Made by a program: the position numbers and the translations under genes. Of a DNA stretch of 45,135 bases, positions 1-45,135 are shown in pieces. Positions within the stretch are counted from its first letter, which is position 1; every line of letters begins with the position of its first letter. Below the pieces are notes generated by a model. That model was not told the origin of the DNA, ran no database searches, and saw only the letters and a list, made by a program, of their open reading frames with translations. The DNA is from a virus, in the IMG/VR virus record IMGVR_UViG_3300045988_040126; one strand, written 5' to 3'.

Positions 1-55
1 ATCTTGCCCGTTCTGCAATCGCTACTTCAAGCACTTATGCCGATCATTCAGGCCG
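1..55. repeat. 55-bp terminal overlap identical to 45081-45135 (circular closure of the contig)
   Basis: Bases 1-55 (atcttgcccgttctgcaatcg...cattcaggccg) recur exactly at 45081-45135. The tape-measure reading frame runs through the junction. Confidence 0.95.
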
Positions 56-801
56 TTGCAGAACTGTTTAGCAACGTGCTGGGGGCGGCGATCAACGCAA
101 TTTCAGGCATTTTGAACGGGCTGACACAGATTTTACAAGGGCTTATCACGTTCATTACAGGCGTGTTTACTGGAAACTGGAAACAGGCGTGGGAGGGCGT
201 GAAAAGCATATTCAGCGGGATATGGGAAGCAATCAAGAGCGTTTGCACGGGCGTTGTAAACGGCATTATTTCCGTTATCAATACCGTTATAGGCGGCTTG
301 AACAAGCTGAAAATTCCCGATTGGGTCCCCGTAATCGGCGGAATGGATATCAATATACCGCTTATTCCCATGCTTGCAAAGGGTTCAAAATACACACCTG
401 ACACGTTCATTGCGGGCGAAGCGGGGGCGGAGCTTATCACGAATGCAAGGGGCCGGACCGTATTTACCGCCGCACAGACCGGGCGAATCTTTGAGAACAT
501 CAACGCGGCCCGTGAAGCGCAGGACGGAACGACGGTTGTTACCCTCTTGCCGTTACTGCAAGCGGCGCTTTCGGCGGCGCGCGTCGGTCCGGGCGGAGTT
601 TCGGCCCCGACCGTTACCGCGGAATCACCGCAAGGCGGGGGCATTGTCATTCACAGCGCGCCCGTTTTCCACGTGGGAAGCGAAGCGCAAGCGGAGGACA
701 TCGAAGAATTGTTAGACAGGCGGGACGAAGAACTTTTAGACAAGTTCGACGACCGCATGAAGCAGAGGGAGGACGACGAAAGGCGGCGGAGGTATGACTA
801 A
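1..801 (+). CDS. tail tape measure protein, C-terminal part (continues 43074-45135 across the junction)
   Basis: The ORF is open from base 1, in frame with the ORF running off the 3' end. Gly/Ala/Ile-rich helical repeats are followed by a charged tail. It lies between the chaperone and the baseplate genes. Confidence 0.9.
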   Translation: MLPVLQSLLQALMPIIQAVAELFSNVLGAAINAISGILNGLTQILQGLITFITGVFTGNWKQAWEGVKSIFSGIWEAIKSVCTGVVNGIISVINTVIGGLNKLKIPDWVPVIGGMDINIPLIPMLAKGSKYTPDTFIAGEAGAELITNARGRTVFTAAQTGRIFENINAAREAQDGTTVVTLLPLLQAALSAARVGPGGVSAPTVTAESPQGGGIVIHSAPVFHVGSEAQAEDIEELLDRRDEELLDKFDDRMKQREDDERRRRYD

Positions 802-1006
802 ATACACGACCATTGCCGGGGATATGTGGGACGGTATCGCCTACAAGACGCTAGGCGACGAAGCATACACCGACAGGATTATGACAGCGAACCCGCAACA
901 CCGCCGGATCGTCGTTTTCTCGGCAGGAATTACGCTGGATATACCCGACGCGGAAGCGCGGGGTTCGGCTGACTTGCCGCCGTGGAAAAGGGGGCGGACG
1001 ACATGA
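794..1006 (+). CDS. tail protein X-like (LysM-like small tail protein)
   Basis: 70 aa starting MTKYTTIAGDMWDGIAYKTLGDE, the pattern of P2 gpX. It sits directly after the tape measure and overlaps the next gene by ATGA. Confidence 0.75.
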   Translation: MTKYTTIAGDMWDGIAYKTLGDEAYTDRIMTANPQHRRIVVFSAGITLDIPDAEARGSADLPPWKRGRTT

Positions 1007-2043
1007 ACGCACGGCGAACCGTCGTCCGCCTGACCTTTGACGGCGTGGACATAAGCGCAGACATCAACAGGTATTTACAATCCTTGTCTTACACAGACAA
1101 CGAACAGGACGAAACGGACGATTTACAATTAACCCTTGACGACCGGGAGGGCGTGTGGCTTGGAAATTGGCTGAACACGCCCGGCGCGTCAAAGGGCGCG
1201 GAACTTGCCGCGGTGATCGTTCAAAAAAACTGGAACTCGGACGGAAAAGACCGGGTGCTGGATTGCGGTACGTTTCAGATCGACAGCGTGGACGGGAGCG
1301 GCCCGCCCTCGAAAGTGACAATCAAGGGAGGGTCAATCCCTTACACATCAACGGTACGGACGCAGAAAAAGACAAAAGCGTGGGAGAAAATCAAGCTTTC
1401 CGGGATTGCGAACGAAATTGCCGGAAAGAACGGGCTTGCGTGTATGTTTGAATCGGCGTTCGACCCGTTTTACACACGAAAAGAACAGGTGCAGGAATCG
1501 GACATTACATTTTTGCAACGGCTTTGCAAGGCCGCGGGGATTTCCCTTAAAGTGACAGCAAAAATGATTGTTCTATTCGACGCGGCGGCGTATGAGAAGA
1601 AAAACGCGGTCCGCACGATCAAGCGCGGCGCGGCGGACGTGAAGCGGTACAGCTTCAACACAAGCTTTCACGACGCTTCATACGGCAGTTGTCACGTGAC
1701 CTATACGGACCCGTCGAGCGGGACGACCTATGAAGCGACGTACAAGGCCCCGGACGCTGACACAAGCGAAAGCGCACAGGTGCTGGAGATCAAAGAAAAG
1801 GTTTCGAGCAACGCGGAAGCGAAAACGCTTGCCGAAAAGCGGTTGCGGGAGAAGAATGGACAGCAATTCACCGCCAGTTTTACACTTGTCGGCGACGCTG
1901 GGCTGGTGGCGGGCGTGACCGTGACCGTGAAAGGGTACGGAGCGTTCGACGGAAAGTACATCGTCGAAAGCGCGACGCATTCCGTTTCGTCGAGCGGGTA
2001 CACAACCAGCGTCAAATTACGCCGCGTATTGGAGGGGTATTGA
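1003..2043 (+). CDS. late control gene D-like tail/baseplate hub protein
   Basis: About 346 aa. Position after X and before the spike gene, plus the size and the FDG..DIS...L.S..Y.D N-terminus, fit P2 gpD / Mu gp44. The ATG at 1003 overlaps the upstream stop. Confidence 0.75.
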   Translation: MNARRTVVRLTFDGVDISADINRYLQSLSYTDNEQDETDDLQLTLDDREGVWLGNWLNTPGASKGAELAAVIVQKNWNSDGKDRVLDCGTFQIDSVDGSGPPSKVTIKGGSIPYTSTVRTQKKTKAWEKIKLSGIANEIAGKNGLACMFESAFDPFYTRKEQVQESDITFLQRLCKAAGISLKVTAKMIVLFDAAAYEKKNAVRTIKRGAADVKRYSFNTSFHDASYGSCHVTYTDPSSGTTYEATYKAPDADTSESAQVLEIKEKVSSNAEAKTLAEKRLREKNGQQFTASFTLVGDAGLVAGVTVTVKGYGAFDGKYIVESATHSVSSSGYTTSVKLRRVLEGY

Positions 2044-2375
2044 TGGGAGAAGCAAGCGTTTATAAAAACATCGTTCGCACGGGCTGGGTTTCCTCCGTCA
2101 ACGTCGCCGACAGAACCGCCCGCGTGACCTTTAAGGATATGGGGACAACCTTTGTTTCGGGTCCCCTGAAAGTGATTAAGAACCCGCCGTTCATTCCGGC
2201 AAAAGACGTTGTGCAGGAAACGCAAACGGAATCAGGCGGAAGCGGCGACGCGTCCTTTGCGGCGCACACGCACAAAGTCAAAATCAGCCCGTGGCTACCG
2301 TCGCCGGGTGACTATGTGCTTTGCCTTTATATCCCGACGAACGACGGTGACGGGTTCGTGATAGGAGGGATATAA
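2043..2375 (+). CDS. baseplate spike / gpV-like protein
   Basis: 110 aa, translationally coupled (TGATG). The N-terminus resembles the OB-fold of baseplate assembly protein V, and the gene sits between the hub and gpW. Confidence 0.55.
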   Translation: MGEASVYKNIVRTGWVSSVNVADRTARVTFKDMGTTFVSGPLKVIKNPPFIPAKDVVQETQTESGGSGDASFAAHTHKVKISPWLPSPGDYVLCLYIPTNDGDGFVIGGI

Positions 2376-2378
2376 AAG

Positions 2379-2780
2379 ATGGCAGTTATCGGGACTTGGG
2401 GCGACATCACCTTTGCCGTTTCAAGAAATCAGATCAAGACGTTTGACGGCCTGAAATGGGACAGCGGCGCGAAGTATTCGACGCATGACAGGCATTTGAA
2501 AGAACCCCTTTTAGAGTTCACGGGAACGGACGTTGAAAGCATGACGTTTACAATGTTCTTTTCCGCCTTTTTGGGAGTGAACCCGATTGCGGAGGTTTCA
2601 AAAATGCTTAAAGCAATGCGGCGCGGAGAGGTTCACCGCCTTGTCATCGGGCCGAAAGCCTACGGCACAAACAAGTGGGTTATCACGAAGCTTTCTAATT
2701 CGCTGAACCGCTATGACAACCGCGGCAATCTGCTTGTTGCGAAAGTAAGCGTCACAATGAAATCGTATTCGGGCCGTTAG
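2379..2780 (+). CDS. phage tail protein, P2 gpU-like
   Basis: 133 aa. The overall pattern (F.F ... EF.G .. E..TF.M ... G....L.IG) resembles the GpU family. Tail-module context. Confidence 0.5.
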   Translation: MAVIGTWGDITFAVSRNQIKTFDGLKWDSGAKYSTHDRHLKEPLLEFTGTDVESMTFTMFFSAFLGVNPIAEVSKMLKAMRRGEVHRLVIGPKAYGTNKWVITKLSNSLNRYDNRGNLLVAKVSVTMKSYSGR

Positions 2781-2791
2781 GGGGTGAGAGC

Positions 2792-3115
2792 ATGGCGCAC
2801 ATCATAAAGGCGTATGACCTTAAAAACATCAATCTTGCCCCGGAAACGACGGAAGAAGAGGTTTTGCAGAACGTCGCGGTCATCATATCAACGCCGAAAT
2901 TCTCCGTTCCCCTTGACCGGGGGCTGGGAATGGCGCAAAGGTTCGTTGACCGCCCGATTCAGGTTGCACAATCTGTTCTTATTTCGGAGGTTTTAGACGC
3001 GGTGGAGCGGGACGAACCGCGGGCGGAAGTGCTGGGCGTAACCTATGAAATGGGCGACACGCCCGGCGCGCTGATTCCAGTTGTGGAGGTGAACATAATT
3101 GACGACGAAAGTTAG
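2792..3115 (+). CDS. baseplate wedge protein gpW / gp25-like
   Basis: 107 aa, located immediately upstream of and overlapping baseplate J. The size and the EVLQNV..II.T.....PLDR.LG motif are typical of the GPW/gp25 family. Confidence 0.75.
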   Translation: MAHIIKAYDLKNINLAPETTEEEVLQNVAVIISTPKFSVPLDRGLGMAQRFVDRPIQVAQSVLISEVLDAVERDEPRAEVLGVTYEMGDTPGALIPVVEVNIIDDES

Positions 3116-4226
3116 AGAATACCCAGATATTCACTTTGTAGATACGGACACGAACGCGGTTGTAAATGCCCTGATTCAATCTTACGAAGCGTTCACCGGG
3201 CGGACGTTGTACCCGGCGGACCCGGCGCGCCTGTTTATCCTTTGGGTGGCCGACATCATCATTCAAGAGCGGGTAAACATCGACTTTTCGGCCCGGCAGA
3301 ACGTCCCGCGGTATGCAGAGGGTGAATATTTGGATTCCCTCGCAGAACTGTTCAAAGACGCTTACCGTTTGGATCCGGAAAAGGCAAAAACGACGTTGCG
3401 GTTCACCCTTTCCATTCCGCTGGAGGTTGCGACAATCGTTCCGGCAGGAACCCGCGTGACCGTTGACGGCGAAATCATCTTTCAGACATTGCAAGCCCTG
3501 ACAATCCCGGCGGGCGACCTGTTCGGGGACGTGGAAGCGGAGTGTCAGACGGCTGGAGAGATCGGGAACGGCTTTGTTCCGGGACAGATCACACAGTTAA
3601 TTGACATCTTCCCGTATTTCGGGTCCGTCGAAAATGTGTCCGAATCGGACGGCGGCGCGGACGAAGAGAGCGACGCGGCCTTTTATGAGCGTATGCGCGA
3701 AAGCGTCGAAACCTTTTCGACCGCCGGGCCGCTGGGCGCGTATGAGTATTACGCAAAATCCGCGTCGGCGCTGATCGTGGACGTGAAAGCGACTTCCCCG
3801 GAACCGGGAGAAGTTGACGTGCGGGTTCTGCTTTCCGGCGGGCAGTTGCCGGGGGAAGAAATCTTGAAAGAGGTTTTAGACATTCTGAACGCCGACAAGG
3901 TGCGGCCCCTGACCGATCACGTCACCGTCGCGGCCCCCGAAACGGTCCCGTATGACATCGACTTTACATACTGGACGCAAGAGGGCGGCGCAATAAGCGA
4001 CGATAAGGTGGCGGAGAATATCGCGGCGGCGGTTCGGACGTTCAAGGAATGGCAAGGCGCAAAGATGGGGCGGGACGTGAACCCGTCCTATTTAATTTCC
4101 CTGCTTATGCAAGCCGGGGCAAAGCGCGTCAAGGTACGGTCCCCCGTCGATACCGTCGTTCCCGACAACGCCGTTGCGGTGATCGGGGAAACGGCGGTTG
4201 TGAACGGGGGTGCGGAGAATGAATGA
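3099..4226 (+). CDS. baseplate J-like protein
   Basis: 375 aa, TTG start. The IHFVDTD N-terminus and gene order W-J-I are characteristic of P2 gpJ / Mu gp47. Confidence 0.85.
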   Translation: MTTKVREYPDIHFVDTDTNAVVNALIQSYEAFTGRTLYPADPARLFILWVADIIIQERVNIDFSARQNVPRYAEGEYLDSLAELFKDAYRLDPEKAKTTLRFTLSIPLEVATIVPAGTRVTVDGEIIFQTLQALTIPAGDLFGDVEAECQTAGEIGNGFVPGQITQLIDIFPYFGSVENVSESDGGADEESDAAFYERMRESVETFSTAGPLGAYEYYAKSASALIVDVKATSPEPGEVDVRVLLSGGQLPGEEILKEVLDILNADKVRPLTDHVTVAAPETVPYDIDFTYWTQEGGAISDDKVAENIAAAVRTFKEWQGAKMGRDVNPSYLISLLMQAGAKRVKVRSPVDTVVPDNAVAVIGETAVVNGGAENE

Positions 4227-4971
4227 CAACGACATTTATTCAATCGACTTCACCCGTTCGCTTCCGCCCGTTCTGAAAAACGACCCGAAAATGATTGCGC
4301 TGGCCCGGACCATTGCGGAGCAATTACAGGTTACGGCCCGGCAGATCGAAAAGAACATCATTTACGCCCGGATTGATGAACTTGACGAACAGACCCTTGA
4401 CGTTCTCGCCTATGATCTTCACGTCGATTGGTACGACTATTCTTACCCGATAGAGGTTAAACGGCAGACGATCAAAGACAGCGTAAAGGTTCACCGAAAG
4501 CTGGGTACAAAGTACGCCGTCGAAACGGCGCTGGGGGCCGTGTACCCCGGCACAAAGGTTCAAGAATGGTTCGAGTACGGCGGCAAGCCGTACACGTTCC
4601 GCGTTATTATCGGCGTGACGACGGAGGGATTGACCGCCGCCCGGCAAGCAGAGGTTTTGAACCGCGTTCGGTTTTATAAAAACCTCCGTTCCCACCTTGA
4701 AGCGATCAGCTATCAGGTTAAAAAGGAAACGACGATTCACGTTGCGGCGGTGCATTCCATCGGGACGCGGCTGGAGGTTTACCCGTATCTTGCAAAGGAC
4801 ATAGCCGCCGCCGGAACTGTTCATGTTGCCGCGGCGGTGAAAGCGGGAACGCGGCTTGAAGTGTTCCCGGTTCTTGTAAAGAGCATGACGGAGCGGGCGA
4901 CCGTCCGCACGGGCGCGGTTGTAAAGACGGGGACAAAGGTTGAAATCTTCCCCGCATACGGCCCGGCCTGA
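4219..4971 (+). CDS. tail protein I-like (baseplate)
   Basis: The N-terminus (IYSIDFTRSLPPVLKNDPKMIALARTIAEQL) matches the P2 gpI family pattern. It overlaps the end of J. A GTG start at 4210 is an alternative. Confidence 0.8.
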   Translation: MNDNDIYSIDFTRSLPPVLKNDPKMIALARTIAEQLQVTARQIEKNIIYARIDELDEQTLDVLAYDLHVDWYDYSYPIEVKRQTIKDSVKVHRKLGTKYAVETALGAVYPGTKVQEWFEYGGKPYTFRVIIGVTTEGLTAARQAEVLNRVRFYKNLRSHLEAISYQVKKETTIHVAAVHSIGTRLEVYPYLAKDIAAAGTVHVAAAVKAGTRLEVFPVLVKSMTERATVRTGAVVKTGTKVEIFPAYGPA

Positions 4972-5008
4972 ATCCGCGTGAATTTATAACAAATGGAGGT
5001 AAAAAGCA

Positions 5009-5686
5009 ATGCCAGACACCGAAAGAACATACGGAACCGTTGTCACGTCTGCTGGCCTTGCCCTTGTCACGGCGGCGACCATGAGGGGCGAAAAGGTCAA
5101 ATTGAAATACCTTGCCGTCGGCGACGGCGGCGGGCAGTATTACCAGCCGTCGGCGGACATGACCGCGCTTAAAAATGAGAAATGGCGCGGAGAGGTAAAC
5201 AGCGTGCAGATCAACCCGGATTCGCCGAACATGATTGACATTGTGGCGGTCATTCCGGCGACCGTGGGCGGCTTTACAATCCGTGAAATGAGCGTGCAGA
5301 CAGAGGGTGACGACGTTATGTTTGCCGTCTGCAACACCCCGGACACGGAAAAAGTCATCATTACAACGGGCGCGGCGGGCGAAGTCGAATTGACAATGCA
5401 CATTGAGGTGGCAAACGCCGCGAACGTGACGATTGCCGTTGACCCGAACGTTGTTACGGCAACGAAAACAGACTTGAAGAATCACAATGCGGACCCGGAC
5501 GCGCACGGCGGCGTTTTGCCGCGGCTGGAAGCCGTCGAAAGTTCCCTTGTCCCCATTTATACGGGGACGGAGAAACCGACGGCAGACGGGCCTTTTTTGT
5601 GGTTACAGGTTATCCAGCAGGGCGGCGACGTTGACCCGGACCCGGAAAACCCGGACGGGAAAATTGAAAAGGAGGAAGCGAAATGA
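5009..5686 (+). CDS. tail fibre protein (tail-collar fibre N-terminal domain)
   Basis: 225 aa. GTVVTSAGLALVTAA....KV.L.YLAVGDGGG is the pattern of the P2 gpH-type N-terminal domain (DUF3751-like). It follows gpI. Confidence 0.75.
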   Translation: MPDTERTYGTVVTSAGLALVTAATMRGEKVKLKYLAVGDGGGQYYQPSADMTALKNEKWRGEVNSVQINPDSPNMIDIVAVIPATVGGFTIREMSVQTEGDDVMFAVCNTPDTEKVIITTGAAGEVELTMHIEVANAANVTIAVDPNVVTATKTDLKNHNADPDAHGGVLPRLEAVESSLVPIYTGTEKPTADGPFLWLQVIQQGGDVDPDPENPDGKIEKEEAK

Positions 5687-6156
5687 CCGAATTAAATTGC
5701 GTCCTTGTCTTTCAGGAAAAGGCGGGGGCAATTACGGCATATTACCCGTACACAAAATGGCGAAATATCCTTGACGCGCCGAACGTCGGCGCAATGGAAA
5801 GTGACCTGTACGGGCATATCGGAAATACTGACGTTCACGTGACGGCGGCGCAGATCAGCAATTACGACACCGCGATTGCTGGGCTGATCGAGCATACAGA
5901 GAATGCAGAAATCCACATTACGGCGGCAGAGCGGGCGACATGGACCACGGGCGCGCAAAAGGCAGAACAGGCCGCGGCGGACGCTTCAAGCGCGCTGAAC
6001 CTTGCCGCGTCCCTTGAAAGCCGCGTCGCCCGCGTGGAAGATGGCCTTTTCAACAACATTACCGGGAATCCGTTTCTTGTTTCTTTTGACGCGCTGGACG
6101 GCGTATCGCTTGTCAAGGGCGTTTGGAACGCGGATCGGCAAAGAATCGAATGTTGA
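5683..6156 (+). CDS. tail fibre-associated protein (coiled-coil; function unknown)
   Basis: 157 aa, translationally coupled (ATGA) to the fibre gene. It has an Ala-rich coiled-coil segment. No family was recognised. Confidence 0.5.
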   Translation: MTELNCVLVFQEKAGAITAYYPYTKWRNILDAPNVGAMESDLYGHIGNTDVHVTAAQISNYDTAIAGLIEHTENAEIHITAAERATWTTGAQKAEQAAADASSALNLAASLESRVARVEDGLFNNITGNPFLVSFDALDGVSLVKGVWNADRQRIEC

Positions 6157-6470
6157 CGGAATATGCTTGCACCCGCCGGGAATTGTCCTGCATTATCGGC
6201 AATCTGTTTACGGAAATTGAACCGCCTTGCGAACGGTGCGGGGACGCTGACGAAATCACGATCAGCGGGACCACCTACACCGGGAGCCGGGCGGTTCTTA
6301 CCGTAACACGGTTCGGGTTCACCTTTGACGGGGACCCGGCGGAAGTAGAGCGAATCCGGGAAAGGCGGTGCTTAATTGGAGGGCAGAAAGAAACAGGCAG
6401 AGCAAACGGAATTTGCGATCATCACAAAGGCGAAAGACCTTGTGAAGCACACGTTTCTAATGACGAATGA
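6150..6470 (+). CDS. hypothetical protein (uncertain; overlaps the avd start by about 95 nt)
   Basis: The ATG at 6150 overlaps the upstream stop (ATGTTGA). 106 aa with a CxxC pair. The long overlap with avd makes the true extent doubtful. Confidence 0.3.
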   Translation: MLTEYACTRRELSCIIGNLFTEIEPPCERCGDADEITISGTTYTGSRAVLTVTRFGFTFDGDPAEVERIRERRCLIGGQKETGRANGICDHHKGERPCEAHVSNDE

Positions 6471-6807
6471 ACGGCGCTTTCCGAAAAAGTACCGATTCAC
6501 GATTGTAAACCGTCTGCATGACCTGACGATTGATATTTTCCAACACATTCAGGAAGCGAACGAACTTGATATTGCGGACCCGCAAGAATACAGGGAACGG
6601 AGGTACGAACAGAAAAAGGCCCTGACGAAGTGCAAGACGGTTCTATTCCTGATTGAATTATCTTTTGAAAACGGCTTGATTTCGGACGATCAATGCGCCG
6701 CGTGGTCAAAATACGTCCTTGACGTTAAGTACATGACCGCAAGCTGGCGCAAGAAAGACCGGGAACGGGCCGTTGCTATGCAGAGAGGAACCCCGCCCCG
6801 GCGGTAA
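6376..6807 (+). CDS. avd: DGR accessory variability determinant (Avd-like four-helix-bundle protein)
   Basis: About 143 aa, basic and helical. The FPKKYRF..VNRL....I.I...I.EAN pattern is typical of Avd / four-helix-bundle proteins. It lies immediately 5' of TR. The TTG start is uncertain. Confidence 0.8.
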   Translation: MEGRKKQAEQTEFAIITKAKDLVKHTFLMTNERRFPKKYRFTIVNRLHDLTIDIFQHIQEANELDIADPQEYRERRYEQKKALTKCKTVLFLIELSFENGLISDDQCAAWSKYVLDVKYMTASWRKKDRERAVAMQRGTPPRR

Positions 6808-6841
6808 CGCCCGGCGGGTTTTCTTTGGGGTGCGCCCTGTA

Positions 6842-6936
6842 GCGTCCAACTCGTACAACGTCCGCAACGTCAATTCCTCCGGCGCGATGAACTGGAACAA
6901 CGCGTACAATGGCAACAACGGCGTTCGCCCGCTTTG
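6842..6936 (+). repeat. DGR template repeat (TR)
   Basis: 95 bp, non-coding, containing 23 adenines (mostly in AAC/AAT triplets). It aligns without gaps to 8975-9069 and (89 bp) to 21245-21333. Confidence 0.9.
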
Positions 6937-7205
6937 GTGGAAAACCGCGATTGAGTAAGCCGAAAGGCCGAAAACAGAGGACCACCCACAAAGGAGGGCG
7001 TATCCCTCCGTCGTGGTGACAGCACGGCGGTAAATACAAGATTGGTGAAGCAAGGTCCACGGAAACCAGCTTCCGTCCCGCTGCGGGCGCGCGGTGGGGT
7101 CCGATGATGAAGCATTGCACAACGAAACAAGGAACCCCGGCGCGTGTGCGTCGGGGCGTTTTGTTCCCTGCATGGCGGAATCTATACACGGCAAGGAGTT
7201 TTTAT
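6937..7205 (+). ncRNA. putative DGR RNA spacer region between TR and RT
   Basis: A 269-nt non-coding gap containing local hairpins (for example ggagggcgtatccctcc at about 6993-7009). By analogy with BPP-1, the TR-adjacent spacer is part of the template/primer RNA. Confidence 0.4.
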
Positions 7206-8327
7206 ATGCAAAACGCAGATTTCGAGCGGGTTTATGATTTCGGCAATCTATACGCCGGATTCCTGAAAGCCCGTCGGGGCAAGAGGGGCAAAGCAAGCGT
7301 CGCAAAGTTTGAAGCGAACTTGCTGGAGGCCCTTTGTTTGCTTTCGGAAATGTTGAAAAACAAAACGTACAGGCCGTCCGACTATTTCGTGTTCCGGGTA
7401 TATGAGCCGAAAGAACGAATCGTGATGACCAACGCGTTCAAAGACAAGGTGGTTCAACATTCCCTATGCGACAACATACTTGAACCCGCGTTTTCCCGCG
7501 GGTTTATCCGGGACAATTACGCGTCGCAGAAAGACAGAGGGACGCACGACGGATTATATCGGCTGGAAGCGTTTATGCGGTCCTATTACTTCACGCGGAA
7601 AAACAGAGCGGAACAGGCACGCCGGGAAGCGGGCTTGCCGCCGTTGCCGCCGAAAGAAGCAGGGTACGCCGACGGCTGGGTTTTGAAGTGCGATATATCA
7701 AAGTATTTCTATTCAATCCAGCATGAGCCGTTAAAACGAATGGTGCGGTCATACGTCCGGGACCCGGACGTTTTGTGGCTTACTGACATGATAATTGACA
7801 GCACCGAAAATCCCGGAATACCTATCGGCAATCAGACTTCACAATGGTTCGCCGTCATGTACCTTTCGGGGTTAGATCACTTCATAAAAGAGAAGCTGGG
7901 CATTCGCTATTATGGGCGGTACATGGACGACTTTTACTTGATACATGAGGACAAGGCGTACTTGCGGTATTGCTGGGCGGAAATTGAAAGGTACGTCGGC
8001 GAATTGAGATTGAAGCTGAACAATAAAACAAACATCTTTCCTTTGCGGAACGGCATTGACTTTTTAGGTTTTCACACGTATTTGACCGATTCGGGGAAAG
8101 TGATTCGGAAAGTTAGGAGGTCAAGCAAATGTAACGAACAAAGGAAGATGAAGAAACAGCGGGCTTTACTGGACGGCGGCAAAATCACCCTTGCGGAGAT
8201 CGAACAATCTTACGGAAGCTGGCGGAGCCACGCAATCAAGGGGAATTGTTATCACCTTGTCCGGGAAACGGACCGCACATTCAAAAATCTATTCAAGGAG
8301 AGTGAAAAACAATGGCAAAAGCATTAA
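7206..8327 (+). CDS. DGR-type reverse transcriptase
   Basis: AAGGAG RBS at 7192-7197 followed by an ATG. Contains the catalytic YMDD box (GRYMDDFYL) and the IGNQTSQ motif typical of DGR RTs. About 373 aa. Confidence 0.9.
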   Translation: MQNADFERVYDFGNLYAGFLKARRGKRGKASVAKFEANLLEALCLLSEMLKNKTYRPSDYFVFRVYEPKERIVMTNAFKDKVVQHSLCDNILEPAFSRGFIRDNYASQKDRGTHDGLYRLEAFMRSYYFTRKNRAEQARREAGLPPLPPKEAGYADGWVLKCDISKYFYSIQHEPLKRMVRSYVRDPDVLWLTDMIIDSTENPGIPIGNQTSQWFAVMYLSGLDHFIKEKLGIRYYGRYMDDFYLIHEDKAYLRYCWAEIERYVGELRLKLNNKTNIFPLRNGIDFLGFHTYLTDSGKVIRKVRRSSKCNEQRKMKKQRALLDGGKITLAEIEQSYGSWRSHAIKGNCYHLVRETDRTFKNLFKESEKQWQKH

Positions 8328-10030
8328 GTTCCCTTGCCGTCGGCGCGCTTGTCAAAGACACCGGGACGCTTTACAACGGCAAGCCTATTGTCTGGAAGAT
8401 TGCAGACAAGGGGCATACCGGCTACCCGTCCGGGTCCGTGACGCTGATTACGGAAAAGATCATTTCGTTAAAGTGCTTTGACGCTATCGAATCGGGGAAC
8501 AGCGACAGCAACCGCCGTTCTTACGGCAATAACCGCTGGATTTACTCGAATATCCGGCAATGGCTGAACAGCACCGCCGCCGCGGGTAAATGGTACAGCG
8601 CACAGCACAGCGCAGACGCGGCCCCGACGAATGCCAACGTATGGAGCAATTACAACGAATACGATCAGGAAGCGGGCTTCCTTGACGGGTTCTCCGCGAA
8701 CTTCCGTGCGGCCCTGCTGGAAACAACGCACACCGTCGGCAAAGCGTCGGTGGACGGCGGCGGAACCGAAACTTGCAAAGACAAGATTTTCTTTGCGTCC
8801 AGTACGGAAGTGGGCTTGACGGGTGACGCGACTTGCGGCACAAAGCTGGCCTTGTTCAGCGACGACAATTCCCGTCTGGCCTACCCGACCGCCGAATGTG
8901 TAAGCAAAAGCGAATACACGAACAGCAGTTTTGCCGCTTCAAAGCCGTGGTGGTGGTGGCTTTGCGACGCTTACGCGTCCCGCTCGTACAACGTCCGCGG
9001 CGTCGATTCCTCCGGCGCGATGAGCTGGAGCAGCGCGGGCAATGGCGGCAACGGCGTTCGCCCGCTTTGTAATTTGTCATCTTCAATCTTGGTATCTGAT
9101 AACCCGGATTCGGATGGCGCATACACAATCGTATGGAATCAGGCCCCGACGGTCCCCGGAAGTATCACCGTTCCGACGGACGTTCGCGGAGGAAGCAACC
9201 TGACCGTAAGCTGGGGAACGTCCACGGACAGCGACGGCAATTTGTCCGGGTACATCTTGGAGCGCCAGCACGACGGCGGCACGTGGACGCAGATTTACAA
9301 GGGAATCAACCGCACGTACACCGACGCAATCACGTTCGGCTGGAAGAACGTTGCATACCGCGTGAAAGCCTACGACAGCGCCGGGGCCGCGTCCGGGTAC
9401 AAGACCAGCGCGACCCGAACCGTCGTGAACAACACCGCGCCCACGATCAACGGCACAGATTCAAACATCGGAACGAAAACAGGGCCGTTCAATCAGGGCT
9501 ACACCGTCACCGACCCGGACAGCGGGCAGACGATCACCGTTGTTGAGAAGATCGACGGCGTGCAAAAGCGGTCCTATACCGCCACAAGCGGGCAGAACTA
9601 TTCTTTCAACGTGACGGCGGCGGAATGGGTGAAGCTTTTGAACGGGTCCCACAAGCTGACGATCACCGCGACGGACAACTACGGCGGGAGCGCAACCCGG
9701 ACGTACACGTTCACGAAGAACGAAACCGAAATTGAATTGACCCTTTCGGCCCCGCTGGACGCTGACGACATGGTGACAAAGGCAATTATGAGCGTCACCC
9801 GGCAGATTCCCGCGGGCGCGACGTTCTCCGTTGAAATGTGCAATAACGGGTATGACGCGTCCCCGACGTGGGAGGACGTGACGCAAGCCGTCATTTCCGG
9901 GAACAAAATCTTCTTACAGAATAAGACAAAGACAGCCGCAAAATGGGGCTTCAACTTCCGAATCAAGGTGAATCGGAACGGGGCCGCGGGCGACTGCTTC
10001 ATTGTTTCGGCAGGGGGGAATTTTGAATGA
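8312..10030 (+). CDS. DGR target protein 1 (N-terminal C-type-lectin-like variable domain plus Fn3/Ig-like domains); likely receptor-binding tail protein
   Basis: 572 aa. WWWW..C..Y precedes VR1, which ends in GVRPLC. Downstream, the segment LTVSWGTSTDSDGNLSGYILERQ...YRVKAYD looks like fibronectin type III. Confidence 0.85.
   Translation: MAKALSSLAVGALVKDTGTLYNGKPIVWKIADKGHTGYPSGSVTLITEKIISLKCFDAIESGNSDSNRRSYGNNRWIYSNIRQWLNSTAAAGKWYSAQHSADAAPTNANVWSNYNEYDQEAGFLDGFSANFRAALLETTHTVGKASVDGGGTETCKDKIFFASSTEVGLTGDATCGTKLALFSDDNSRLAYPTAECVSKSEYTNSSFAASKPWWWWLCDAYASRSYNVRGVDSSGAMSWSSAGNGGNGVRPLCNLSSSILVSDNPDSDGAYTIVWNQAPTVPGSITVPTDVRGGSNLTVSWGTSTDSDGNLSGYILERQHDGGTWTQIYKGINRTYTDAITFGWKNVAYRVKAYDSAGAASGYKTSATRTVVNNTAPTINGTDSNIGTKTGPFNQGYTVTDPDSGQTITVVEKIDGVQKRSYTATSGQNYSFNVTAAEWVKLLNGSHKLTITATDNYGGSATRTYTFTKNETEIELTLSAPLDADDMVTKAIMSVTRQIPAGATFSVEMCNNGYDASPTWEDVTQAVISGNKIFLQNKTKTAAKWGFNFRIKVNRNGAAGDCFIVSAGGNFE
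8975..9069 (+). repeat. DGR variable repeat 1 (VR1)
   Basis: 95 bp aligned to TR with 12 differences. Eleven are at TR adenines (for example AAC->CGC, GGC, AGC) and one is T->G. Encodes aa ~222-253 of the target. Confidence 0.9.
9086..9098 (+). promoter_or_regulatory. conserved element atcttggtatctg, 17 nt 3' of VR1 (candidate IMH/target-recognition element)
   Basis: The same 13-mer at the same 17-nt offset is found after VR2 (21350-21362). It is absent 3' of TR. Confidence 0.45.
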
Positions 10031-10515
10031 GCGTACAGCACAAGCAAGACAGCATTCGTAATTTACGTTTGGAGCGGCTGGGAATCCAGCCGCCCGACGA
10101 CTGGAACGACGTTGAACAGGTCCGGGCCGCGAAGAAAGCGGAAGTCGGCCTTTCGTGTTCGGCGGTGATCTACGCCGGAATTGACCTGAACGGGTCCCAT
10201 TACAGCTTGACCGAACACGACCAAACCGAATTGATGGCGCAGTTTACGACCGTCAAAGAGGGCGCGGCGGCGGTTCCCTATCACGCCGACGGAGAACTTT
10301 GCCGTATGTACCCCGCGGAAGAGTTCACGGCGCTTGCACAGGCGGCGACCGCGCACGTGTTCTATCATCGGACATACTGCAATCACCTGAACGCATGGAT
10401 AAAGCGGGCTGACCTCGCTGAACTGGATTCCATTTCCTACGGCGTGGAGTTGCCCGCCGACCTTGCGGCAAGTATGGCGGAGATCATCAAAGCCGCGGGC
10501 GGTGGTGCAGAATGA
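10027..10515 (+). CDS. hypothetical protein (possibly DUF4376-like fibre-associated protein)
   Basis: 162 aa, coupled to target 1 by an ATGA overlap. The pattern ...YSLTEHDQTEL... resembles DUF4376 proteins seen beside phage fibres. Confidence 0.4.
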   Translation: MSVQHKQDSIRNLRLERLGIQPPDDWNDVEQVRAAKKAEVGLSCSAVIYAGIDLNGSHYSLTEHDQTELMAQFTTVKEGAAAVPYHADGELCRMYPAEEFTALAQAATAHVFYHRTYCNHLNAWIKRADLAELDSISYGVELPADLAASMAEIIKAAGGGAE

Positions 10516-10988
10516 AACGCATTTTAACGATTTGGGCGGCTTTGGGGGCGATTTATGTTGCCCTCGAAGTCGTTTTTCGCGGGCATTCCCACCCGACAAT
10601 GCTGATTGTCGGCGGGCTTTGCGGGGTCCTTGTGGGGGCAATCAATCAAACGCCGCGGTTCTACAACGCCCCGGTCATCGTGCAAGCGGTGATCGGGGCC
10701 GTGATCGTGCTTGCCGTGGAGTTCGCCGCCGGGTGCGTCCTGAACCTTTGGCTGGGGCTGGGGGTATGGGATTACAGCAATCAGCCCGGCAACGTGCTGG
10801 GGCAGATTTGCCCGGCGTTCGGCCTGTTATGGTTCCTGATTATGCCCCTTGCGATATGGGCGGAGGACACCGCCAGCTGGCTGATTTGGGCGTATGACCG
10901 GGCCGTGTACGGAAAGAGCGGAAAGCCGCCCGACATCAAGCCGTATTCGCTGAAAAGCGTTTACGGGGATTTCTTGCGGGGGAGGTAA
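10512..10988 (+). CDS. polytopic membrane protein (CmpB / putative ABC-transporter type IV-like family)
   Basis: 158 aa with 4 hydrophobic segments and a WDYSNQPGN..GQIC motif. It lies upstream of the lysis genes. Confidence 0.5.
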   Translation: MKRILTIWAALGAIYVALEVVFRGHSHPTMLIVGGLCGVLVGAINQTPRFYNAPVIVQAVIGAVIVLAVEFAAGCVLNLWLGLGVWDYSNQPGNVLGQICPAFGLLWFLIMPLAIWAEDTASWLIWAYDRAVYGKSGKPPDIKPYSLKSVYGDFLRGR

Positions 10989-10994
10989 AGCAAC

Positions 10995-11417
10995 ATGACG
11001 ATTGCACAGCTATTGACCAGCGGCGGCGGGGCGCTTCTTATCCTCTTGACACTGATTCAGATTGCCCCCATCAAGATCAACCCGTGGACGGCGCTTGCGC
11101 GGGCCATAGGCCGGGCAATCAACAAGGACGTTCTAACAAAGTTAGATGAAACCCGGAAGATTCTTGACGAACACATCAAAACGGACGACGCAAGGAACGC
11201 CGACTTGCACCGTTCAAAAATCCTGCAATTCAACAATGAATTATTGCGGGACATTCCGCACACGCGGGAAGATTTCATAGAGATTTTGGCGGAAATAGAT
11301 TTCTATGAAAAGTATTGCGACACACACCCGGAATATGAGAACAACCGCGCAACCCACGCGGTGGCGAACATTAAACGGGTATATGACGGACGACTGATAA
11401 AACACGATTTTCTATGA
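10995..11417 (+). CDS. membrane-anchored hypothetical protein
   Basis: 140 aa with an N-terminal hydrophobic helix (GGGALLILLTLIQIAPI) followed by a charged helical domain. Confidence 0.5.
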   Translation: MTIAQLLTSGGGALLILLTLIQIAPIKINPWTALARAIGRAINKDVLTKLDETRKILDEHIKTDDARNADLHRSKILQFNNELLRDIPHTREDFIEILAEIDFYEKYCDTHPEYENNRATHAVANIKRVYDGRLIKHDFL

Positions 11418-11430
11418 AAGGCGGCACGGT

Positions 11431-11796
11431 ATGACGTATCTATTCAGCGCCGCCGCCGGGCTGATTGCAGGAATCGCCGCCGTGTTGCTGATCGAAAAGA
11501 GCCGGGAGCGGAAGCGCCGCCGGAAAAAGAGGACCGCCAGAAAGTTTGAGTTTTCAAAGCTGATTCTTTCGGGGGTCCTCTTGACCTATTTTGCCGGGTT
11601 CGGCGTGGGGCTTTGGGCCGTTGTCATCGACATTTCACAACTTGGGGTTTTCCTCGCATACGTGGGAACGCCGACGGCAACGGCAATCGGGTTCTATTCG
11701 TGGAAAGCAAAGGCGGAAAACGTCGTGAAGATCAAACAGGCACACCCGGAAGAAACGGAGGGAATGCCCGTTGACCTGAACAACATTCAGCCTTGA
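11431..11796 (+). CDS. membrane protein, holin-like candidate
   Basis: 121 aa with three hydrophobic segments and a highly basic loop (RERKRRRKKRTARK). It lies directly upstream of the endolysin. Confidence 0.45.
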   Translation: MTYLFSAAAGLIAGIAAVLLIEKSRERKRRRKKRTARKFEFSKLILSGVLLTYFAGFGVGLWAVVIDISQLGVFLAYVGTPTATAIGFYSWKAKAENVVKIKQAHPEETEGMPVDLNNIQP

Positions 11797-11809
11797 CGGA
11801 GGAACAACA

Positions 11810-13429
11810 ATGACGAACGAACAAAAATCTTTCATCGAGCGGGTGGGCAAGCTTGCCGCCGCCGATATGCAGAAAAGCGGCGTGCTTGCGTCCCTGACTA
11901 TCGCGCAAGCAATCCTTGAAAGCGGCTGGGGAAAATCCGGCCTGACGGTCAAGGCGAACGCCCTTTTCGGAATCAAGGCCGGGTCATCGTGGAAAGGCCG
12001 GGTTTACAGCGCAAAAACGCAAGAGTGTTACGACGGCGCAACCTTTACGACCGTGACGGCCCTTTTCAGGGCTTACGGAAGCTGGGCGGAGAGCGTCGCC
12101 GATCATTCGGCGTTGCTGACCGGGGCCGCGCGGTATAAAGCCGTCATCGGGGAGCGGGACTATAAAACCGCTTGCCGGGCGATCAAGGCCGCGGGATATG
12201 CTACGGACCCGAAATACGCGGACAAGCTGATTCAGATTATTGAATCTTACGGCTTGACCGCATACGACGGCGCAGGAAGCGCCACACAGCCCGCAGGACG
12301 GCCCGAAACGTCCGGCGGGAAGAATGACACCGCCGGGGGCAAAACCCCGGCAGACGCGAAAGGAGGGGGCAAAATGAAAGCTTCCGAATTTATCAAGAAA
12401 CTGCAAGACATCGTGGACAATTATAAAACCCTGTACGTCATGGGGTGCTTTGGCGCGCCGCTGACCGGGGGCAACGTGTCCCGGTATTGCACGAATCACA
12501 GCTACAACAAACAGGCGGCACGAACGGCAATGATTCGGGCCGCGGCGAATCAGAACCCGCCCGTTTTCGGGTTTGATTGCGTCTGCTTAATCAAAGGGGT
12601 TCTTTGGGGCTGGAACGGCAACGCGTCCAAAACTTACGGCGGCGCGGGCTATGCCGTCAACGGCGTTCCCGACATTGGGGCCGATTCCATGATTACGAAG
12701 TGTTCGGGGGTATCGACCGACTTTTCAAAGATCGTCCCCGGCGAAGCGGTGTGGCTTTCCGGGCATATCGGCGTTTACATCGGCGGCGGAAAGGTCATCG
12801 AATGCACCCCGGCTTTCAAGAATTGCGTACAGGTGACGGCGTGCTTGAACATCGGCGCTATTTCCGGCATGAACGGGCGCAGATGGACCAAACACGGGAA
12901 ATTGCCCTATATCACCTATGACACAGCAGAAAGCCCCCAGCAGGGCGCACAGGACGGCACAGGGGCGCAGAAACCGCCCGCCGGGTCCTCCGATACCTCC
13001 GCCGCTCTCGCGTTCTCCGTGGGCGACGTGGTGCGTTTTACTGGCAATCGTCACTATACGAACGCGAATGCGTCCAGCGGCCCGGCGTGCAAGCCCGGAA
13101 CGGCAAAGGTGACGGCGATTGCAAAGGGGACGAAACACCCTTACCACCTTATCAAGCAGAGCGGCGGAGGGTCCACCGTTTACGGCTGGGTTGACGCGGC
13201 GGACGTGCAAAAGGCTTCCGGCGGCGGAAACGCCCCGGCCCCGAAAATGCGCGTCGGCGCGCGTGTGAAGTATTCCGGCCCCCTGTACCGGGACAGCTAC
13301 GGCAACGGGCAGGGAAAGGCTGTGAACGGAACGTACACGGTCAAATATTGCTATCCGGGCCGCAAGTGCGGCGTACACATTGACGGGCTGGGCTGGGTCC
13401 CTGAATCCGCTTGTACCGTCATCGGTTAA
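11810..13429 (+). CDS. multidomain endolysin (N-acetylglucosaminidase + NlpC/P60-like cysteine peptidase + SH3-like wall-binding repeats)
   Basis: The N-terminus (ASLTIAQAILESGWGKS...LFGIK) is glucosaminidase-like. The centre has GFDCVCLIKG ... GHIGVYIGG (Cys/His peptidase). The C-terminus has two SH3-like repeats. Confidence 0.85.
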   Translation: MTNEQKSFIERVGKLAAADMQKSGVLASLTIAQAILESGWGKSGLTVKANALFGIKAGSSWKGRVYSAKTQECYDGATFTTVTALFRAYGSWAESVADHSALLTGAARYKAVIGERDYKTACRAIKAAGYATDPKYADKLIQIIESYGLTAYDGAGSATQPAGRPETSGGKNDTAGGKTPADAKGGGKMKASEFIKKLQDIVDNYKTLYVMGCFGAPLTGGNVSRYCTNHSYNKQAARTAMIRAAANQNPPVFGFDCVCLIKGVLWGWNGNASKTYGGAGYAVNGVPDIGADSMITKCSGVSTDFSKIVPGEAVWLSGHIGVYIGGGKVIECTPAFKNCVQVTACLNIGAISGMNGRRWTKHGKLPYITYDTAESPQQGAQDGTGAQKPPAGSSDTSAALAFSVGDVVRFTGNRHYTNANASSGPACKPGTAKVTAIAKGTKHPYHLIKQSGGGSTVYGWVDAADVQKASGGGNAPAPKMRVGARVKYSGPLYRDSYGNGQGKAVNGTYTVKYCYPGRKCGVHIDGLGWVPESACTVIG

Positions 13430-13446
13430 AAGAAAGGGGAAGAAAC

Positions 13447-13863
13447 ATGAACATTCTTGAATTTCTGCTTGCGAATTGGGACAGCGTGCTGGTTGTCCTT
13501 GCGTTTCTTGCGGTGATCGTCGTTCTAATTCGCCGCGGCGAAACAAAGGTGCTGAAAAACATTCTTTTCAGCCTTGTAACACAGGCCGAAAAGCAATTCG
13601 GCGGCGGCACGGGTTCTTTGAAGTTCGCCGCCGTTTCCGACTGGATTTATCAGAGAATCCCGGCGGTTCTGAAACTGCTTTTCACCGCGAAAGACATTGA
13701 AAAGATGATCGAGAGCGTGCTGGCGGAAGCAAAACAGGCGTGGGGCGCAAACGAAAACTTGAAAGACTACATCGAAACGCCCGCCGTCGTGGAAAATCTG
13801 CTGGCAATCGGGATTGACCCGACCGTTGTTGAAGCAGAGGGCGACCCGGAAAACAACAATTAA
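13447..13863 (+). CDS. holin, LL-H-like family
   Basis: 138 aa with an N-terminal TM helix (VLVVLAFLAVIVVLI) followed by AEKQFGGGTGSLKFAAV, the LL-H holin pattern. It sits just after the endolysin. Confidence 0.65.
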   Translation: MNILEFLLANWDSVLVVLAFLAVIVVLIRRGETKVLKNILFSLVTQAEKQFGGGTGSLKFAAVSDWIYQRIPAVLKLLFTAKDIEKMIESVLAEAKQAWGANENLKDYIETPAVVENLLAIGIDPTVVEAEGDPENNN

Positions 13864-13887
13864 ACCCGTCCGATTTGGACAAAAACA

Positions 13888-13921
13888 AAGCCCGTCGGGG
13901 AATGCCCCCGGCGGGCTTTTT
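13888..13921 (+). terminator. rho-independent terminator ending the tail/lysis operon
   Basis: The hairpin aaagcccgtcgggg-aatg-cccccggcgggc is followed by TTTTT. Confidence 0.8.
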
Positions 13922-13931
13922 GTGTTGGCGG

Positions 13932-14378
13932 CTATTCGTGCGGAATGGTTACGCGCTTGAATTTCGCCTTAATTTCGGATTGAACTAAATTTATTCGGTA
14001 TGGGATAAGGCCATTTAGCATAAATGCCTTTTCTGCTTCAAATTCGGCTTGCGTCCTGATTCTATAAAATCCGGGCTTTTCCGGGTCCTCTATGCGCTGA
14101 AAACAACCGTCGGATTCGGCTTCTTCCGGGGTATTCCACCGCGTCCAGTTGGACCGCATTTCGTCGTAAAGCTTTAGGCGCTTTATTTGCTTTTTCAAAA
14201 GCTTTTCGCCGTATTGTGAAATATTAGATTGCTTTATCAATTTGTTATAGCATTCAACACCGCACTTCAAAGAAAATCCGTCGTCAAAATGAAGAACAAA
14301 CACGTTGCGAATATACGTCCCGCAATGTTCGCAACATATACCCGCGTTTTTGGGAAGCTGATAATATTCAACCCACAT
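13932..14378 (-). CDS. hypothetical Cys-rich protein (AT-rich accessory gene)
   Basis: 148 aa with CCEHCG...C..EC. AGGGGG RBS 8 nt upstream. Local GC is about 32-35% in sampled 60-nt lines, much lower than neighbouring DNA. Confidence 0.7.
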   Translation of the reverse strand: MWVEYYQLPKNAGICCEHCGTYIRNVFVLHFDDGFSLKCGVECYNKLIKQSNISQYGEKLLKKQIKRLKLYDEMRSNWTRWNTPEEAESDGCFQRIEDPEKPGFYRIRTQAEFEAEKAFMLNGLIPYRINLVQSEIKAKFKRVTIPHE

Positions 14379-14426
14379 TATAAGACCCCCTTTTTGTAGA
14401 GGGGCGGCGGAGCGCCGCCCCGGTGA

Positions 14427-14990
14427 TTATCCGGCAACAAACACACCCAGCGGGGAGCCGCCCGCGGAACGCCACCCCCGGCGGTGAATATCGGACAGGC
14501 GGACCCGTTCGGGAGCGTTCGGGCGGTTATCCCAGCGAATCACGGCATGAACGCCGCCGCGGGTGAAGCGTCCGACGGGTTCGTTATAAAACCCGATGAT
14601 CGTTCCGCCCTGTACGGGATAGCAAGCGCCGCACACGCATTCGACACGCTGACCGATCACAACAATAACGGTCCCGTCGTCGGCAGGCTGGGCAATCGTG
14701 ATAACGTTGGAGCGGGCCGGGGCTTCCTGAACAGGGGCCGGGGCTTCCTCTTCCTCGACGGTTTCCGGCTGAAATTCGCGTTCAGCGCGGAAAACCGGGG
14801 CCATAGAATACCGTTCAGGAATGATATATTCCCCGCGGTCATCGGTGAACAGCTTTGCCCGGCGGGTTTTGCCGTTCCGCTCAAAAGTAACGGTTTTGTC
14901 GGTGCGCTTGATGATCTTAATAACGAAAATGCAATTACTATCGCACGCGCTGGTATCAAAATATTCCTTGCCGATTTCAAACTTTTTCAT
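14427..14990 (-). CDS. hypothetical two-domain protein with an acidic/Pro linker
   Basis: 187 aa from the ATG at 14990, preceded by GGGAGG. First gene of the leftward transcription unit. No family was recognised. Confidence 0.65.
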   Translation of the reverse strand: MKKFEIGKEYFDTSACDSNCIFVIKIIKRTDKTVTFERNGKTRRAKLFTDDRGEYIIPERYSMAPVFRAEREFQPETVEEEEAPAPVQEAPARSNVITIAQPADDGTVIVVIGQRVECVCGACYPVQGGTIIGFYNEPVGRFTRGGVHAVIRWDNRPNAPERVRLSDIHRRGWRSAGGSPLGVFVAG

Positions 14991-15138
14991 GTGATTACCT
15001 CCCATATTATAAAACCGAAGTTGAAGTGTTGCCGTTTACCGCGTCGGCCCCCTTTTCGTGTCGGCCCGTAAGGTTGGCCGTTGCCGAACTTTACGCCTCG
15101 GCAACCGGGCGGCTTGTGTTTCCCTCTTTCTGTCTATT

Positions 15139-15167
15139 ATTATATACTAACGTTAGTATAAAGTCAA
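15139..15167 (-). promoter_or_regulatory. leftward sigma70-type promoter (TTGACT-N17-TATAAT) with operator O1 in the spacer
   Basis: The minus strand reads cTTGACTttatactaacgttagtaTATAAT. The -35 is at 15162-15167 and the -10 at 15139-15144. Confidence 0.7.
15143..15160. promoter_or_regulatory. operator O1: perfect 18-bp palindrome TATACTAACGTTAGTATA
   Basis: The sequence is its own reverse complement. Related copies lie at 15186, 15214, 16882 and 21679. Confidence 0.75.
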
Positions 15168-15185
15168 GGGGAAATATTGCACAAA

Positions 15186-15203
15186 TATACTAACGTGAGA
15201 TTA
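15186..15203. promoter_or_regulatory. operator O2 (15/18 match to O1)
   Basis: tatactaacgtgagatta, located between the divergent promoters. Confidence 0.55.
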
Positions 15204-15213
15204 GGCAGAATTT

Positions 15214-15231
15214 TATACTTGCGTTAGTATT
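15214..15231. promoter_or_regulatory. operator O3 (15/18 match to O1), overlapping the -35 of the rightward promoter
   Basis: tatacttgcgttagtatt. The 19 bp tttatacttgcgttagtat are identical to 16880-16898. Confidence 0.65.
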
Positions 15232-15247
15232 TGCGACGTGCTATAAT
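15219..15247 (+). promoter_or_regulatory. rightward sigma70-type promoter (TTGCGT-N17-TATAAT)
   Basis: The -35 is at 15219-15224 and the -10 at 15242-15247, with a spacer of exactly 17 nt. It is followed by an RBS and the ATG at 15273. Confidence 0.7.
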
Positions 15248-15272
15248 GGACGCAGAAAGGGGGAGCAGGAAG

Positions 15273-15470
15273 ATGGCTGGAAAGTTTGAAACGCCCCGCG
15301 GACAGGCCGCGACGGACGCGAAACGAAAGTACAATGAAAAAAGCTATGATCGGCTTTATCCTATGGTACACAAGGGAAAGAAAGAAACCTATATTGCCGC
15401 GGCGAAAGCGGCGGGAATGTCATTGAATGAATGGATTGAAAAGACGCTTGACGCGGCGGCAGAGGGGTAA
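15273..15470 (+). CDS. small ribbon-helix-helix (Arc/CopG-like) DNA-binding protein, candidate operator-binding regulator
   Basis: 65 aa. KRKYNEKSYDRLYPMV.KG.KE.....A...G.SLNEWI resembles Arc/CopG-type RHH proteins. RBS AAAGGGGGAG. Confidence 0.55.
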   Translation: MAGKFETPRGQAATDAKRKYNEKSYDRLYPMVHKGKKETYIAAAKAAGMSLNEWIEKTLDAAAEG

Positions 15471-15720
15471 ATATACACGAAGAGGGTTACAGCAAGATTC
15501 ATCGGGGAAACCTCTTGCGGGTTTGTTTCGGGTTTTGTCTATGAATTGCAGATATACACGGATTCGCGGTGGGTATGGGTGCGGGACAGACACAGCGCCG
15601 CACAATGCCCGTATTCCTCCATAAAAACGCTGGCGGAAAATTGGGAAATTACAGCAAAGGAAGATTTCAGACGGTACAGACCGTTCGGAATGCCAGTATC
15701 TAACCGTATATGGGACGACT

Positions 15721-15752
15721 AAAAAGCGGCGGGCGCAATGCCCGCCGCTTTT
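15721..15752. terminator. bidirectional rho-independent terminator
   Basis: AAAAA-gcggcgggc-gcaat-gcccgccgc-TTTT, lying between convergent transcription units. Confidence 0.85.
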
Positions 15753-15768
15753 GCCTTATGTGCCGCAA

Positions 15769-16467
15769 TCAATCGGCCTGTTCGTATGTGTACGCCCCGT
15801 CCGCGCCCTGCTTGATAAATCCGGCAGTATCAGCAATTCGCCCACCGCCGTCGAGGGTCCCATAAACGGGAACCGTAACGTCGGAGCCGTCAAAAACAAT
15901 CCCGGTCCCGTCGTCACACTTGATCGTAAAATAGTTGTACCCGCTATCTTTCACGACGGTTTCGGCAAATTCCGCGAAGTTCTCCGCGGTGAGGTCCGAA
16001 AGCTGGGACTTTAGAACGCTGATATATGCACGCTGACCGATCACGTCGCCGGAACCGCTTTTCACGTCCTCCGTTTTCACGTCGCAATCAAGCAGGAAGT
16101 TATATTGCCTATATTCCGGGTAAAGAACGTCTTTCCCGTCGCCGATCTCCGCAACCGTGCCGTCGTCGTTCATGGTGACTTCAAGGGAGTTTGTACCCCA
16201 GCGGACTTTATAGGCCCCGTCACTTTCGGAAACGGTATTGATCTTCCCGTCAAGGCCGCAAGACACAAGCGCAATGAAAACTTCATCGGCCTGTTCGGGG
16301 GTGATCTGCATTTCGGCCCGAATCGTGTTCATAGAATCCGGGTAAAAGTCATATTGCGCCGTCAATTCCTCCGATTTTGGCGTGTCAAGGTCAACCAGCA
16401 CGTCACCGCAACCCGCAAGAGAGAGGGACAGGACCGCCGCAAGCGCAAGAGCAACAATTTTTTTCAT
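15769..16467 (-). CDS. prophage-encoded lipoprotein
   Basis: 232 aa with a signal peptide and lipobox (MKKIVALALAAVLSLSLAGC). Encoded on the opposite strand in the accessory island. Confidence 0.8.
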   Translation of the reverse strand: MKKIVALALAAVLSLSLAGCGDVLVDLDTPKSEELTAQYDFYPDSMNTIRAEMQITPEQADEVFIALVSCGLDGKINTVSESDGAYKVRWGTNSLEVTMNDDGTVAEIGDGKDVLYPEYRQYNFLLDCDVKTEDVKSGSGDVIGQRAYISVLKSQLSDLTAENFAEFAETVVKDSGYNYFTIKCDDGTGIVFDGSDVTVPVYGTLDGGGRIADTAGFIKQGADGAYTYEQAD

Positions 16468-16552
16468 GTGGAATCCTCCATTCCGCCGCCCGGCCCGCCG
16501 GGGGCTTGTGTTTTTTGAGGGCCGGACCGCCTGAAAACGCTGGCGTTCTGAC

Positions 16553-16613
16553 CTTTAACACAATTATGAACGGTTGGCGTGTTAAAGTCAAGAATGAAGC
16601 TGAACTTTAACAC
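16553..16613. promoter_or_regulatory. three copies of CTTTAACAC (direct, inverted, direct), each separated by 17 nt, upstream of the XRE gene
   Basis: ctttaacac at 16553-16561, gtgttaaag at 16579-16587, and ctttaacac at 16605-16613, in the divergent lipoprotein/XRE intergenic region. Confidence 0.55.
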
Positions 16614-16630
16614 AGAGCGGAGGAACAAAC

Positions 16631-16855
16631 GTGAAAATATACGACTATAAAGGCCGGAAGAATCTATGCGGAAACCGGGTGAAAGAAGCACGCGCCCGGA
16701 AGAACATTACGCAAGCCGACCTTGCCGCAAGATTACAGGTGGCGGGCGTGACAATGGAGCGGGACAGCGTTTCAAGAATCGAAATCGGAACCCGGTTCGT
16801 CACCGATTACGAACTTACCATTCTTGCGAAAGTGCTGGGCGTGTCTATGGAATAG
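16631..16855 (+). CDS. XRE-family helix-turn-helix transcriptional regulator
   Basis: 74 aa, GTG start after GGAGGA. The segment RVKEARARKNITQADLAARLQVAGVTMERDSVSRIEIG is a classic HTH_3 pattern. Confidence 0.85.
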   Translation: MKIYDYKGRKNLCGNRVKEARARKNITQADLAARLQVAGVTMERDSVSRIEIGTRFVTDYELTILAKVLGVSME

Positions 16856-16881
16856 CTGACCGAACAGGAAGAATAAAACTT

Positions 16882-16899
16882 TATACTTGCGTTAGTATA
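16882..16899. promoter_or_regulatory. operator O4 (16/18 match to O1), overlapping the promoter of the IS30-family gene
   Basis: tatacttgcgttagtata, with the same core as O3. Confidence 0.65.
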
Positions 16900-16915
16900 G
16901 CAAAGCCGTTATAAT
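16887..16915 (+). promoter_or_regulatory. sigma70-type promoter (TTGCGT-N17-TATAAT) upstream of the IS30-family transposase gene
   Basis: The -35 is at 16887-16892 and the -10 at 16910-16915. The architecture is identical to the promoter at 15219-15247. Confidence 0.7.
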
Positions 16916-16950
16916 ATCATTGCGGGAACCCCGCGGAAAAATAACGGTTA

Positions 16951-16990
16951 AAGCCCGCCCAGACCTTACGGAACGGGCGGGCTTATTTAC
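16951..16990 (+). promoter_or_regulatory. strong leader hairpin (terminator/attenuator-like) in the 5' UTR of the transposase gene
   Basis: aagcccgccc-(14 nt)-gggcgggctt followed by ATTT. It lies between the promoter and the RBS at 16995-16999. Confidence 0.45.
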
Positions 16991-17006
16991 TAACGGAGGT
17001 TTTAAC

Positions 17007-18068
17007 ATGGGACACAAGTTCAGCCATCTTCAAAAGCGCGACCGCTATAAAATCGAAGCGTTGTTGAATACAGGGCATAAACCGCAGGAAATCGCGGACG
17101 AAATACACGTACACGTAAGCACGATATACAGGGAGATCAAACGCGCCCGCATGGTACAGCTTACGACCGATCTCGAAGAGGTTGACAAATACAACCCCGA
17201 CGAAGCCGAAAAGCGATACCGGGAAAACCTTTCGGCAAAGGGTCCGGCCCTGAAAATCGGGAAAGACTTTGAACTTGTGGAGTATCTCGAAGCCAAAATG
17301 CTGGACAAGGACAACCCGCGTTCGCCCGCCGCCGCCCTTGCTGACATCAAGCTGGAGGGCCGGACGTTCAAAACGTCGATTTGCGTAAGCACCCTATACA
17401 GCTACATAGAAAAGGGCGTTTTCCTGACCTTGACGAATGCGGACTTGCCGGAAAAGCCGAAACGGAAGCGGAAATATAGAAAGGTCCGGGAAGCAAAGAG
17501 CGCCGCGGCGGGGGACAGCATAGACCGCCGCCCGCCGGAAGTAGATGACCGAAACACGTTCGGACATTGGGAGGGCGACACCGTTTATAGCAAAAAAGAC
17601 GGGTCAAAAGCCCTGCTTGTGCTGACAGAGCGATTGACCCGCCGGGAAATTATCATGCGGATAAAGGACAGGACCGCGGAAAGCGTGATTAAAGCCATTG
17701 ACCGTATAGAACGGAAATTCGGGGCCGACCTGTTCGCAAAGCTATTTCGGACGATCACGTTTGACAACGGAAAAGAGTTTTCCGACGTGGAGCGGCTGGA
17801 GCGGTCCGCCTTGCGTAAGGGGAAGAAGCGGACAAAGGTTTATTTTTGCCACCCGTATTCATCTTTTGAACGCGGTTCTAATGAGTGCCAAAACAAAATG
17901 ATTCGGCGGCGCTTCCCGAAAGGAACGGATTTCGGCAAGGTATCAGACGCAGAGGTGGCGAAAGCGGAAGCGTGGGTGAACAACTACCCGCGGGAAATTT
18001 TGGGCTGGCAGACCTCCGAAATCCTGTTTCAAGCCTACCTTGCCGCCCTTGTCACCGCCCCGAAATAA
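17007..18068 (+). CDS. IS30-family DDE transposase/integrase
   Basis: 353 aa. N-terminal HTH (PQEIADEIHVHVSTIYREIKR) and DDE-region motifs GHWEGDTV, TFDNGKEF and ERGSNE. Confidence 0.85.
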   Translation: MGHKFSHLQKRDRYKIEALLNTGHKPQEIADEIHVHVSTIYREIKRARMVQLTTDLEEVDKYNPDEAEKRYRENLSAKGPALKIGKDFELVEYLEAKMLDKDNPRSPAAALADIKLEGRTFKTSICVSTLYSYIEKGVFLTLTNADLPEKPKRKRKYRKVREAKSAAAGDSIDRRPPEVDDRNTFGHWEGDTVYSKKDGSKALLVLTERLTRREIIMRIKDRTAESVIKAIDRIERKFGADLFAKLFRTITFDNGKEFSDVERLERSALRKGKKRTKVYFCHPYSSFERGSNECQNKMIRRRFPKGTDFGKVSDAEVAKAEAWVNNYPREILGWQTSEILFQAYLAALVTAPK

Positions 18069-18127
18069 AATTTTTTATATTTTTTTCGCATTTACTCTTG
18101 ACATTTGCGTCCGCGGCTTGTATTATT

Positions 18128-18190
18128 AAATGCGAAAGAACAAAGCACCCCGAAAATCGGGTGCAACCGTTCTTCCGCATTTATTTTTTT
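18128..18190 (+). terminator. rho-independent terminator after the transposase gene
   Basis: Nested hairpin aaatgcgaaagaac...gcaccc-cgaaaat-cgggtgc...gttcttccgcattt followed by a T-rich tract (TTATTTTTTT). Confidence 0.65.
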
Positions 18191-18236
18191 ATACCACAGA
18201 GCAGAGGAAAAAGCAATAGAACGGGGGTGAAAACTT

Positions 18237-18515
18237 GTGCGGCGATACAAATACATAACATTTCAGGACCGAAGAACACTTGCCGCCGCATACGAACGCG
18301 GAGAGCGGGCGGCGGATATTGCGGAGCGGCTGGGGGTGACGGTTGCGACCGTGTACCGGGAGTTGAAGAGGGGCGAAAGCACCGACGGAAGCGGGAACGT
18401 GATTCTTGACCGCAACCAGCGCCCGGCATACAGCCCCGTTATTGCCCAGCAGACGGTACAAGCAAGCTTCAAGCGCCGCGGGCGCACGACCGCGGAAAGT
18501 GGCGCGGGCGTGTGA
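18237..18515 (+). CDS. IS30-like HTH-only protein (transposase N-terminal DNA-binding domain without the DDE domain)
   Basis: 92 aa. DRRTLAAAYERGERAADIAERLGVTVATVYRELKRG parallels the N-terminus of the 17007 gene. There is no catalytic region. GTG start. Confidence 0.6.
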   Translation: MRRYKYITFQDRRTLAAAYERGERAADIAERLGVTVATVYRELKRGESTDGSGNVILDRNQRPAYSPVIAQQTVQASFKRRGRTTAESGAGV

Positions 18516-18547
18516 TCGTCCGGGAATCTGAAAAGGAGGTTTTAACG

Positions 18548-18763
18548 GTGAACAACTTTGAAAAACTGACGAAAGGCCCGGACGCGCTGGGCGCATTCTT
18601 GCGAACCTTGCCCGTTTTAGAGGGGCCGTGGGACGCGGAATTTCACGCCCGCTTTTGCGCCGGGTGCGCCGCGGAGAATTGCGACGCTTGCCCGAACGAA
18701 GAGTTCAGGAACAACCCCGGCTGGTGGCTGACACTTGAAGCCGGAAAGGAGCGGGACGCATGA
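18548..18763 (+). CDS. hypothetical Cys-rich small protein
   Basis: 71 aa. GTG start after AAGGAGG plus the same ttttaac spacer seen at the 17007 gene. Confidence 0.55.
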   Translation: MNNFEKLTKGPDALGAFLRTLPVLEGPWDAEFHARFCAGCAAENCDACPNEEFRNNPGWWLTLEAGKERDA

Positions 18764-19155
18764 AAAAGAAAATCACGTTCCCGGACTGGACAGGCCCGGC
18801 GGGGCAGATTATCACCCGCAACGGAGAAAACGGGAAGCGGCCCATTTGGAGGGCATACGATCAGGACCCGGCGGGCGATTTCCTCGCCCTCCGTGTGACG
18901 CTGGAAATTACCGGGGGTTCAACCCTGTTTGAGAGATTCGACAGCGAAGAGGAACGCGCCGCCGCACAAGCGGAAGCAAGCCGCCGGGTTACATGGCGGA
19001 ACGCGCTGGGCTTTGCCGAACAGTTGTGGCGGGACGCGCCCCACCGCGAATACGTCGTGTTATTCAGGCCGGAAAGCCCGAACGTCGGGCGCGAAGCGAT
19101 TTGCATATATCAGCGGTTGCCGTCGCTTTCGGCGGCGGGAAAGGCGGTGCAATGA
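18760..19155 (+). CDS. hypothetical protein
   Basis: 131 aa. ATGA-coupled to the upstream ORF. Confidence 0.55.
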   Translation: MKKKITFPDWTGPAGQIITRNGENGKRPIWRAYDQDPAGDFLALRVTLEITGGSTLFERFDSEEERAAAQAEASRRVTWRNALGFAEQLWRDAPHREYVVLFRPESPNVGREAICIYQRLPSLSAAGKAVQ

Positions 19156-19442
19156 TGGACAAGGCGAAAAGCCTTTATCTTGTAAAAAATTCGAGCGGGC
19201 GCACGCTTCACGTTTGGGCCGCGTCCAGCGATCAGGCAAAGCGGATTTTCTGCAAGGAATACGGGATTCGCTCCGGCGACTATTGGTGCGGCCTGTCTAC
19301 GCTGACCGCCCGGAAGTTGAAGCCGGAAGAGGTCAAGGCGTGGGAAGCCGACGCGGAAGCGGATCGGGCGACATACCTTTTCATTCGCGGAATGCTGGAG
19401 ATCGGCGCGAAAGCCTATGCCGAAAGGGGGTGCGCCGTATGA
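19152..19442 (+). CDS. hypothetical protein
   Basis: 96 aa. The ATG overlaps the upstream stop (ATGATG). Confidence 0.55.
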   Translation: MMDKAKSLYLVKNSSGRTLHVWAASSDQAKRIFCKEYGIRSGDYWCGLSTLTARKLKPEEVKAWEADAEADRATYLFIRGMLEIGAKAYAERGCAV

Positions 19443-19696
19443 GCCTTTGCCGGGGGTGCGGTTCTCGCATTGAGTGGATAAAGACCACGGCGGGCCGGAA
19501 TATGCCCGTTGACCCTGAACCCGTTTTTGTGATCGAGGGCGACGGACGCGACCGTTTCGTGACGGACGACGGCGCGGTGATCGTCGGGCGGCGCGCCCGC
19601 CCGGAAGAGGAAAGCCGCGAACTTCCCGTTGCATTTGTGCCGCATTGGAAAACTTGCCCGAATGCCGGGGACTTCCGGCGGCGTGGGAGGGGGTGA
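19439..19696 (+). CDS. hypothetical zinc-ribbon-like protein
   Basis: 85 aa with CRGCG ... HWKTCP. ATGA-coupled. Confidence 0.5.
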   Translation: MSLCRGCGSRIEWIKTTAGRNMPVDPEPVFVIEGDGRDRFVTDDGAVIVGRRARPEEESRELPVAFVPHWKTCPNAGDFRRRGRG

Positions 19697-19700
19697 CAGC

Positions 19701-19907
19701 ATGAAACGTCAATTCTGTTTGCCCTGCTTCCTCGAACTGCAAAAGGCCGGAAAGCACGATATAAAGCGCGTCGGTGGCGGGCGAAATATGAAGATCACGT
19801 GCTGGCGGTGCAAGCGCCGCCGTTACGGAGCGGAATATGAGATTTCCCGGAAAGGGAGCGCCGACCCGACGCACAAAGAAAGGGGGACAAGCAATGCCGA
19901 AATATGA
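19701..19907 (+). CDS. hypothetical zinc-finger-like small protein
   Basis: 68 aa with CLPC ... CWRC. Confidence 0.45.
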   Translation: MKRQFCLPCFLELQKAGKHDIKRVGGGRNMKITCWRCKRRRYGAEYEISRKGSADPTHKERGTSNAEI

Positions 19908-20568
19908 ATTTGTCGCCGTTGATTTCGACGGGACACTTTGCACAAACGATTTCCCGGAAATCGGGGAGCCGAACCCCGTTGTCATCGGCTACGTTCGGAA
20001 GCTGGCGGCGGAGGGTTCAAAGATCATTCTTTACACAAGCCGGGAAAACGGAACCCGGAAACTGCTTGACGAAGCGGTGGCGTTCTGCAAGGCGCAGGGA
20101 ATCCCGATTCACGCGGTCAATGAAAACCCGTGGAACCCATACGCCGCAACAATCGGCCTGAAACCGTCCGACGGGCGAAAGGTATATGCGGACCTTTACA
20201 TTGACGACAAGGCCATAAACCCAGCGGGACTTGAATGGGGCGGTTCATTGGAAAGAAAACAGCCGAAACGATACCCGTTGCCGCCGGAAGCCGGGAAAGC
20301 GGACGAGCGCTGGGCGGAGGTTATGAAGCTTGCGGAAGAATGCGGCTTTATCCTGCAAGCGGCGGCGGGAACGGCGATTCTTGCGACAAACCGGGTTCAG
20401 ATCGAAGAAAACGGCGTGGAAGATTACGCCCGCATTCAGCGAATGAACGGACGTTGCCCGCAAGAAATCGGGTTGCCGGGGTGCTTTGACAGCATGACGG
20501 GGGAACCGCGGTGCGTCGGGGAGCAATGCGAACTATGGAAGCGGAGGAAGCAACATGACAGAGGTTAA
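19894..20568 (+). CDS. HAD-superfamily phosphatase-like protein
   Basis: 224 aa. The N-terminal VDFDGTL (DxDxT) motif and a later YIDDK are consistent with the HAD fold. Confidence 0.55.
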   Translation: MPKYEFVAVDFDGTLCTNDFPEIGEPNPVVIGYVRKLAAEGSKIILYTSRENGTRKLLDEAVAFCKAQGIPIHAVNENPWNPYAATIGLKPSDGRKVYADLYIDDKAINPAGLEWGGSLERKQPKRYPLPPEAGKADERWAEVMKLAEECGFILQAAAGTAILATNRVQIEENGVEDYARIQRMNGRCPQEIGLPGCFDSMTGEPRCVGEQCELWKRRKQHDRG

Positions 20569-20860
20569 AACGGCCCGCCGTGGAGCGGGACAGCCCCAGC
20601 CGCGGCGGAGGACAAGCCGCCGGGCAAAGGTAAGCCGGGAAACAATCGCCCTTTATGCGACGCTGACCGTCGCCGGAATCCTGCTTTTTCGAGCGGGCGC
20701 GGCGGTTGCCTACGTGGAACGCGGGTACAGCGCGGTGGGCGGCGAAGTGTTCGCCTTGTTTCTCCCGGTATTTTACTACATCGTTTCGCAATTCGTCGGC
20801 GATATTGCCGCGGACATGAAAAAAATCAAGGAGGAAAACGACCATGAAAAAACTTGCTGA
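20555..20860 (+). CDS. small membrane protein
   Basis: 101 aa with a basic N-terminus and two hydrophobic helices. It overlaps the next gene by 17 nt. Confidence 0.5.
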   Translation: MTEVKTARRGAGQPQPRRRTSRRAKVSRETIALYATLTVAGILLFRAGAAVAYVERGYSAVGGEVFALFLPVFYYIVSQFVGDIAADMKKIKEENDHEKTC

Positions 20861-21575
20861 ACTGAAATGCGGTGCGCGCTTCACATATGCCGGGGTGGAA
20901 TGGGTCAAGCTGGAGGACAACGACGGCGGCGCGCTTGCCCTTGCCGCCGAACCTGTCTTTGAACGGGCTTTCGACGAAGAGAATTGCAACGATTGGCGCA
21001 AGTCGTCCTTGCGCCGAGAACTGAACGGCCCGTTCCTTGACGCGCTGATTGCAGAGGGCGCAGACCGGGCGGCGTTCCTCGACCTCGAAAGCGACTTGAC
21101 CGCCGATGACGGAATGACCGACTACGGGACCGCGACGGACAAAATCGCCTTGATTTCCGACGGCCTGTACCGCAAGTTCCGCGCCCTGATTCCGAAAATC
21201 GGGTGCTGGTGGTGGACCCTGACCCCGTGGACGTGCGACCCCGAATACTCGTGCCGCGTCCGCTACGTCTATTCCTCCGGCGCGTTGCACTGGTACCGCG
21301 CGTACAATGGCTACGTCGGCGTTCGCCCGCTTTGCAATATGAAATCTGACATCTTGGTATCTGTTCAGGGTGAAGAGAACGCAGACGATCAGGCGGAGCG
21401 CCGGGCCACGGCGGTTGAGGAAGCCGCGGAAGCCGTCATTGACACGCTGGGCGAATATGCCGTGTCCCTTTGGGGCGACGTGCTGGCGGCGGTTGTGTCG
21501 TCCCTCTTCAAGTCGAAGCTGGACGCGGAAGAGATCATGCAGGAAGAGAAAGCAAAAAGGGCGGCGGAGGGTTGA
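20844..21575 (+). CDS. DGR target protein 2 (remote target; C-type-lectin-like variable domain plus acidic/hydrophobic C-terminal tail)
   Basis: 243 aa. CWWWTLTPW precedes VR2, which ends in GVRPLC. The VR matches the TR at 6848-6936. Confidence 0.85.
   Translation: MKKLAELKCGARFTYAGVEWVKLEDNDGGALALAAEPVFERAFDEENCNDWRKSSLRRELNGPFLDALIAEGADRAAFLDLESDLTADDGMTDYGTATDKIALISDGLYRKFRALIPKIGCWWWTLTPWTCDPEYSCRVRYVYSSGALHWYRAYNGYVGVRPLCNMKSDILVSVQGEENADDQAERRATAVEEAAEAVIDTLGEYAVSLWGDVLAAVVSSLFKSKLDAEEIMQEEKAKRAAEG
21245..21333 (+). repeat. DGR variable repeat 2 (VR2)
   Basis: 89 bp aligned to TR 6848-6936 with 14 differences, all at TR adenines (AAC->TAC, CGC, CAC, GTC; ATG->TTG; TAC->TGC; AAT->TAT). 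Confidence 0.9.
21350..21362 (+). promoter_or_regulatory. conserved element atcttggtatctg, 17 nt 3' of VR2 (candidate IMH/target-recognition element)
   Basis: The 13-mer and its spacing are identical to those after VR1. Confidence 0.45.
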
Positions 21576-21608
21576 CCCCTCCCCGCCGCACAGAAAACAG
21601 CATAAAGA

Positions 21609-21653
21609 AAACCGCCCCGCGCTTGCTTTGGAAGAACAAGCGCGAAGCGGTTT
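21609..21653 (+). terminator. terminator-like nested hairpin after target 2
   Basis: aaaccgc-cc-cgcgcttg-(11 nt)-caagcgcg-aa-gcggttt. The following T tract is short. Confidence 0.45.
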
Positions 21654-21678
21654 CCGCCGATGAAAATACATCACGTAT

Positions 21679-21696
21679 CAACCTAACGTGAGTATA
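21679..21696. promoter_or_regulatory. operator-like site (14/18 match to O1; right half conserved)
   Basis: caacctaacgtgagtata, located upstream of the Rep-like gene region. Confidence 0.35.
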
Positions 21697-21786
21697 ACAC
21701 AAAGCGGCGGAAAAGTCAAGTAAAAGCGCCGCTTTCAAGCGGCGTGGCGGGCTTGTAATGGGTATTAACGTTCCGGCGAAGCCTTG

Positions 21787-21931
21787 TCCACGCACACACA
21801 GGAAACCGGGGGATTTTACAGGGGTTTCACGCCCTTTTTCCCTCTTCCCTTTTTTCTCCATGCGCCGCCGAGGGTGATGGGGGTTTGTAAGGGGGAAGAG
21901 GGAGGGGGCGCGTGTGTGAACCCTCTTCCCC
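21787..21931. repeat. repeat/hairpin-rich non-coding region, candidate replication origin
   Basis: CCCTCTTCCC at 21840-21849 and 21921-21930, with the inverted copy GGGAAGAGGG at 21893-21902. Also a cacacaca / gtgtgtg pair and a gaaacc...ggtttc hairpin. Confidence 0.4.
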
Positions 21932-22005
21932 CTTGCAAGTGATCGGCAAGCACAAGGCCGGAAACAGAACAGCCCGCTTCATCATCGACAGAAAGAGGGT
22001 GAAGC

Positions 22006-22830
22006 ATGGTGCGAAGTTTCATGCGGGAAAAGAAGATATATTGCGGGGACCATTACAGGGAGGTTGATATTTATTCCTACACCGACGCGCAAAAGAAAGC
22101 TTCCAGCAGGGGCAAGCGTTCAAAAAAGGTCAAGGAATCCGAACCGAAACAAAAGAACCTGAATGACAAGAACGCCCGGCGGTATTTCACACAGACAGCG
22201 AACTTGAATTTCGGGAGCGACCCGGACGCGTTGCACGTGTCGGCGACCTATTCCGCAAAGTATCTTCCGGCGACCATAGAGGAAGCGGAAAAGGAAGCTT
22301 CAAACTACTTGCGCCGGGTCCAGTACCGCCGGGAGAAAGAGGGGTTGCCGCCCCTGAAATATATGCTTGTGACGGCATACAGCACAGGCAAGGACGGAAA
22401 GAAGCCCGTCCGCATTCATCATCACATCATTATGAACGGAGGGCTTGACCGTGACACCGTGGAAGAGTTGTGGCGCAAGCGGAAGCGGAAAGGACAGAAG
22501 AAAGGCGACCGAATCGGGTTTTGCAACGCCGACCGCCTACAATCTGATGAAAACGGGATTTCTGCCCTTTGCAACTACCTTGTGAAGCAAGCCGCCGGGA
22601 AAAAGCGGTGGTCATCGTCCCACAATTTGGAGCGACCGACAAGCCGCACGAATGACGGGCGCTGGAATCATCGACAGGTTGAGCGGATAGCAAAGGAACA
22701 GCCGGGCCGGGAGTTTTGGGAACGGAAATACCCCGGCTGGACCCTGACCGACAACGTGTACGGCGTTACATACGAACACAACGACTTCACGGGCTGGTCA
22801 ATCTACTTGAAATTGAGAAAGAAAGAATAG
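22006..22830 (+). CDS. HUH-type rolling-circle replication initiator-like protein
   Basis: 274 aa. Candidate motifs: LHVSATYS (motif 1), VRIHHHIIMNGG (HUH), and ALCNYLVKQ (catalytic Tyr). Confidence 0.5.
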   Translation: MVRSFMREKKIYCGDHYREVDIYSYTDAQKKASSRGKRSKKVKESEPKQKNLNDKNARRYFTQTANLNFGSDPDALHVSATYSAKYLPATIEEAEKEASNYLRRVQYRREKEGLPPLKYMLVTAYSTGKDGKKPVRIHHHIIMNGGLDRDTVEELWRKRKRKGQKKGDRIGFCNADRLQSDENGISALCNYLVKQAAGKKRWSSSHNLERPTSRTNDGRWNHRQVERIAKEQPGREFWERKYPGWTLTDNVYGVTYEHNDFTGWSIYLKLRKKE

Positions 22831-22845
22831 AAAGGGGTGGTCATC

Positions 22846-23040
22846 ATGGGAACGCCTTACAGGGTATGCGAACATTGCGGCGCACACCTTGACGCGAACG
22901 AAAAATGCGATTGCAGGAACCCGAAACAGGAAGAAGCCGCGGCGGAAGCCCGGCCCATGAAGCTGGTTGCCGTGTGCCGGGTGGTTGACAAGCTGGTTCG
23001 GGAGAAAATGCTGGCCTTGCGGGGCCGGGCGGAGGAATAA
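22846..23040 (+). CDS. small zinc-ribbon protein
   Basis: 64 aa with CEHCG ... CDC. Confidence 0.45.
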   Translation: MGTPYRVCEHCGAHLDANEKCDCRNPKQEEAAAEARPMKLVAVCRVVDKLVREKMLALRGRAEE

Positions 23041-23043
23041 CCC

Positions 23044-23715
23044 GTGTTTGACCTGAACCGCCTTTATAACGCTGATTGCATGGAAGCAATGCGGGAAATC
23101 CCGGACAAATATTTTCAGCTTGCTATATGCGACCCGCCTTACGGAATCGGACACGACGGACAGCGCCAGAGGGTACACAACAACCCGAAGCACAACCGAA
23201 AGTTTCACGCCCGCAAGGGTTGGGACAAGGAAACGCCGCCGCCCGAATACTTCCGCGAACTGGAACGCGTTTCGGTAAATCAAATAATTTGGGGCGGGAA
23301 TTACTTTGTCCCCATGCTGAATCGCGGCACAAAGGGCTGGGTGGTTTGGGACAAGGGACAACACGGGCTTTCAATGAGCGATTGCGAACTTGCGTACACG
23401 TCTTTTGACCGTCCGACGCGGGTTGTCGTCATCAACCGGGCCGAATTGCAGAGGGACGGAAACACGATACACCCGACGCAAAAGCCCGTTCGCCTGTATG
23501 AATGGCTTTTGCAGAACTACGCCAGCCCCGGTGATCGGATTCTTGATACACACGCCGGGAGCGCGTCAAGCCTGATTGCGTGCTGGCGAATGGGGTTCGA
23601 GTTCGTCGGGTTTGAGATTGACCCAGACTATTACGCGAAAGCGTCGGAGCGGCTGGCGGCGGAAATGGCGCAAGTTCGACTATGGGACTACGCAGACCAA
23701 ACGAAACTATTTTGA
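23044..23715 (+). CDS. DNA methyltransferase (N6A/N4C type, DPPY motif)
   Basis: 223 aa. NADCMEAMREIPD, LAICDPPYG, and HPTQKPVRLYEWLL with DTHAGSAS are classic N6_N4 MTase motifs. Confidence 0.9.
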   Translation: MFDLNRLYNADCMEAMREIPDKYFQLAICDPPYGIGHDGQRQRVHNNPKHNRKFHARKGWDKETPPPEYFRELERVSVNQIIWGGNYFVPMLNRGTKGWVVWDKGQHGLSMSDCELAYTSFDRPTRVVVINRAELQRDGNTIHPTQKPVRLYEWLLQNYASPGDRILDTHAGSASSLIACWRMGFEFVGFEIDPDYYAKASERLAAEMAQVRLWDYADQTKLF

Positions 23716-23730
23716 AACGGAGGAAGCAGA

Positions 23731-24027
23731 ATGAACGCAGGAATCTTGACGGTTGCCGTCTATTGGGTCATTTTCACCGTGCGAAAGCACTTCACACCGA
23801 AAGTAACGGCGGCGATTAAGGCGAACGCCTATGACCTGAACCGGGCAACCCCGGACGAAGCAAAGGCCATAGCAAGAAAAAGAAAGCCGCTGACGGCGGC
23901 AAAATGGGCCTTACGTGTAGCGGGCTGGGCTGAAAACGTCCTTGCGGTCCTTATGATTGCGTGGCTTGTTTTCCTGATCGGTGCGCTGATTACGGGAACG
24001 ACTTTTGTATTCGGCTACCCGGTATAG
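23731..24027 (+). CDS. small membrane protein
   Basis: 98 aa with N- and C-terminal hydrophobic helices. Confidence 0.5.
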   Translation: MNAGILTVAVYWVIFTVRKHFTPKVTAAIKANAYDLNRATPDEAKAIARKRKPLTAAKWALRVAGWAENVLAVLMIAWLVFLIGALITGTTFVFGYPV

Positions 24028-24182
24028 AGAAAGGGGGCGGCGGCGGAGGAAGTCACCGCGGCGGAGGAGTTGCGGGACATAGCGCGGGTCCTTTCGATCA
24101 CAGCAGGGACCGACACCGACATTCGGGACGCAATGACAGGTATTTTGAACATAGCCGACAGGCTGGACAGGAGGAAATAAGC

Positions 24183-24434
24183 ATGGAAATTATCAGATTC
24201 GTTCTATCAAATTTTTGGGTATGGCTGGGGGCCGTTATCCTGATTCTTGCAATCGGGCAAGCGGCGGTGGAGGTCATCAAGGCCGTTCACCCGTCCCGGA
24301 AGATCAGCGCATACAAGATCGGCGACCGCTGGCGCATGGAGATTGACGGGGCGCGCCACGGGGACATAGCCACCGCAATTCGCGGAATCCGGGAGGACGA
24401 AAACAGCACAAGAGGAACGGGGGCCGGGGCATGA
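24183..24434 (+). CDS. small membrane-anchored protein
   Basis: 83 aa from the internal ATG, with a hydrophobic N-terminus (FWVWLGAVILILAIG). The upstream part of the long ORF is Gly/Arg low-complexity sequence. Confidence 0.45.
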   Translation: MEIIRFVLSNFWVWLGAVILILAIGQAAVEVIKAVHPSRKISAYKIGDRWRMEIDGARHGDIATAIRGIREDENSTRGTGAGA

Positions 24435-24886
24435 ATGCGGCGCTTTTAAGCAGTAAGAAGATGGACTATTGTACCCCGCAAGCGTTTTTCGACGAACTGA
24501 ACCGGGAATTTCATTTCACGCTTGACGCGGCGGCGACGGACAAAAGCGCAAAATGCCCCGCATACTTCACCCCGGAAACGGACGGGCTGAAAAGCCCGTG
24601 GAATGTTGCGGGGGGGCCTGTATTCTGCAATCCCCCATACGGGCGGGAAGTCGGCAAGTGGGTTCGCAAAGCCTACGAAGAAGCACAGAGCGGGACAACC
24701 GTTGTTTTGCTGATTCCGGCCCGGACGGACACGACATATTTTCACGACTACATATACGGGAAAGCGGAAATTCGGTTTATCCGCGGGCGGCTACGCTTCA
24801 CAGATGAAGAGGGCAACGCATACGCCCCGGCCCCGTTCCCGTCAATGGTGGTCATCTACAACGGAGCAAAGGAGGAATCAGCATGA
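24431..24886 (+). CDS. phage-type DNA N6-adenine methyltransferase
   Basis: 151 aa. DYCTPQAFFDELNREFHFTLDAAA, FCNPPYG, and ARTDT.YFH fit the phage Dam family pattern. Confidence 0.85.
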   Translation: MNAALLSSKKMDYCTPQAFFDELNREFHFTLDAAATDKSAKCPAYFTPETDGLKSPWNVAGGPVFCNPPYGREVGKWVRKAYEEAQSGTTVVLLIPARTDTTYFHDYIYGKAEIRFIRGRLRFTDEEGNAYAPAPFPSMVVIYNGAKEESA

Positions 24887-25071
24887 AAGCGGTTATCATA
24901 GCGGGCGCGGCGGTTGCCGCCGTCCTGCTGGGGCTTTTTGTGGCGGGCTTGTGTCGTCTGCTTTGGTTAAGCGTACCGTATGAAACATGGCTTGAATACG
25001 AGCGGGAGAAAGAGCAACGGAAAAGAGCCAGAGAACAGCGCAGAGGGCGCAGGAAGAGGGGCAAAGCATGA
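24883..25071 (+). CDS. small membrane protein with a basic tail
   Basis: 62 aa with one TM helix followed by an Arg/Lys/Glu-rich tail. ATGA-coupled at both ends. Confidence 0.45.
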   Translation: MKAVIIAGAAVAAVLLGLFVAGLCRLLWLSVPYETWLEYEREKEQRKRAREQRRGRRKRGKA

Positions 25072-25502
25072 AAGCATACACCATGTATCAACCTTACGCA
25101 TACGCAACCGTCGCCGGGCTGAAACACTACGAAACCCGCCCGCGGCGGACAAACATTCGGGGCCGCGTTGCGGTCCATGCGGCGAAAAAGGACGCGTGGC
25201 GTTCCGGCATTCTCGAAAAAGGAATCATGCCAGAGATTGAAGCGCTGTTATCAGAACATCAAGGGGTTGGAAATCGGTTTGCACACCTTGATTACGGCGC
25301 GGTGATCGGCACGGTTGAAATTGTCGATTGCGTCCCCGTGGAAGAGATCATGGACACGCTGACGGAGCGGGAAAAGCTTTTGGGCGACTATTCGCCGGGG
25401 CGGTTCGCATGGGTGCTTCAAAACCCGGTCATGTTTGATAAGCCGATTTCGGCCCGCGGACAACAGGGCTGGTGGGAATGGAAAGGAAGTGAAACCGAAT
25501 GA
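25068..25502 (+). CDS. ASCH domain protein
   Basis: 144 aa. The pattern YQPYAYATVAGLKHYETR......GRVAVHAAKK ... G.VIGTVEIVDC is typical of ASCH/PUA-like proteins. Confidence 0.7.
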   Translation: MKAYTMYQPYAYATVAGLKHYETRPRRTNIRGRVAVHAAKKDAWRSGILEKGIMPEIEALLSEHQGVGNRFAHLDYGAVIGTVEIVDCVPVEEIMDTLTEREKLLGDYSPGRFAWVLQNPVMFDKPISARGQQGWWEWKGSETE

Positions 25503-26104
25503 AGTTGAAAAAAGTAACGTCCCTATGTAGCAAAAGCAAGTGTTACCGCCTTTATGACAAGATAGACAGCACCGGGGAGATCACACAATGGCTGGGCGAC
25601 GGTTACGCAATATACCCGCTGATCGGACTTCCCATACTGGACGAAGAAAGCCTTTGTGCCGTGTTCGACATTTCGGAGAAACAGCGGGAAAACATAAGCG
25701 TTCGTCGGGCCGCAATGCCCGACACGGTAAACACGGACGACACCGACCCGGCGGAGCGGGTTCTAAAAGATGATGACTTTTCGATCATCTACGGCGGAAC
25801 GGAATTGAAGCCGCTGAACACCCGAAACGGAATCACGTTCATTCAAAGCAAGTATCTTTCCCCGCTGGAGGACGTGCTGGCGGTGGTACAGCTTTACGAA
25901 CGGGTAACGCCGGACGGCATTTCGTACATTGTCGCAAAGACCGGGCTTTTAATTGCCGCGGTGATATTCCCTTACAAAGTCGTGAACGAAACGTTCGTGA
26001 AGCGGCTTGAAGAGGTAACGCAGGAGTGCCGCCGGGTATTGGACGCGCCGCCAGCGCGCACATTGGAGCGGGACGCCGAACAAGGAAATATGTTTCAAGA
26101 GTAA
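25499..26104 (+). CDS. hypothetical protein
   Basis: 201 aa. ATGA-coupled. Confidence 0.55.
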   Translation: MKLKKVTSLCSKSKCYRLYDKIDSTGEITQWLGDGYAIYPLIGLPILDEESLCAVFDISEKQRENISVRRAAMPDTVNTDDTDPAERVLKDDDFSIIYGGTELKPLNTRNGITFIQSKYLSPLEDVLAVVQLYERVTPDGISYIVAKTGLLIAAVIFPYKVVNETFVKRLEEVTQECRRVLDAPPARTLERDAEQGNMFQE

Positions 26105-26121
26105 AAAGGCGGTGAAAATAC

Positions 26122-26598
26122 ATGAATTATCAACCGAAAGTGATTCGTTGCCGCCTGAAAACGGGCGGTAAGACAATTCAAGAAATCCGGGAAAAGAACA
26201 AGGGTCAAGGCATGGTTTACCGGGATTTCGAGAACATCAAGAAAACCTATGACATTTTAGACGGCGTGGTATTGCTTCTTTCCCTTTGGGACTACGACAA
26301 GCACGCAAGCTATCATTTGCATAATTGGGACGCGGCGGACGACGAACGCATGATGACGGCTTTCTACTACGCGGAGCAATACCACCCGTTTAGGGATATG
26401 CGACCGTATCGGAACGACTTTGAAAAGTTTAAGGCCGATTGGACGGCGAAAACCTATGACCCCGGAAGCGCGTTCACCTTTGATCCGGCGGACGTGGAAG
26501 AGATCGAAACGCTTTGCGAAGAGATTTTGCCGCCGCCGGACACGGACCCAGCCCCGGCGAAGCCGAAACAGAGGAAGCACAAGCGGCGGCGAAAGTGA
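26122..26598 (+). CDS. hypothetical protein with a basic C-terminal tail
   Basis: 158 aa, ending in KPKQRKHKRRRK. Confidence 0.55.
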   Translation: MNYQPKVIRCRLKTGGKTIQEIREKNKGQGMVYRDFENIKKTYDILDGVVLLLSLWDYDKHASYHLHNWDAADDERMMTAFYYAEQYHPFRDMRPYRNDFEKFKADWTAKTYDPGSAFTFDPADVEEIETLCEEILPPPDTDPAPAKPKQRKHKRRRK

Positions 26599-26608
26599 GG
26601 GCTGGGAC

Positions 26609-27157
26609 ATGGAAACAGACCTGACAAAGAGAATCAAGCGGCGATTGCACAATTTCCGCCCGGCGTTCAATAGCAGTATGCGGACGATCAGGTGGGCGGA
26701 AGAAGTGCAAACCCCGACCGGGTTTGTTGACGTTATCCGCTTTGAAGATTACGTGGAGCGGGACGAAAGCTATTGCGACCGCCAGCAGGGGTGCAAGATT
26801 CCCGGAAAGGCGTTCCCGTGTAAGGCGTGCGCCGGGTGCTTTTTCAAGCGGCCTGTTTACAACATGGGAATTTTAACAAGTTGCTTTGAAGTGAAAATAA
26901 CGGTTTCGGACTTCAAGAGCGAAAACGGACACAACTTCCACGGGAACCGCAATTATTACACCGTCCCGGTTGAGATATACGACAAGGTGAAAGACCTTGT
27001 GCCGCCGGGTATCGGAATCATAGTGTTTTACCCTGAATCGGCGCACATGGCAGTTAAACGGGAATGCGAACACCGGGAGATAACCGCGGAAACGCGTTCC
27101 GCCCTGCTATATGACGCGCTGAAAAAATGGGTTGACGGAACGGAGGAAACGACATGA
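26609..27157 (+). CDS. PD-(D/E)xK nuclease-like protein (MmcB-like)
   Basis: 182 aa. GFVDVIRFED ... CFEVKITVSDF gives a D...E.K arrangement. There is a Cys cluster between the two motifs. Confidence 0.4.
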   Translation: METDLTKRIKRRLHNFRPAFNSSMRTIRWAEEVQTPTGFVDVIRFEDYVERDESYCDRQQGCKIPGKAFPCKACAGCFFKRPVYNMGILTSCFEVKITVSDFKSENGHNFHGNRNYYTVPVEIYDKVKDLVPPGIGIIVFYPESAHMAVKRECEHREITAETRSALLYDALKKWVDGTEETT

Positions 27158-27363
27158 AGTATGCAGAGTTCAAGGCGGTTTGCCCCTATGAAATCGGCGA
27201 CAAAATCAAGATTGTTCAGGAAGAGCGGGAGGAAGTACACACGATCACCGACATTGTGTGTATGCACTACCTGAAAACCGGGGCCGTGCAATTCCTGTTT
27301 GAACTGGACAATAGCGGAAAGCTGGTATCTATTGCCCCGGCGGAAGAGGCTTGCAAGCAATAA
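27154..27363 (+). CDS. hypothetical protein
   Basis: 69 aa. ATGA-coupled. Confidence 0.5.
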   Translation: MKYAEFKAVCPYEIGDKIKIVQEEREEVHTITDIVCMHYLKTGAVQFLFELDNSGKLVSIAPAEEACKQ

Positions 27364-27410
27364 ACCCCGCCGTCGAGCGGGTCAAAAATCAAAATAGGAG
27401 GTTTTGAACG

Positions 27411-28181
27411 GTGAAAACTATATCAATTATCAACCTGAAAGGCGGCGTTGCAAAGACGCTGACCGCTGACAACATGGCGCACGTTCTCGCAGTTTTCCAC
27501 AATAAGCGGGTATTGCTTGTGGATAACGACAAGCAGGGCAACACGTCAAAGGCATTCGGGGTTCATTCCTACGACGAAAAGAGCCTTTCGGACATTCTGA
27601 CCGCCCGGAGGATTGACCCGCACGAAGTCATAAAAAAGACGCGGTTTCAGAACATCGACGTATTGCCCGCAAATATGACCCTGATTCGGGCGAATCTTGA
27701 AGTGATGATGGACAGCGCCCGGCCCCAGCAAACGCGCCTACGGGCCGCGCTGGGGGCCGTAACGGGCGAATATGACTATTGCATTATAGACAACGCCCCC
27801 GACATCAACATATCGACTATAAACGCCCTTGTCGCGTCTGACGACGTGATTATTCCGATCAAGATTGACAAATACGCCTTTGACGGGCTGGCGGAACTGA
27901 AAGAGCAGATCGAGGACACGCGGGACGACATGAACCCGCGCTTACGGCTGGCGGGTTGCCTTATCACCTGTTTTCAGAGGACCGACGCGGACAGGCAGGG
28001 CGAAGAATGGTTAAAAGCCCAGCCGGAATACCCGGTTTTCGACACGCACATTCGCTATTCGGAGAAAGTCACCGAAAGCACCTTTTCCGAATCCCCCATT
28101 GCTGAATACAGCAGACGGAGCGGGGCCGCTATGGACTATATCGCGTTTGTACGGGAGTATTTGCAGAGGGGCAAAAAGTGA
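27411..28181 (+). CDS. parA: ParA-family partition ATPase
   Basis: 256 aa with a deviant Walker A (NLKGGVAKT), DNDKQGN and IIDNAP motifs. GTG start after AGGAGG. Confidence 0.85.
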   Translation: MKTISIINLKGGVAKTLTADNMAHVLAVFHNKRVLLVDNDKQGNTSKAFGVHSYDEKSLSDILTARRIDPHEVIKKTRFQNIDVLPANMTLIRANLEVMMDSARPQQTRLRAALGAVTGEYDYCIIDNAPDINISTINALVASDDVIIPIKIDKYAFDGLAELKEQIEDTRDDMNPRLRLAGCLITCFQRTDADRQGEEWLKAQPEYPVFDTHIRYSEKVTESTFSESPIAEYSRRSGAAMDYIAFVREYLQRGKK

Positions 28182-28402
28182 AAAACTGCAATTATTGTGA
28201 ATACCTGAACTTGACAGAGGAACAGCAACACAAAGCCGGAACAGGCAAGCCGCATATTTGCTTGAAGTACGGGAAACGGGTTTTTCACAGATCGACCGAA
28301 CGGGGGTATCACGAAATGATTTACCCTTGCCGGGAATGCGAAAATGAAAGTTTGTCCGAATCGGACGGAAAGGGGCTTACATCATGGCAAAGTTTAACTT
28401 GA
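28178..28402 (+). CDS. small zinc-finger protein
   Basis: 74 aa with CNYC ... CREC. It lies between parA and parB. Confidence 0.45.
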   Translation: MKNCNYCEYLNLTEEQQHKAGTGKPHICLKYGKRVFHRSTERGYHEMIYPCRECENESLSESDGKGLTSWQSLT

Positions 28403-29601
28403 ATCAGATTTTGAACGACGCTTCACGGGCCGCGGCAAAGGGTGGGGAGCCTACCCCCCGCCCCGCTGAAAGCAGGATGGAGAAAATCAGCGTTTACGAC
28501 CTTGTGCCGTCGGAAGATAATTTTTACTCAATTCGGGAGATTGAAGAACTGAAAGCGGCAATCGAAATCGCCGGGAAAGTGCTTCAAAACCTTGTCGTCG
28601 TCCCGCTCGACGGCGGGAAATACAAGGTCATTGCCGGACACCGCCGCCGCCTTGCGTCGATTTCTCTTGTTGAAGAGGGAAAACCGCAATATGAGTTCGT
28701 GCCGTGCGACGTGGAGCCGAACGAAGAAGCGGCGGGAGATCAAGAGGTACGCGACGGCCTTATGCTGATTGTGACAAATTCGCAGAGAGAAAAAACCGCA
28801 TGGGACAAAATCGAAGAAGTGCGGTATTTGCGGGAAGTGCTGGAGAAAGCCCGGACAAAGCCCCGGTTCGTCGCCCTGCTTCAACAGATCGTTACACAGA
28901 CGTTCGGCGGTGCAGAGGTTCAAGCGGACGGGACGCGGGATTTCATAGCAAAGGTGCTTCACACAAGCACAACGCAGATCGGGCGGTATGACGCGATCAT
29001 TCGGAATCTTTGCCCGGACTTCAAAGCGGAGTTGCAAGAGGACCGCATAAACGTTTCGACCGCCTACGAACTTTCGGGGCTGGCGGCGGAGGAACAGCAA
29101 GCGGCGTTTGCGGAGTATCAGCGGACCGGGGAAATCTCCATAAAGGCCGCACGGGAACGGAAAACCCAGCCCCCAGCGGAGCGGACAGAGTGGGAAACGC
29201 CGCCACCCGCTCCACAGACCGCCGCACAGCCGCCGGAAGCACCGGGACGTAAAGAAACATACCAGCCCGCAGAGAGGGCCGAAGAGGGCCGCACAAAGCC
29301 GCCGAAACAGCAGGACGCGCCCGCAGAAAAGCCGGATTCGGCAGCAGGACCGACCGACAAAGCGGAAGCGAAGCCCCCGGCGGAGCGGGAACAGCAGGAA
29401 CCGCCGAAAACGCCGGAAGAAACAAGGTGCGTTGACGGTGGCATTTGCCCGTATTGCGGGGGACGGTTCGACGCGGCGGAAGCGGTCAATTACAGCACGC
29501 TGGGGACACAGACGACAGGCCCTATAAATTGCCCGCATTGCGGAAAGCCCGTCAAAATCTTTTGTTCGGTGGAATATTTCTGTTCCCCGGCGGAAGAGTG
29601 A
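28384..29601 (+). CDS. parB: ParB-like N-terminal domain protein with a Pro-rich linker and C-terminal zinc ribbon
   Basis: 405 aa. LQNLVVVPLDGGKYKVIAGHRRRLA is the ParB box. Then a Pro/Glu/Ala-rich segment of about 90 aa, then CPYCG ... CPHCG. Confidence 0.8.
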   Translation: MAKFNLNQILNDASRAAAKGGEPTPRPAESRMEKISVYDLVPSEDNFYSIREIEELKAAIEIAGKVLQNLVVVPLDGGKYKVIAGHRRRLASISLVEEGKPQYEFVPCDVEPNEEAAGDQEVRDGLMLIVTNSQREKTAWDKIEEVRYLREVLEKARTKPRFVALLQQIVTQTFGGAEVQADGTRDFIAKVLHTSTTQIGRYDAIIRNLCPDFKAELQEDRINVSTAYELSGLAAEEQQAAFAEYQRTGEISIKAARERKTQPPAERTEWETPPPAPQTAAQPPEAPGRKETYQPAERAEEGRTKPPKQQDAPAEKPDSAAGPTDKAEAKPPAEREQQEPPKTPEETRCVDGGICPYCGGRFDAAEAVNYSTLGTQTTGPINCPHCGKPVKIFCSVEYFCSPAEE

Positions 29602-29611
29602 GGGTGCGACC

Positions 29612-29971
29612 GTGAACGAACAAGAGTATTTCGGGAACATCGGCGGGGCGTATGAAGAGGAACAGGCCGAACGGCTGAAAGAATGTGTCACCCTGCTTGC
29701 CGAAAAAGCGGGCGTTTCCCTTGAAGAAGCCGCCGCCGCAATTTCAAACTTCCTGCAAGTGATAACGGACGGGTTAAAGGAAGCTTTTAGAAGCCTGACG
29801 GTCATATTTCAGGAAATCGAAGAAGCCGCCGCGTTGCTGGAGGTTGAACCTCGCGCCCGGCGGCGGAAGAAAGCCCGGAACCGCGCCCGGTTCATAGAAC
29901 AGAGATACAGGGCGGAAATCAGGCGGGCAGAGGGTGAACGGATATATCGGCGGATATACAAGCCGCCTTAA
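29612..29971 (+). CDS. hypothetical protein
   Basis: 119 aa, helical, with a basic C-terminus. GTG start. Confidence 0.5.
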   Translation: MNEQEYFGNIGGAYEEEQAERLKECVTLLAEKAGVSLEEAAAAISNFLQVITDGLKEAFRSLTVIFQEIEEAAALLEVEPRARRRKKARNRARFIEQRYRAEIRRAEGERIYRRIYKPP

Positions 29972-29994
29972 AGCACAAAACAGGAGGACAGGCA

Positions 29995-30474
29995 ATGAAA
30001 CGCGAACGCGAAAAGGTTATAACGATCTTGCGGTTTTACCGGGACGTTGATAAAACAATCAAGCTGAACGAGCGGGTTATAAAGAACCTTGAAGATCAGT
30101 ATTACACGACGCTGGGGGCCGTCAACATGGACGGTATGCCCCACGGGAAAGGCACGCCGTCAAGCCCGGTTGAACGGGTCGTTCTGAACGTCCCCGCGTC
30201 CGTCCAGCAGACGATTTCAAGCATGAATCAGGAAAACCGAAAGCTGGCGGAAATCAAAGGGCATATTCTTTCGGAGTTGAACGGCCTGAATTATCATCAA
30301 AAAGCGGTGCTTTTGGCGTTTTACATAGACGGCCTACAATGGGAACAGATTTCGGAACGCCTGAATTACAGCCCGCGGCAATGCCGCAATATACGCGACG
30401 ACGGGCTGGACGCTTTGGGAAAGCGGTTCAGCCGGAACAAGGCGATTTCGCGGTATCGTTTCCAGGAAAAATAA
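29995..30474 (+). CDS. sigma-70 region-4-like / ArpU-RinA-type late transcriptional regulator
   Basis: 159 aa. The C-terminus (AVLLAFYIDGLQWEQISERLNYSPRQCRNIRDDGLDALG) is a region-4-type HTH. It lies just upstream of the packaging genes. Confidence 0.6.
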   Translation: MKREREKVITILRFYRDVDKTIKLNERVIKNLEDQYYTTLGAVNMDGMPHGKGTPSSPVERVVLNVPASVQQTISSMNQENRKLAEIKGHILSELNGLNYHQKAVLLAFYIDGLQWEQISERLNYSPRQCRNIRDDGLDALGKRFSRNKAISRYRFQEK

Positions 30475-30574
30475 GATTGCCACCCATTGCCTGATTTTTC
30501 TGCTAAAATGGGTATTGTGAAAAGTCACAGATACGAAACGGGCGGCGGAATCCTCCCCGCTGGCCCTGACACCG

Positions 30575-30609
30575 AAAACGGACCATGTTTTGAACATGGC
30601 CCGTTTTTT
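30575..30609 (+). terminator. rho-independent terminator upstream of the late operon
   Basis: aaaacggaccatgtt-ttga-acatggcccgt followed by TTTTTT. Confidence 0.7.
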
Positions 30610-30672
30610 GCACGCTTCCGGGCGGACCCGCGGAGCGGAAAATGAAAAACAAACGAAAGGGGGTGCGGACGC

Positions 30673-31608
30673 ATGGCGCGCGATAGAAGCCCCGAACGGG
30701 ACAAGGCCCGGCAGATTTGGCTGGATTCCGGCGGGACGATGACGGCGCGGGAGGTTGCGGAACAAGTCGGAGCGAAGCCCGAACAGGTCCGAAAATGGAA
30801 GAGCCTTGACGACTGGAACGCCGCGCTTGAAGCGCAGAAGCCGCCACGGAAACGCGGCGGGCAACCCGGCAATAAGAACGCCGCGGGAGCGGGTGCGCCT
30901 ATGGGGAATAAGAACGCCGAAACACACGGCGCATATTCCGCCGTTCGCATTGCCGATCTTCCCCCGGAACAGCGGGAATATATCGAGGGTATCACGCTTG
31001 AAACCGAAGCGAATATGCTTACGGAATTGCGGTTGCTGATTGCGAAAGAAGCAGACTTGCAAAACAAGATTGCCGCGATGGAGGGGGCCGACCCTGACAC
31101 CCTGTATATTGACCGCGTTGTTGAAATGAGAACGCCGAAAGGTCAAGAGCGTTTGAAACAGCAAATGGAGAAGCTGGAAGCCCTGCAACGGGAAGAAGAT
31201 TCGTTGCTTTGGGATATGGACGCAGAGAGCGGCAAGCCACCGACACGACAGCAGGAAAAGAAGCTGGAACGCCTACAACGTGAGATTGCGGCCTTGCAGG
31301 ACACGACGGGCGACAAGGCCCGTGAACTGGAAGAGAGCGCATACAACGTCACAATGCAGACGGTCATAAAGGCCAGCGCATTCGACCGGGCAATGAAGCT
31401 TGAAGCGGAGTTGAACAAGATACACGGGCGAATCATCAAACTGTTAGATTCAATCAAGGGGTACGAACTGGAAAGCCGCCGGGTGCGCCTTGAAGAGCGC
31501 AAATATAATCTTGCGAAGCAAAAACTTTCGGGCGCTTTCGAGATCGACCCCACAACGGGAGAGATCAACGACGAAACAGAGGGCGACGGCGACGTGTTCG
31601 CCGACTGA
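30673..31608 (+). CDS. PBSX XtmA-like terminase small subunit-like DNA-binding protein
   Basis: 311 aa. The N-terminus (MARDRSPERDKARQIW...REVAEQVG...VRKWK..D.W) and repeated GNKNA motifs match the XtmA-type TerS pattern. The C-terminus is coiled-coil. Confidence 0.6.
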   Translation: MARDRSPERDKARQIWLDSGGTMTAREVAEQVGAKPEQVRKWKSLDDWNAALEAQKPPRKRGGQPGNKNAAGAGAPMGNKNAETHGAYSAVRIADLPPEQREYIEGITLETEANMLTELRLLIAKEADLQNKIAAMEGADPDTLYIDRVVEMRTPKGQERLKQQMEKLEALQREEDSLLWDMDAESGKPPTRQQEKKLERLQREIAALQDTTGDKARELEESAYNVTMQTVIKASAFDRAMKLEAELNKIHGRIIKLLDSIKGYELESRRVRLEERKYNLAKQKLSGAFEIDPTTGEINDETEGDGDVFAD

Positions 31609-31764
31609 ATATAGGTTCTTCCGGCGGCGGAGAAAGCCCGCGGGTTCGGCGACGCCCAGCGTTTTTTTAGGTGAAAAAATTTTTTGAACGCTTCCGCGCT
31701 TGCCGGAAATGCGTTGCCGGGGGGTGTATTCGAGAAAAGAGAGGTCAAGAGGGGTGAAAAAAGC

Positions 31765-32259
31765 ATGAAACTTTACGACGTGAAAGCGGTTGCGCGGTTC
31801 TTGGACGTTTCCGAACGCCGCGTGCGGCAGTTGCGCGACGAAAAGGTGATTGCAGAGGTCCGCCCCGGCCTGTATGACCTGATCGACACGAACCACCGCT
31901 ATATAAACTACCTACGCAAGCGGAACCCGGAAAGCGACGAAACGATTGACTACAACACGGAGCGGGCAAAGCTGGTCCGGGCGAAGCGGAAAAATGAAGA
32001 ATACGAATTGCAGTTGAAAGAAAACAAGCTTCATTCGTCGGAGGACATCGAAGCCGTTATGAAAGATATGCTTGTGAACTTCAAAGCGCGGCTTATGGCT
32101 ATTCCGGCGAAGCTTGCCCCGGTCCTTTGCAAGAAAACGGACCGGGCGGAAATCTTCAAACTGCTAAAAGAACATATCGACGAAGCCTTGCTGGAATTGT
32201 CGGACTTCAACGAAACTTTCGGAGAGAGGGGGAACGATGGTGAAACAAGCGACGATTGA
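31765..32259 (+). CDS. Nu1-like terminase small subunit
   Basis: 164 aa. MerR-like N-terminal HTH (VARFLDVSERRVRQL) and an E..L...K coiled segment. It overlaps the start of the GpA-type TerL. Confidence 0.65.
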   Translation: MKLYDVKAVARFLDVSERRVRQLRDEKVIAEVRPGLYDLIDTNHRYINYLRKRNPESDETIDYNTERAKLVRAKRKNEEYELQLKENKLHSSEDIEAVMKDMLVNFKARLMAIPAKLAPVLCKKTDRAEIFKLLKEHIDEALLELSDFNETFGERGNDGETSDD

Positions 32260-34060
32260 TCTTTTTACCCGCATTTTTGCCGTTCTTGCCCCGCCGCCGG
32301 ACATGACAATTTCGGAATGGGCGGACGAATACCGCCGTCTTTCCTCTGAATCATCGGCGGAGCCGGGCCGCTGGCGCACGTCAAAGGCCCCCTATCAGAA
32401 AGAAATCATGGACGCAATATGCGACGTGAGCATTCAGAAAGTTGTTGTAATGAGCGCGGCGCAGATCGGAAAGACGGACGGGTTCATTTTGAACCCGATA
32501 GGCTATTTCATGCACTACGACCCGTCGCCGATCATGGTATTACAGCCGACCATACAGATGGCGGAAACGTTCAGCAAAGACCGCCTTTCCCCCATGTTGC
32601 GGGACACGCCCGTTCTACGTGACCGGGTGAACGATAAAGCCCGGAACAGCGGGAACACGATCTTGCAAAAGATTTTCCCCGGCGGTCATGTGACTATGGT
32701 GGGCGCAAATTCCCCGTCGTCCCTTGCTTCCCGTCCGATTCGGATATTACTTGCGGACGAAATCGACCGATACCCGGCGACGGCGGGCAATGAGGGCGAC
32801 CCCCTCTTACTTGCCGGAAAGCGGCTTACAACCTTTTGGAACAAGAAAGAAGTTGACGTTTCAACCCCGACAATCAAGGGACTTTCCCGAATCGAAGTCG
32901 AATACGAACACAGCACACAAGAGGAATGGAACGTTCCTTGCCCCGCGTGCGGGGCGCTGACCCCGCTTGAATGGGCGAACATCGTATTTGACCGGGAAAA
33001 CCTCGACGAAATCGGGTGCGTTTGCCCCGCGTGCGGCGTGCTATCCTCCGAAATGGAATGGAAAGAACACTTTTCCGGCGGGAAGTTTATTGCAAAGTAC
33101 CCGGAACGAAAAGTTCGGGGCTTTCACCTGAACGCCCTTGCTTCCCTGTTCGTTGAATGGCGGGAGATCGTGCAAAAATTCCTTACCGCAAACGACGAAA
33201 AGAAGAAAGGCAATATTGAACTTCTCAAAGTATGGACCAACACAGAGATGGGGCAGACATGGGAGGAAGAGGGCGAACAACTCGAAACGGACGACCTTTA
33301 CAAGCGCCGCGAAAAGTATAATTGCGAAGTGCCGGAAGAAGTGCTGGTACTGACCGCGGGCGTTGACGTTCAGGACGACCGTTTCGAGATTGAGGTTGTC
33401 GGCTGGGGAGTGGAAAAAGAAAGCTGGGGGATTCGCTATCAGGTCATACGCGGCGACCTGAAATTAAAGCCAGTTTGGGACGAACTGGACGCGTTTCTTT
33501 CGCAGACGTTCACGACCGCTGACGGGCGGCGGCTGAAAATCATTTGCACGTGCGTTGATTCCGGCGGACACTTCACGACGCAAGTTTACCGCTTTTGCAA
33601 AGAGCGGACGGCACGCCGGGTATTCGCTATCAAGGGCAAGGGCGGTGCGGACGTGCCGTATTACAACCGCCCATCAACCGCAAACAGCGTCAAAGCGCCG
33701 CTATTTACAATCGGCGTTGACACAGGGAAAGCGATCTTGTATCAGCGGCTGGGCATTCAGAAAGAGGGGCCGAATTACTGTCATTTCCCGAAAGAGAAAG
33801 ACAGAGGGTACACGCAAGAGTATTTCCGCGGCCTGACCGCTGAAAAAATGGTGATGACCTACAAGAAAGGCAAAGCGCAATACGTGTGGACGCTGAAAGA
33901 CGGAGGGTACAAGCGAAATGAACCGCTTGATATACGGAATTACGCAACCGTCGCGCTGGAGATTGCGAACCCGGTTTTGAAAAAGCCGGACCACGCCGCG
34001 CCGCCAGCCCCGCCCCGCAAGCGCGGCAGACGGTCCAGAGGAAACGGAGGAATTGCATAA
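32237..34060 (+). CDS. terL: terminase large subunit, lambda GpA family
   Basis: 607 aa. ISEWADEYRRLS...PGRWR...APYQKEIMDA and MSAAQIGKTD (Walker A-like) match the GpA family pattern. Confidence 0.9.
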   Translation: MVKQATIDLFTRIFAVLAPPPDMTISEWADEYRRLSSESSAEPGRWRTSKAPYQKEIMDAICDVSIQKVVVMSAAQIGKTDGFILNPIGYFMHYDPSPIMVLQPTIQMAETFSKDRLSPMLRDTPVLRDRVNDKARNSGNTILQKIFPGGHVTMVGANSPSSLASRPIRILLADEIDRYPATAGNEGDPLLLAGKRLTTFWNKKEVDVSTPTIKGLSRIEVEYEHSTQEEWNVPCPACGALTPLEWANIVFDRENLDEIGCVCPACGVLSSEMEWKEHFSGGKFIAKYPERKVRGFHLNALASLFVEWREIVQKFLTANDEKKKGNIELLKVWTNTEMGQTWEEEGEQLETDDLYKRREKYNCEVPEEVLVLTAGVDVQDDRFEIEVVGWGVEKESWGIRYQVIRGDLKLKPVWDELDAFLSQTFTTADGRRLKIICTCVDSGGHFTTQVYRFCKERTARRVFAIKGKGGADVPYYNRPSTANSVKAPLFTIGVDTGKAILYQRLGIQKEGPNYCHFPKEKDRGYTQEYFRGLTAEKMVMTYKKGKAQYVWTLKDGGYKRNEPLDIRNYATVALEIANPVLKKPDHAAPPAPPRKRGRRSRGNGGIA

Positions 34061-34300
34061 ATGGCAAATGGAATCAGCCTTGAAATTGCAAAAAAGCACC
34101 TTGACGCATGGCTTACCGCCGAATTGGAGGTTACGACACATCAAAGTTACACGATAGGTTCGCGGAGCCTGACAAAAGCGAACCTTTCGGAGATCAGAAA
34201 ACAGATCGAATATTGGAGCGATCAGGTTGCACGGCTGGAGAACATCGAAAAGCGCGGCGGGCGAAACCGCGTTTACCGCGCCGTGCCGCGGGACCTGTAA
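34061..34300 (+). CDS. head-tail joining protein gpW-like
   Basis: 79 aa between TerL and the portal. The pattern AWL.AE..V...QSY.IG.RSLT.A.L.EI is gpW-like. Confidence 0.7.
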   Translation: MANGISLEIAKKHLDAWLTAELEVTTHQSYTIGSRSLTKANLSEIRKQIEYWSDQVARLENIEKRGGRNRVYRAVPRDL

Positions 34301-34319
34301 GAAAGGACGGTGAAGCGGA

Positions 34320-35900
34320 TTGAATGTATTTGACCGCGTAATTGCGGCAGTATCGCCCGAAAGAGCCTTGAAACGGGCCGGGGCGCGTCGCAAATTACAG
34401 ATACTTGACAGCGGTTACAGCAATTACGGCGCGTCGGTAACGAAAAAATCGCTTGCCGGGTGGCTTTACGGCGGAGGGTCCGCACGGGAGGACATACAAG
34501 AAAACCTTTCTGTTCTCCGCCAGCGTTGCCGTGATCTTTACATGGGTGTTCCACTTGCGACGGGTGCGTTGAAAACGTGCCGAACAAACGTCGTCGGGTC
34601 CGGCTTGAAACTGAAAAGTCAAGTCGATTATGAGGTTTTAGGAATCAGCGAAGAGGAAGCGCGGGAACTTGAATGCAAGATCGAACGGGAATTTGCTTTG
34701 TGGGCGGATTCCCCCGCTTGTGATTTGGAGCGGCTGGACAACTTTTACGAACTCCAGCAACTCGCCTTTCTGAATTGGCTTATGAGCGGGGACGTTATCG
34801 CAACGCTTCCCGTGACAAGCCGGGTGAATATGCCCTATGACCTCCGAATCTGTTTGATTGAAGCGGACAGGTTGAGCAACCCGCACGGAGAAACGGGCGA
34901 CCCGCACATTGTCGGCGGCGTTGAAACGAACGACGCGGGCGAAGTCGTCGCATACCATATCAGCACCCACCACCCCCTTTCGTATGAATTTACAGAAATG
35001 AAGTGGACGCGGGTTGAAGCATGGGGCGAAAAGACCGGGCGGCGCAATGTGATTCACATTATGAACCGGGAACGAATCGGACAGCGCCGCGGCGTGCCGT
35101 TTCTTGCCCCGGTCATCGAAGCGTTGAAGCAGTTAGGGCGATACACCGACGCGGAACTTGTCGCCGCCGTCGTTTCGGGTATGTTTACGGTATTCATCGA
35201 AAAGGAAAGCGCGTCGGCTGACGGCGCTTTCGGTGAAATTATCCCGGAAGAAGCACAGGTGGACGCGGACGACGACAGCACGATTGAACTTGCGCCCGGC
35301 GCAATCGTGGACTTGAACGAGGGCGAAAAGGCGCACGACATGAACCCCGGCAGACCGAACACGGCGTTTGACGGGTTCGTGATTGCCATTTGCCGACAGA
35401 TCGGCGCGGCCCTTGAAATTCCTTACGAACTGCTGGTAAAGAACTTCAACGCGTCGTACAGCGCGTCACGCGGCGCGCTATTGGAAGCATGGAAAATGTT
35501 TCGTATGTATCGGACATGGCTTGCAAACGATTTTTGCCAGCCAATTTACGAAGAGTGGTTCGCGGAAGCCGTCGCAAAGGGAAGAATCCCCGCGCCCGGC
35601 TTTTTTTCTGACCCGATCATTCGCAAGGCGTACACCGGGACGGAGTGGAACGGCCCGGCGCAGGGCCTTTTGAACCCGGTTCAGGAAGTCACCGCGGCGG
35701 AAAAGCGCGTGCAAAACGGCTTTTCGACCCGTGACCGTGAAGCAATGGAAATGAACGGGTCCGATTTCTACCAAAACGCGGCGCAGTTAAGGCGCGAAGA
35801 AAAGCTATTAAAGGAGGTCAAGGGCGATGGCACAGGAAGCCAAAAAGAAGAGCGGCCCGGCGAAGAACCCGGACAATCAAGCACAGAACCCGAAAAATAA
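34320..35900 (+). CDS. portal protein, lambda family
   Basis: 526 aa, TTG start. Gene order and the N-terminal pattern (AAVSPERALKR..AR..L) fit lambda-type portals. Confidence 0.85.
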   Translation: MNVFDRVIAAVSPERALKRAGARRKLQILDSGYSNYGASVTKKSLAGWLYGGGSAREDIQENLSVLRQRCRDLYMGVPLATGALKTCRTNVVGSGLKLKSQVDYEVLGISEEEARELECKIEREFALWADSPACDLERLDNFYELQQLAFLNWLMSGDVIATLPVTSRVNMPYDLRICLIEADRLSNPHGETGDPHIVGGVETNDAGEVVAYHISTHHPLSYEFTEMKWTRVEAWGEKTGRRNVIHIMNRERIGQRRGVPFLAPVIEALKQLGRYTDAELVAAVVSGMFTVFIEKESASADGAFGEIIPEEAQVDADDDSTIELAPGAIVDLNEGEKAHDMNPGRPNTAFDGFVIAICRQIGAALEIPYELLVKNFNASYSASRGALLEAWKMFRMYRTWLANDFCQPIYEEWFAEAVAKGRIPAPGFFSDPIIRKAYTGTEWNGPAQGLLNPVQEVTAAEKRVQNGFSTRDREAMEMNGSDFYQNAAQLRREEKLLKEVKGDGTGSQKEERPGEEPGQSSTEPEK

Positions 35901-37005
35901 GCACTTTTGGAGTTTCCGGGACGCGGCGGGAGAAAACGCCGCCCCGGAATTGATTTTATACGGCGATATTGCCTCCGAAACGTGGTGGGGCGACGAAGTA
36001 ACGCCCCGGCAGTTTACGGAGGAATTGAACGCGCTGGGGTCCGTCCCCGAAATCGTCGTGCGAATCAACAGCGGCGGCGGCGATGTATTCGCCGCGAATG
36101 CCATTTATACCCGGCTGAAAGACAACCCGGCGAAAATCACGGTAAAGATTGACGGCTGGGCCGCGTCCGCGGCGACGATTGTTGCAATGGCGGGCGACGT
36201 GATCGAGATTCCGGGCAACGGCGTTTTTATGGTGCATGACCCGTCCGTGGGCTTGCTGGGTTACTTCAACGAAGCCGACCTTGTGAAAGTCGGCGAAGAA
36301 CTGAAAGTGATTAAACAATCAATCGTGAACGGGTACGCCCTGAAAACAGGCAAAGACGCAGACGAAATCGCCGCAATTATGACCGCGGAAACATGGTACG
36401 ACGGCAAACAGGCCGTTGACGCTGGTTTTTGCGACAAAATCATGTTCGAGGAAGCCGACACGACCGTTGAAAACACGGCAAAAGTCATCGTGAACAGCGT
36501 TTCGCTTGATATTTCGCGCTTCCCGAATCTTCCCGTTTCGCTGTTAAACCGTTGTGCGACCCACACGCAGGACGGTTTTTCAGATATACAACATCAAAAT
36601 GAACCGAAAAGGAGCGAAGAAATCATGGACGGAATCAAGGACATCAAGACCGTTGACGGCCTGAAAGCGGCTTTCCCCGACCTGACAAAGCAGATCGAGG
36701 ACGCGGCGACCGCCGCGGAACGCAAGCGCATTCAGGACATCGAGGACGTGGCGCTTCCGGGCTTTGAAAATATCGTTGCGGAAGCAAAATTCACGAAACC
36801 CGTTGCCGCGGGCGACGTTGCGAAAGCGATTGTTGCGGAACAGCGCAAGCTGGGCGGCAAGTACATTCAGGACCGCGACGACGACGCGAAGAACAGCGGC
36901 GCGGGCAAAGTCGGAGCGGGCGCAGGAATTGAGGGGACCAGCGGCAAGAGCGGCGCGGACGAAATCGACGCGGCGCTTGACAAGCTTTTCCCCGAAACGA
37001 AGTAA
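35827..37005 (+). CDS. ClpP/S14-type head maturation protease fused to a scaffold-like C-terminus
   Basis: 392 aa. INSGGGDVFAANAIY ... GWAASAATIVAMAG ... MVHDP is the ClpP-like serine protease core. Confidence 0.85.
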   Translation: MAQEAKKKSGPAKNPDNQAQNPKNKHFWSFRDAAGENAAPELILYGDIASETWWGDEVTPRQFTEELNALGSVPEIVVRINSGGGDVFAANAIYTRLKDNPAKITVKIDGWAASAATIVAMAGDVIEIPGNGVFMVHDPSVGLLGYFNEADLVKVGEELKVIKQSIVNGYALKTGKDADEIAAIMTAETWYDGKQAVDAGFCDKIMFEEADTTVENTAKVIVNSVSLDISRFPNLPVSLLNRCATHTQDGFSDIQHQNEPKRSEEIMDGIKDIKTVDGLKAAFPDLTKQIEDAATAAERKRIQDIEDVALPGFENIVAEAKFTKPVAAGDVAKAIVAEQRKLGGKYIQDRDDDAKNSGAGKVGAGAGIEGTSGKSGADEIDAALDKLFPETK

Positions 37006-37019
37006 GGAGGTAAAAGACC

Positions 37020-37343
37020 ATGTATGAGATCAACAGAGATCAGACCAGCCCCGTGAACTTCTTTGCGGGCGACTTCCCCGTTGTGACGGAAGCCGGGGAC
37101 GTGAAGAGCGGCGCAACCGTCCGCAAATACGCCCCCGTCATCAAAACCGCCGACGGTATCAGCGAAGCGACCGCCGACGGGCTGGCGGACTTGCACGGAA
37201 TCGCCGCGGACGATTCGACCGACGGCGGCGTTGTGTGCTACCTGACGGGCGAATTTTTCGCCGACGCGCTGACCTTGCCCGACGGCGTGACCGCCGATAC
37301 CCTGAAACCCGCTTTCCGTAAGCTGGGAATCTTTTTGAAGTAA
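37020..37343 (+). CDS. head decoration protein (lambda gpD-like)
   Basis: 107 aa between the protease and the capsid gene. The pattern FFAGDFPVVTE ... GIAADD ... YLTGEF is typical. Confidence 0.75.
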   Translation: MYEINRDQTSPVNFFAGDFPVVTEAGDVKSGATVRKYAPVIKTADGISEATADGLADLHGIAADDSTDGGVVCYLTGEFFADALTLPDGVTADTLKPAFRKLGIFLK

Positions 37344-37359
37344 AGGGAGGAAATCAAAA

Positions 37360-38415
37360 ATGGCTATTCAGACTGATATTTACACCCCACGCACAATGGG
37401 GAAAATCATTCGCCGTATGCCCCCGGTGCATACGTTCTTCCGCGACACGTTCTTCAAGAACCGCCAGACGTTCCCGACGAAGAGCGTTGACGTGGATTTC
37501 AAGAAAGGGAGCCGCGCGCTGGCCCCGTTCGTTCACCCGAAGATCGGTGGCAAGACCGTTCCGAACAGCGGGTACAGAACGGAGAGTTACACCCCCGTTC
37601 TTGTCGCCCCGAACAAGATCACGACCGTTGACGACCTGCTGGAGCGGGCCGCGGGTGAAAATCCGTACAGCGGCAGGACCCCGGCGGAACGGGCCGTTGA
37701 GAAGTTGGCGGAGGATTTCGCCGAACTTACCGAAATGATCGTTCGCCGTGAAGAGTGGATGGCGGCAACCGCTATCTTCACCGGGCAGATTCCCATTATC
37801 GGGGAGGGCCTGAACGAAGTTATCGACTTCAATTTCACGAACACCGAAACCATCGTCACCGACGCGCTGAAATGGACCAGCCCGACCGCTGACCCGCTGG
37901 CCGACCTTGAGCGGTGGCACGAAACCGTACAGAAAAACGGTTTCGTGAACTGCAATATTTGCGTCATGGCAAAGGACGTTGCGAACGCCTTTGTAAACAA
38001 CGCAAAGGTAAAGGAAGTGCTGGACATCAAGGGCTATGATCTTGCGGTCATCAAGCCCCGCCAGCTTCCGAACGGCCTTACCTACATCGGGAGCGTTCAC
38101 AAAATGGGGCTGGACATCTACCAGTACAACGAATGGTATCTTGACAACTGGACCAACCCCGACGCGCCGGAGGACAAGCCGCTTGTTCCTGACGGAACGC
38201 TTGCCCTGCTTTCCACGGAAGCGGACTATTCGATCTATTACGGCGCGGTGACTATGCTTGCCGACAACGGCGTGAACTTTGTTACCGTCGAGGGCGACAA
38301 AGTGCCGCAGACGTGGGTGGAGCGCCGCCCGGACCGCCGTTTCTTGCAGATCAACAGCAAGCCGCTGACCGTGCCGCATGAGGTCAATAGCTGGTTTGTT
38401 GCAAAGGTTCTTTAA
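37360..38415 (+). CDS. major capsid protein, lambda gpE family
   Basis: 351 aa. The N-terminus (FFRDTFFKNRQTFPTKSVDVDFKKGSRALAPFVHP) matches the capsid E family pattern. Confidence 0.9.
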   Translation: MAIQTDIYTPRTMGKIIRRMPPVHTFFRDTFFKNRQTFPTKSVDVDFKKGSRALAPFVHPKIGGKTVPNSGYRTESYTPVLVAPNKITTVDDLLERAAGENPYSGRTPAERAVEKLAEDFAELTEMIVRREEWMAATAIFTGQIPIIGEGLNEVIDFNFTNTETIVTDALKWTSPTADPLADLERWHETVQKNGFVNCNICVMAKDVANAFVNNAKVKEVLDIKGYDLAVIKPRQLPNGLTYIGSVHKMGLDIYQYNEWYLDNWTNPDAPEDKPLVPDGTLALLSTEADYSIYYGAVTMLADNGVNFVTVEGDKVPQTWVERRPDRRFLQINSKPLTVPHEVNSWFVAKVL

Positions 38416-38750
38416 TGAACTTCAAAGCGCAAGTCGAGCGGGACTTGACGACCGTTTTTCACAACAGCAACGAACACGCGGACGTTTTGGAGTTTTGGAT
38501 TTCCGGGACCCGGTACAAAGGCCCGGTCATTCTTGACGACGGCGGAGCGCAGGACAGGAAAAAGCCGTCCACCGACCACGTGGACGGTTTAATTCTTGTC
38601 GATTTGGTAATGTACGTCCCTCTTTCCCTCTTGAAACGGACCCCGAAAAAAGATGAAACCGTGGAGATCGGCGACGACGTTTACACAATCACAAAGGTTC
38701 ACCCGGAAGCCGGGGAAATCGTGCTTTATTTGGAGGGGTTGACCGAATGA
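38415..38750 (+). CDS. hypothetical head-tail connector candidate
   Basis: 111 aa. Assigned from its position after the capsid gene and its overlapping stop/start. Confidence 0.45.
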   Translation: MNFKAQVERDLTTVFHNSNEHADVLEFWISGTRYKGPVILDDGGAQDRKKPSTDHVDGLILVDLVMYVPLSLLKRTPKKDETVEIGDDVYTITKVHPEAGEIVLYLEGLTE

Positions 38751-39307
38751 TTGAGATAACGAACGAACAGATCGAGCGGGTAAATCTGCTTTTAGGGGAC
38801 ATCAAAGGCGCGCCGAACCGGGCGCTTTTCAACGTCATAAACCGGGCGCTGGGTACGGTACGTTCACAATCGGGAAAGGTTATCCGGGAAACGTACAACA
38901 TCAAGCAATCAGACATTACCGCAAACCAAAACATGAAGATGAAGCGGGCGACCGCGGGCGACTTGGTGGGTTCTATTGAGTTTGCCGGAACGGTGATACC
39001 GCTAAAACGCTTCAAGGTTTCGCCGACCGCCCCCGCGCAACGCACGGTTTCCGTTTCCGTATTGCGCGCGGAGGGCGGGAAGCGGCTGGAATCGGCATAC
39101 GTCGCAGATTTGGGCAAATACGGTGTGGGCGTGTTTGAACGACTGACGCGACGGCGTGATTCGTCGCAACAGCTTTACGGACCGTCTACCGCGCACATGA
39201 TGGGCAACGAAAACGTGCTTGACAAGGTGGAACAGGCGGCACAAGAAACCATCGACAAGCGCGTTGAACAGGAAATCACCCGTATTCTGAACGGGTACGG
39301 AGGATAA
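38747..39307 (+). CDS. head-tail/neck protein (minor tail protein Z-like candidate)
   Basis: 186 aa. ATGA-coupled, in a neck-module position. Confidence 0.45.
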   Translation: MIEITNEQIERVNLLLGDIKGAPNRALFNVINRALGTVRSQSGKVIRETYNIKQSDITANQNMKMKRATAGDLVGSIEFAGTVIPLKRFKVSPTAPAQRTVSVSVLRAEGGKRLESAYVADLGKYGVGVFERLTRRRDSSQQLYGPSTAHMMGNENVLDKVEQAAQETIDKRVEQEITRILNGYGG

Positions 39308-39310
39308 GAC

Positions 39311-39799
39311 ATGACACCGTTAGAACTGCTGGACGCTTTGAAAGCGTTTATCGAAGAAAACACAAAGGACATCTTGCTTCCCGTCCGGGTGGACAGGAAG
39401 AGCGGAGAAGCGAAAGAGCGGCCCGCGGAGGTCTACAAAATGCGACTTCCGACAAAGGACGCGGAAACGAAGCGGATTCCGTATGTTCTTTTGCAGTACA
39501 TCAAAAGCACAGACACGCAGACCGCCGGGGAAATGCCGGAAAGTTCGTGCATGGTACGGATTGTCGCCGCCACCTATTCGGAGGACGGCGAAGAGGGCGC
39601 ATTATGCGTCCTGAATCTGCTTACCCGGATTCGTATTGCGTTTTTGCGCGACGGCGTGATTGCGGAACGCTTCATGCTGAAACCGCCTATTGAAATGATC
39701 GTCTACCCGGACAGCACGCCGCCCTACTATTTGGGCGAAATGATGACCGAATGGCGAATGCCGATTGTAGAAAGTGAGGTTCAGAAAGTATGGCAGTAG
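39311..39799 (+). CDS. neck / tail completion protein candidate
   Basis: 162 aa. Assigned from its position between the connector genes and the sheath. Confidence 0.4.
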   Translation: MTPLELLDALKAFIEENTKDILLPVRVDRKSGEAKERPAEVYKMRLPTKDAETKRIPYVLLQYIKSTDTQTAGEMPESSCMVRIVAATYSEDGEEGALCVLNLLTRIRIAFLRDGVIAERFMLKPPIEMIVYPDSTPPYYLGEMMTEWRMPIVESEVQKVWQ

Positions 39800-40425
39800 A
39801 GTATAAACCCGGAATGACAAAGCCGGAATTGCTGGAACTTGCCGTTGTGAACGGGATTGACGTTGACGACAGCATGACGAAAGCAAAGATTATCGCCGCT
39901 ATTGACGCGCACAACGCGCAGGAAGCCGCCGAAAGCGGCGGGGAGGGTAACAATACCACCCCGGACGAAAACGCCGGGCAGAGCGGCGCAGAGAACGCCA
40001 CGGGCGACGCTGACACGGGCGGCGGCGGTGACGATACCGCCGGAAGCGGTGAAGAGGGCACACAGGGCGGCGCAGGAAGCGCCGAAAGCGGCGGGGAGGG
40101 TAACAATACCACCCCGGACGAAAACGCCGTACAGGGCGCAACAGAGGACGAAGAGGACGCGCCGGACGGGTACGACCTGTTCGTTTATGCCGGGCCGACC
40201 TTGCCCCGCGGACGGCTGAAAGAAAATGCCGTGTTCCGCGGCACGTTTGAGGACGTGAAAGCCTACCTTGCGGACGTGCTGGAGGTTTACCCGCAGGTGG
40301 CACGGCTGATTGTACCCGTGAACAGGCTGGCGGCATTCTCCGTCAAGGTCAAGACCCCCGGCAACCTTGCACACAAGTATTACAGCGACATTGTTTCGGC
40401 AATGCGCGGCAACAGGGAGGTATAA
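39790..40425 (+). CDS. HeH/SAP-like N-terminal domain protein with an acidic repeat linker
   Basis: 211 aa. MTKPELLELAVVNGIDVDDSMTKAKIIAAI resembles a Rho-N/HeH motif. It is followed by a Gly/Glu/Asp-rich region containing a duplicated AESGGEGNNTTPDENA. Confidence 0.55.
   Translation: MAVEYKPGMTKPELLELAVVNGIDVDDSMTKAKIIAAIDAHNAQEAAESGGEGNNTTPDENAGQSGAENATGDADTGGGGDDTAGSGEEGTQGGAGSAESGGEGNNTTPDENAVQGATEDEEDAPDGYDLFVYAGPTLPRGRLKENAVFRGTFEDVKAYLADVLEVYPQVARLIVPVNRLAAFSVKVKTPGNLAHKYYSDIVSAMRGNREV
39928..39976 (+). repeat. 49-bp perfect direct repeat, copy 1 (in-frame within 39790-40425)
   Basis: gccgaaagcggcggggagggtaacaataccaccccggacgaaaacgccg is identical to 40081-40129. Confidence 0.9.
40081..40129 (+). 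repeat. 49-bp perfect direct repeat, copy 2
   Basis: Identical to 39928-39976. The start-to-start offset is 153 bp (51 codons). Confidence 0.9.
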
Positions 40426-40428
40426 AAA

Positions 40429-41856
40429 ATGGCTGAATTTTACCACGGCGTATCTACAAGACAGGCCGACACGTCGGTAACAACGCCCGTAACGGCTGAT
40501 TCCGGCGTGGCATTCATCGTCGGCGCGGCCCCGGTACATACCGTCGGCGGCACGGTGAACGACCCGATCATGTGCCAGAACTACGCCGAAGCCGTCGCCG
40601 CTTTGGGGTATAGCGACGACTGGAAGAAATACCCCATTTGCGAAGCGATTTATTCGCAATTCAAGCTTTACGGCGTGTCCCCCGCCGTTTTCGTGAACGT
40701 GCTGGACCCCGCGAAGCACAAGAAAACCGTCGATGAAGTAAATTACCCGCTGACCGACGGCAAGGTTCTTTTGCCGCTGGAAGCCCTGAAAGACACGGTG
40801 AAAGTCACCGGGTACGACATCGGAACAGATTTCGACCTGTTTTATGACGGCGGAAATCTGATTCTTGAAGTGCTGGAGGGCGGCGGAATCCCCGAAAACA
40901 CGGGTGAACTGACCATTGCGTTTGACGCGGTGGACCCGTCCGCGATCACGGAGCGGGACATTATCGGCGGGTTCGACACCAACACGAAGAAGTATTCCGG
41001 GCTTGAACTGATTGACAAGGTTTTCCCGAAATACGGAATCGTCGCCGACCTGATCGTTGCCCCCGGCTGGTCCGACAAGTCGGAGGTTGCCGCGGTCATG
41101 GCGGCAAAGGCCGCGAACATCAACGGCGTTTTCGAGGGGAAAGCCCTGATCGACGTTGACACGGAAGCGGTCAAGCATTACGCCGACGTTCCGGCGTGGA
41201 AGAAAGCGCAGAACATCAACGCGAAAACACAGGTTCTTTGCTGGCCTTTGGTGAAGCTGGGGGACCGTGTTTTTCATTTGTCCGTTCAGGCCGCGGGCCG
41301 AATGGGGTTGACCGATTCGGACAACGGCGGTTGCCCGGCGGAATCCCCGTCGAACAAGCTTTTGCAGATGGACAGCGCCGTTCTTGCCGACGGTACGGTG
41401 ATTCTGCTTGACTTGCAGAATGCCAACTACCTGAACAGCAACGGCGTTGTGACCGCCCTTAACTTTATCGGCGGTTATGTGCTTTGGGGCAATGAAACCG
41501 CCTGTTTCCCCGCCGACACGGACGTAAAGAATTACTTTATTGCCGTGTCCCGTATGTTTGGCTGGGTTGCAAATTCCCTGATCTTGACCTATTGGAGCAA
41601 GGTTGACAAGAAGATGACCCGGCGACTGATCGACAGCATTGTTGATTCCGTGAATATTTGGCTGAACGGCCTTGTCGCGGAAGAGCAGTTGCTGGGCGGA
41701 CGCGTCGAGTTCAGGGAGGACGAAAACAGCACGACCGCGCTTATGGCGGGCAAGGCCGTTTTCCATGTGTTCTTGACCCCGCCCAGCCCGGCGAAAGAAC
41801 TTAATTTCGTGCTGGAGTACGACGCGGAGTACGTCGCCGCGGCGCTGACGGCGTAA
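40429..41856 (+). CDS. contractile tail sheath protein
   Basis: 475 aa, located immediately upstream of the tube gene. The N-terminus (YHGV...E......P......SGVAFIVGTAP-like) fits the sheath family. Confidence 0.85.
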   Translation: MAEFYHGVSTRQADTSVTTPVTADSGVAFIVGAAPVHTVGGTVNDPIMCQNYAEAVAALGYSDDWKKYPICEAIYSQFKLYGVSPAVFVNVLDPAKHKKTVDEVNYPLTDGKVLLPLEALKDTVKVTGYDIGTDFDLFYDGGNLILEVLEGGGIPENTGELTIAFDAVDPSAITERDIIGGFDTNTKKYSGLELIDKVFPKYGIVADLIVAPGWSDKSEVAAVMAAKAANINGVFEGKALIDVDTEAVKHYADVPAWKKAQNINAKTQVLCWPLVKLGDRVFHLSVQAAGRMGLTDSDNGGCPAESPSNKLLQMDSAVLADGTVILLDLQNANYLNSNGVVTALNFIGGYVLWGNETACFPADTDVKNYFIAVSRMFGWVANSLILTYWSKVDKKMTRRLIDSIVDSVNIWLNGLVAEEQLLGGRVEFREDENSTTALMAGKAVFHVFLTPPSPAKELNFVLEYDAEYVAAALTA

Positions 41857-41871
41857 AGGAGGGTACAGACA

Positions 41872-42390
41872 ATGAAAGTTGATAACGGTACAACTAACTT
41901 TGCCGTATATGAGGACGCAACCGAATTTTACGGCATGGCGGAAGTTACGCTTCCCGAAATCTCGCAGATTGCGGAAGAGGTCAAGGGCGCGGGCATTTCC
42001 GGCGCGTTCAACGGCGCGTTCGTGGGCCACATCGAAGCTATGACGCTGACCCTGAATTTCCGTTCCGTGACCGCCGACGCGATCAAGCTTGCGGAGCCGC
42101 GGAATCACCAGCTTGACCTCCGCGCCGCCCAGCAGTATTGGGACAACACCGCGGGCAAGTTCGTTCAGCAGGCCGTCAAACACGTTTTGATCGTCACGCC
42201 GACGAAGTTTGCCCCCGGCAAGCTTGCCCCCGCCGCGTCCGCGGAAGCTTCCGGGGAGTATGCGGCAACCTATTTCGCAACCTACATCGACGGAGTGAAG
42301 AAAATGGAGATCGACATTCTGAACTTCATTTACTTTGTCAACGGGGTTGACTACCTCGCGGACGTTCGCAAGGCGTTGGGCAAGGCGTAA
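41872..42390 (+). CDS. major tail tube protein (P2 FII-like)
   Basis: 172 aa. NFAVYED...YGMAEVTLPEI.....E.KGAGISG matches the tube family pattern. Confidence 0.85.
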   Translation: MKVDNGTTNFAVYEDATEFYGMAEVTLPEISQIAEEVKGAGISGAFNGAFVGHIEAMTLTLNFRSVTADAIKLAEPRNHQLDLRAAQQYWDNTAGKFVQQAVKHVLIVTPTKFAPGKLAPAASAEASGEYAATYFATYIDGVKKMEIDILNFIYFVNGVDYLADVRKALGKA

Positions 42391-42391
42391 G

Positions 42392-42420
42392 ACCCGGCAG
42401 GACTTCCCCGCCGGGCTTTC
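42392..42420 (+). terminator. terminator/attenuator-like hairpin after the tube gene
   Basis: acccggcagg-acttc-cccgccgggc followed by tttcttatgcccTTTTTT. Confidence 0.45.
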
Positions 42421-42476
42421 TTATGCCCTTTTTTCTGTATCTAAAAATCTGAAATAACGAATCGGAGGAAAAGACA

Positions 42477-42890
42477 ATGAGCGAAGCTATCAAGAACACC
42501 GCCACACAGGGCGCAGAACAGGCCGCAGGGACGGCGGCAACATCTCTAACCCCGGCAGTTACCCCGGAAGCCACAAAGAAGCCCACAGGGGCGAACGTGG
42601 GCGTTTATACGCACAAGTTCAAGACCCCGTTTGAATACGGCGGCGCGACCTATGAGGAATTGACGTTCAATTTTGAGCGTTTGACCGGGCACGACATGGT
42701 GGCAATCGAAACCGAAATGCAGATGAACAACGAATACGCGCTTGCGCCCGAAATCTCCCGGAACTTCCAGAGCAAGATGGCGGCGCGGGCCGCGGGTATC
42801 GGAAGCGACGTGCTGGACGCTATGCCGTTGCCCGACTTCAACCGTATTACGAACGCCGCGCGTGATTTTTTACTGTCTACGGGCTATTAA
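42477..42890 (+). CDS. tail assembly chaperone (P2 gpE-like), zero-frame product
   Basis: 137 aa between the tube and tape measure genes. The pattern F..PFEY.G..Y.ELTF...RLTG.D is gpE-like. Confidence 0.8.
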   Translation: MSEAIKNTATQGAEQAAGTAATSLTPAVTPEATKKPTGANVGVYTHKFKTPFEYGGATYEELTFNFERLTGHDMVAIETEMQMNNEYALAPEISRNFQSKMAARAAGIGSDVLDAMPLPDFNRITNAARDFLLSTGY

Positions 42891-43069
42891 AACGCCCGGC
42901 CCGCTGGTGGCGGCGGGAGTGTTACCGACTTGCAAAGGCGACAAACACGCCTATTCCGTTTTGGCTTGATATGACAACGGCGGAGATCGTGCAATGGATA
43001 AGGGACATAAACGCCGCCGCCACGGAAGATAAAGAACGCGCGGAGAGAGAACGACAGCAAAGGGGGTGA
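42477..43069 (+). CDS. tail assembly chaperone, predicted -1 frameshift product (gpE+E'-like)
   Basis: Slippery T_TTT_TTA at 42866-42872 in the zero frame. The -1 frame is open from 42866 to the TGA at 43067-43069, 4 nt before the tape measure start. Confidence 0.65.
42866..42872 (+). promoter_or_regulatory. programmed -1 ribosomal frameshift slippery heptamer TTTTTTA
   Basis: Frame-0 codons are gaT TTT TTA, six codons before the chaperone stop. Confidence 0.65.
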
Positions 43070-43073
43070 GCCT

Positions 43074-45135
43074 TTGGCGGGAAGAAAAGAATTTGAATTG
43101 CTTTTTAAGCTTCAGGCGACGCTGGGGAGCGGGTTTAATTCCAGTTTCAACAGCGCAATGAACGCGTCAAAGCAGTTACAAGGCAACCTTTCCAAAATCA
43201 ACGCGCTTTCCGGGAAGATCGAGGGGTTCCAAAAGCAGAGCGCCGCCCTTGAAGCGAACAAAGACAAGCTGGCGAAGCTGACAGAGGAACACGACCGCTT
43301 ACAGCGGGAAATGAGCCAAACGGAACAGCCGTCGGAAGCCTTGCGGCAGAAAATGGAGAGGAACGCCCGCCAGATTGAGCAAACCACCGCAAAAATTCAG
43401 GAACAGGAAGCCCGGCTGGGTCAACTCGGCGACGAACTACGCGACGCAGGGGTTGACACAGACAATTTGACCGCGGAGAACGAACGGCTGGCCGAAAGTT
43501 ACGAACAGGTCCGCCGGAATCAGGAGCGGCTGGCGAAGATCGGACAGGCACAGCAGAAAAACAGCGAAGCGATTTCAAAGACAAAGACACAGCTTGCCGG
43601 GACGATTGGGACCATTGCCGCGCTGGGGACGGCGATTTATGCCGGACCCGTTCAAAAGTCGATAGAGTTTCAAACGGCGATGGCGAAAGTCGGCACGATT
43701 GCCGACACGAACGTTGTTCCCCTTTCGCAAATGCAGAAAGAGATCATCAATCTGTCTAACGCGCTGGGGGTCAATGCAAGCACCGTCGCGGAGGACGTTT
43801 ACAACGCGATTTCCGCCGGGCAAAAAACTTCCGACGCGGTTGCATTCGTGGAAAAAGCGACCATGCTTGCAAAGGGCGGCTTTGCCGAAACCGGGCAGGC
43901 GCTGGACGTTCTGACGACGATTCTAAATGCCTACGGTATGGAATCGTCGAAAACGGAAGAAATTTCTAATATGCTGATTACGACGCAAAACCGCGGCAAA
44001 GTCACCGTCGCGGAATTGTCGTCGGTCATGGGTAAAGTGATTCCGACCGCGAATGCAAACAACGTCGCGCTGGAACAGCTTTGCGCGGGCTACTCCATTA
44101 TGACAGCCCGCGGCATTGCCGCCGCCGAAACGACAACGCACATGAACAGTATGTTGAATGAATTAGGCAAAAGCGGCACGTCGGCAGATAAAGCGTTAAG
44201 ACAAGCCGCGGGAAAAGGATTCAGCGAACTGATGGCGGAGGGGAAAAGCCTTGCGGACGTTCTGAACATCTTGCAGGGTGAAGCCGACAAGAGCGGAAAA
44301 ACCCTTGCGGATATGTTCGGGAGCGCGGAAGCAGGAAAAGCCGCCCTTACGCTGATGGCAAACGGCGTTGAGGGATTCAACGACGAAGTTTCCGCAATGG
44401 TAGACAGCACCGGGGCCGCACAAGCCGCCTACGAAAAAATGATGAACACGACCGAAGAGAAGATAAAAAAGGCAAAAACGGCCTTGTCGAATCTCGGTAT
44501 TGTGTTGGGTGATACGTTCTTACCATACGTCACAACCGCGGCGGAAAAGTTGTCGGATTTGGTGACGAAGTTTTCGGCATGGGCGCAGGAAAACCCGAAA
44601 TTGCTTTCAACAATCGTCAAGGTTGCCGCGGCCCTTTTGACATTAAAGGCCGGGGGGCAAGCGGGAAAGCTTGCGTTCTTGGAAATCAAGGGCGGAATAT
44701 TGGGGATTCAAGGCGCATTTGCGAAGATGAAAGCGTTTAACGCGTCCGGCGGTATAAAGGGCCTGTTTTCAGGGCTTGGAGGTATCAAAGGAAAGCTTTT
44801 GCCCCTTGTCGGTATCATCGGCGGCGTTGCCCTTGCAATCAAGCTGATTTCCGGCAATCTCGAAGAGGTCCGCGGATGGATTCAACAGACGTTCGGTGAC
44901 GGCGCGCTTGCCGTGTTTGACAAGGTGTGGGGCGTGATTCAGAACGTCGGCGCGGCAATCAAAGGCGTTTTCAGCGGTGAGGGCATGGGAAACGCCCGGA
45001 ATTTCTTTGAAGAGCATTTCGGAGAAGCGGGCGTTGCCGTGTTTGATTCGATCATCGGCGTTGTGGAGCAGTTAAAGGGAATCTTGCCCGTTCTGCAATC
45101 GCTACTTCAAGCACTTATGCCGATCATTCAGGCCG
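43074..45135 (+). CDS. tail tape measure protein, N-terminal part (continues at 1-801; total 935 aa)
   Basis: TTG start after AGGGGG. Coiled-coil N-terminus and a TP901-type core (VGTIADT...AISAGQ...A.....A.....AKGGFAE). The frame is open to the end of the window and across the junction. Confidence 0.9.
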   Translation, partial: MAGRKEFELLFKLQATLGSGFNSSFNSAMNASKQLQGNLSKINALSGKIEGFQKQSAALEANKDKLAKLTEEHDRLQREMSQTEQPSEALRQKMERNARQIEQTTAKIQEQEARLGQLGDELRDAGVDTDNLTAENERLAESYEQVRRNQERLAKIGQAQQKNSEAISKTKTQLAGTIGTIAALGTAIYAGPVQKSIEFQTAMAKVGTIADTNVVPLSQMQKEIINLSNALGVNASTVAEDVYNAISAGQKTSDAVAFVEKATMLAKGGFAETGQALDVLTTILNAYGMESSKTEEISNMLITTQNRGKVTVAELSSVMGKVIPTANANNVALEQLCAGYSIMTARGIAAAETTTHMNSMLNELGKSGTSADKALRQAAGKGFSELMAEGKSLADVLNILQGEADKSGKTLADMFGSAEAGKAALTLMANGVEGFNDEVSAMVDSTGAAQAAYEKMMNTTEEKIKKAKTALSNLGIVLGDTFLPYVTTAAEKLSDLVTKFSAWAQENPKLLSTIVKVAAALLTLKAGGQAGKLAFLEIKGGILGIQGAFAKMKAFNASGGIKGLFSGLGGIKGKLLPLVGIIGGVALAIKLISGNLEEVRGWIQQTFGDGALAVFDKVWGVIQNVGAAIKGVFSGEGMGNARNFFEEHFGEAGVAVFDSIIGVVEQLKGILPVLQSLLQALMPIIQA
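45081..45135. repeat. 55-bp terminal overlap identical to 1-55
   Basis: Exact duplicate of the window start. Confidence 0.95.

Follow-up and report, generated by a model that had tools for sequence, protein, structure and literature searches.

Diversity-generating retroelements (DGRs) with two target genes have already been described in related human-gut phages, namely Lelie and CP11 (PMC11792537) as well as nd4 and nd12 (Baykov et al. 2023, PMC10743442; GenBank OR777945 and OR777946). In Lelie and CP11, a single template repeat (TR) is combined with two variable repeats (VRs), located in a large and a small protein at the C-terminal end of DUF6273 (PMC11792537). The prototype element, that of Bordetella phage BPP-1, has the gene order mtd-avd-TR-brt, with a single target and the VR at the C-terminus of trimeric Mtd. 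DGR RNAs have been described in which the sequences on either side of the TR pair in a distal duplex, the 3' end of the TR takes part in another duplex, and the TR is closely followed by a GNRA-capped stem-loop (bioRxiv 10.1101/2023.10.23.563531).

In the present study we analysed a stretch of viral DNA of 45,135 nucleotides (IMG/VR record IMGVR_UViG_3300045988_040126; hereafter the window), which represents a circular genome of about 45.08 kb. The locus is very probably the DGR of a tailed, temperate phage whose hosts are gut Clostridia, with one TR and two separate target genes, and is a well-supported new example of the two-target design. Its genes and repeats are as follows:

6376-6807, + strand: avd accessory gene, 143 aa, TTG start (phrog_3206)
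6842-6936, + strand: non-coding TR; 95 nt common to VR1, the last 86-89 nt common to VR2
7206-8327, + strand: DGR reverse transcriptase (RT), 373 aa, with the ribosome-binding site GGCAAGGAG ahead (YMDD; PDB and PHROG matches)
8312-10030, + strand: target 1, tentaclin-type protein, 572 aa (Pfam, PHROG, AF2, Foldseek)
8975-9069, + strand: VR1, encoding target 1 residues 222-252
20844-21575, + strand: target 2, small DUF6273 protein, 243 aa (Pfam, phrog_9958)
about 21246/21249-21334, + strand: VR2, the remote second variable repeat, in ORF 20844-21575

The cassette is the same as in nd4 and nd12, with target 1 directly after the RT gene. According to PMC10743442, the first target of these phages is likewise a tentaclin, in which Ig-like domains follow an N-terminal DUF6273/C-lec domain that carries the VR, their TR also encodes a Tyr-Asn-Gly-Asn-Asn motif, and their genomes are small and of the myovirus type, which is matched by the P2-like baseplate genes of the window. 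A small DUF6273 protein encoded 8-11 kb farther downstream serves as their second target (12 kb in the window). The identity to nd4/nd12 amounts to 52-60% for the RT, 52-57% for target 1 (56.5% over its full length at the corresponding place in nd4) and about 45% for target 2 (45% at the corresponding place in nd4); no nucleotide-level match to the window was found in the phage collection. Lelie and CP11 resemble the present locus in having one TR and two DUF6273 proteins, a large one and a small one, that carry the VRs (PMC11792537). Over its C-terminal 200 residues, target 1 shares 38-43% identity with 'Hoc-like' proteins of the Faecalibacterium phages Lelie, CP11, FP_Brigit, FP_Mushu and FP_Toutatis (for the last three see Cornuault et al. 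2018, PMC5883640), whereas the RTs of Faecalibacterium (pro)phages are 43-44% identical to that of the window and the phage backbones differ. The host genus also differs from Faecalibacterium, as the lineage record titles name Firmicutes CAG:124, Acutalibacter, Oscillibacter and Dysosmobacter. With BPP-1 the locus shares adenine-specific TR-to-VR transfer, Avd and RT (that of BPP-1 being the closest solved relative), a VR placed in a lectin-like domain, and structured RNA on both sides of the TR, including a distal duplex and a TR 3'-end duplex. In contrast to the prototype, the order is avd-TR-RT-target, there are two targets, and the VR of target 1 lies in an N-terminal domain.

The cassette and its two targets

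The sequence-only reading of this DNA had placed a complete DGR (avd, TR, RT and a VR-bearing target) among tail genes, at 6376-10030. All of these parts were found there. The Avd-like ORF matched phrog_3206 'Avd protein of DGR' (3e-35, residues 2-142), as well as NCBIfam DivGenRetAVD (2e-7) and Pfam bAvd (9e-4), the latter two under the curated cut-offs. Both of the RT motifs that had been named were located, YMDD at 7920-7931 and IGNQTSQ at 7824-7844, the second of which aligns with IGSLTSQ of the Bordetella RT (bRT) and corresponds to the DGR-type IGxxxSQ motif. The RT reading frame spans 7104-8327, and the start proposed earlier, 7206, is an internal ATG preceded by GGCAAGGAG. The last 16 nt of the RT gene, up to its stop, are indeed shared with the VR-bearing ORF. 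The element is not confined to this interval: the gene of target 2, situated outside it and ~12 kb downstream of the cassette, is also diversified. Upstream of the cassette there are Baseplate_J, Tail_P2_I and a tail-collar fibre gene, while target 1 is followed by a gene for a DUF4376 protein (weak match to a tail-fibre family) and then by lysis genes.

In target 1, an N-terminal DUF6273/C-type-lectin-like domain precedes an FN3/Ig-like region, and the C-terminal part is common to the 'Hoc-like' targets of Faecalibacterium phages; the protein matched Pfam DUF6273 (4e-36) and, over its full length, phrog_10993 (1e-254). In the AF2 model of residues 1-275 (pLDDT 96.4), VR1 corresponds to a beta-hairpin (227-241) and the next strand. 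A Foldseek comparison of this model with solved structures gave 9qa6 as the top match (E 2e-16, TM 0.73; profile match of the lectin-like domain, E 2e-20) and no other significant match, Mtd included. This sole solved structure with the lectin-like fold of target 1 is the Thomasclavelia ramosa IgA protease's N-terminal domain (PDB 9QA6), described as having a C-type-lectin-like core that bears large decorations (PMC12237041); it belongs to a bacterial surface protease, not to a phage protein, and is not known to be diversified. In target 2, DUF6273 was recognized at residues 120-167 (Pfam, 9e-8), and the protein matched phrog_9958 at 2e-74.

Adenine-specific divergence of the variable repeats

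TR and VR1 align without gaps over 95 nt, at the positions proposed earlier, and differ at 12 sites, 11 of which are TR adenines, exactly as had been counted from the sequence (at least 11 of 12 mismatches on the 23 adenines of the TR: hypergeometric P = 1.8e-7). The previously noted predominance of AAC/AAT triplets was also confirmed, the VR reading frame of the TR containing 10 AAC/AAT codons, two TAC and one ATG. The 12 mismatches, among them the remaining one (T->G at 6905), are all at first or second codon positions of ORF 8312-10030. In the case of VR2, every mismatch to the TR is at an adenine (13/13 over 86 nt, or 14/14 over 89 nt) and at codon positions 1-2. Within the window, the TR and the VRs are identical up to the last shared base, and no IMH/IMH* difference is visible.

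The same pattern was observed in related loci. Pooling of about 45 of them placed 511 of 529 TR-VR1 mismatches on TR adenines (331/342 in viral contigs, 149/156 in bacterial genomes and 31/31 in metagenome contigs), and for VR2, 108 of the 121 differences from the cognate TR were at adenines (12 related contigs holding both loci). The adenine columns of 38 related TRs showed no variation, save positions 46 and 77, which change together with their VRs, while the VR columns at TR-adenine positions were variable in 12-70% of sequences. The divergence is adenine-specific and restricted to the VRs, the TR being constant across relatives, which is the outcome that the sequence-only reading had anticipated for such a comparison. 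Non-adenine TR differences between close relatives recur in the cognate VR (ATGAACTGG versus CTGAACAAC; GTTCGC versus GTGCGC), and at the level of sequence comparison this copying shows the direction of information flow. VR1 is a mismatch hotspot when near-identical genomes are compared. In a prophage (L168) whose sequence matches the window at 98.3% identity across 7.1 kb, the TR shows no differences but VR1 shows 18 (13 non-synonymous and no synonymous codon differences), which points to a recent turnover of VR1.

A few VR changes lie off adenines, T6905 in the window being an example, and another cause is needed for these.

Structured RNA and a motif downstream of the variable repeats

The coordinates given earlier contained neither VR2 nor the structured RNA around the TR, nor a 12-nt motif 3' of both VRs. 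The non-coding features are as follows:

6785-6826, + strand: terminator-like GC-rich hairpin with a U-run, spanning the avd stop codon (RNA fold)
6827-7030, + strand: structured non-coding RNA around the TR (covariation)
6827-6838, + strand: 5' strand of a 12-bp long-range RNA duplex, directly 5' of the TR (pairs with 6995-7006)
6936-7030, + strand: structured RNA 3' of the TR, Sp-like (covariation)
6936-6940 with 6982-6986, + strand: TR-end:Sp helix
6945-6946 with 6979-6980, + strand: 2-bp helix in the Sp-like RNA
6958-6969, + strand: GAAA-capped hairpin
6995-7006, + strand: 3' strand of the long-range duplex
7008-7030, + strand: 8-bp hairpin
7031-7045, + strand: spacer motif TAAATACAAGATTGG, near-invariant, apparently single-stranded
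7046-7170, + strand: lineage-specific spacer insertion of roughly 100 nt, with hairpins (spacer comparison)
9086-9097, + strand: 12-nt motif ATCTTGGTATCT, 17-28 nt downstream of VR1
21351-21362, + strand: 12-nt motif ATCTTGGTATCT, 17-28 nt downstream of VR2

Comparison of related sequences revealed that the predicted RNA flanking the TR is conserved with covariation. Its 31 pairs are 94% paired and 22 of them display compensatory changes; none of 500 shuffles reached the observed values, and slid controls were 44-47% paired. For the long-range duplex, 99.2% of cells were paired (30 sequences), with compensatory changes in 8 of the 12 pairs. The elements of this RNA match those described for DGR RNAs, i.e. 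the distal duplex, the TR 3'-end duplex and the GNRA-capped stem-loop (bioRxiv 10.1101/2023.10.23.563531). The columns of TAAATACAAGATTGG were invariant or nearly so in 44 spacers.

The hairpin at the end of avd (-25.5 kcal/mol, z = -3.3) has a counterpart with a T-run at the matching place in one relative (L038), while in another (L007) the fold at this place was no better than shuffles. The spacer insertion, missing in relatives with 58-69% RT identity, ends in a terminator-like stem and T-run identified by a terminator scan (7135-7166; -23.6 kcal/mol, z = -2.7).

The window contains the motif ATCTTGGTATCT at just two places, downstream of VR1 and downstream of VR2. Its third codon positions are 86-100% conserved, compared with 41-90% at neighbouring third positions (51 distinct VR flanks), and we infer that it helps target recognition. 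A GC-rich hairpin or cruciform, such as that of BPP-1, was sought after both VRs and was absent, the post-VR element here being linear. The accessible part of the report on nd4/nd12 (PMC10743442) mentions neither RNA structure flanking the TR nor a 12-nt motif after the VRs.

Proposed mechanism and alternative explanations

The structured RNA with the 95-nt TR would be bound by RT and Avd and copied into cDNA, probably with the spacer RNA priming in cis, on the model of the Bordetella element; opposite template adenines, random nucleotides would be inserted. The cDNA would then replace the homologous VR in the genes of the tentaclin-type protein (VR1) and the small DUF6273 protein (VR2), in both of which the repeat is predicted to encode a beta-hairpin of the C-type-lectin-like domain. 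Since the recodable codons (ten Asn AAY, two Tyr and one Met) are set on a kept scaffold, a binding surface would be re-randomised; codon arithmetic predicts about 1e13 variants of VR1 and about 1e12 of VR2.

It is extremely improbable that the RT is of the retron, group II intron or defence type and that the repeats reflect ordinary paralogy of two lectin-domain genes. Some relatives are annotated as 'retron-type' in GenBank, and the best NCBIfam models were group II intron RT (97.5 bits) and Drt3a (56 bits), but these lead because the library is without a DGR RT model, and the scores are far under the cut-offs (300 and 200 bits, respectively). The RT matched phrog_1423 at 7e-133, and its best PDB match was the Bordetella bRT (8ub7, 1.8e-35), ahead of the retron-type (6e-9) and group II (8.5e-9) enzymes by 26 orders of magnitude, which sets it on the DGR side, as the earlier reading had expected. 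Across the whole window no Rfam family reached its gathering threshold, which leaves group II intron and retron RNAs undetected. Moreover, paralogy cannot explain a non-coding third copy that differs from the other two at adenines alone. A DGR by descent that is now inactive, its cassette merely carried and its TR-VR differences old and fixed, also seems unlikely. Lelie, Lagaffe_CP and CP11 displayed no VR heterogeneity in sequencing reads (PMC11792537), and the terminator-like hairpins flanking the TR RNA could hold expression low; on the other hand, every ORF is intact, the catalytic YMDD is present, compensatory changes maintain the flanking RNA structure, and VR1 of the prophage with an identical TR is completely different.

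The DGR being accepted as such, we infer that the diversified proteins bind receptors, and the phage may have the programmable host-receptor specificity suggested by the sequence-only reading. That these proteins are not tail host-receptor binders is a serious, though not the favoured, possibility: target 1 might decorate the capsid or the virion and adhere to mucus, immunoglobulin or other gut material, and target 2, whose gene lies among early/replication genes, might not be part of the virion. Such roles agree with the annotation of target 1 relatives as 'Hoc-like head decoration', with the homology between its lectin-like domain and the domain at the N-terminus of an IgA protease from a gut bacterium (PMC12237041), and with the location of target 2 between HAD-like and replication-initiator genes, far from structural genes; the authors who named tentaclins allowed for binding of 'intestinal/immune cells' (PMC10743442). 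However, the protease's N-terminal domain is dispensable for IgA cleavage (PMC12237041), target 1 is encoded between the tail-fibre genes and that of the DUF4376 protein, and its residues 366-492 match the solved 'tail fiber protein' 31he at 3.4e-5.

Reverse transcriptase, template repeat and two targets

The retroelement is situated downstream of the Baseplate_J, Tail_P2_I and tail-collar fibre genes of the phage, and is followed by genes encoding a DUF4376 protein (weak match to a tail-fibre family) and an endolysin. The sequence-only reading placed an avd gene, a template repeat (TR), a reverse transcriptase (RT) gene and a gene carrying a variable repeat (VR) within 6376-10030, and all four were recovered as described. 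These parts, together with a second target and a short motif common to both targets, are as follows.

6376-6807: avd
6842-6936: TR
7206-8327: RT gene
8312-10030: target 1 (572 aa)
8975-9069: VR1, within target 1
9086-9097: first copy of the 12-nt motif ATCTTGGTATCT
20844-21575: target 2 (243 aa)
~21248-21334: VR2, within target 2
21351-21362: second copy of ATCTTGGTATCT

RTs of the clade of diversity-generating retroelements (DGRs) carry [I/L/V]GxxxSQ in place of the QGxxxSP of other RTs, together with YxDD. The RT of the window contains IGNQTSQ (7824-7844), which aligns to IGSLTSQ of the Bordetella DGR RT (bRT), and YMDD (7920-7931). Its best solved relative is bRT (8ub7; 1.8e-35), compared with 6e-9 and 8.5e-9 for retron-type and group II RTs; judged from these sequence matches, the enzyme is most probably of the DGR type, as proposed earlier, rather than part of a retron or group II intron. 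The Pfam match is a generic one (RVT_1). A DGR RT model is absent from NCBIfam, whose models for group II and defence RTs matched far under their cut-offs (group_II_RT_mat, 97.5 bits against 300; retron St85, 35.9 against 235). Rfam and tRNA scans of the window gave no matches, i.e. no group II intron or retron RNA family reached threshold anywhere in it. The accessory protein Avd occurs in most, but not all, DGRs. ORF 6376-6807 has a match to phrog_3206 ('Avd protein of DGR', 3e-35), and scores below the cut-offs of the curated Avd models (NCBIfam, 31 bits; Pfam, 20 bits). A 115-aa ORF in another frame (6123-6470) overlaps the first 95 nt of avd.

TR and VR1 align without gaps over 95 nt, and their homology ends sharply on both sides. 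This alignment reproduced the 12 differences counted previously, 11 of them at TR adenines; the probability of at least 11 of 12 falling on adenines by chance (23 A in 95 nt) is 1.8e-7. All 12 are found at codon position 1 or 2 of ORF 8312-10030. Read in the frame of the VR, the TR encodes ASNSYNVRNVNSSGAMNWNNAYNGNNGVRPL, in which ten AAC/AAT codons, two TAC and one ATG account for all 23 adenines. A repeat search of the whole window revealed a third copy, VR2, whose mismatches to the TR lie exclusively at TR adenines (13/13 over 86 nt from TR 6851; 14/14 over 89 nt) and are confined to codon positions 1-2. The element therefore has two targets, one adjoining the cassette and the other 12 kb downstream. 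A similarity of 30 nt within the endolysin gene (12639-12668) was considered as a further VR and dismissed as chance: it does not extend, is not adenine-specific and mismatches at 63 of 109 positions.

The sole non-adenine difference between TR and VR1 in the window is T->G at 6905, the first base of a TAC codon (TR position 64). Independent T->G or T->C changes recur at this position in VRs of the related loci L021, L024, L035 and L094, which may reflect selection at that codon or low-level misincorporation beside adenine.

Adenine-directed variation in related loci

A search with the RT retrieved 80 related viral contigs (from 98% down to 58% amino acid identity) and 80 loci in bacterial genomes. 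Mismatches of VR1 fell on adenines of the cognate TR in 331 of 342 cases among the window and 30 viral loci with gap-free TR and VR1, in 149/156 cases among 13 prophages and in 31/31 cases among three metagenome contigs (511/529 when pooled). The search with target 2 yielded 72 related loci, and in the 12 contigs that also carry the cassette 108 of the 121 VR2 mismatches were at cognate TR adenines. Adenine columns of the TR displayed zero variation across 38 TRs, save two that vary along with their VRs; the corresponding VR columns were variable in 12-70% of 40 VRs. The pattern of an invariant TR and a hypervariable VR, which had been named earlier as a check on the DGR reading, was thus observed in the related loci.

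Between genomes that are ~96% identical, the densest cluster of differences is VR1. Non-adenine differences between their TRs recur in the cognate VR, which indicates that the direction of transfer is from TR to VR. The prophage L168, found in 'Lachnospiraceae bacterium isolate B68', shares 98.3% identity with the window over 7.1 kb and has an identical TR; its VR1 differs at 18 positions, giving 13 non-synonymous and no synonymous codon changes. VR1 alleles with identical flanks were found in only three metagenome and two viral loci, which does not suffice for a test at the population level. We have very little doubt that the element is a genuine DGR and that it has been rightly interpreted.

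Several other features of the related loci were observed. In L002 (11770-11858) and L003 (2152-2240), VR1 is 6 nt (two codons) shorter than the TR of the same locus, which is an in-frame deletion within the variable hairpin. Near-identical genomes also differ more strongly than elsewhere in the region over the stretch of target 1 that immediately precedes VR1 (window ~8690-8975), where comparison with L168 gives 7 synonymous and 8 non-synonymous codon changes; since there is no TR homology there, this divergence is not driven by the DGR. In two short viral contigs (L016, 1-6747; L017, 1-10334), sequence corresponding to 18.2-22.8 kb of the window is fused directly to ~5.0-9.7 kb, which joins the target 2/replication-initiator region to the tail-fibre/avd/TR/RT region and places VR2 3-5 kb upstream of the TR. 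Rearrangement or deletion of the element could account for these contigs, as could chimeric assembly.

RNA around the template repeat and candidate target sites

The spacer between TR and RT is 270 nt long and highly conserved. An RNA structure was built by hand and tested on two alignments; it comprises the following elements.

6827-6838 (just upstream of the TR) with spacer 6995-7006: long-range duplex of 12 bp, 99% of cells paired, 8 compensatory pairs
6936-6940 (last TR base and the next four) with 6982-6986: TR-end helix
2-bp extension of the TR-end helix
6958-6969: GAAA-capped hairpin
7008-7030: 8-bp hairpin

Of the 31 pairs in the whole model, 22 display compensatory changes, and 94% pairing was observed; none of 500 shuffles matched the observed values, and slid controls were ~45% paired. 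A local GGA/TCC hairpin (6993-7005) included in the first model proved invariant and hence uninformative, and was replaced by the covarying long-range duplex. RNAalifold recovered little from the raw MAFFT alignments, owing to register shifts and a large insertion. The RNA of the Bordetella DGR contains (i) a distal duplex between upstream and downstream sequences, (ii) a template-primer duplex between TR and spacer, and (iii) a tetraloop-capped stem-loop directly after the TR, and the same three elements have been predicted in 207 other DGRs (Handa et al., bioRxiv 10.1101/2023.10.23.563531). Counterparts of all three, i.e. the distal duplex, the duplex at the TR 3' end and the tetraloop hairpin, are found in the window.

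Hairpins with U-runs that resemble intrinsic terminators bracket the TR RNA, one across the avd stop codon (6785-6826) and one just before the ribosome-binding site of the RT gene (7135-7166); they might serve to restrict or regulate expression of the TR RNA and the RT. The spacer also contains a lineage-specific GC-rich insertion of ~100 nt with hairpins (~7046-7170), which is present only in closer relatives (RT at least ~78% identical) and varies among them; in more distant relatives the spacer is 147-182 nt long.

The 3' end of a VR with an IMH-type element sets the direction of transfer and is spared overwriting by the TR. In the window, TR and VRs are identical up to the last shared base. 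In several relatives (L013, L032, L034-L036 and the prophages L162, L163 and L169), TR position 93 is C and the cognate VRs retain T, which suggests that the last few bases are not transferred, as expected of an IMH-like end.

A hairpin or cruciform directly downstream of the VR constitutes the BPP-1-type target site, although such a structure is not universal. No inverted repeat of at least 6 nt was detected after VR1 or VR2, and the DNA there folds no better than shuffled sequences. The palindrome GGTATCTGATACC follows VR1 in some relatives; its copy in the window is imperfect, it is missing after VR2, and it was discarded. Where BPP-1 has a hairpin/cruciform, the window has the linear 12-nt sequence ATCTTGGTATCT, located 17-28 nt past the ends of both VR1 and VR2 and nowhere else in the window. 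Conservation at its four third-codon positions is 86-100% across 51 distinct VR1 and VR2 flanks of relatives, compared with 41-90% at neighbouring ones, which points to a constraint acting on the nucleotide sequence. On this comparative basis, ATCTTGGTATCT may be regarded as a candidate target-site element. Pairing of the invariant spacer motif TAAATACAAGATTGG with the ATCTTGGTATCT DNA would give 7+4 bp with one bulge; this possibility is not supported by covariation, since single changes occur uncompensated in both the spacer (A->T in L004, T->C in the L007 group and in L058/L063) and the DNA (L076).

The broader proposal, that the target sites of this DGR lineage are marked by a short sequence-specific DNA element such as ATCTTGGTATCT and not by a DNA hairpin, is a tentative one, which we consider rather unlikely to be correct. 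If true, ATCTTGGTATCT together with the GC-rich 3' end of the VR would let a single TR serve scattered genes, and any lectin-domain gene gaining the tag would become diversifiable; the tag would also explain the retention of target 2, which is encoded among early genes and is possibly a non-virion protein. To our knowledge, the step in which DGR cDNA locates its targets is still not understood. Two handles for experiments on this step are offered here, namely a model, supported by covariation, of the RNA surrounding the TR and the candidate linear motif common to both VRs; they constitute the main interest of the element.

Target proteins, known relatives and genome context

Target 1 contains Pfam DUF6273 (residues 42-256; 4e-36), followed by matches to FN3 (274-364; E 2.4e-3) and to a tail-fibre beta-domain (366-492; 3.4e-5); over its full length it matches phrog_10993 ('Hoc-like head decoration'). 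In an AlphaFold2 model of residues 1-275 (53 homologues; pLDDT 96.4, pTM 0.93), VR1 is predicted to encode a beta-hairpin (strands 227-231 and 237-241) and the next strand. The lectin-like domain (window 8312-9136) resembles 9qa6, the Thomasclavelia ramosa IgA protease's N-terminal domain (Foldseek E 2e-16, TM 0.73; profile match 2e-20), which has been described as a decorated C-type-lectin-like domain (PMC12237041). Apart from 9qa6, Foldseek revealed no significant fold match of the model to Mtd or any other solved structure, and no sequence match to Mtd was found. Mtd of BPP-1 is a trimer whose N-terminal part consists of a beta-prism and a beta-sandwich, and whose C-terminal lectin fold bears the VR at the extreme C-terminus. 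In contrast, the VR of target 1 lies in the N-terminal domain, and the protein is thus not of the Mtd type. The phage may, as proposed earlier, have programmable host-receptor specificity.

Target 2, which matches phrog_9958, contains the C-terminal portion of DUF6273. Its C-terminal 65 residues (window 21380-21575), past the lectin-like domain, include an acidic stretch and a hydrophobic segment, YAVSLWGDVLAAVVSSLF, which could be an attachment or membrane helix.

A nucleotide search of deposited phages gave no match to the window. Among deposited phages, nd4 and nd12 are closest (RT 52-60%, target 1 52-57% and target 2 ~45% identity), followed by the Faecalibacterium phages Brigit, Toutatis, Mushu and Lelie. 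Target 1 is 56.5% identical over its whole length to the corresponding place of nd4, and its residues 350-572 show 38-43% identity to the C-terminal ends of the corresponding proteins in FP_Mushu, Brigit, Toutatis and Lelie. According to Baykov et al. 2023 (PMC10743442), a single TR in nd4 and nd12 serves two targets, namely (i) a 'tentaclin', with an N-terminal C-type-lectin-like (DUF6273) domain that includes a VR-encoded beta-hairpin, then one to four Ig-like domains, the C-terminal of which bears the seven-residue consensus of the family, and (ii) a small DUF6273 protein. The same authors point out a YNGNN motif, as also found in the window. Target 1 shares with the tentaclins the lectin-like DUF6273 domain with its VR hairpin and, as predicted from sequence matches, the Ig-like domains after it, and in nd4 and nd12 the match to target 2 lies 8-11 kb downstream of target 1. 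The same pair of large and small DUF6273 proteins occurs in Lelie and CP11 (PMC11792537). As the two-target architecture has already been published, the window represents a diverged new member of a described class; its DGR is not novel in kind and leaves knowledge of DGRs unchanged. The two-target 'tentaclin' class gains from it a genome that is well documented and apparently complete.

Among temperate phages of gut Clostridia, two-target 'tentaclin' DGRs are a common feature. The DGR region also occurs, in near-identical form, within contigs of bacterial genomes (L153, L168), which indicates that this phage is likewise temperate, and the named hosts of related prophages belong to gut Clostridia (Firmicutes CAG:124, Acutalibacter, Oscillibacter, Dysosmobacter). 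The window also encodes a terminase, a portal protein and an rve-family integrase/transposase; the latter (16920-18068) combines an rve integrase core with HTH domains and is therefore a transposase-type integrase. Target 2 is flanked by a HAD-like gene and a replication-initiator gene, one on each side. The first and last 55 nt of the window are identical (1-55 and 45081-45135), which points to a genome of ~45,080 bp that is either circularly closed or terminally redundant. A 71-nt direct repeat (39927-39997 and 40080-40150; 90% identical, spacing 153 nt) was observed within the otherwise unannotated ORF 39790-40425.

Follow-up and report, generated by a model that had tools for sequence, protein, structure and literature searches.

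IS30-family transposases are already known to act as phage integrases, a role described for FP_Lagaffe (Cornuault et al. 2018; PMC5883640) and generalised in the account of the IScream phages (Wirbel, Hickey et al., Nature 2025; PMC12823448). For Lagaffe, virion production, a cos site and flanking direct repeats have been described (PMC5883640); IScream phages give rise to both circles and particles, virions having been shown for a B. hansenii IScream phage (PMC12823448). As cited in both papers (PMC5883640, PMC12823448), an engineered phage has also been made in which an IS30 transposase stands in for the lambda integrase (Kiss, Szabo and Olasz 2003). IS30 itself moves by a copy-out-paste-in route via a junction of its terminal inverted repeats (IRs), and targets either hot spots or its own IRs (PMC9333248). 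The IS30-type element IS1630 of Mycoplasma fermentans produces target duplications of 16–26 bp (PMC3317919) and, going by the title of Calcutt et al. 1999, targets inverted repeats rather than promoters. Mechanistic detail of phage ends, target choice and control was not found in the literature searched: terminal IRs, a 2-nt spacer, a 15-bp duplication, a junction promoter and promoter targeting are all absent from the Lagaffe and IScream papers, and a text search of the latter (PMC12823448) returned no mention of inverted repeat, target site or promoter. The present analysis adds this anatomy at base-pair level, namely the terminal repeats, the 2-nt circle spacer, the 15-bp duplication, a putative promoter split between the two ends and a strong preference for one fixed position ahead of host promoters.

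The phage studied here is represented by a contig of 45,135 nt (the whole stretch of DNA analysed, hereafter the window), which is circular with a 55-nt terminal overlap (1–55 = 45081–45135). Like Lagaffe and the IScream phages it is a tailed temperate phage of gut Clostridia without a tyrosine or serine integrase, with an outward-facing full-length IS30 transposase at one prophage end and an inward-facing N-terminal relic at the other. It also shares with them a DGR reverse transcriptase, direct repeats at the borders and the order of genes (lysis, reverse-strand genes, HTH regulators, transposase, HTH protein, early genes). A first-pass annotation of the window had called this an uncommon integration strategy; uncommon it is, but it had already been published (PMC5883640, PMC12823448). 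The end-spacer-end junction sequence is the same in Lagaffe. However, DNA similarity to Lagaffe is just 65–79% over short stretches and the transposases of the Lagaffe-like clade are ~52% identical to that of the phage, which places the two in different lineages. A further difference is the operator-controlled promoter of the transposase, which is absent from Lagaffe and confined to the clade of 66–99% identity. The set of virion, packaging and lysis genes is complete, with terminase gpA, portal, protease, capsid E, tube, baseplate J, tail fibre and glucosaminidase all encoded.

The recombinase is encoded by a single ORF.

17007–18068, plus strand: IS30-family DDE transposase, 353 aa, with HTH_38 and rve domains and the triad D191, D253 and E293

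The family assignment, which the first-pass annotation had made from the letters, is confirmed by Pfam (HTH_38 at residues 4–46, rve at 185–285), by the NCBIfam model NF033563 transpos_IS30 (231 bits, cut-off 80) and by phrog_4646, 'transposase, integration and excision' (5e-140). The protein thus has the N-terminal HTH and DDE core of the family and scores above the curated threshold. The triad is intact, its members lying in HWEGD, FDNG and SNE motifs at spacings of 61 (D–D) and 39 (D–E) residues; the D-to-E spacing of IS30 is 33 residues, and the phage enzyme is somewhat longer there. A PDB sequence search with the transposase gave zero matches. No Phage_integrase, Resolvase or Recombinase match was returned by a Pfam scan of the other 40 ORFs (all other likely genes of at least 140 aa), in agreement with the earlier reading that the genome encodes no tyrosine or serine integrase.

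An ordinary IS30-family insertion sequence might simply ride in the phage genome as a passenger with no role in the life cycle. The transposase does pass the IS30 equivalog model, and the paper on the F. prausnitzii phage FP01 reads the IS30 gene of that phage in just this way (PMC13432834). Yet the 1.0–1.3 kb unit that this would entail, with 20–30 bp IRs flanking the gene, is absent. When ~450 bp at each end of the gene were compared, the best local alignment of the upstream flank with the downstream flank in reverse complement scored 20, with shuffled sequence at 19 ± 2, and neither IS30-type IRs nor a target duplication were found bracketing ~16.9–18.2 kb, as the failure to find such repeats by eye had suggested. 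The gene has the same locus and the same neighbours in every relative (transposases 49–99% identical). Genomes contain one copy or two, and identity to true multicopy IS30 elements does not exceed 33%. Moreover, the gene is the last one ahead of the right end of the phage, and prophage borders fall 41 nt past its stop codon, where host DNA starts in the integrated copies L003, L007, L009 and L010. A passenger gene is accordingly about the least credible account of the locus, with hardly any probability left to it. Judged by its sequence and setting, ORF 17007–18068 probably acts as the phage integrase, the whole 45-kb phage being one giant IS30-like element.

Integrated and circular forms together place the ends of this element as follows.

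18080–18109, plus strand: right terminal inverted repeat (...TTTTTTTCGCATTTACTCTTGACATTTGCG); homology to integrated copies stops at 18109
18110–18111, no strand: spacer of 2 variable nt between the joined ends of the circular form, TC in the window
18112–18141, plus strand: left terminal inverted repeat (CGCGGCTTGTATTATTAAATGCGAAAGAAC); homology to the integrated copies L013, L015, L016 and L018–L022 starts at 18112
18098–18126, plus strand: putative junction promoter, TTGACA-17 nt-TATTAT, its -35 contributed by the right end and its -10 by the left
18127–18194, plus strand: hairpin and T-run in the leader of the junction promoter (TAAATGCGAAAGAAC...GTTCTTCCGCATTTA), terminator-like in appearance
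18237–18515, plus strand: HTH_38-only protein, 92 aa, the first gene inside the left end

In integrated copies the last phage base is 18109 and the first is 18112. The two ends are imperfect inverted repeats that agree at 19 of 30 positions, the terminal CGC and an 11-nt TAAATGCGAAA core among them. The right end has its IR partner in the left end of the phage, so that the repeats that the first-pass annotation rightly found missing at the gene do exist, as the ends of the entire phage, and in the circular form they adjoin each other just downstream of the transposase gene. The right-end motif is kept in relatives down to 51% transposase identity, and also in Lagaffe and nd12. Among otherwise identical circular contigs (L004, L005, L006, L008 and L023) the spacer is TC, AC, AT or TG. 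Its length is constant at 2 nt, also in the clades of 75% and 52% transposase identity, and apart from these 2 nt the circle junction is invariant. Three of the four spacer dinucleotides equal flanks of known sites, circular and integrated forms never having been found in one sample. The abutted ends of the circular contigs, with their short spacer and predicted junction promoter (TTGACA-17-TATTAT), resemble the minicircle junction of IS30, which likewise has a 2-bp spacer and forms a -35/-10 promoter.

The joined ends would form a near-consensus promoter, which is the top match within 14900–18700 (11/12, consensus scan) and faces the HTH_38 gene and the early genes. Since its -35 and -10 boxes lie in different ends, this putative promoter would be present solely in the circular form. 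The split geometry (6 + 2 + 9 nt of spacer) is kept in the 75% and 52% clades, in Lagaffe and in nd12, and the hairpin in the leader is kept in relatives, Lagaffe and nd12 included, with the inner stems changed.

The 92-aa protein matches Pfam HTH_38 (1.9e-11), phrog_11420 (3e-36) and phrog_4646 (residues 1–80), and is 31% identical to residues 3–47 of the transposase. By these matches it is homologous to the N-terminal DNA-binding domain of IS30 transposases, and it is the counterpart of the 'truncated inward IS30' of the IScream phages. The position of this IS30 relic just inside the left end is compatible with its descent from a second copy of the IS, and the phage could be a composite transposon with an IS30 copy at either side, one of them full-length, the other decayed and each with its own ends, as the IScream paper describes it (PMC12823448). 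Only the two outermost ends are detectable, however; no inner IR precedes the full-length gene or follows the HTH_38 gene, and the HTH_38 protein belongs to a conserved family of its own (phrog_11420) rather than being a decaying pseudogene. As a present-day mechanism the composite transposon, which we consider unlikely, collapses into the single 45-kb element preferred here; as evolutionary history it may still be correct.

The identical phage is integrated at no fewer than five sites in public assemblies, and the identical transposase protein lies at the prophage–host border in L003, L007, L009, L010, L011 and L012. At the opposite border host DNA ends 125 nt before the HTH_38 gene, directly at the left end, in the eight copies that define that end. 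Target duplications are 15 bp in the same-contig pairs L018/L007 and L021/L010 and 15–16 bp in cross-sample pairs (L019 and L020 with L003; L015 with L009), the value of 16 bp coming from one of these. Integrated forms are thus abundant, with exact ends and 15-bp duplications, and the gene is held at the same locus by every relative checked; these results support the first-pass proposal that an IS30 enzyme was recruited as integrase and run counter to a phage with episomal copies only.

The length of the duplication is far from the 2–3 bp typical of IS30, and the spacer (2 nt) and the duplication (15 bp) are unequal in length, unlike in IS30; both observations count against the giant-element reading. 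IS1630, an insertion sequence of 1.2–1.4 kb, is the sole IS30-family precedent that we found for long target duplications.

Host sequence at the insertion sites has a recurrent arrangement. Among 34 unique left flanks, 24 carry at one fixed offset a match of 9/12 or better to TTGACA-17-TATAAT in reverse complement, and other offsets yield a mean of 0.05 flanks matching the promoter consensus. At these 24 sites the insertion point lies 26 nt upstream of the -35 box of a host sigma-A-type promoter, which is oriented away from the left end of the phage. Like E. coli IS30, then, the phage has an HTH and DDE transposase, terminal IRs and a circular intermediate with abutted ends, and the preference for targets resembling its own ends recalls that of IS30, which also uses palindromic hot spots (PMC9333248). 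It differs from IS30 in size (45 kb against 1.2 kb), in the duplication (15 bp against 2 bp), in having the putative junction promoter face the early genes instead of the transposase gene and in inserting a constant 26 nt to one side of the motif that it recognises rather than inside it.

Expression of the transposase appears to be tied to the genetic switch of the phage through the following features.

15139–15247, no strand: genetic-switch region, with leftward and rightward promoters and operators O1–O3
15167–15139, leftward: leftward switch promoter, within the switch region
15144–15159: operator O1, a perfect palindrome
15187–15202 and 15215–15230: operators O2 and O3, in the switch region
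15219–15224 (TTGCGT) and 15242–15247 (TATAAT): rightward switch promoter
15273–15470, plus strand: 65-aa HicB/RHH-like protein, a weak match (Pfam HicB 0.0011; phrog_13890)
16631–16855, plus strand: XRE-type HTH regulator (Pfam HTH_3, HTH_31; PHROG transcriptional repressor families)
16883–16898, plus strand: operator O4 (ATACTTGCGTTAGTAT), which shares bases with the -35 of the transposase promoter
16887–16915, plus strand: putative transposase promoter, TTGCGT-17 nt-TATAAT, read from the sequence
16951–16988, plus strand: GC-rich hairpin and U-run of intrinsic-terminator type, between the promoter and the ribosome-binding site of the transposase

The block TTTATACTTGCGTTAGTAT is identical over 19 nt at 15212–15230 and 16880–16898, as had been noticed when the transposase promoter was described as a near copy of the promoter of the RHH gene. 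The shared block extends to 21/22 over 15209–15230 versus 16877–16898, and TATAAT lies at 17 nt after both copies. The transposase promoter has a weak -35 box (TTGCGT) and went uncalled in the consensus scan. Five occurrences of the palindrome ATACTAACGTTAGTAT or its variants were counted, the expected number being 0.07. All relatives of 66–99% identity have an O4-type operator at ~-100 to -140 from the transposase start, and the operator and TATAAT are kept there while the surrounding sequence diverges. Across ~25 relatives the operator at the transposase promoter and the switch operators always agree in type (T or G). This covariation strengthens the link of the transposase to the phage switch, and is a further point against a passenger gene; it also lends substance to the 'immunity control' of the first-pass annotation, although we infer such control itself from the pattern.

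The RHH-like protein is only 42–43% identical in L025 and L080, where the neighbouring proteins are 82–99% identical, and it co-varies with the operator type. Covariation among these related, non-independent genomes suggests that it is likely the operator-binding regulator. The gene for the XRE protein lies directly upstream of the transposase promoter; this protein is a less likely operator binder because it does not co-vary with the operator type.

The strong hairpin first reported in the transposase leader is confirmed: the leader has a folding energy of -34.7 kcal/mol (z = -3.2), and 16951–16960 pairs with 16975–16984 in a stem followed by TTATTT. Almost every phage-borne relative examined, to identities as low as ~51% and with Lagaffe and nd12 among them, has a hairpin and T-run in the same place, with differing stems. 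The stem core CCCGCCC/GGGCGGG hardly varies in the close clade, where only 2 of 10 pairs show double changes, so that support for the structure comes mainly from the differing stems of distant relatives. An Rfam scan of 14900–18700 returned sub-threshold matches only, among them isrK at E = 0.98. With terminator-like hairpins after both the transposase promoter and the junction promoter, productive transcription would need read-through or antitermination.

These features can be assembled into a mechanism in which the transposase would produce the circle through copy-out, as in the IS30 family, and then paste it into promoter-like targets. Copy-out, which leaves the prophage in place, is assumed here in preference to true excision from knowledge of the family. 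Formation of the circle would assemble the promoter that switches on the early genes. The small RHH-like protein would bind the operators (ATACTNNCGTTAGTAT), so that transposase synthesis would follow the lysis–lysogeny switch, and the terminator hairpin would keep the level of the enzyme low. Induction would in this way be wired through DNA topology: the early-gene promoter would arise only once the transposase has joined both ends, and expression of the transposase, gated by operator and terminator, would be the committed step. As a whole, the proposal that integration sites are chosen by recognising host sigma-A-type promoters that mimic the junction, with an early promoter made only by end-joining and transposase expression as the commitment to induction, is tentative, and we give it somewhat short of an even chance. 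If it is true, the resemblance between the targets and the end-to-end junction of the phage, with a fixed 26-nt offset upstream of the -35, would leave the host core promoter unharmed, and a target would be available in any Firmicute. Integration in hosts of different families would then follow from a target that is a universal sequence feature, and the phage would offer a well-defined, testable model of offset target recognition by a DDE enzyme. Splitting the promoter between the ends would be one means of coupling early gene expression to the formation of the circle.

A different view would make the phage chiefly an episomal phage-plasmid, or a replicative transposer like Mu, with IS30-type integration incidental. 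The window does encode a ParA ATPase (AAA_31, 2e-47) and a ParB_N-like protein at 27411–29601, several public contigs are of the circular type, and Mu and FP_Mushu also employ a DDE transposase as their integration enzyme. Mu uses MuA, from another family, together with MuB, replicates by transposition, packages host-flanked DNA and leaves 5-bp duplications. The present phage, by contrast, encodes a replication initiator of its own, of rolling-circle type, as well as a gpA-type terminase and a lambda-type portal, and its relative Lagaffe, with a defined circle, packages from its cos site without variable host ends, unlike Mushu (PMC5883640). The many independent integrated copies with clean target duplications, and a circle junction constant apart from 2 nt, likewise argue against this view, and the episomal or Mu-like account is very unlikely. 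The ParA and ParB-like genes leave room for an episomal phase.

The ORF at 17007-18068, described in the first-pass annotation as an IS30-family DDE enzyme and the phage's only recombinase, bears out that description in its domains, in its score against the NCBIfam IS30 equivalog model (231 bits; cut-off 80) and in the intact catalytic residues D191, D253 and E293 (motifs HWEGD, FDNG and SNE); phrog_4646 ('transposase, integration and excision') aligns to it over its full length. No integrase, resolvase or recombinase domain was found in the 40 other ORFs scanned (all other likely genes of at least 140 aa). The window is circular, with a 55-nt overlap (1-55 = 45081-45135), and encodes a tailed phage whose virion and lysis set comprises gpA-type terminase, lambda-type portal, ClpP-like protease, capsid E, tail tube, baseplate J, tail fibre and glucosaminidase lysin. 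It also encodes a DGR-type reverse transcriptase, two methylases, a rolling-circle-type replication initiator, and ParA and ParB-like proteins. The features on which the analysis turns are as follows.

17007-18068 (+): IS30-family transposase, 353 aa, HTH_38 and rve domains
18080-18109: right end of the phage
18112-18141: left end of the phage
18237-18515 (+): HTH_38 gene, first inside the left end

As the first-pass annotation had it, no terminal inverted repeats flank the transposase gene, the search giving none above chance. The hunt for integrated copies that it recommended found them at different sites and defined both the ends and 15-bp target duplications. The identical transposase protein occurs on many public contigs. 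In circular forms (L004, L006 and L008) the next gene is the HTH_38 gene, just as in the window, and in L003, L007 and L009-L012 unrelated bacterial genes come next; on alignment, all copies are identical through window position 18109 (...CTCTTGACATTTGCG) and diverge beyond it. At the opposite border, bacterial genes precede the HTH_38 gene in L013, L015, L016 and L018-L022, and identity starts at 18112 (CGCGGCTTGTATTATTAAATGCG...). Where both borders lie on one contig, the insert carries AAAAAGAGAAAAAAT on each side (LIUR17-1 scaffold_104) or TGCAAAACTCCGTTG on each side (GREE22-1 scaffold_507), and 15 or 16 nt are common to two more left/right border pairs, each pair drawn from different samples. 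These repeats are 15-bp target-site duplications, at different sites.

The inverted right end matches the left at 19 of 30 positions, including the terminal CGC, and an exact TAAATGCGAAA is common to both at positions 16-26. Exactly 2 nt lie between the ends in circular contigs, and these differ among samples (TC, AC, AT or TG). This end-to-end layout matches the IR-IR junction of an IS30-type circle, enlarged to 45 kb. The circle has 2 nt at this point and not the 15-bp repeat, which favours transposition chemistry over conservative site-specific recombination. On these comparisons, it is highly probable that the transposase acts as the phage integrase and that the mobile element is the whole phage. 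By enzyme and junction chemistry the window belongs to the IS30 family; judged strictly as an element of that family, it falls outside on size and duplication length.

Two independent derivatives of about 14 kb were seen at two different sites, one represented by L021 and L010 (GREE22-1 scaffold_507) and the other by L015. In each, both ends of the phage are retained together with the early genes, the reverse transcriptase of the DGR, the lysis genes, the switch and the transposase, and some 31 kb with genes for replication, packaging and the virion is missing (deletion from window 20427/20770 to 6055/6060). The first, with both borders on one contig, has a 15-bp duplication; the second has 16 nt in common with the right border of another sample. 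Such derivatives may move as mini-elements, and metagenome assembly artefact is a possible alternative. This clearly integrating phage also carries a ParA-type ATPase (27411-28181; AAA_31, 2e-47) and a weak ParB_N match (28384-29601), a pair that may point to an episomal phase or another role.

Phage-borne homologues of the transposase in IMG/VR and GTDB genomes form a graded series from 99% to about 49% identity, with hosts in Oscillospiraceae, Lachnospiraceae and other Clostridia; identity to it does not exceed 33% in ordinary multicopy IS30 elements. Across the whole series the right-end motif TTTTTTCGCATTTACTCTTGACATTT.. follows the transposase stop codon, and the arrangement of right end, 2 nt and left end recurs in assembled circular relatives (L027 and L028 at 75%; L050-L056 at about 52%). 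Among L079, L080 and L085, a 99% identical transposase is present in the genomes 'Firmicutes bacterium CAG:124' and 'Lachnospiraceae bacterium isolate B68'; the B68 genome has, on another contig, a second copy that is 72% identical. This is a possible sign of broad host range and of double lysogeny by related phages whose operator types differ.

The central idea of the first-pass annotation, that a phage has recruited an IS30-type enzyme as its integrase, is correct and was well reasoned, and is already in the literature. For FP_Lagaffe, present in F. prausnitzii and Blautia hansenii, Cornuault et al. demonstrated virions and a cos site, with direct repeats on either flank (PMC5883640). Wirbel, Hickey et al. 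coined the name IScream phages, identifying 1,780 candidates in a catalogue of gut viruses, reporting a full-length IS30 gene that faces outward and a truncated one that faces inward, and showing circles and particles (PMC12823448). Mobilisation is described as composite-transposon-like in this Nature paper, in which we found no mention of inverted repeats, target sites or promoters (PMC12823448); a literature search for follow-up studies on mechanism found none. The window phage is a member of the IScream class in a lineage distinct from Lagaffe: gene order and junction in Lagaffe and in phage nd12 match those of the window, whereas DNA similarity to Lagaffe is limited to short stretches at 65-79%. 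The 116-nt repeats at 6850-6965, 8983-9098 and 21248-21363 (70-78% identity) adjoin the reverse transcriptase gene (7104-8327) and lie inside or near two DUF6273 proteins (ORFs 8312-10030 and 20844-21575); together they resemble a two-target diversity-generating retroelement of the kind reported for Lagaffe. The remaining interest lies in the end anatomy, a split promoter, promoter-proximal targeting and a covarying operator, all read purely from sequence comparison.

Junction promoters are a feature of IS30 and other copy-out-paste-in elements. The top sigma-70-type match in 14900-18700 spans the joined ends, and its geometry is kept in relatives.

Window: TTGACA (18098-18103), 17 nt, TATTAT (18121-18126)
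75% clade: -10 box TAATAT, same geometry
52% clade: -10 box TAACAT, same geometry
Lagaffe: TTGACT, 17 nt, TAATAT
nd12: TTGACT, 17 nt, TATCAT

The right end supplies the -35 box and the left end the -10 box. Of the 17 nt between the boxes, 6 come from the right end, 2 are the spacer of the circle junction and 9 come from the left end, so that the promoter exists only once the ends are joined. It is predicted to point at the HTH_38 gene and the long rightward early, replication and structural block; circle formation would thereby turn the early genes on. Directly after it, the leader contains a conserved hairpin and T-run (18127-18194) that looks like a terminator. The outer stem pairs the left-end TAAATGCG core with an inverted third copy, CGCATTTA (18176-18183), and the hairpin may act at the RNA level, as an attenuator or small RNA, or as additional DNA for the transposase to bind. 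In L005 (7227-8526), two additional genes (about 1.3 kb; 275 and 139 aa, no Pfam match) sit between this leader and the HTH_38 gene; the insert recurs in L019, L023, L159 and L160, in otherwise near-identical phages whose variant leader hairpin has compensatory changes.

Target choice was analysed using 37 unique left flanks from the window phage and relatives with HTH_38 proteins 56-98% identical. Their consensus (tTATTaTA, 17 nt, TgTCAAG, 25 nt, phage end) reads on the opposite strand as TTGACA-17-TATAAT directed away from the prophage, with the joint 26 nt from the end of the host -35 hexamer. At this one offset 24/34 flanks match the promoter motif at 9 or more of 12 positions, against a mean of 0.05 (maximum 1) at all others. 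The duplication therefore spans about -47 to -61 of the host promoter, leaving the core promoter intact, and the adjacent host gene is co-directed with the flank promoter at six of the eight junction loci of the window phage (rplS, dnaX and others). The fixed distance from insertion to promoter argues against mere selection after insertion. We favour direct recognition by the transposase of a junction-like sequence, with tethering to promoter-bound RNA polymerase as a possible alternative, since the target motif is similar to the junction of the phage itself when that is read on the other strand (TAATAATA, 17 nt, TGTCAAGAG) and the extra conserved G after TGTCAA agrees with the phage end. Such recognition would be akin to the preference of IS30 for its own IRs and hot spots (PMC9333248).

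The transposase gene had also been described as wired to a phage operator, with a promoter nearly identical to that of the RHH gene and a strong leader hairpin. The identity is exact over 19 nt (15212-15230 = 16880-16898), with TATAAT 17 nt on in each, and the hairpin (16951-16984, with a U-run) is present and stable on folding. The palindrome ATACTAACGTTAGTAT and its variants give five matches against 0.07 expected.

15144: within the spacer of a strong leftward promoter
15187: palindrome site
15215: covers the -35 box of the rightward promoter
16883: covers the -35 box of the transposase promoter
21680: weak match

The wiring is well supported by some 25 relatives (66-99% transposase identity), which have two operator types, ...CGTTAGTAT and ...CGTGAGTAT; within every genome the transposase-promoter operator is of the same type as the switch operators. 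The transposase of L080 is 99% identical to that of the window, yet all its operators are of the other type. The 65-aa RHH-like protein (15273-15470, directly after the switch) is only 42-43% identical in L025 and L080, whose other proteins are 82-99% identical to the window's, and the XRE protein does not track operator type; the RHH-like protein is thus the likely operator-binding protein.

A GC hairpin and U-run directly 5' of the transposase ribosome-binding site occurs in nearly all phage-borne relatives examined, to about 51% identity, Lagaffe and nd12 among them, with stem sequences that vary among relatives. In distant clades it lies directly 3' of the upstream regulator gene with no promoter between, so that the transposase appears always to be terminator-insulated and expressed by read-through, which fits an enzyme that needs to stay scarce.

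A second repeat set at 16546-16612 (CTTTAACAC, GTGTTAAAG, CTTTAACAC) lies between the lipoprotein-like gene (15769-16467, (-)) and the divergent XRE gene, overlapping a leftward promoter at 16591-16563. The set has the look of an operator system of its own, perhaps one that serves the XRE protein. The XRE gene itself stops at TAG (16853-16855), seven codons earlier than in most near-identical relatives, giving 74 aa in the window versus 81 aa in L003, L004, L005 and L007; L006 has the short form.
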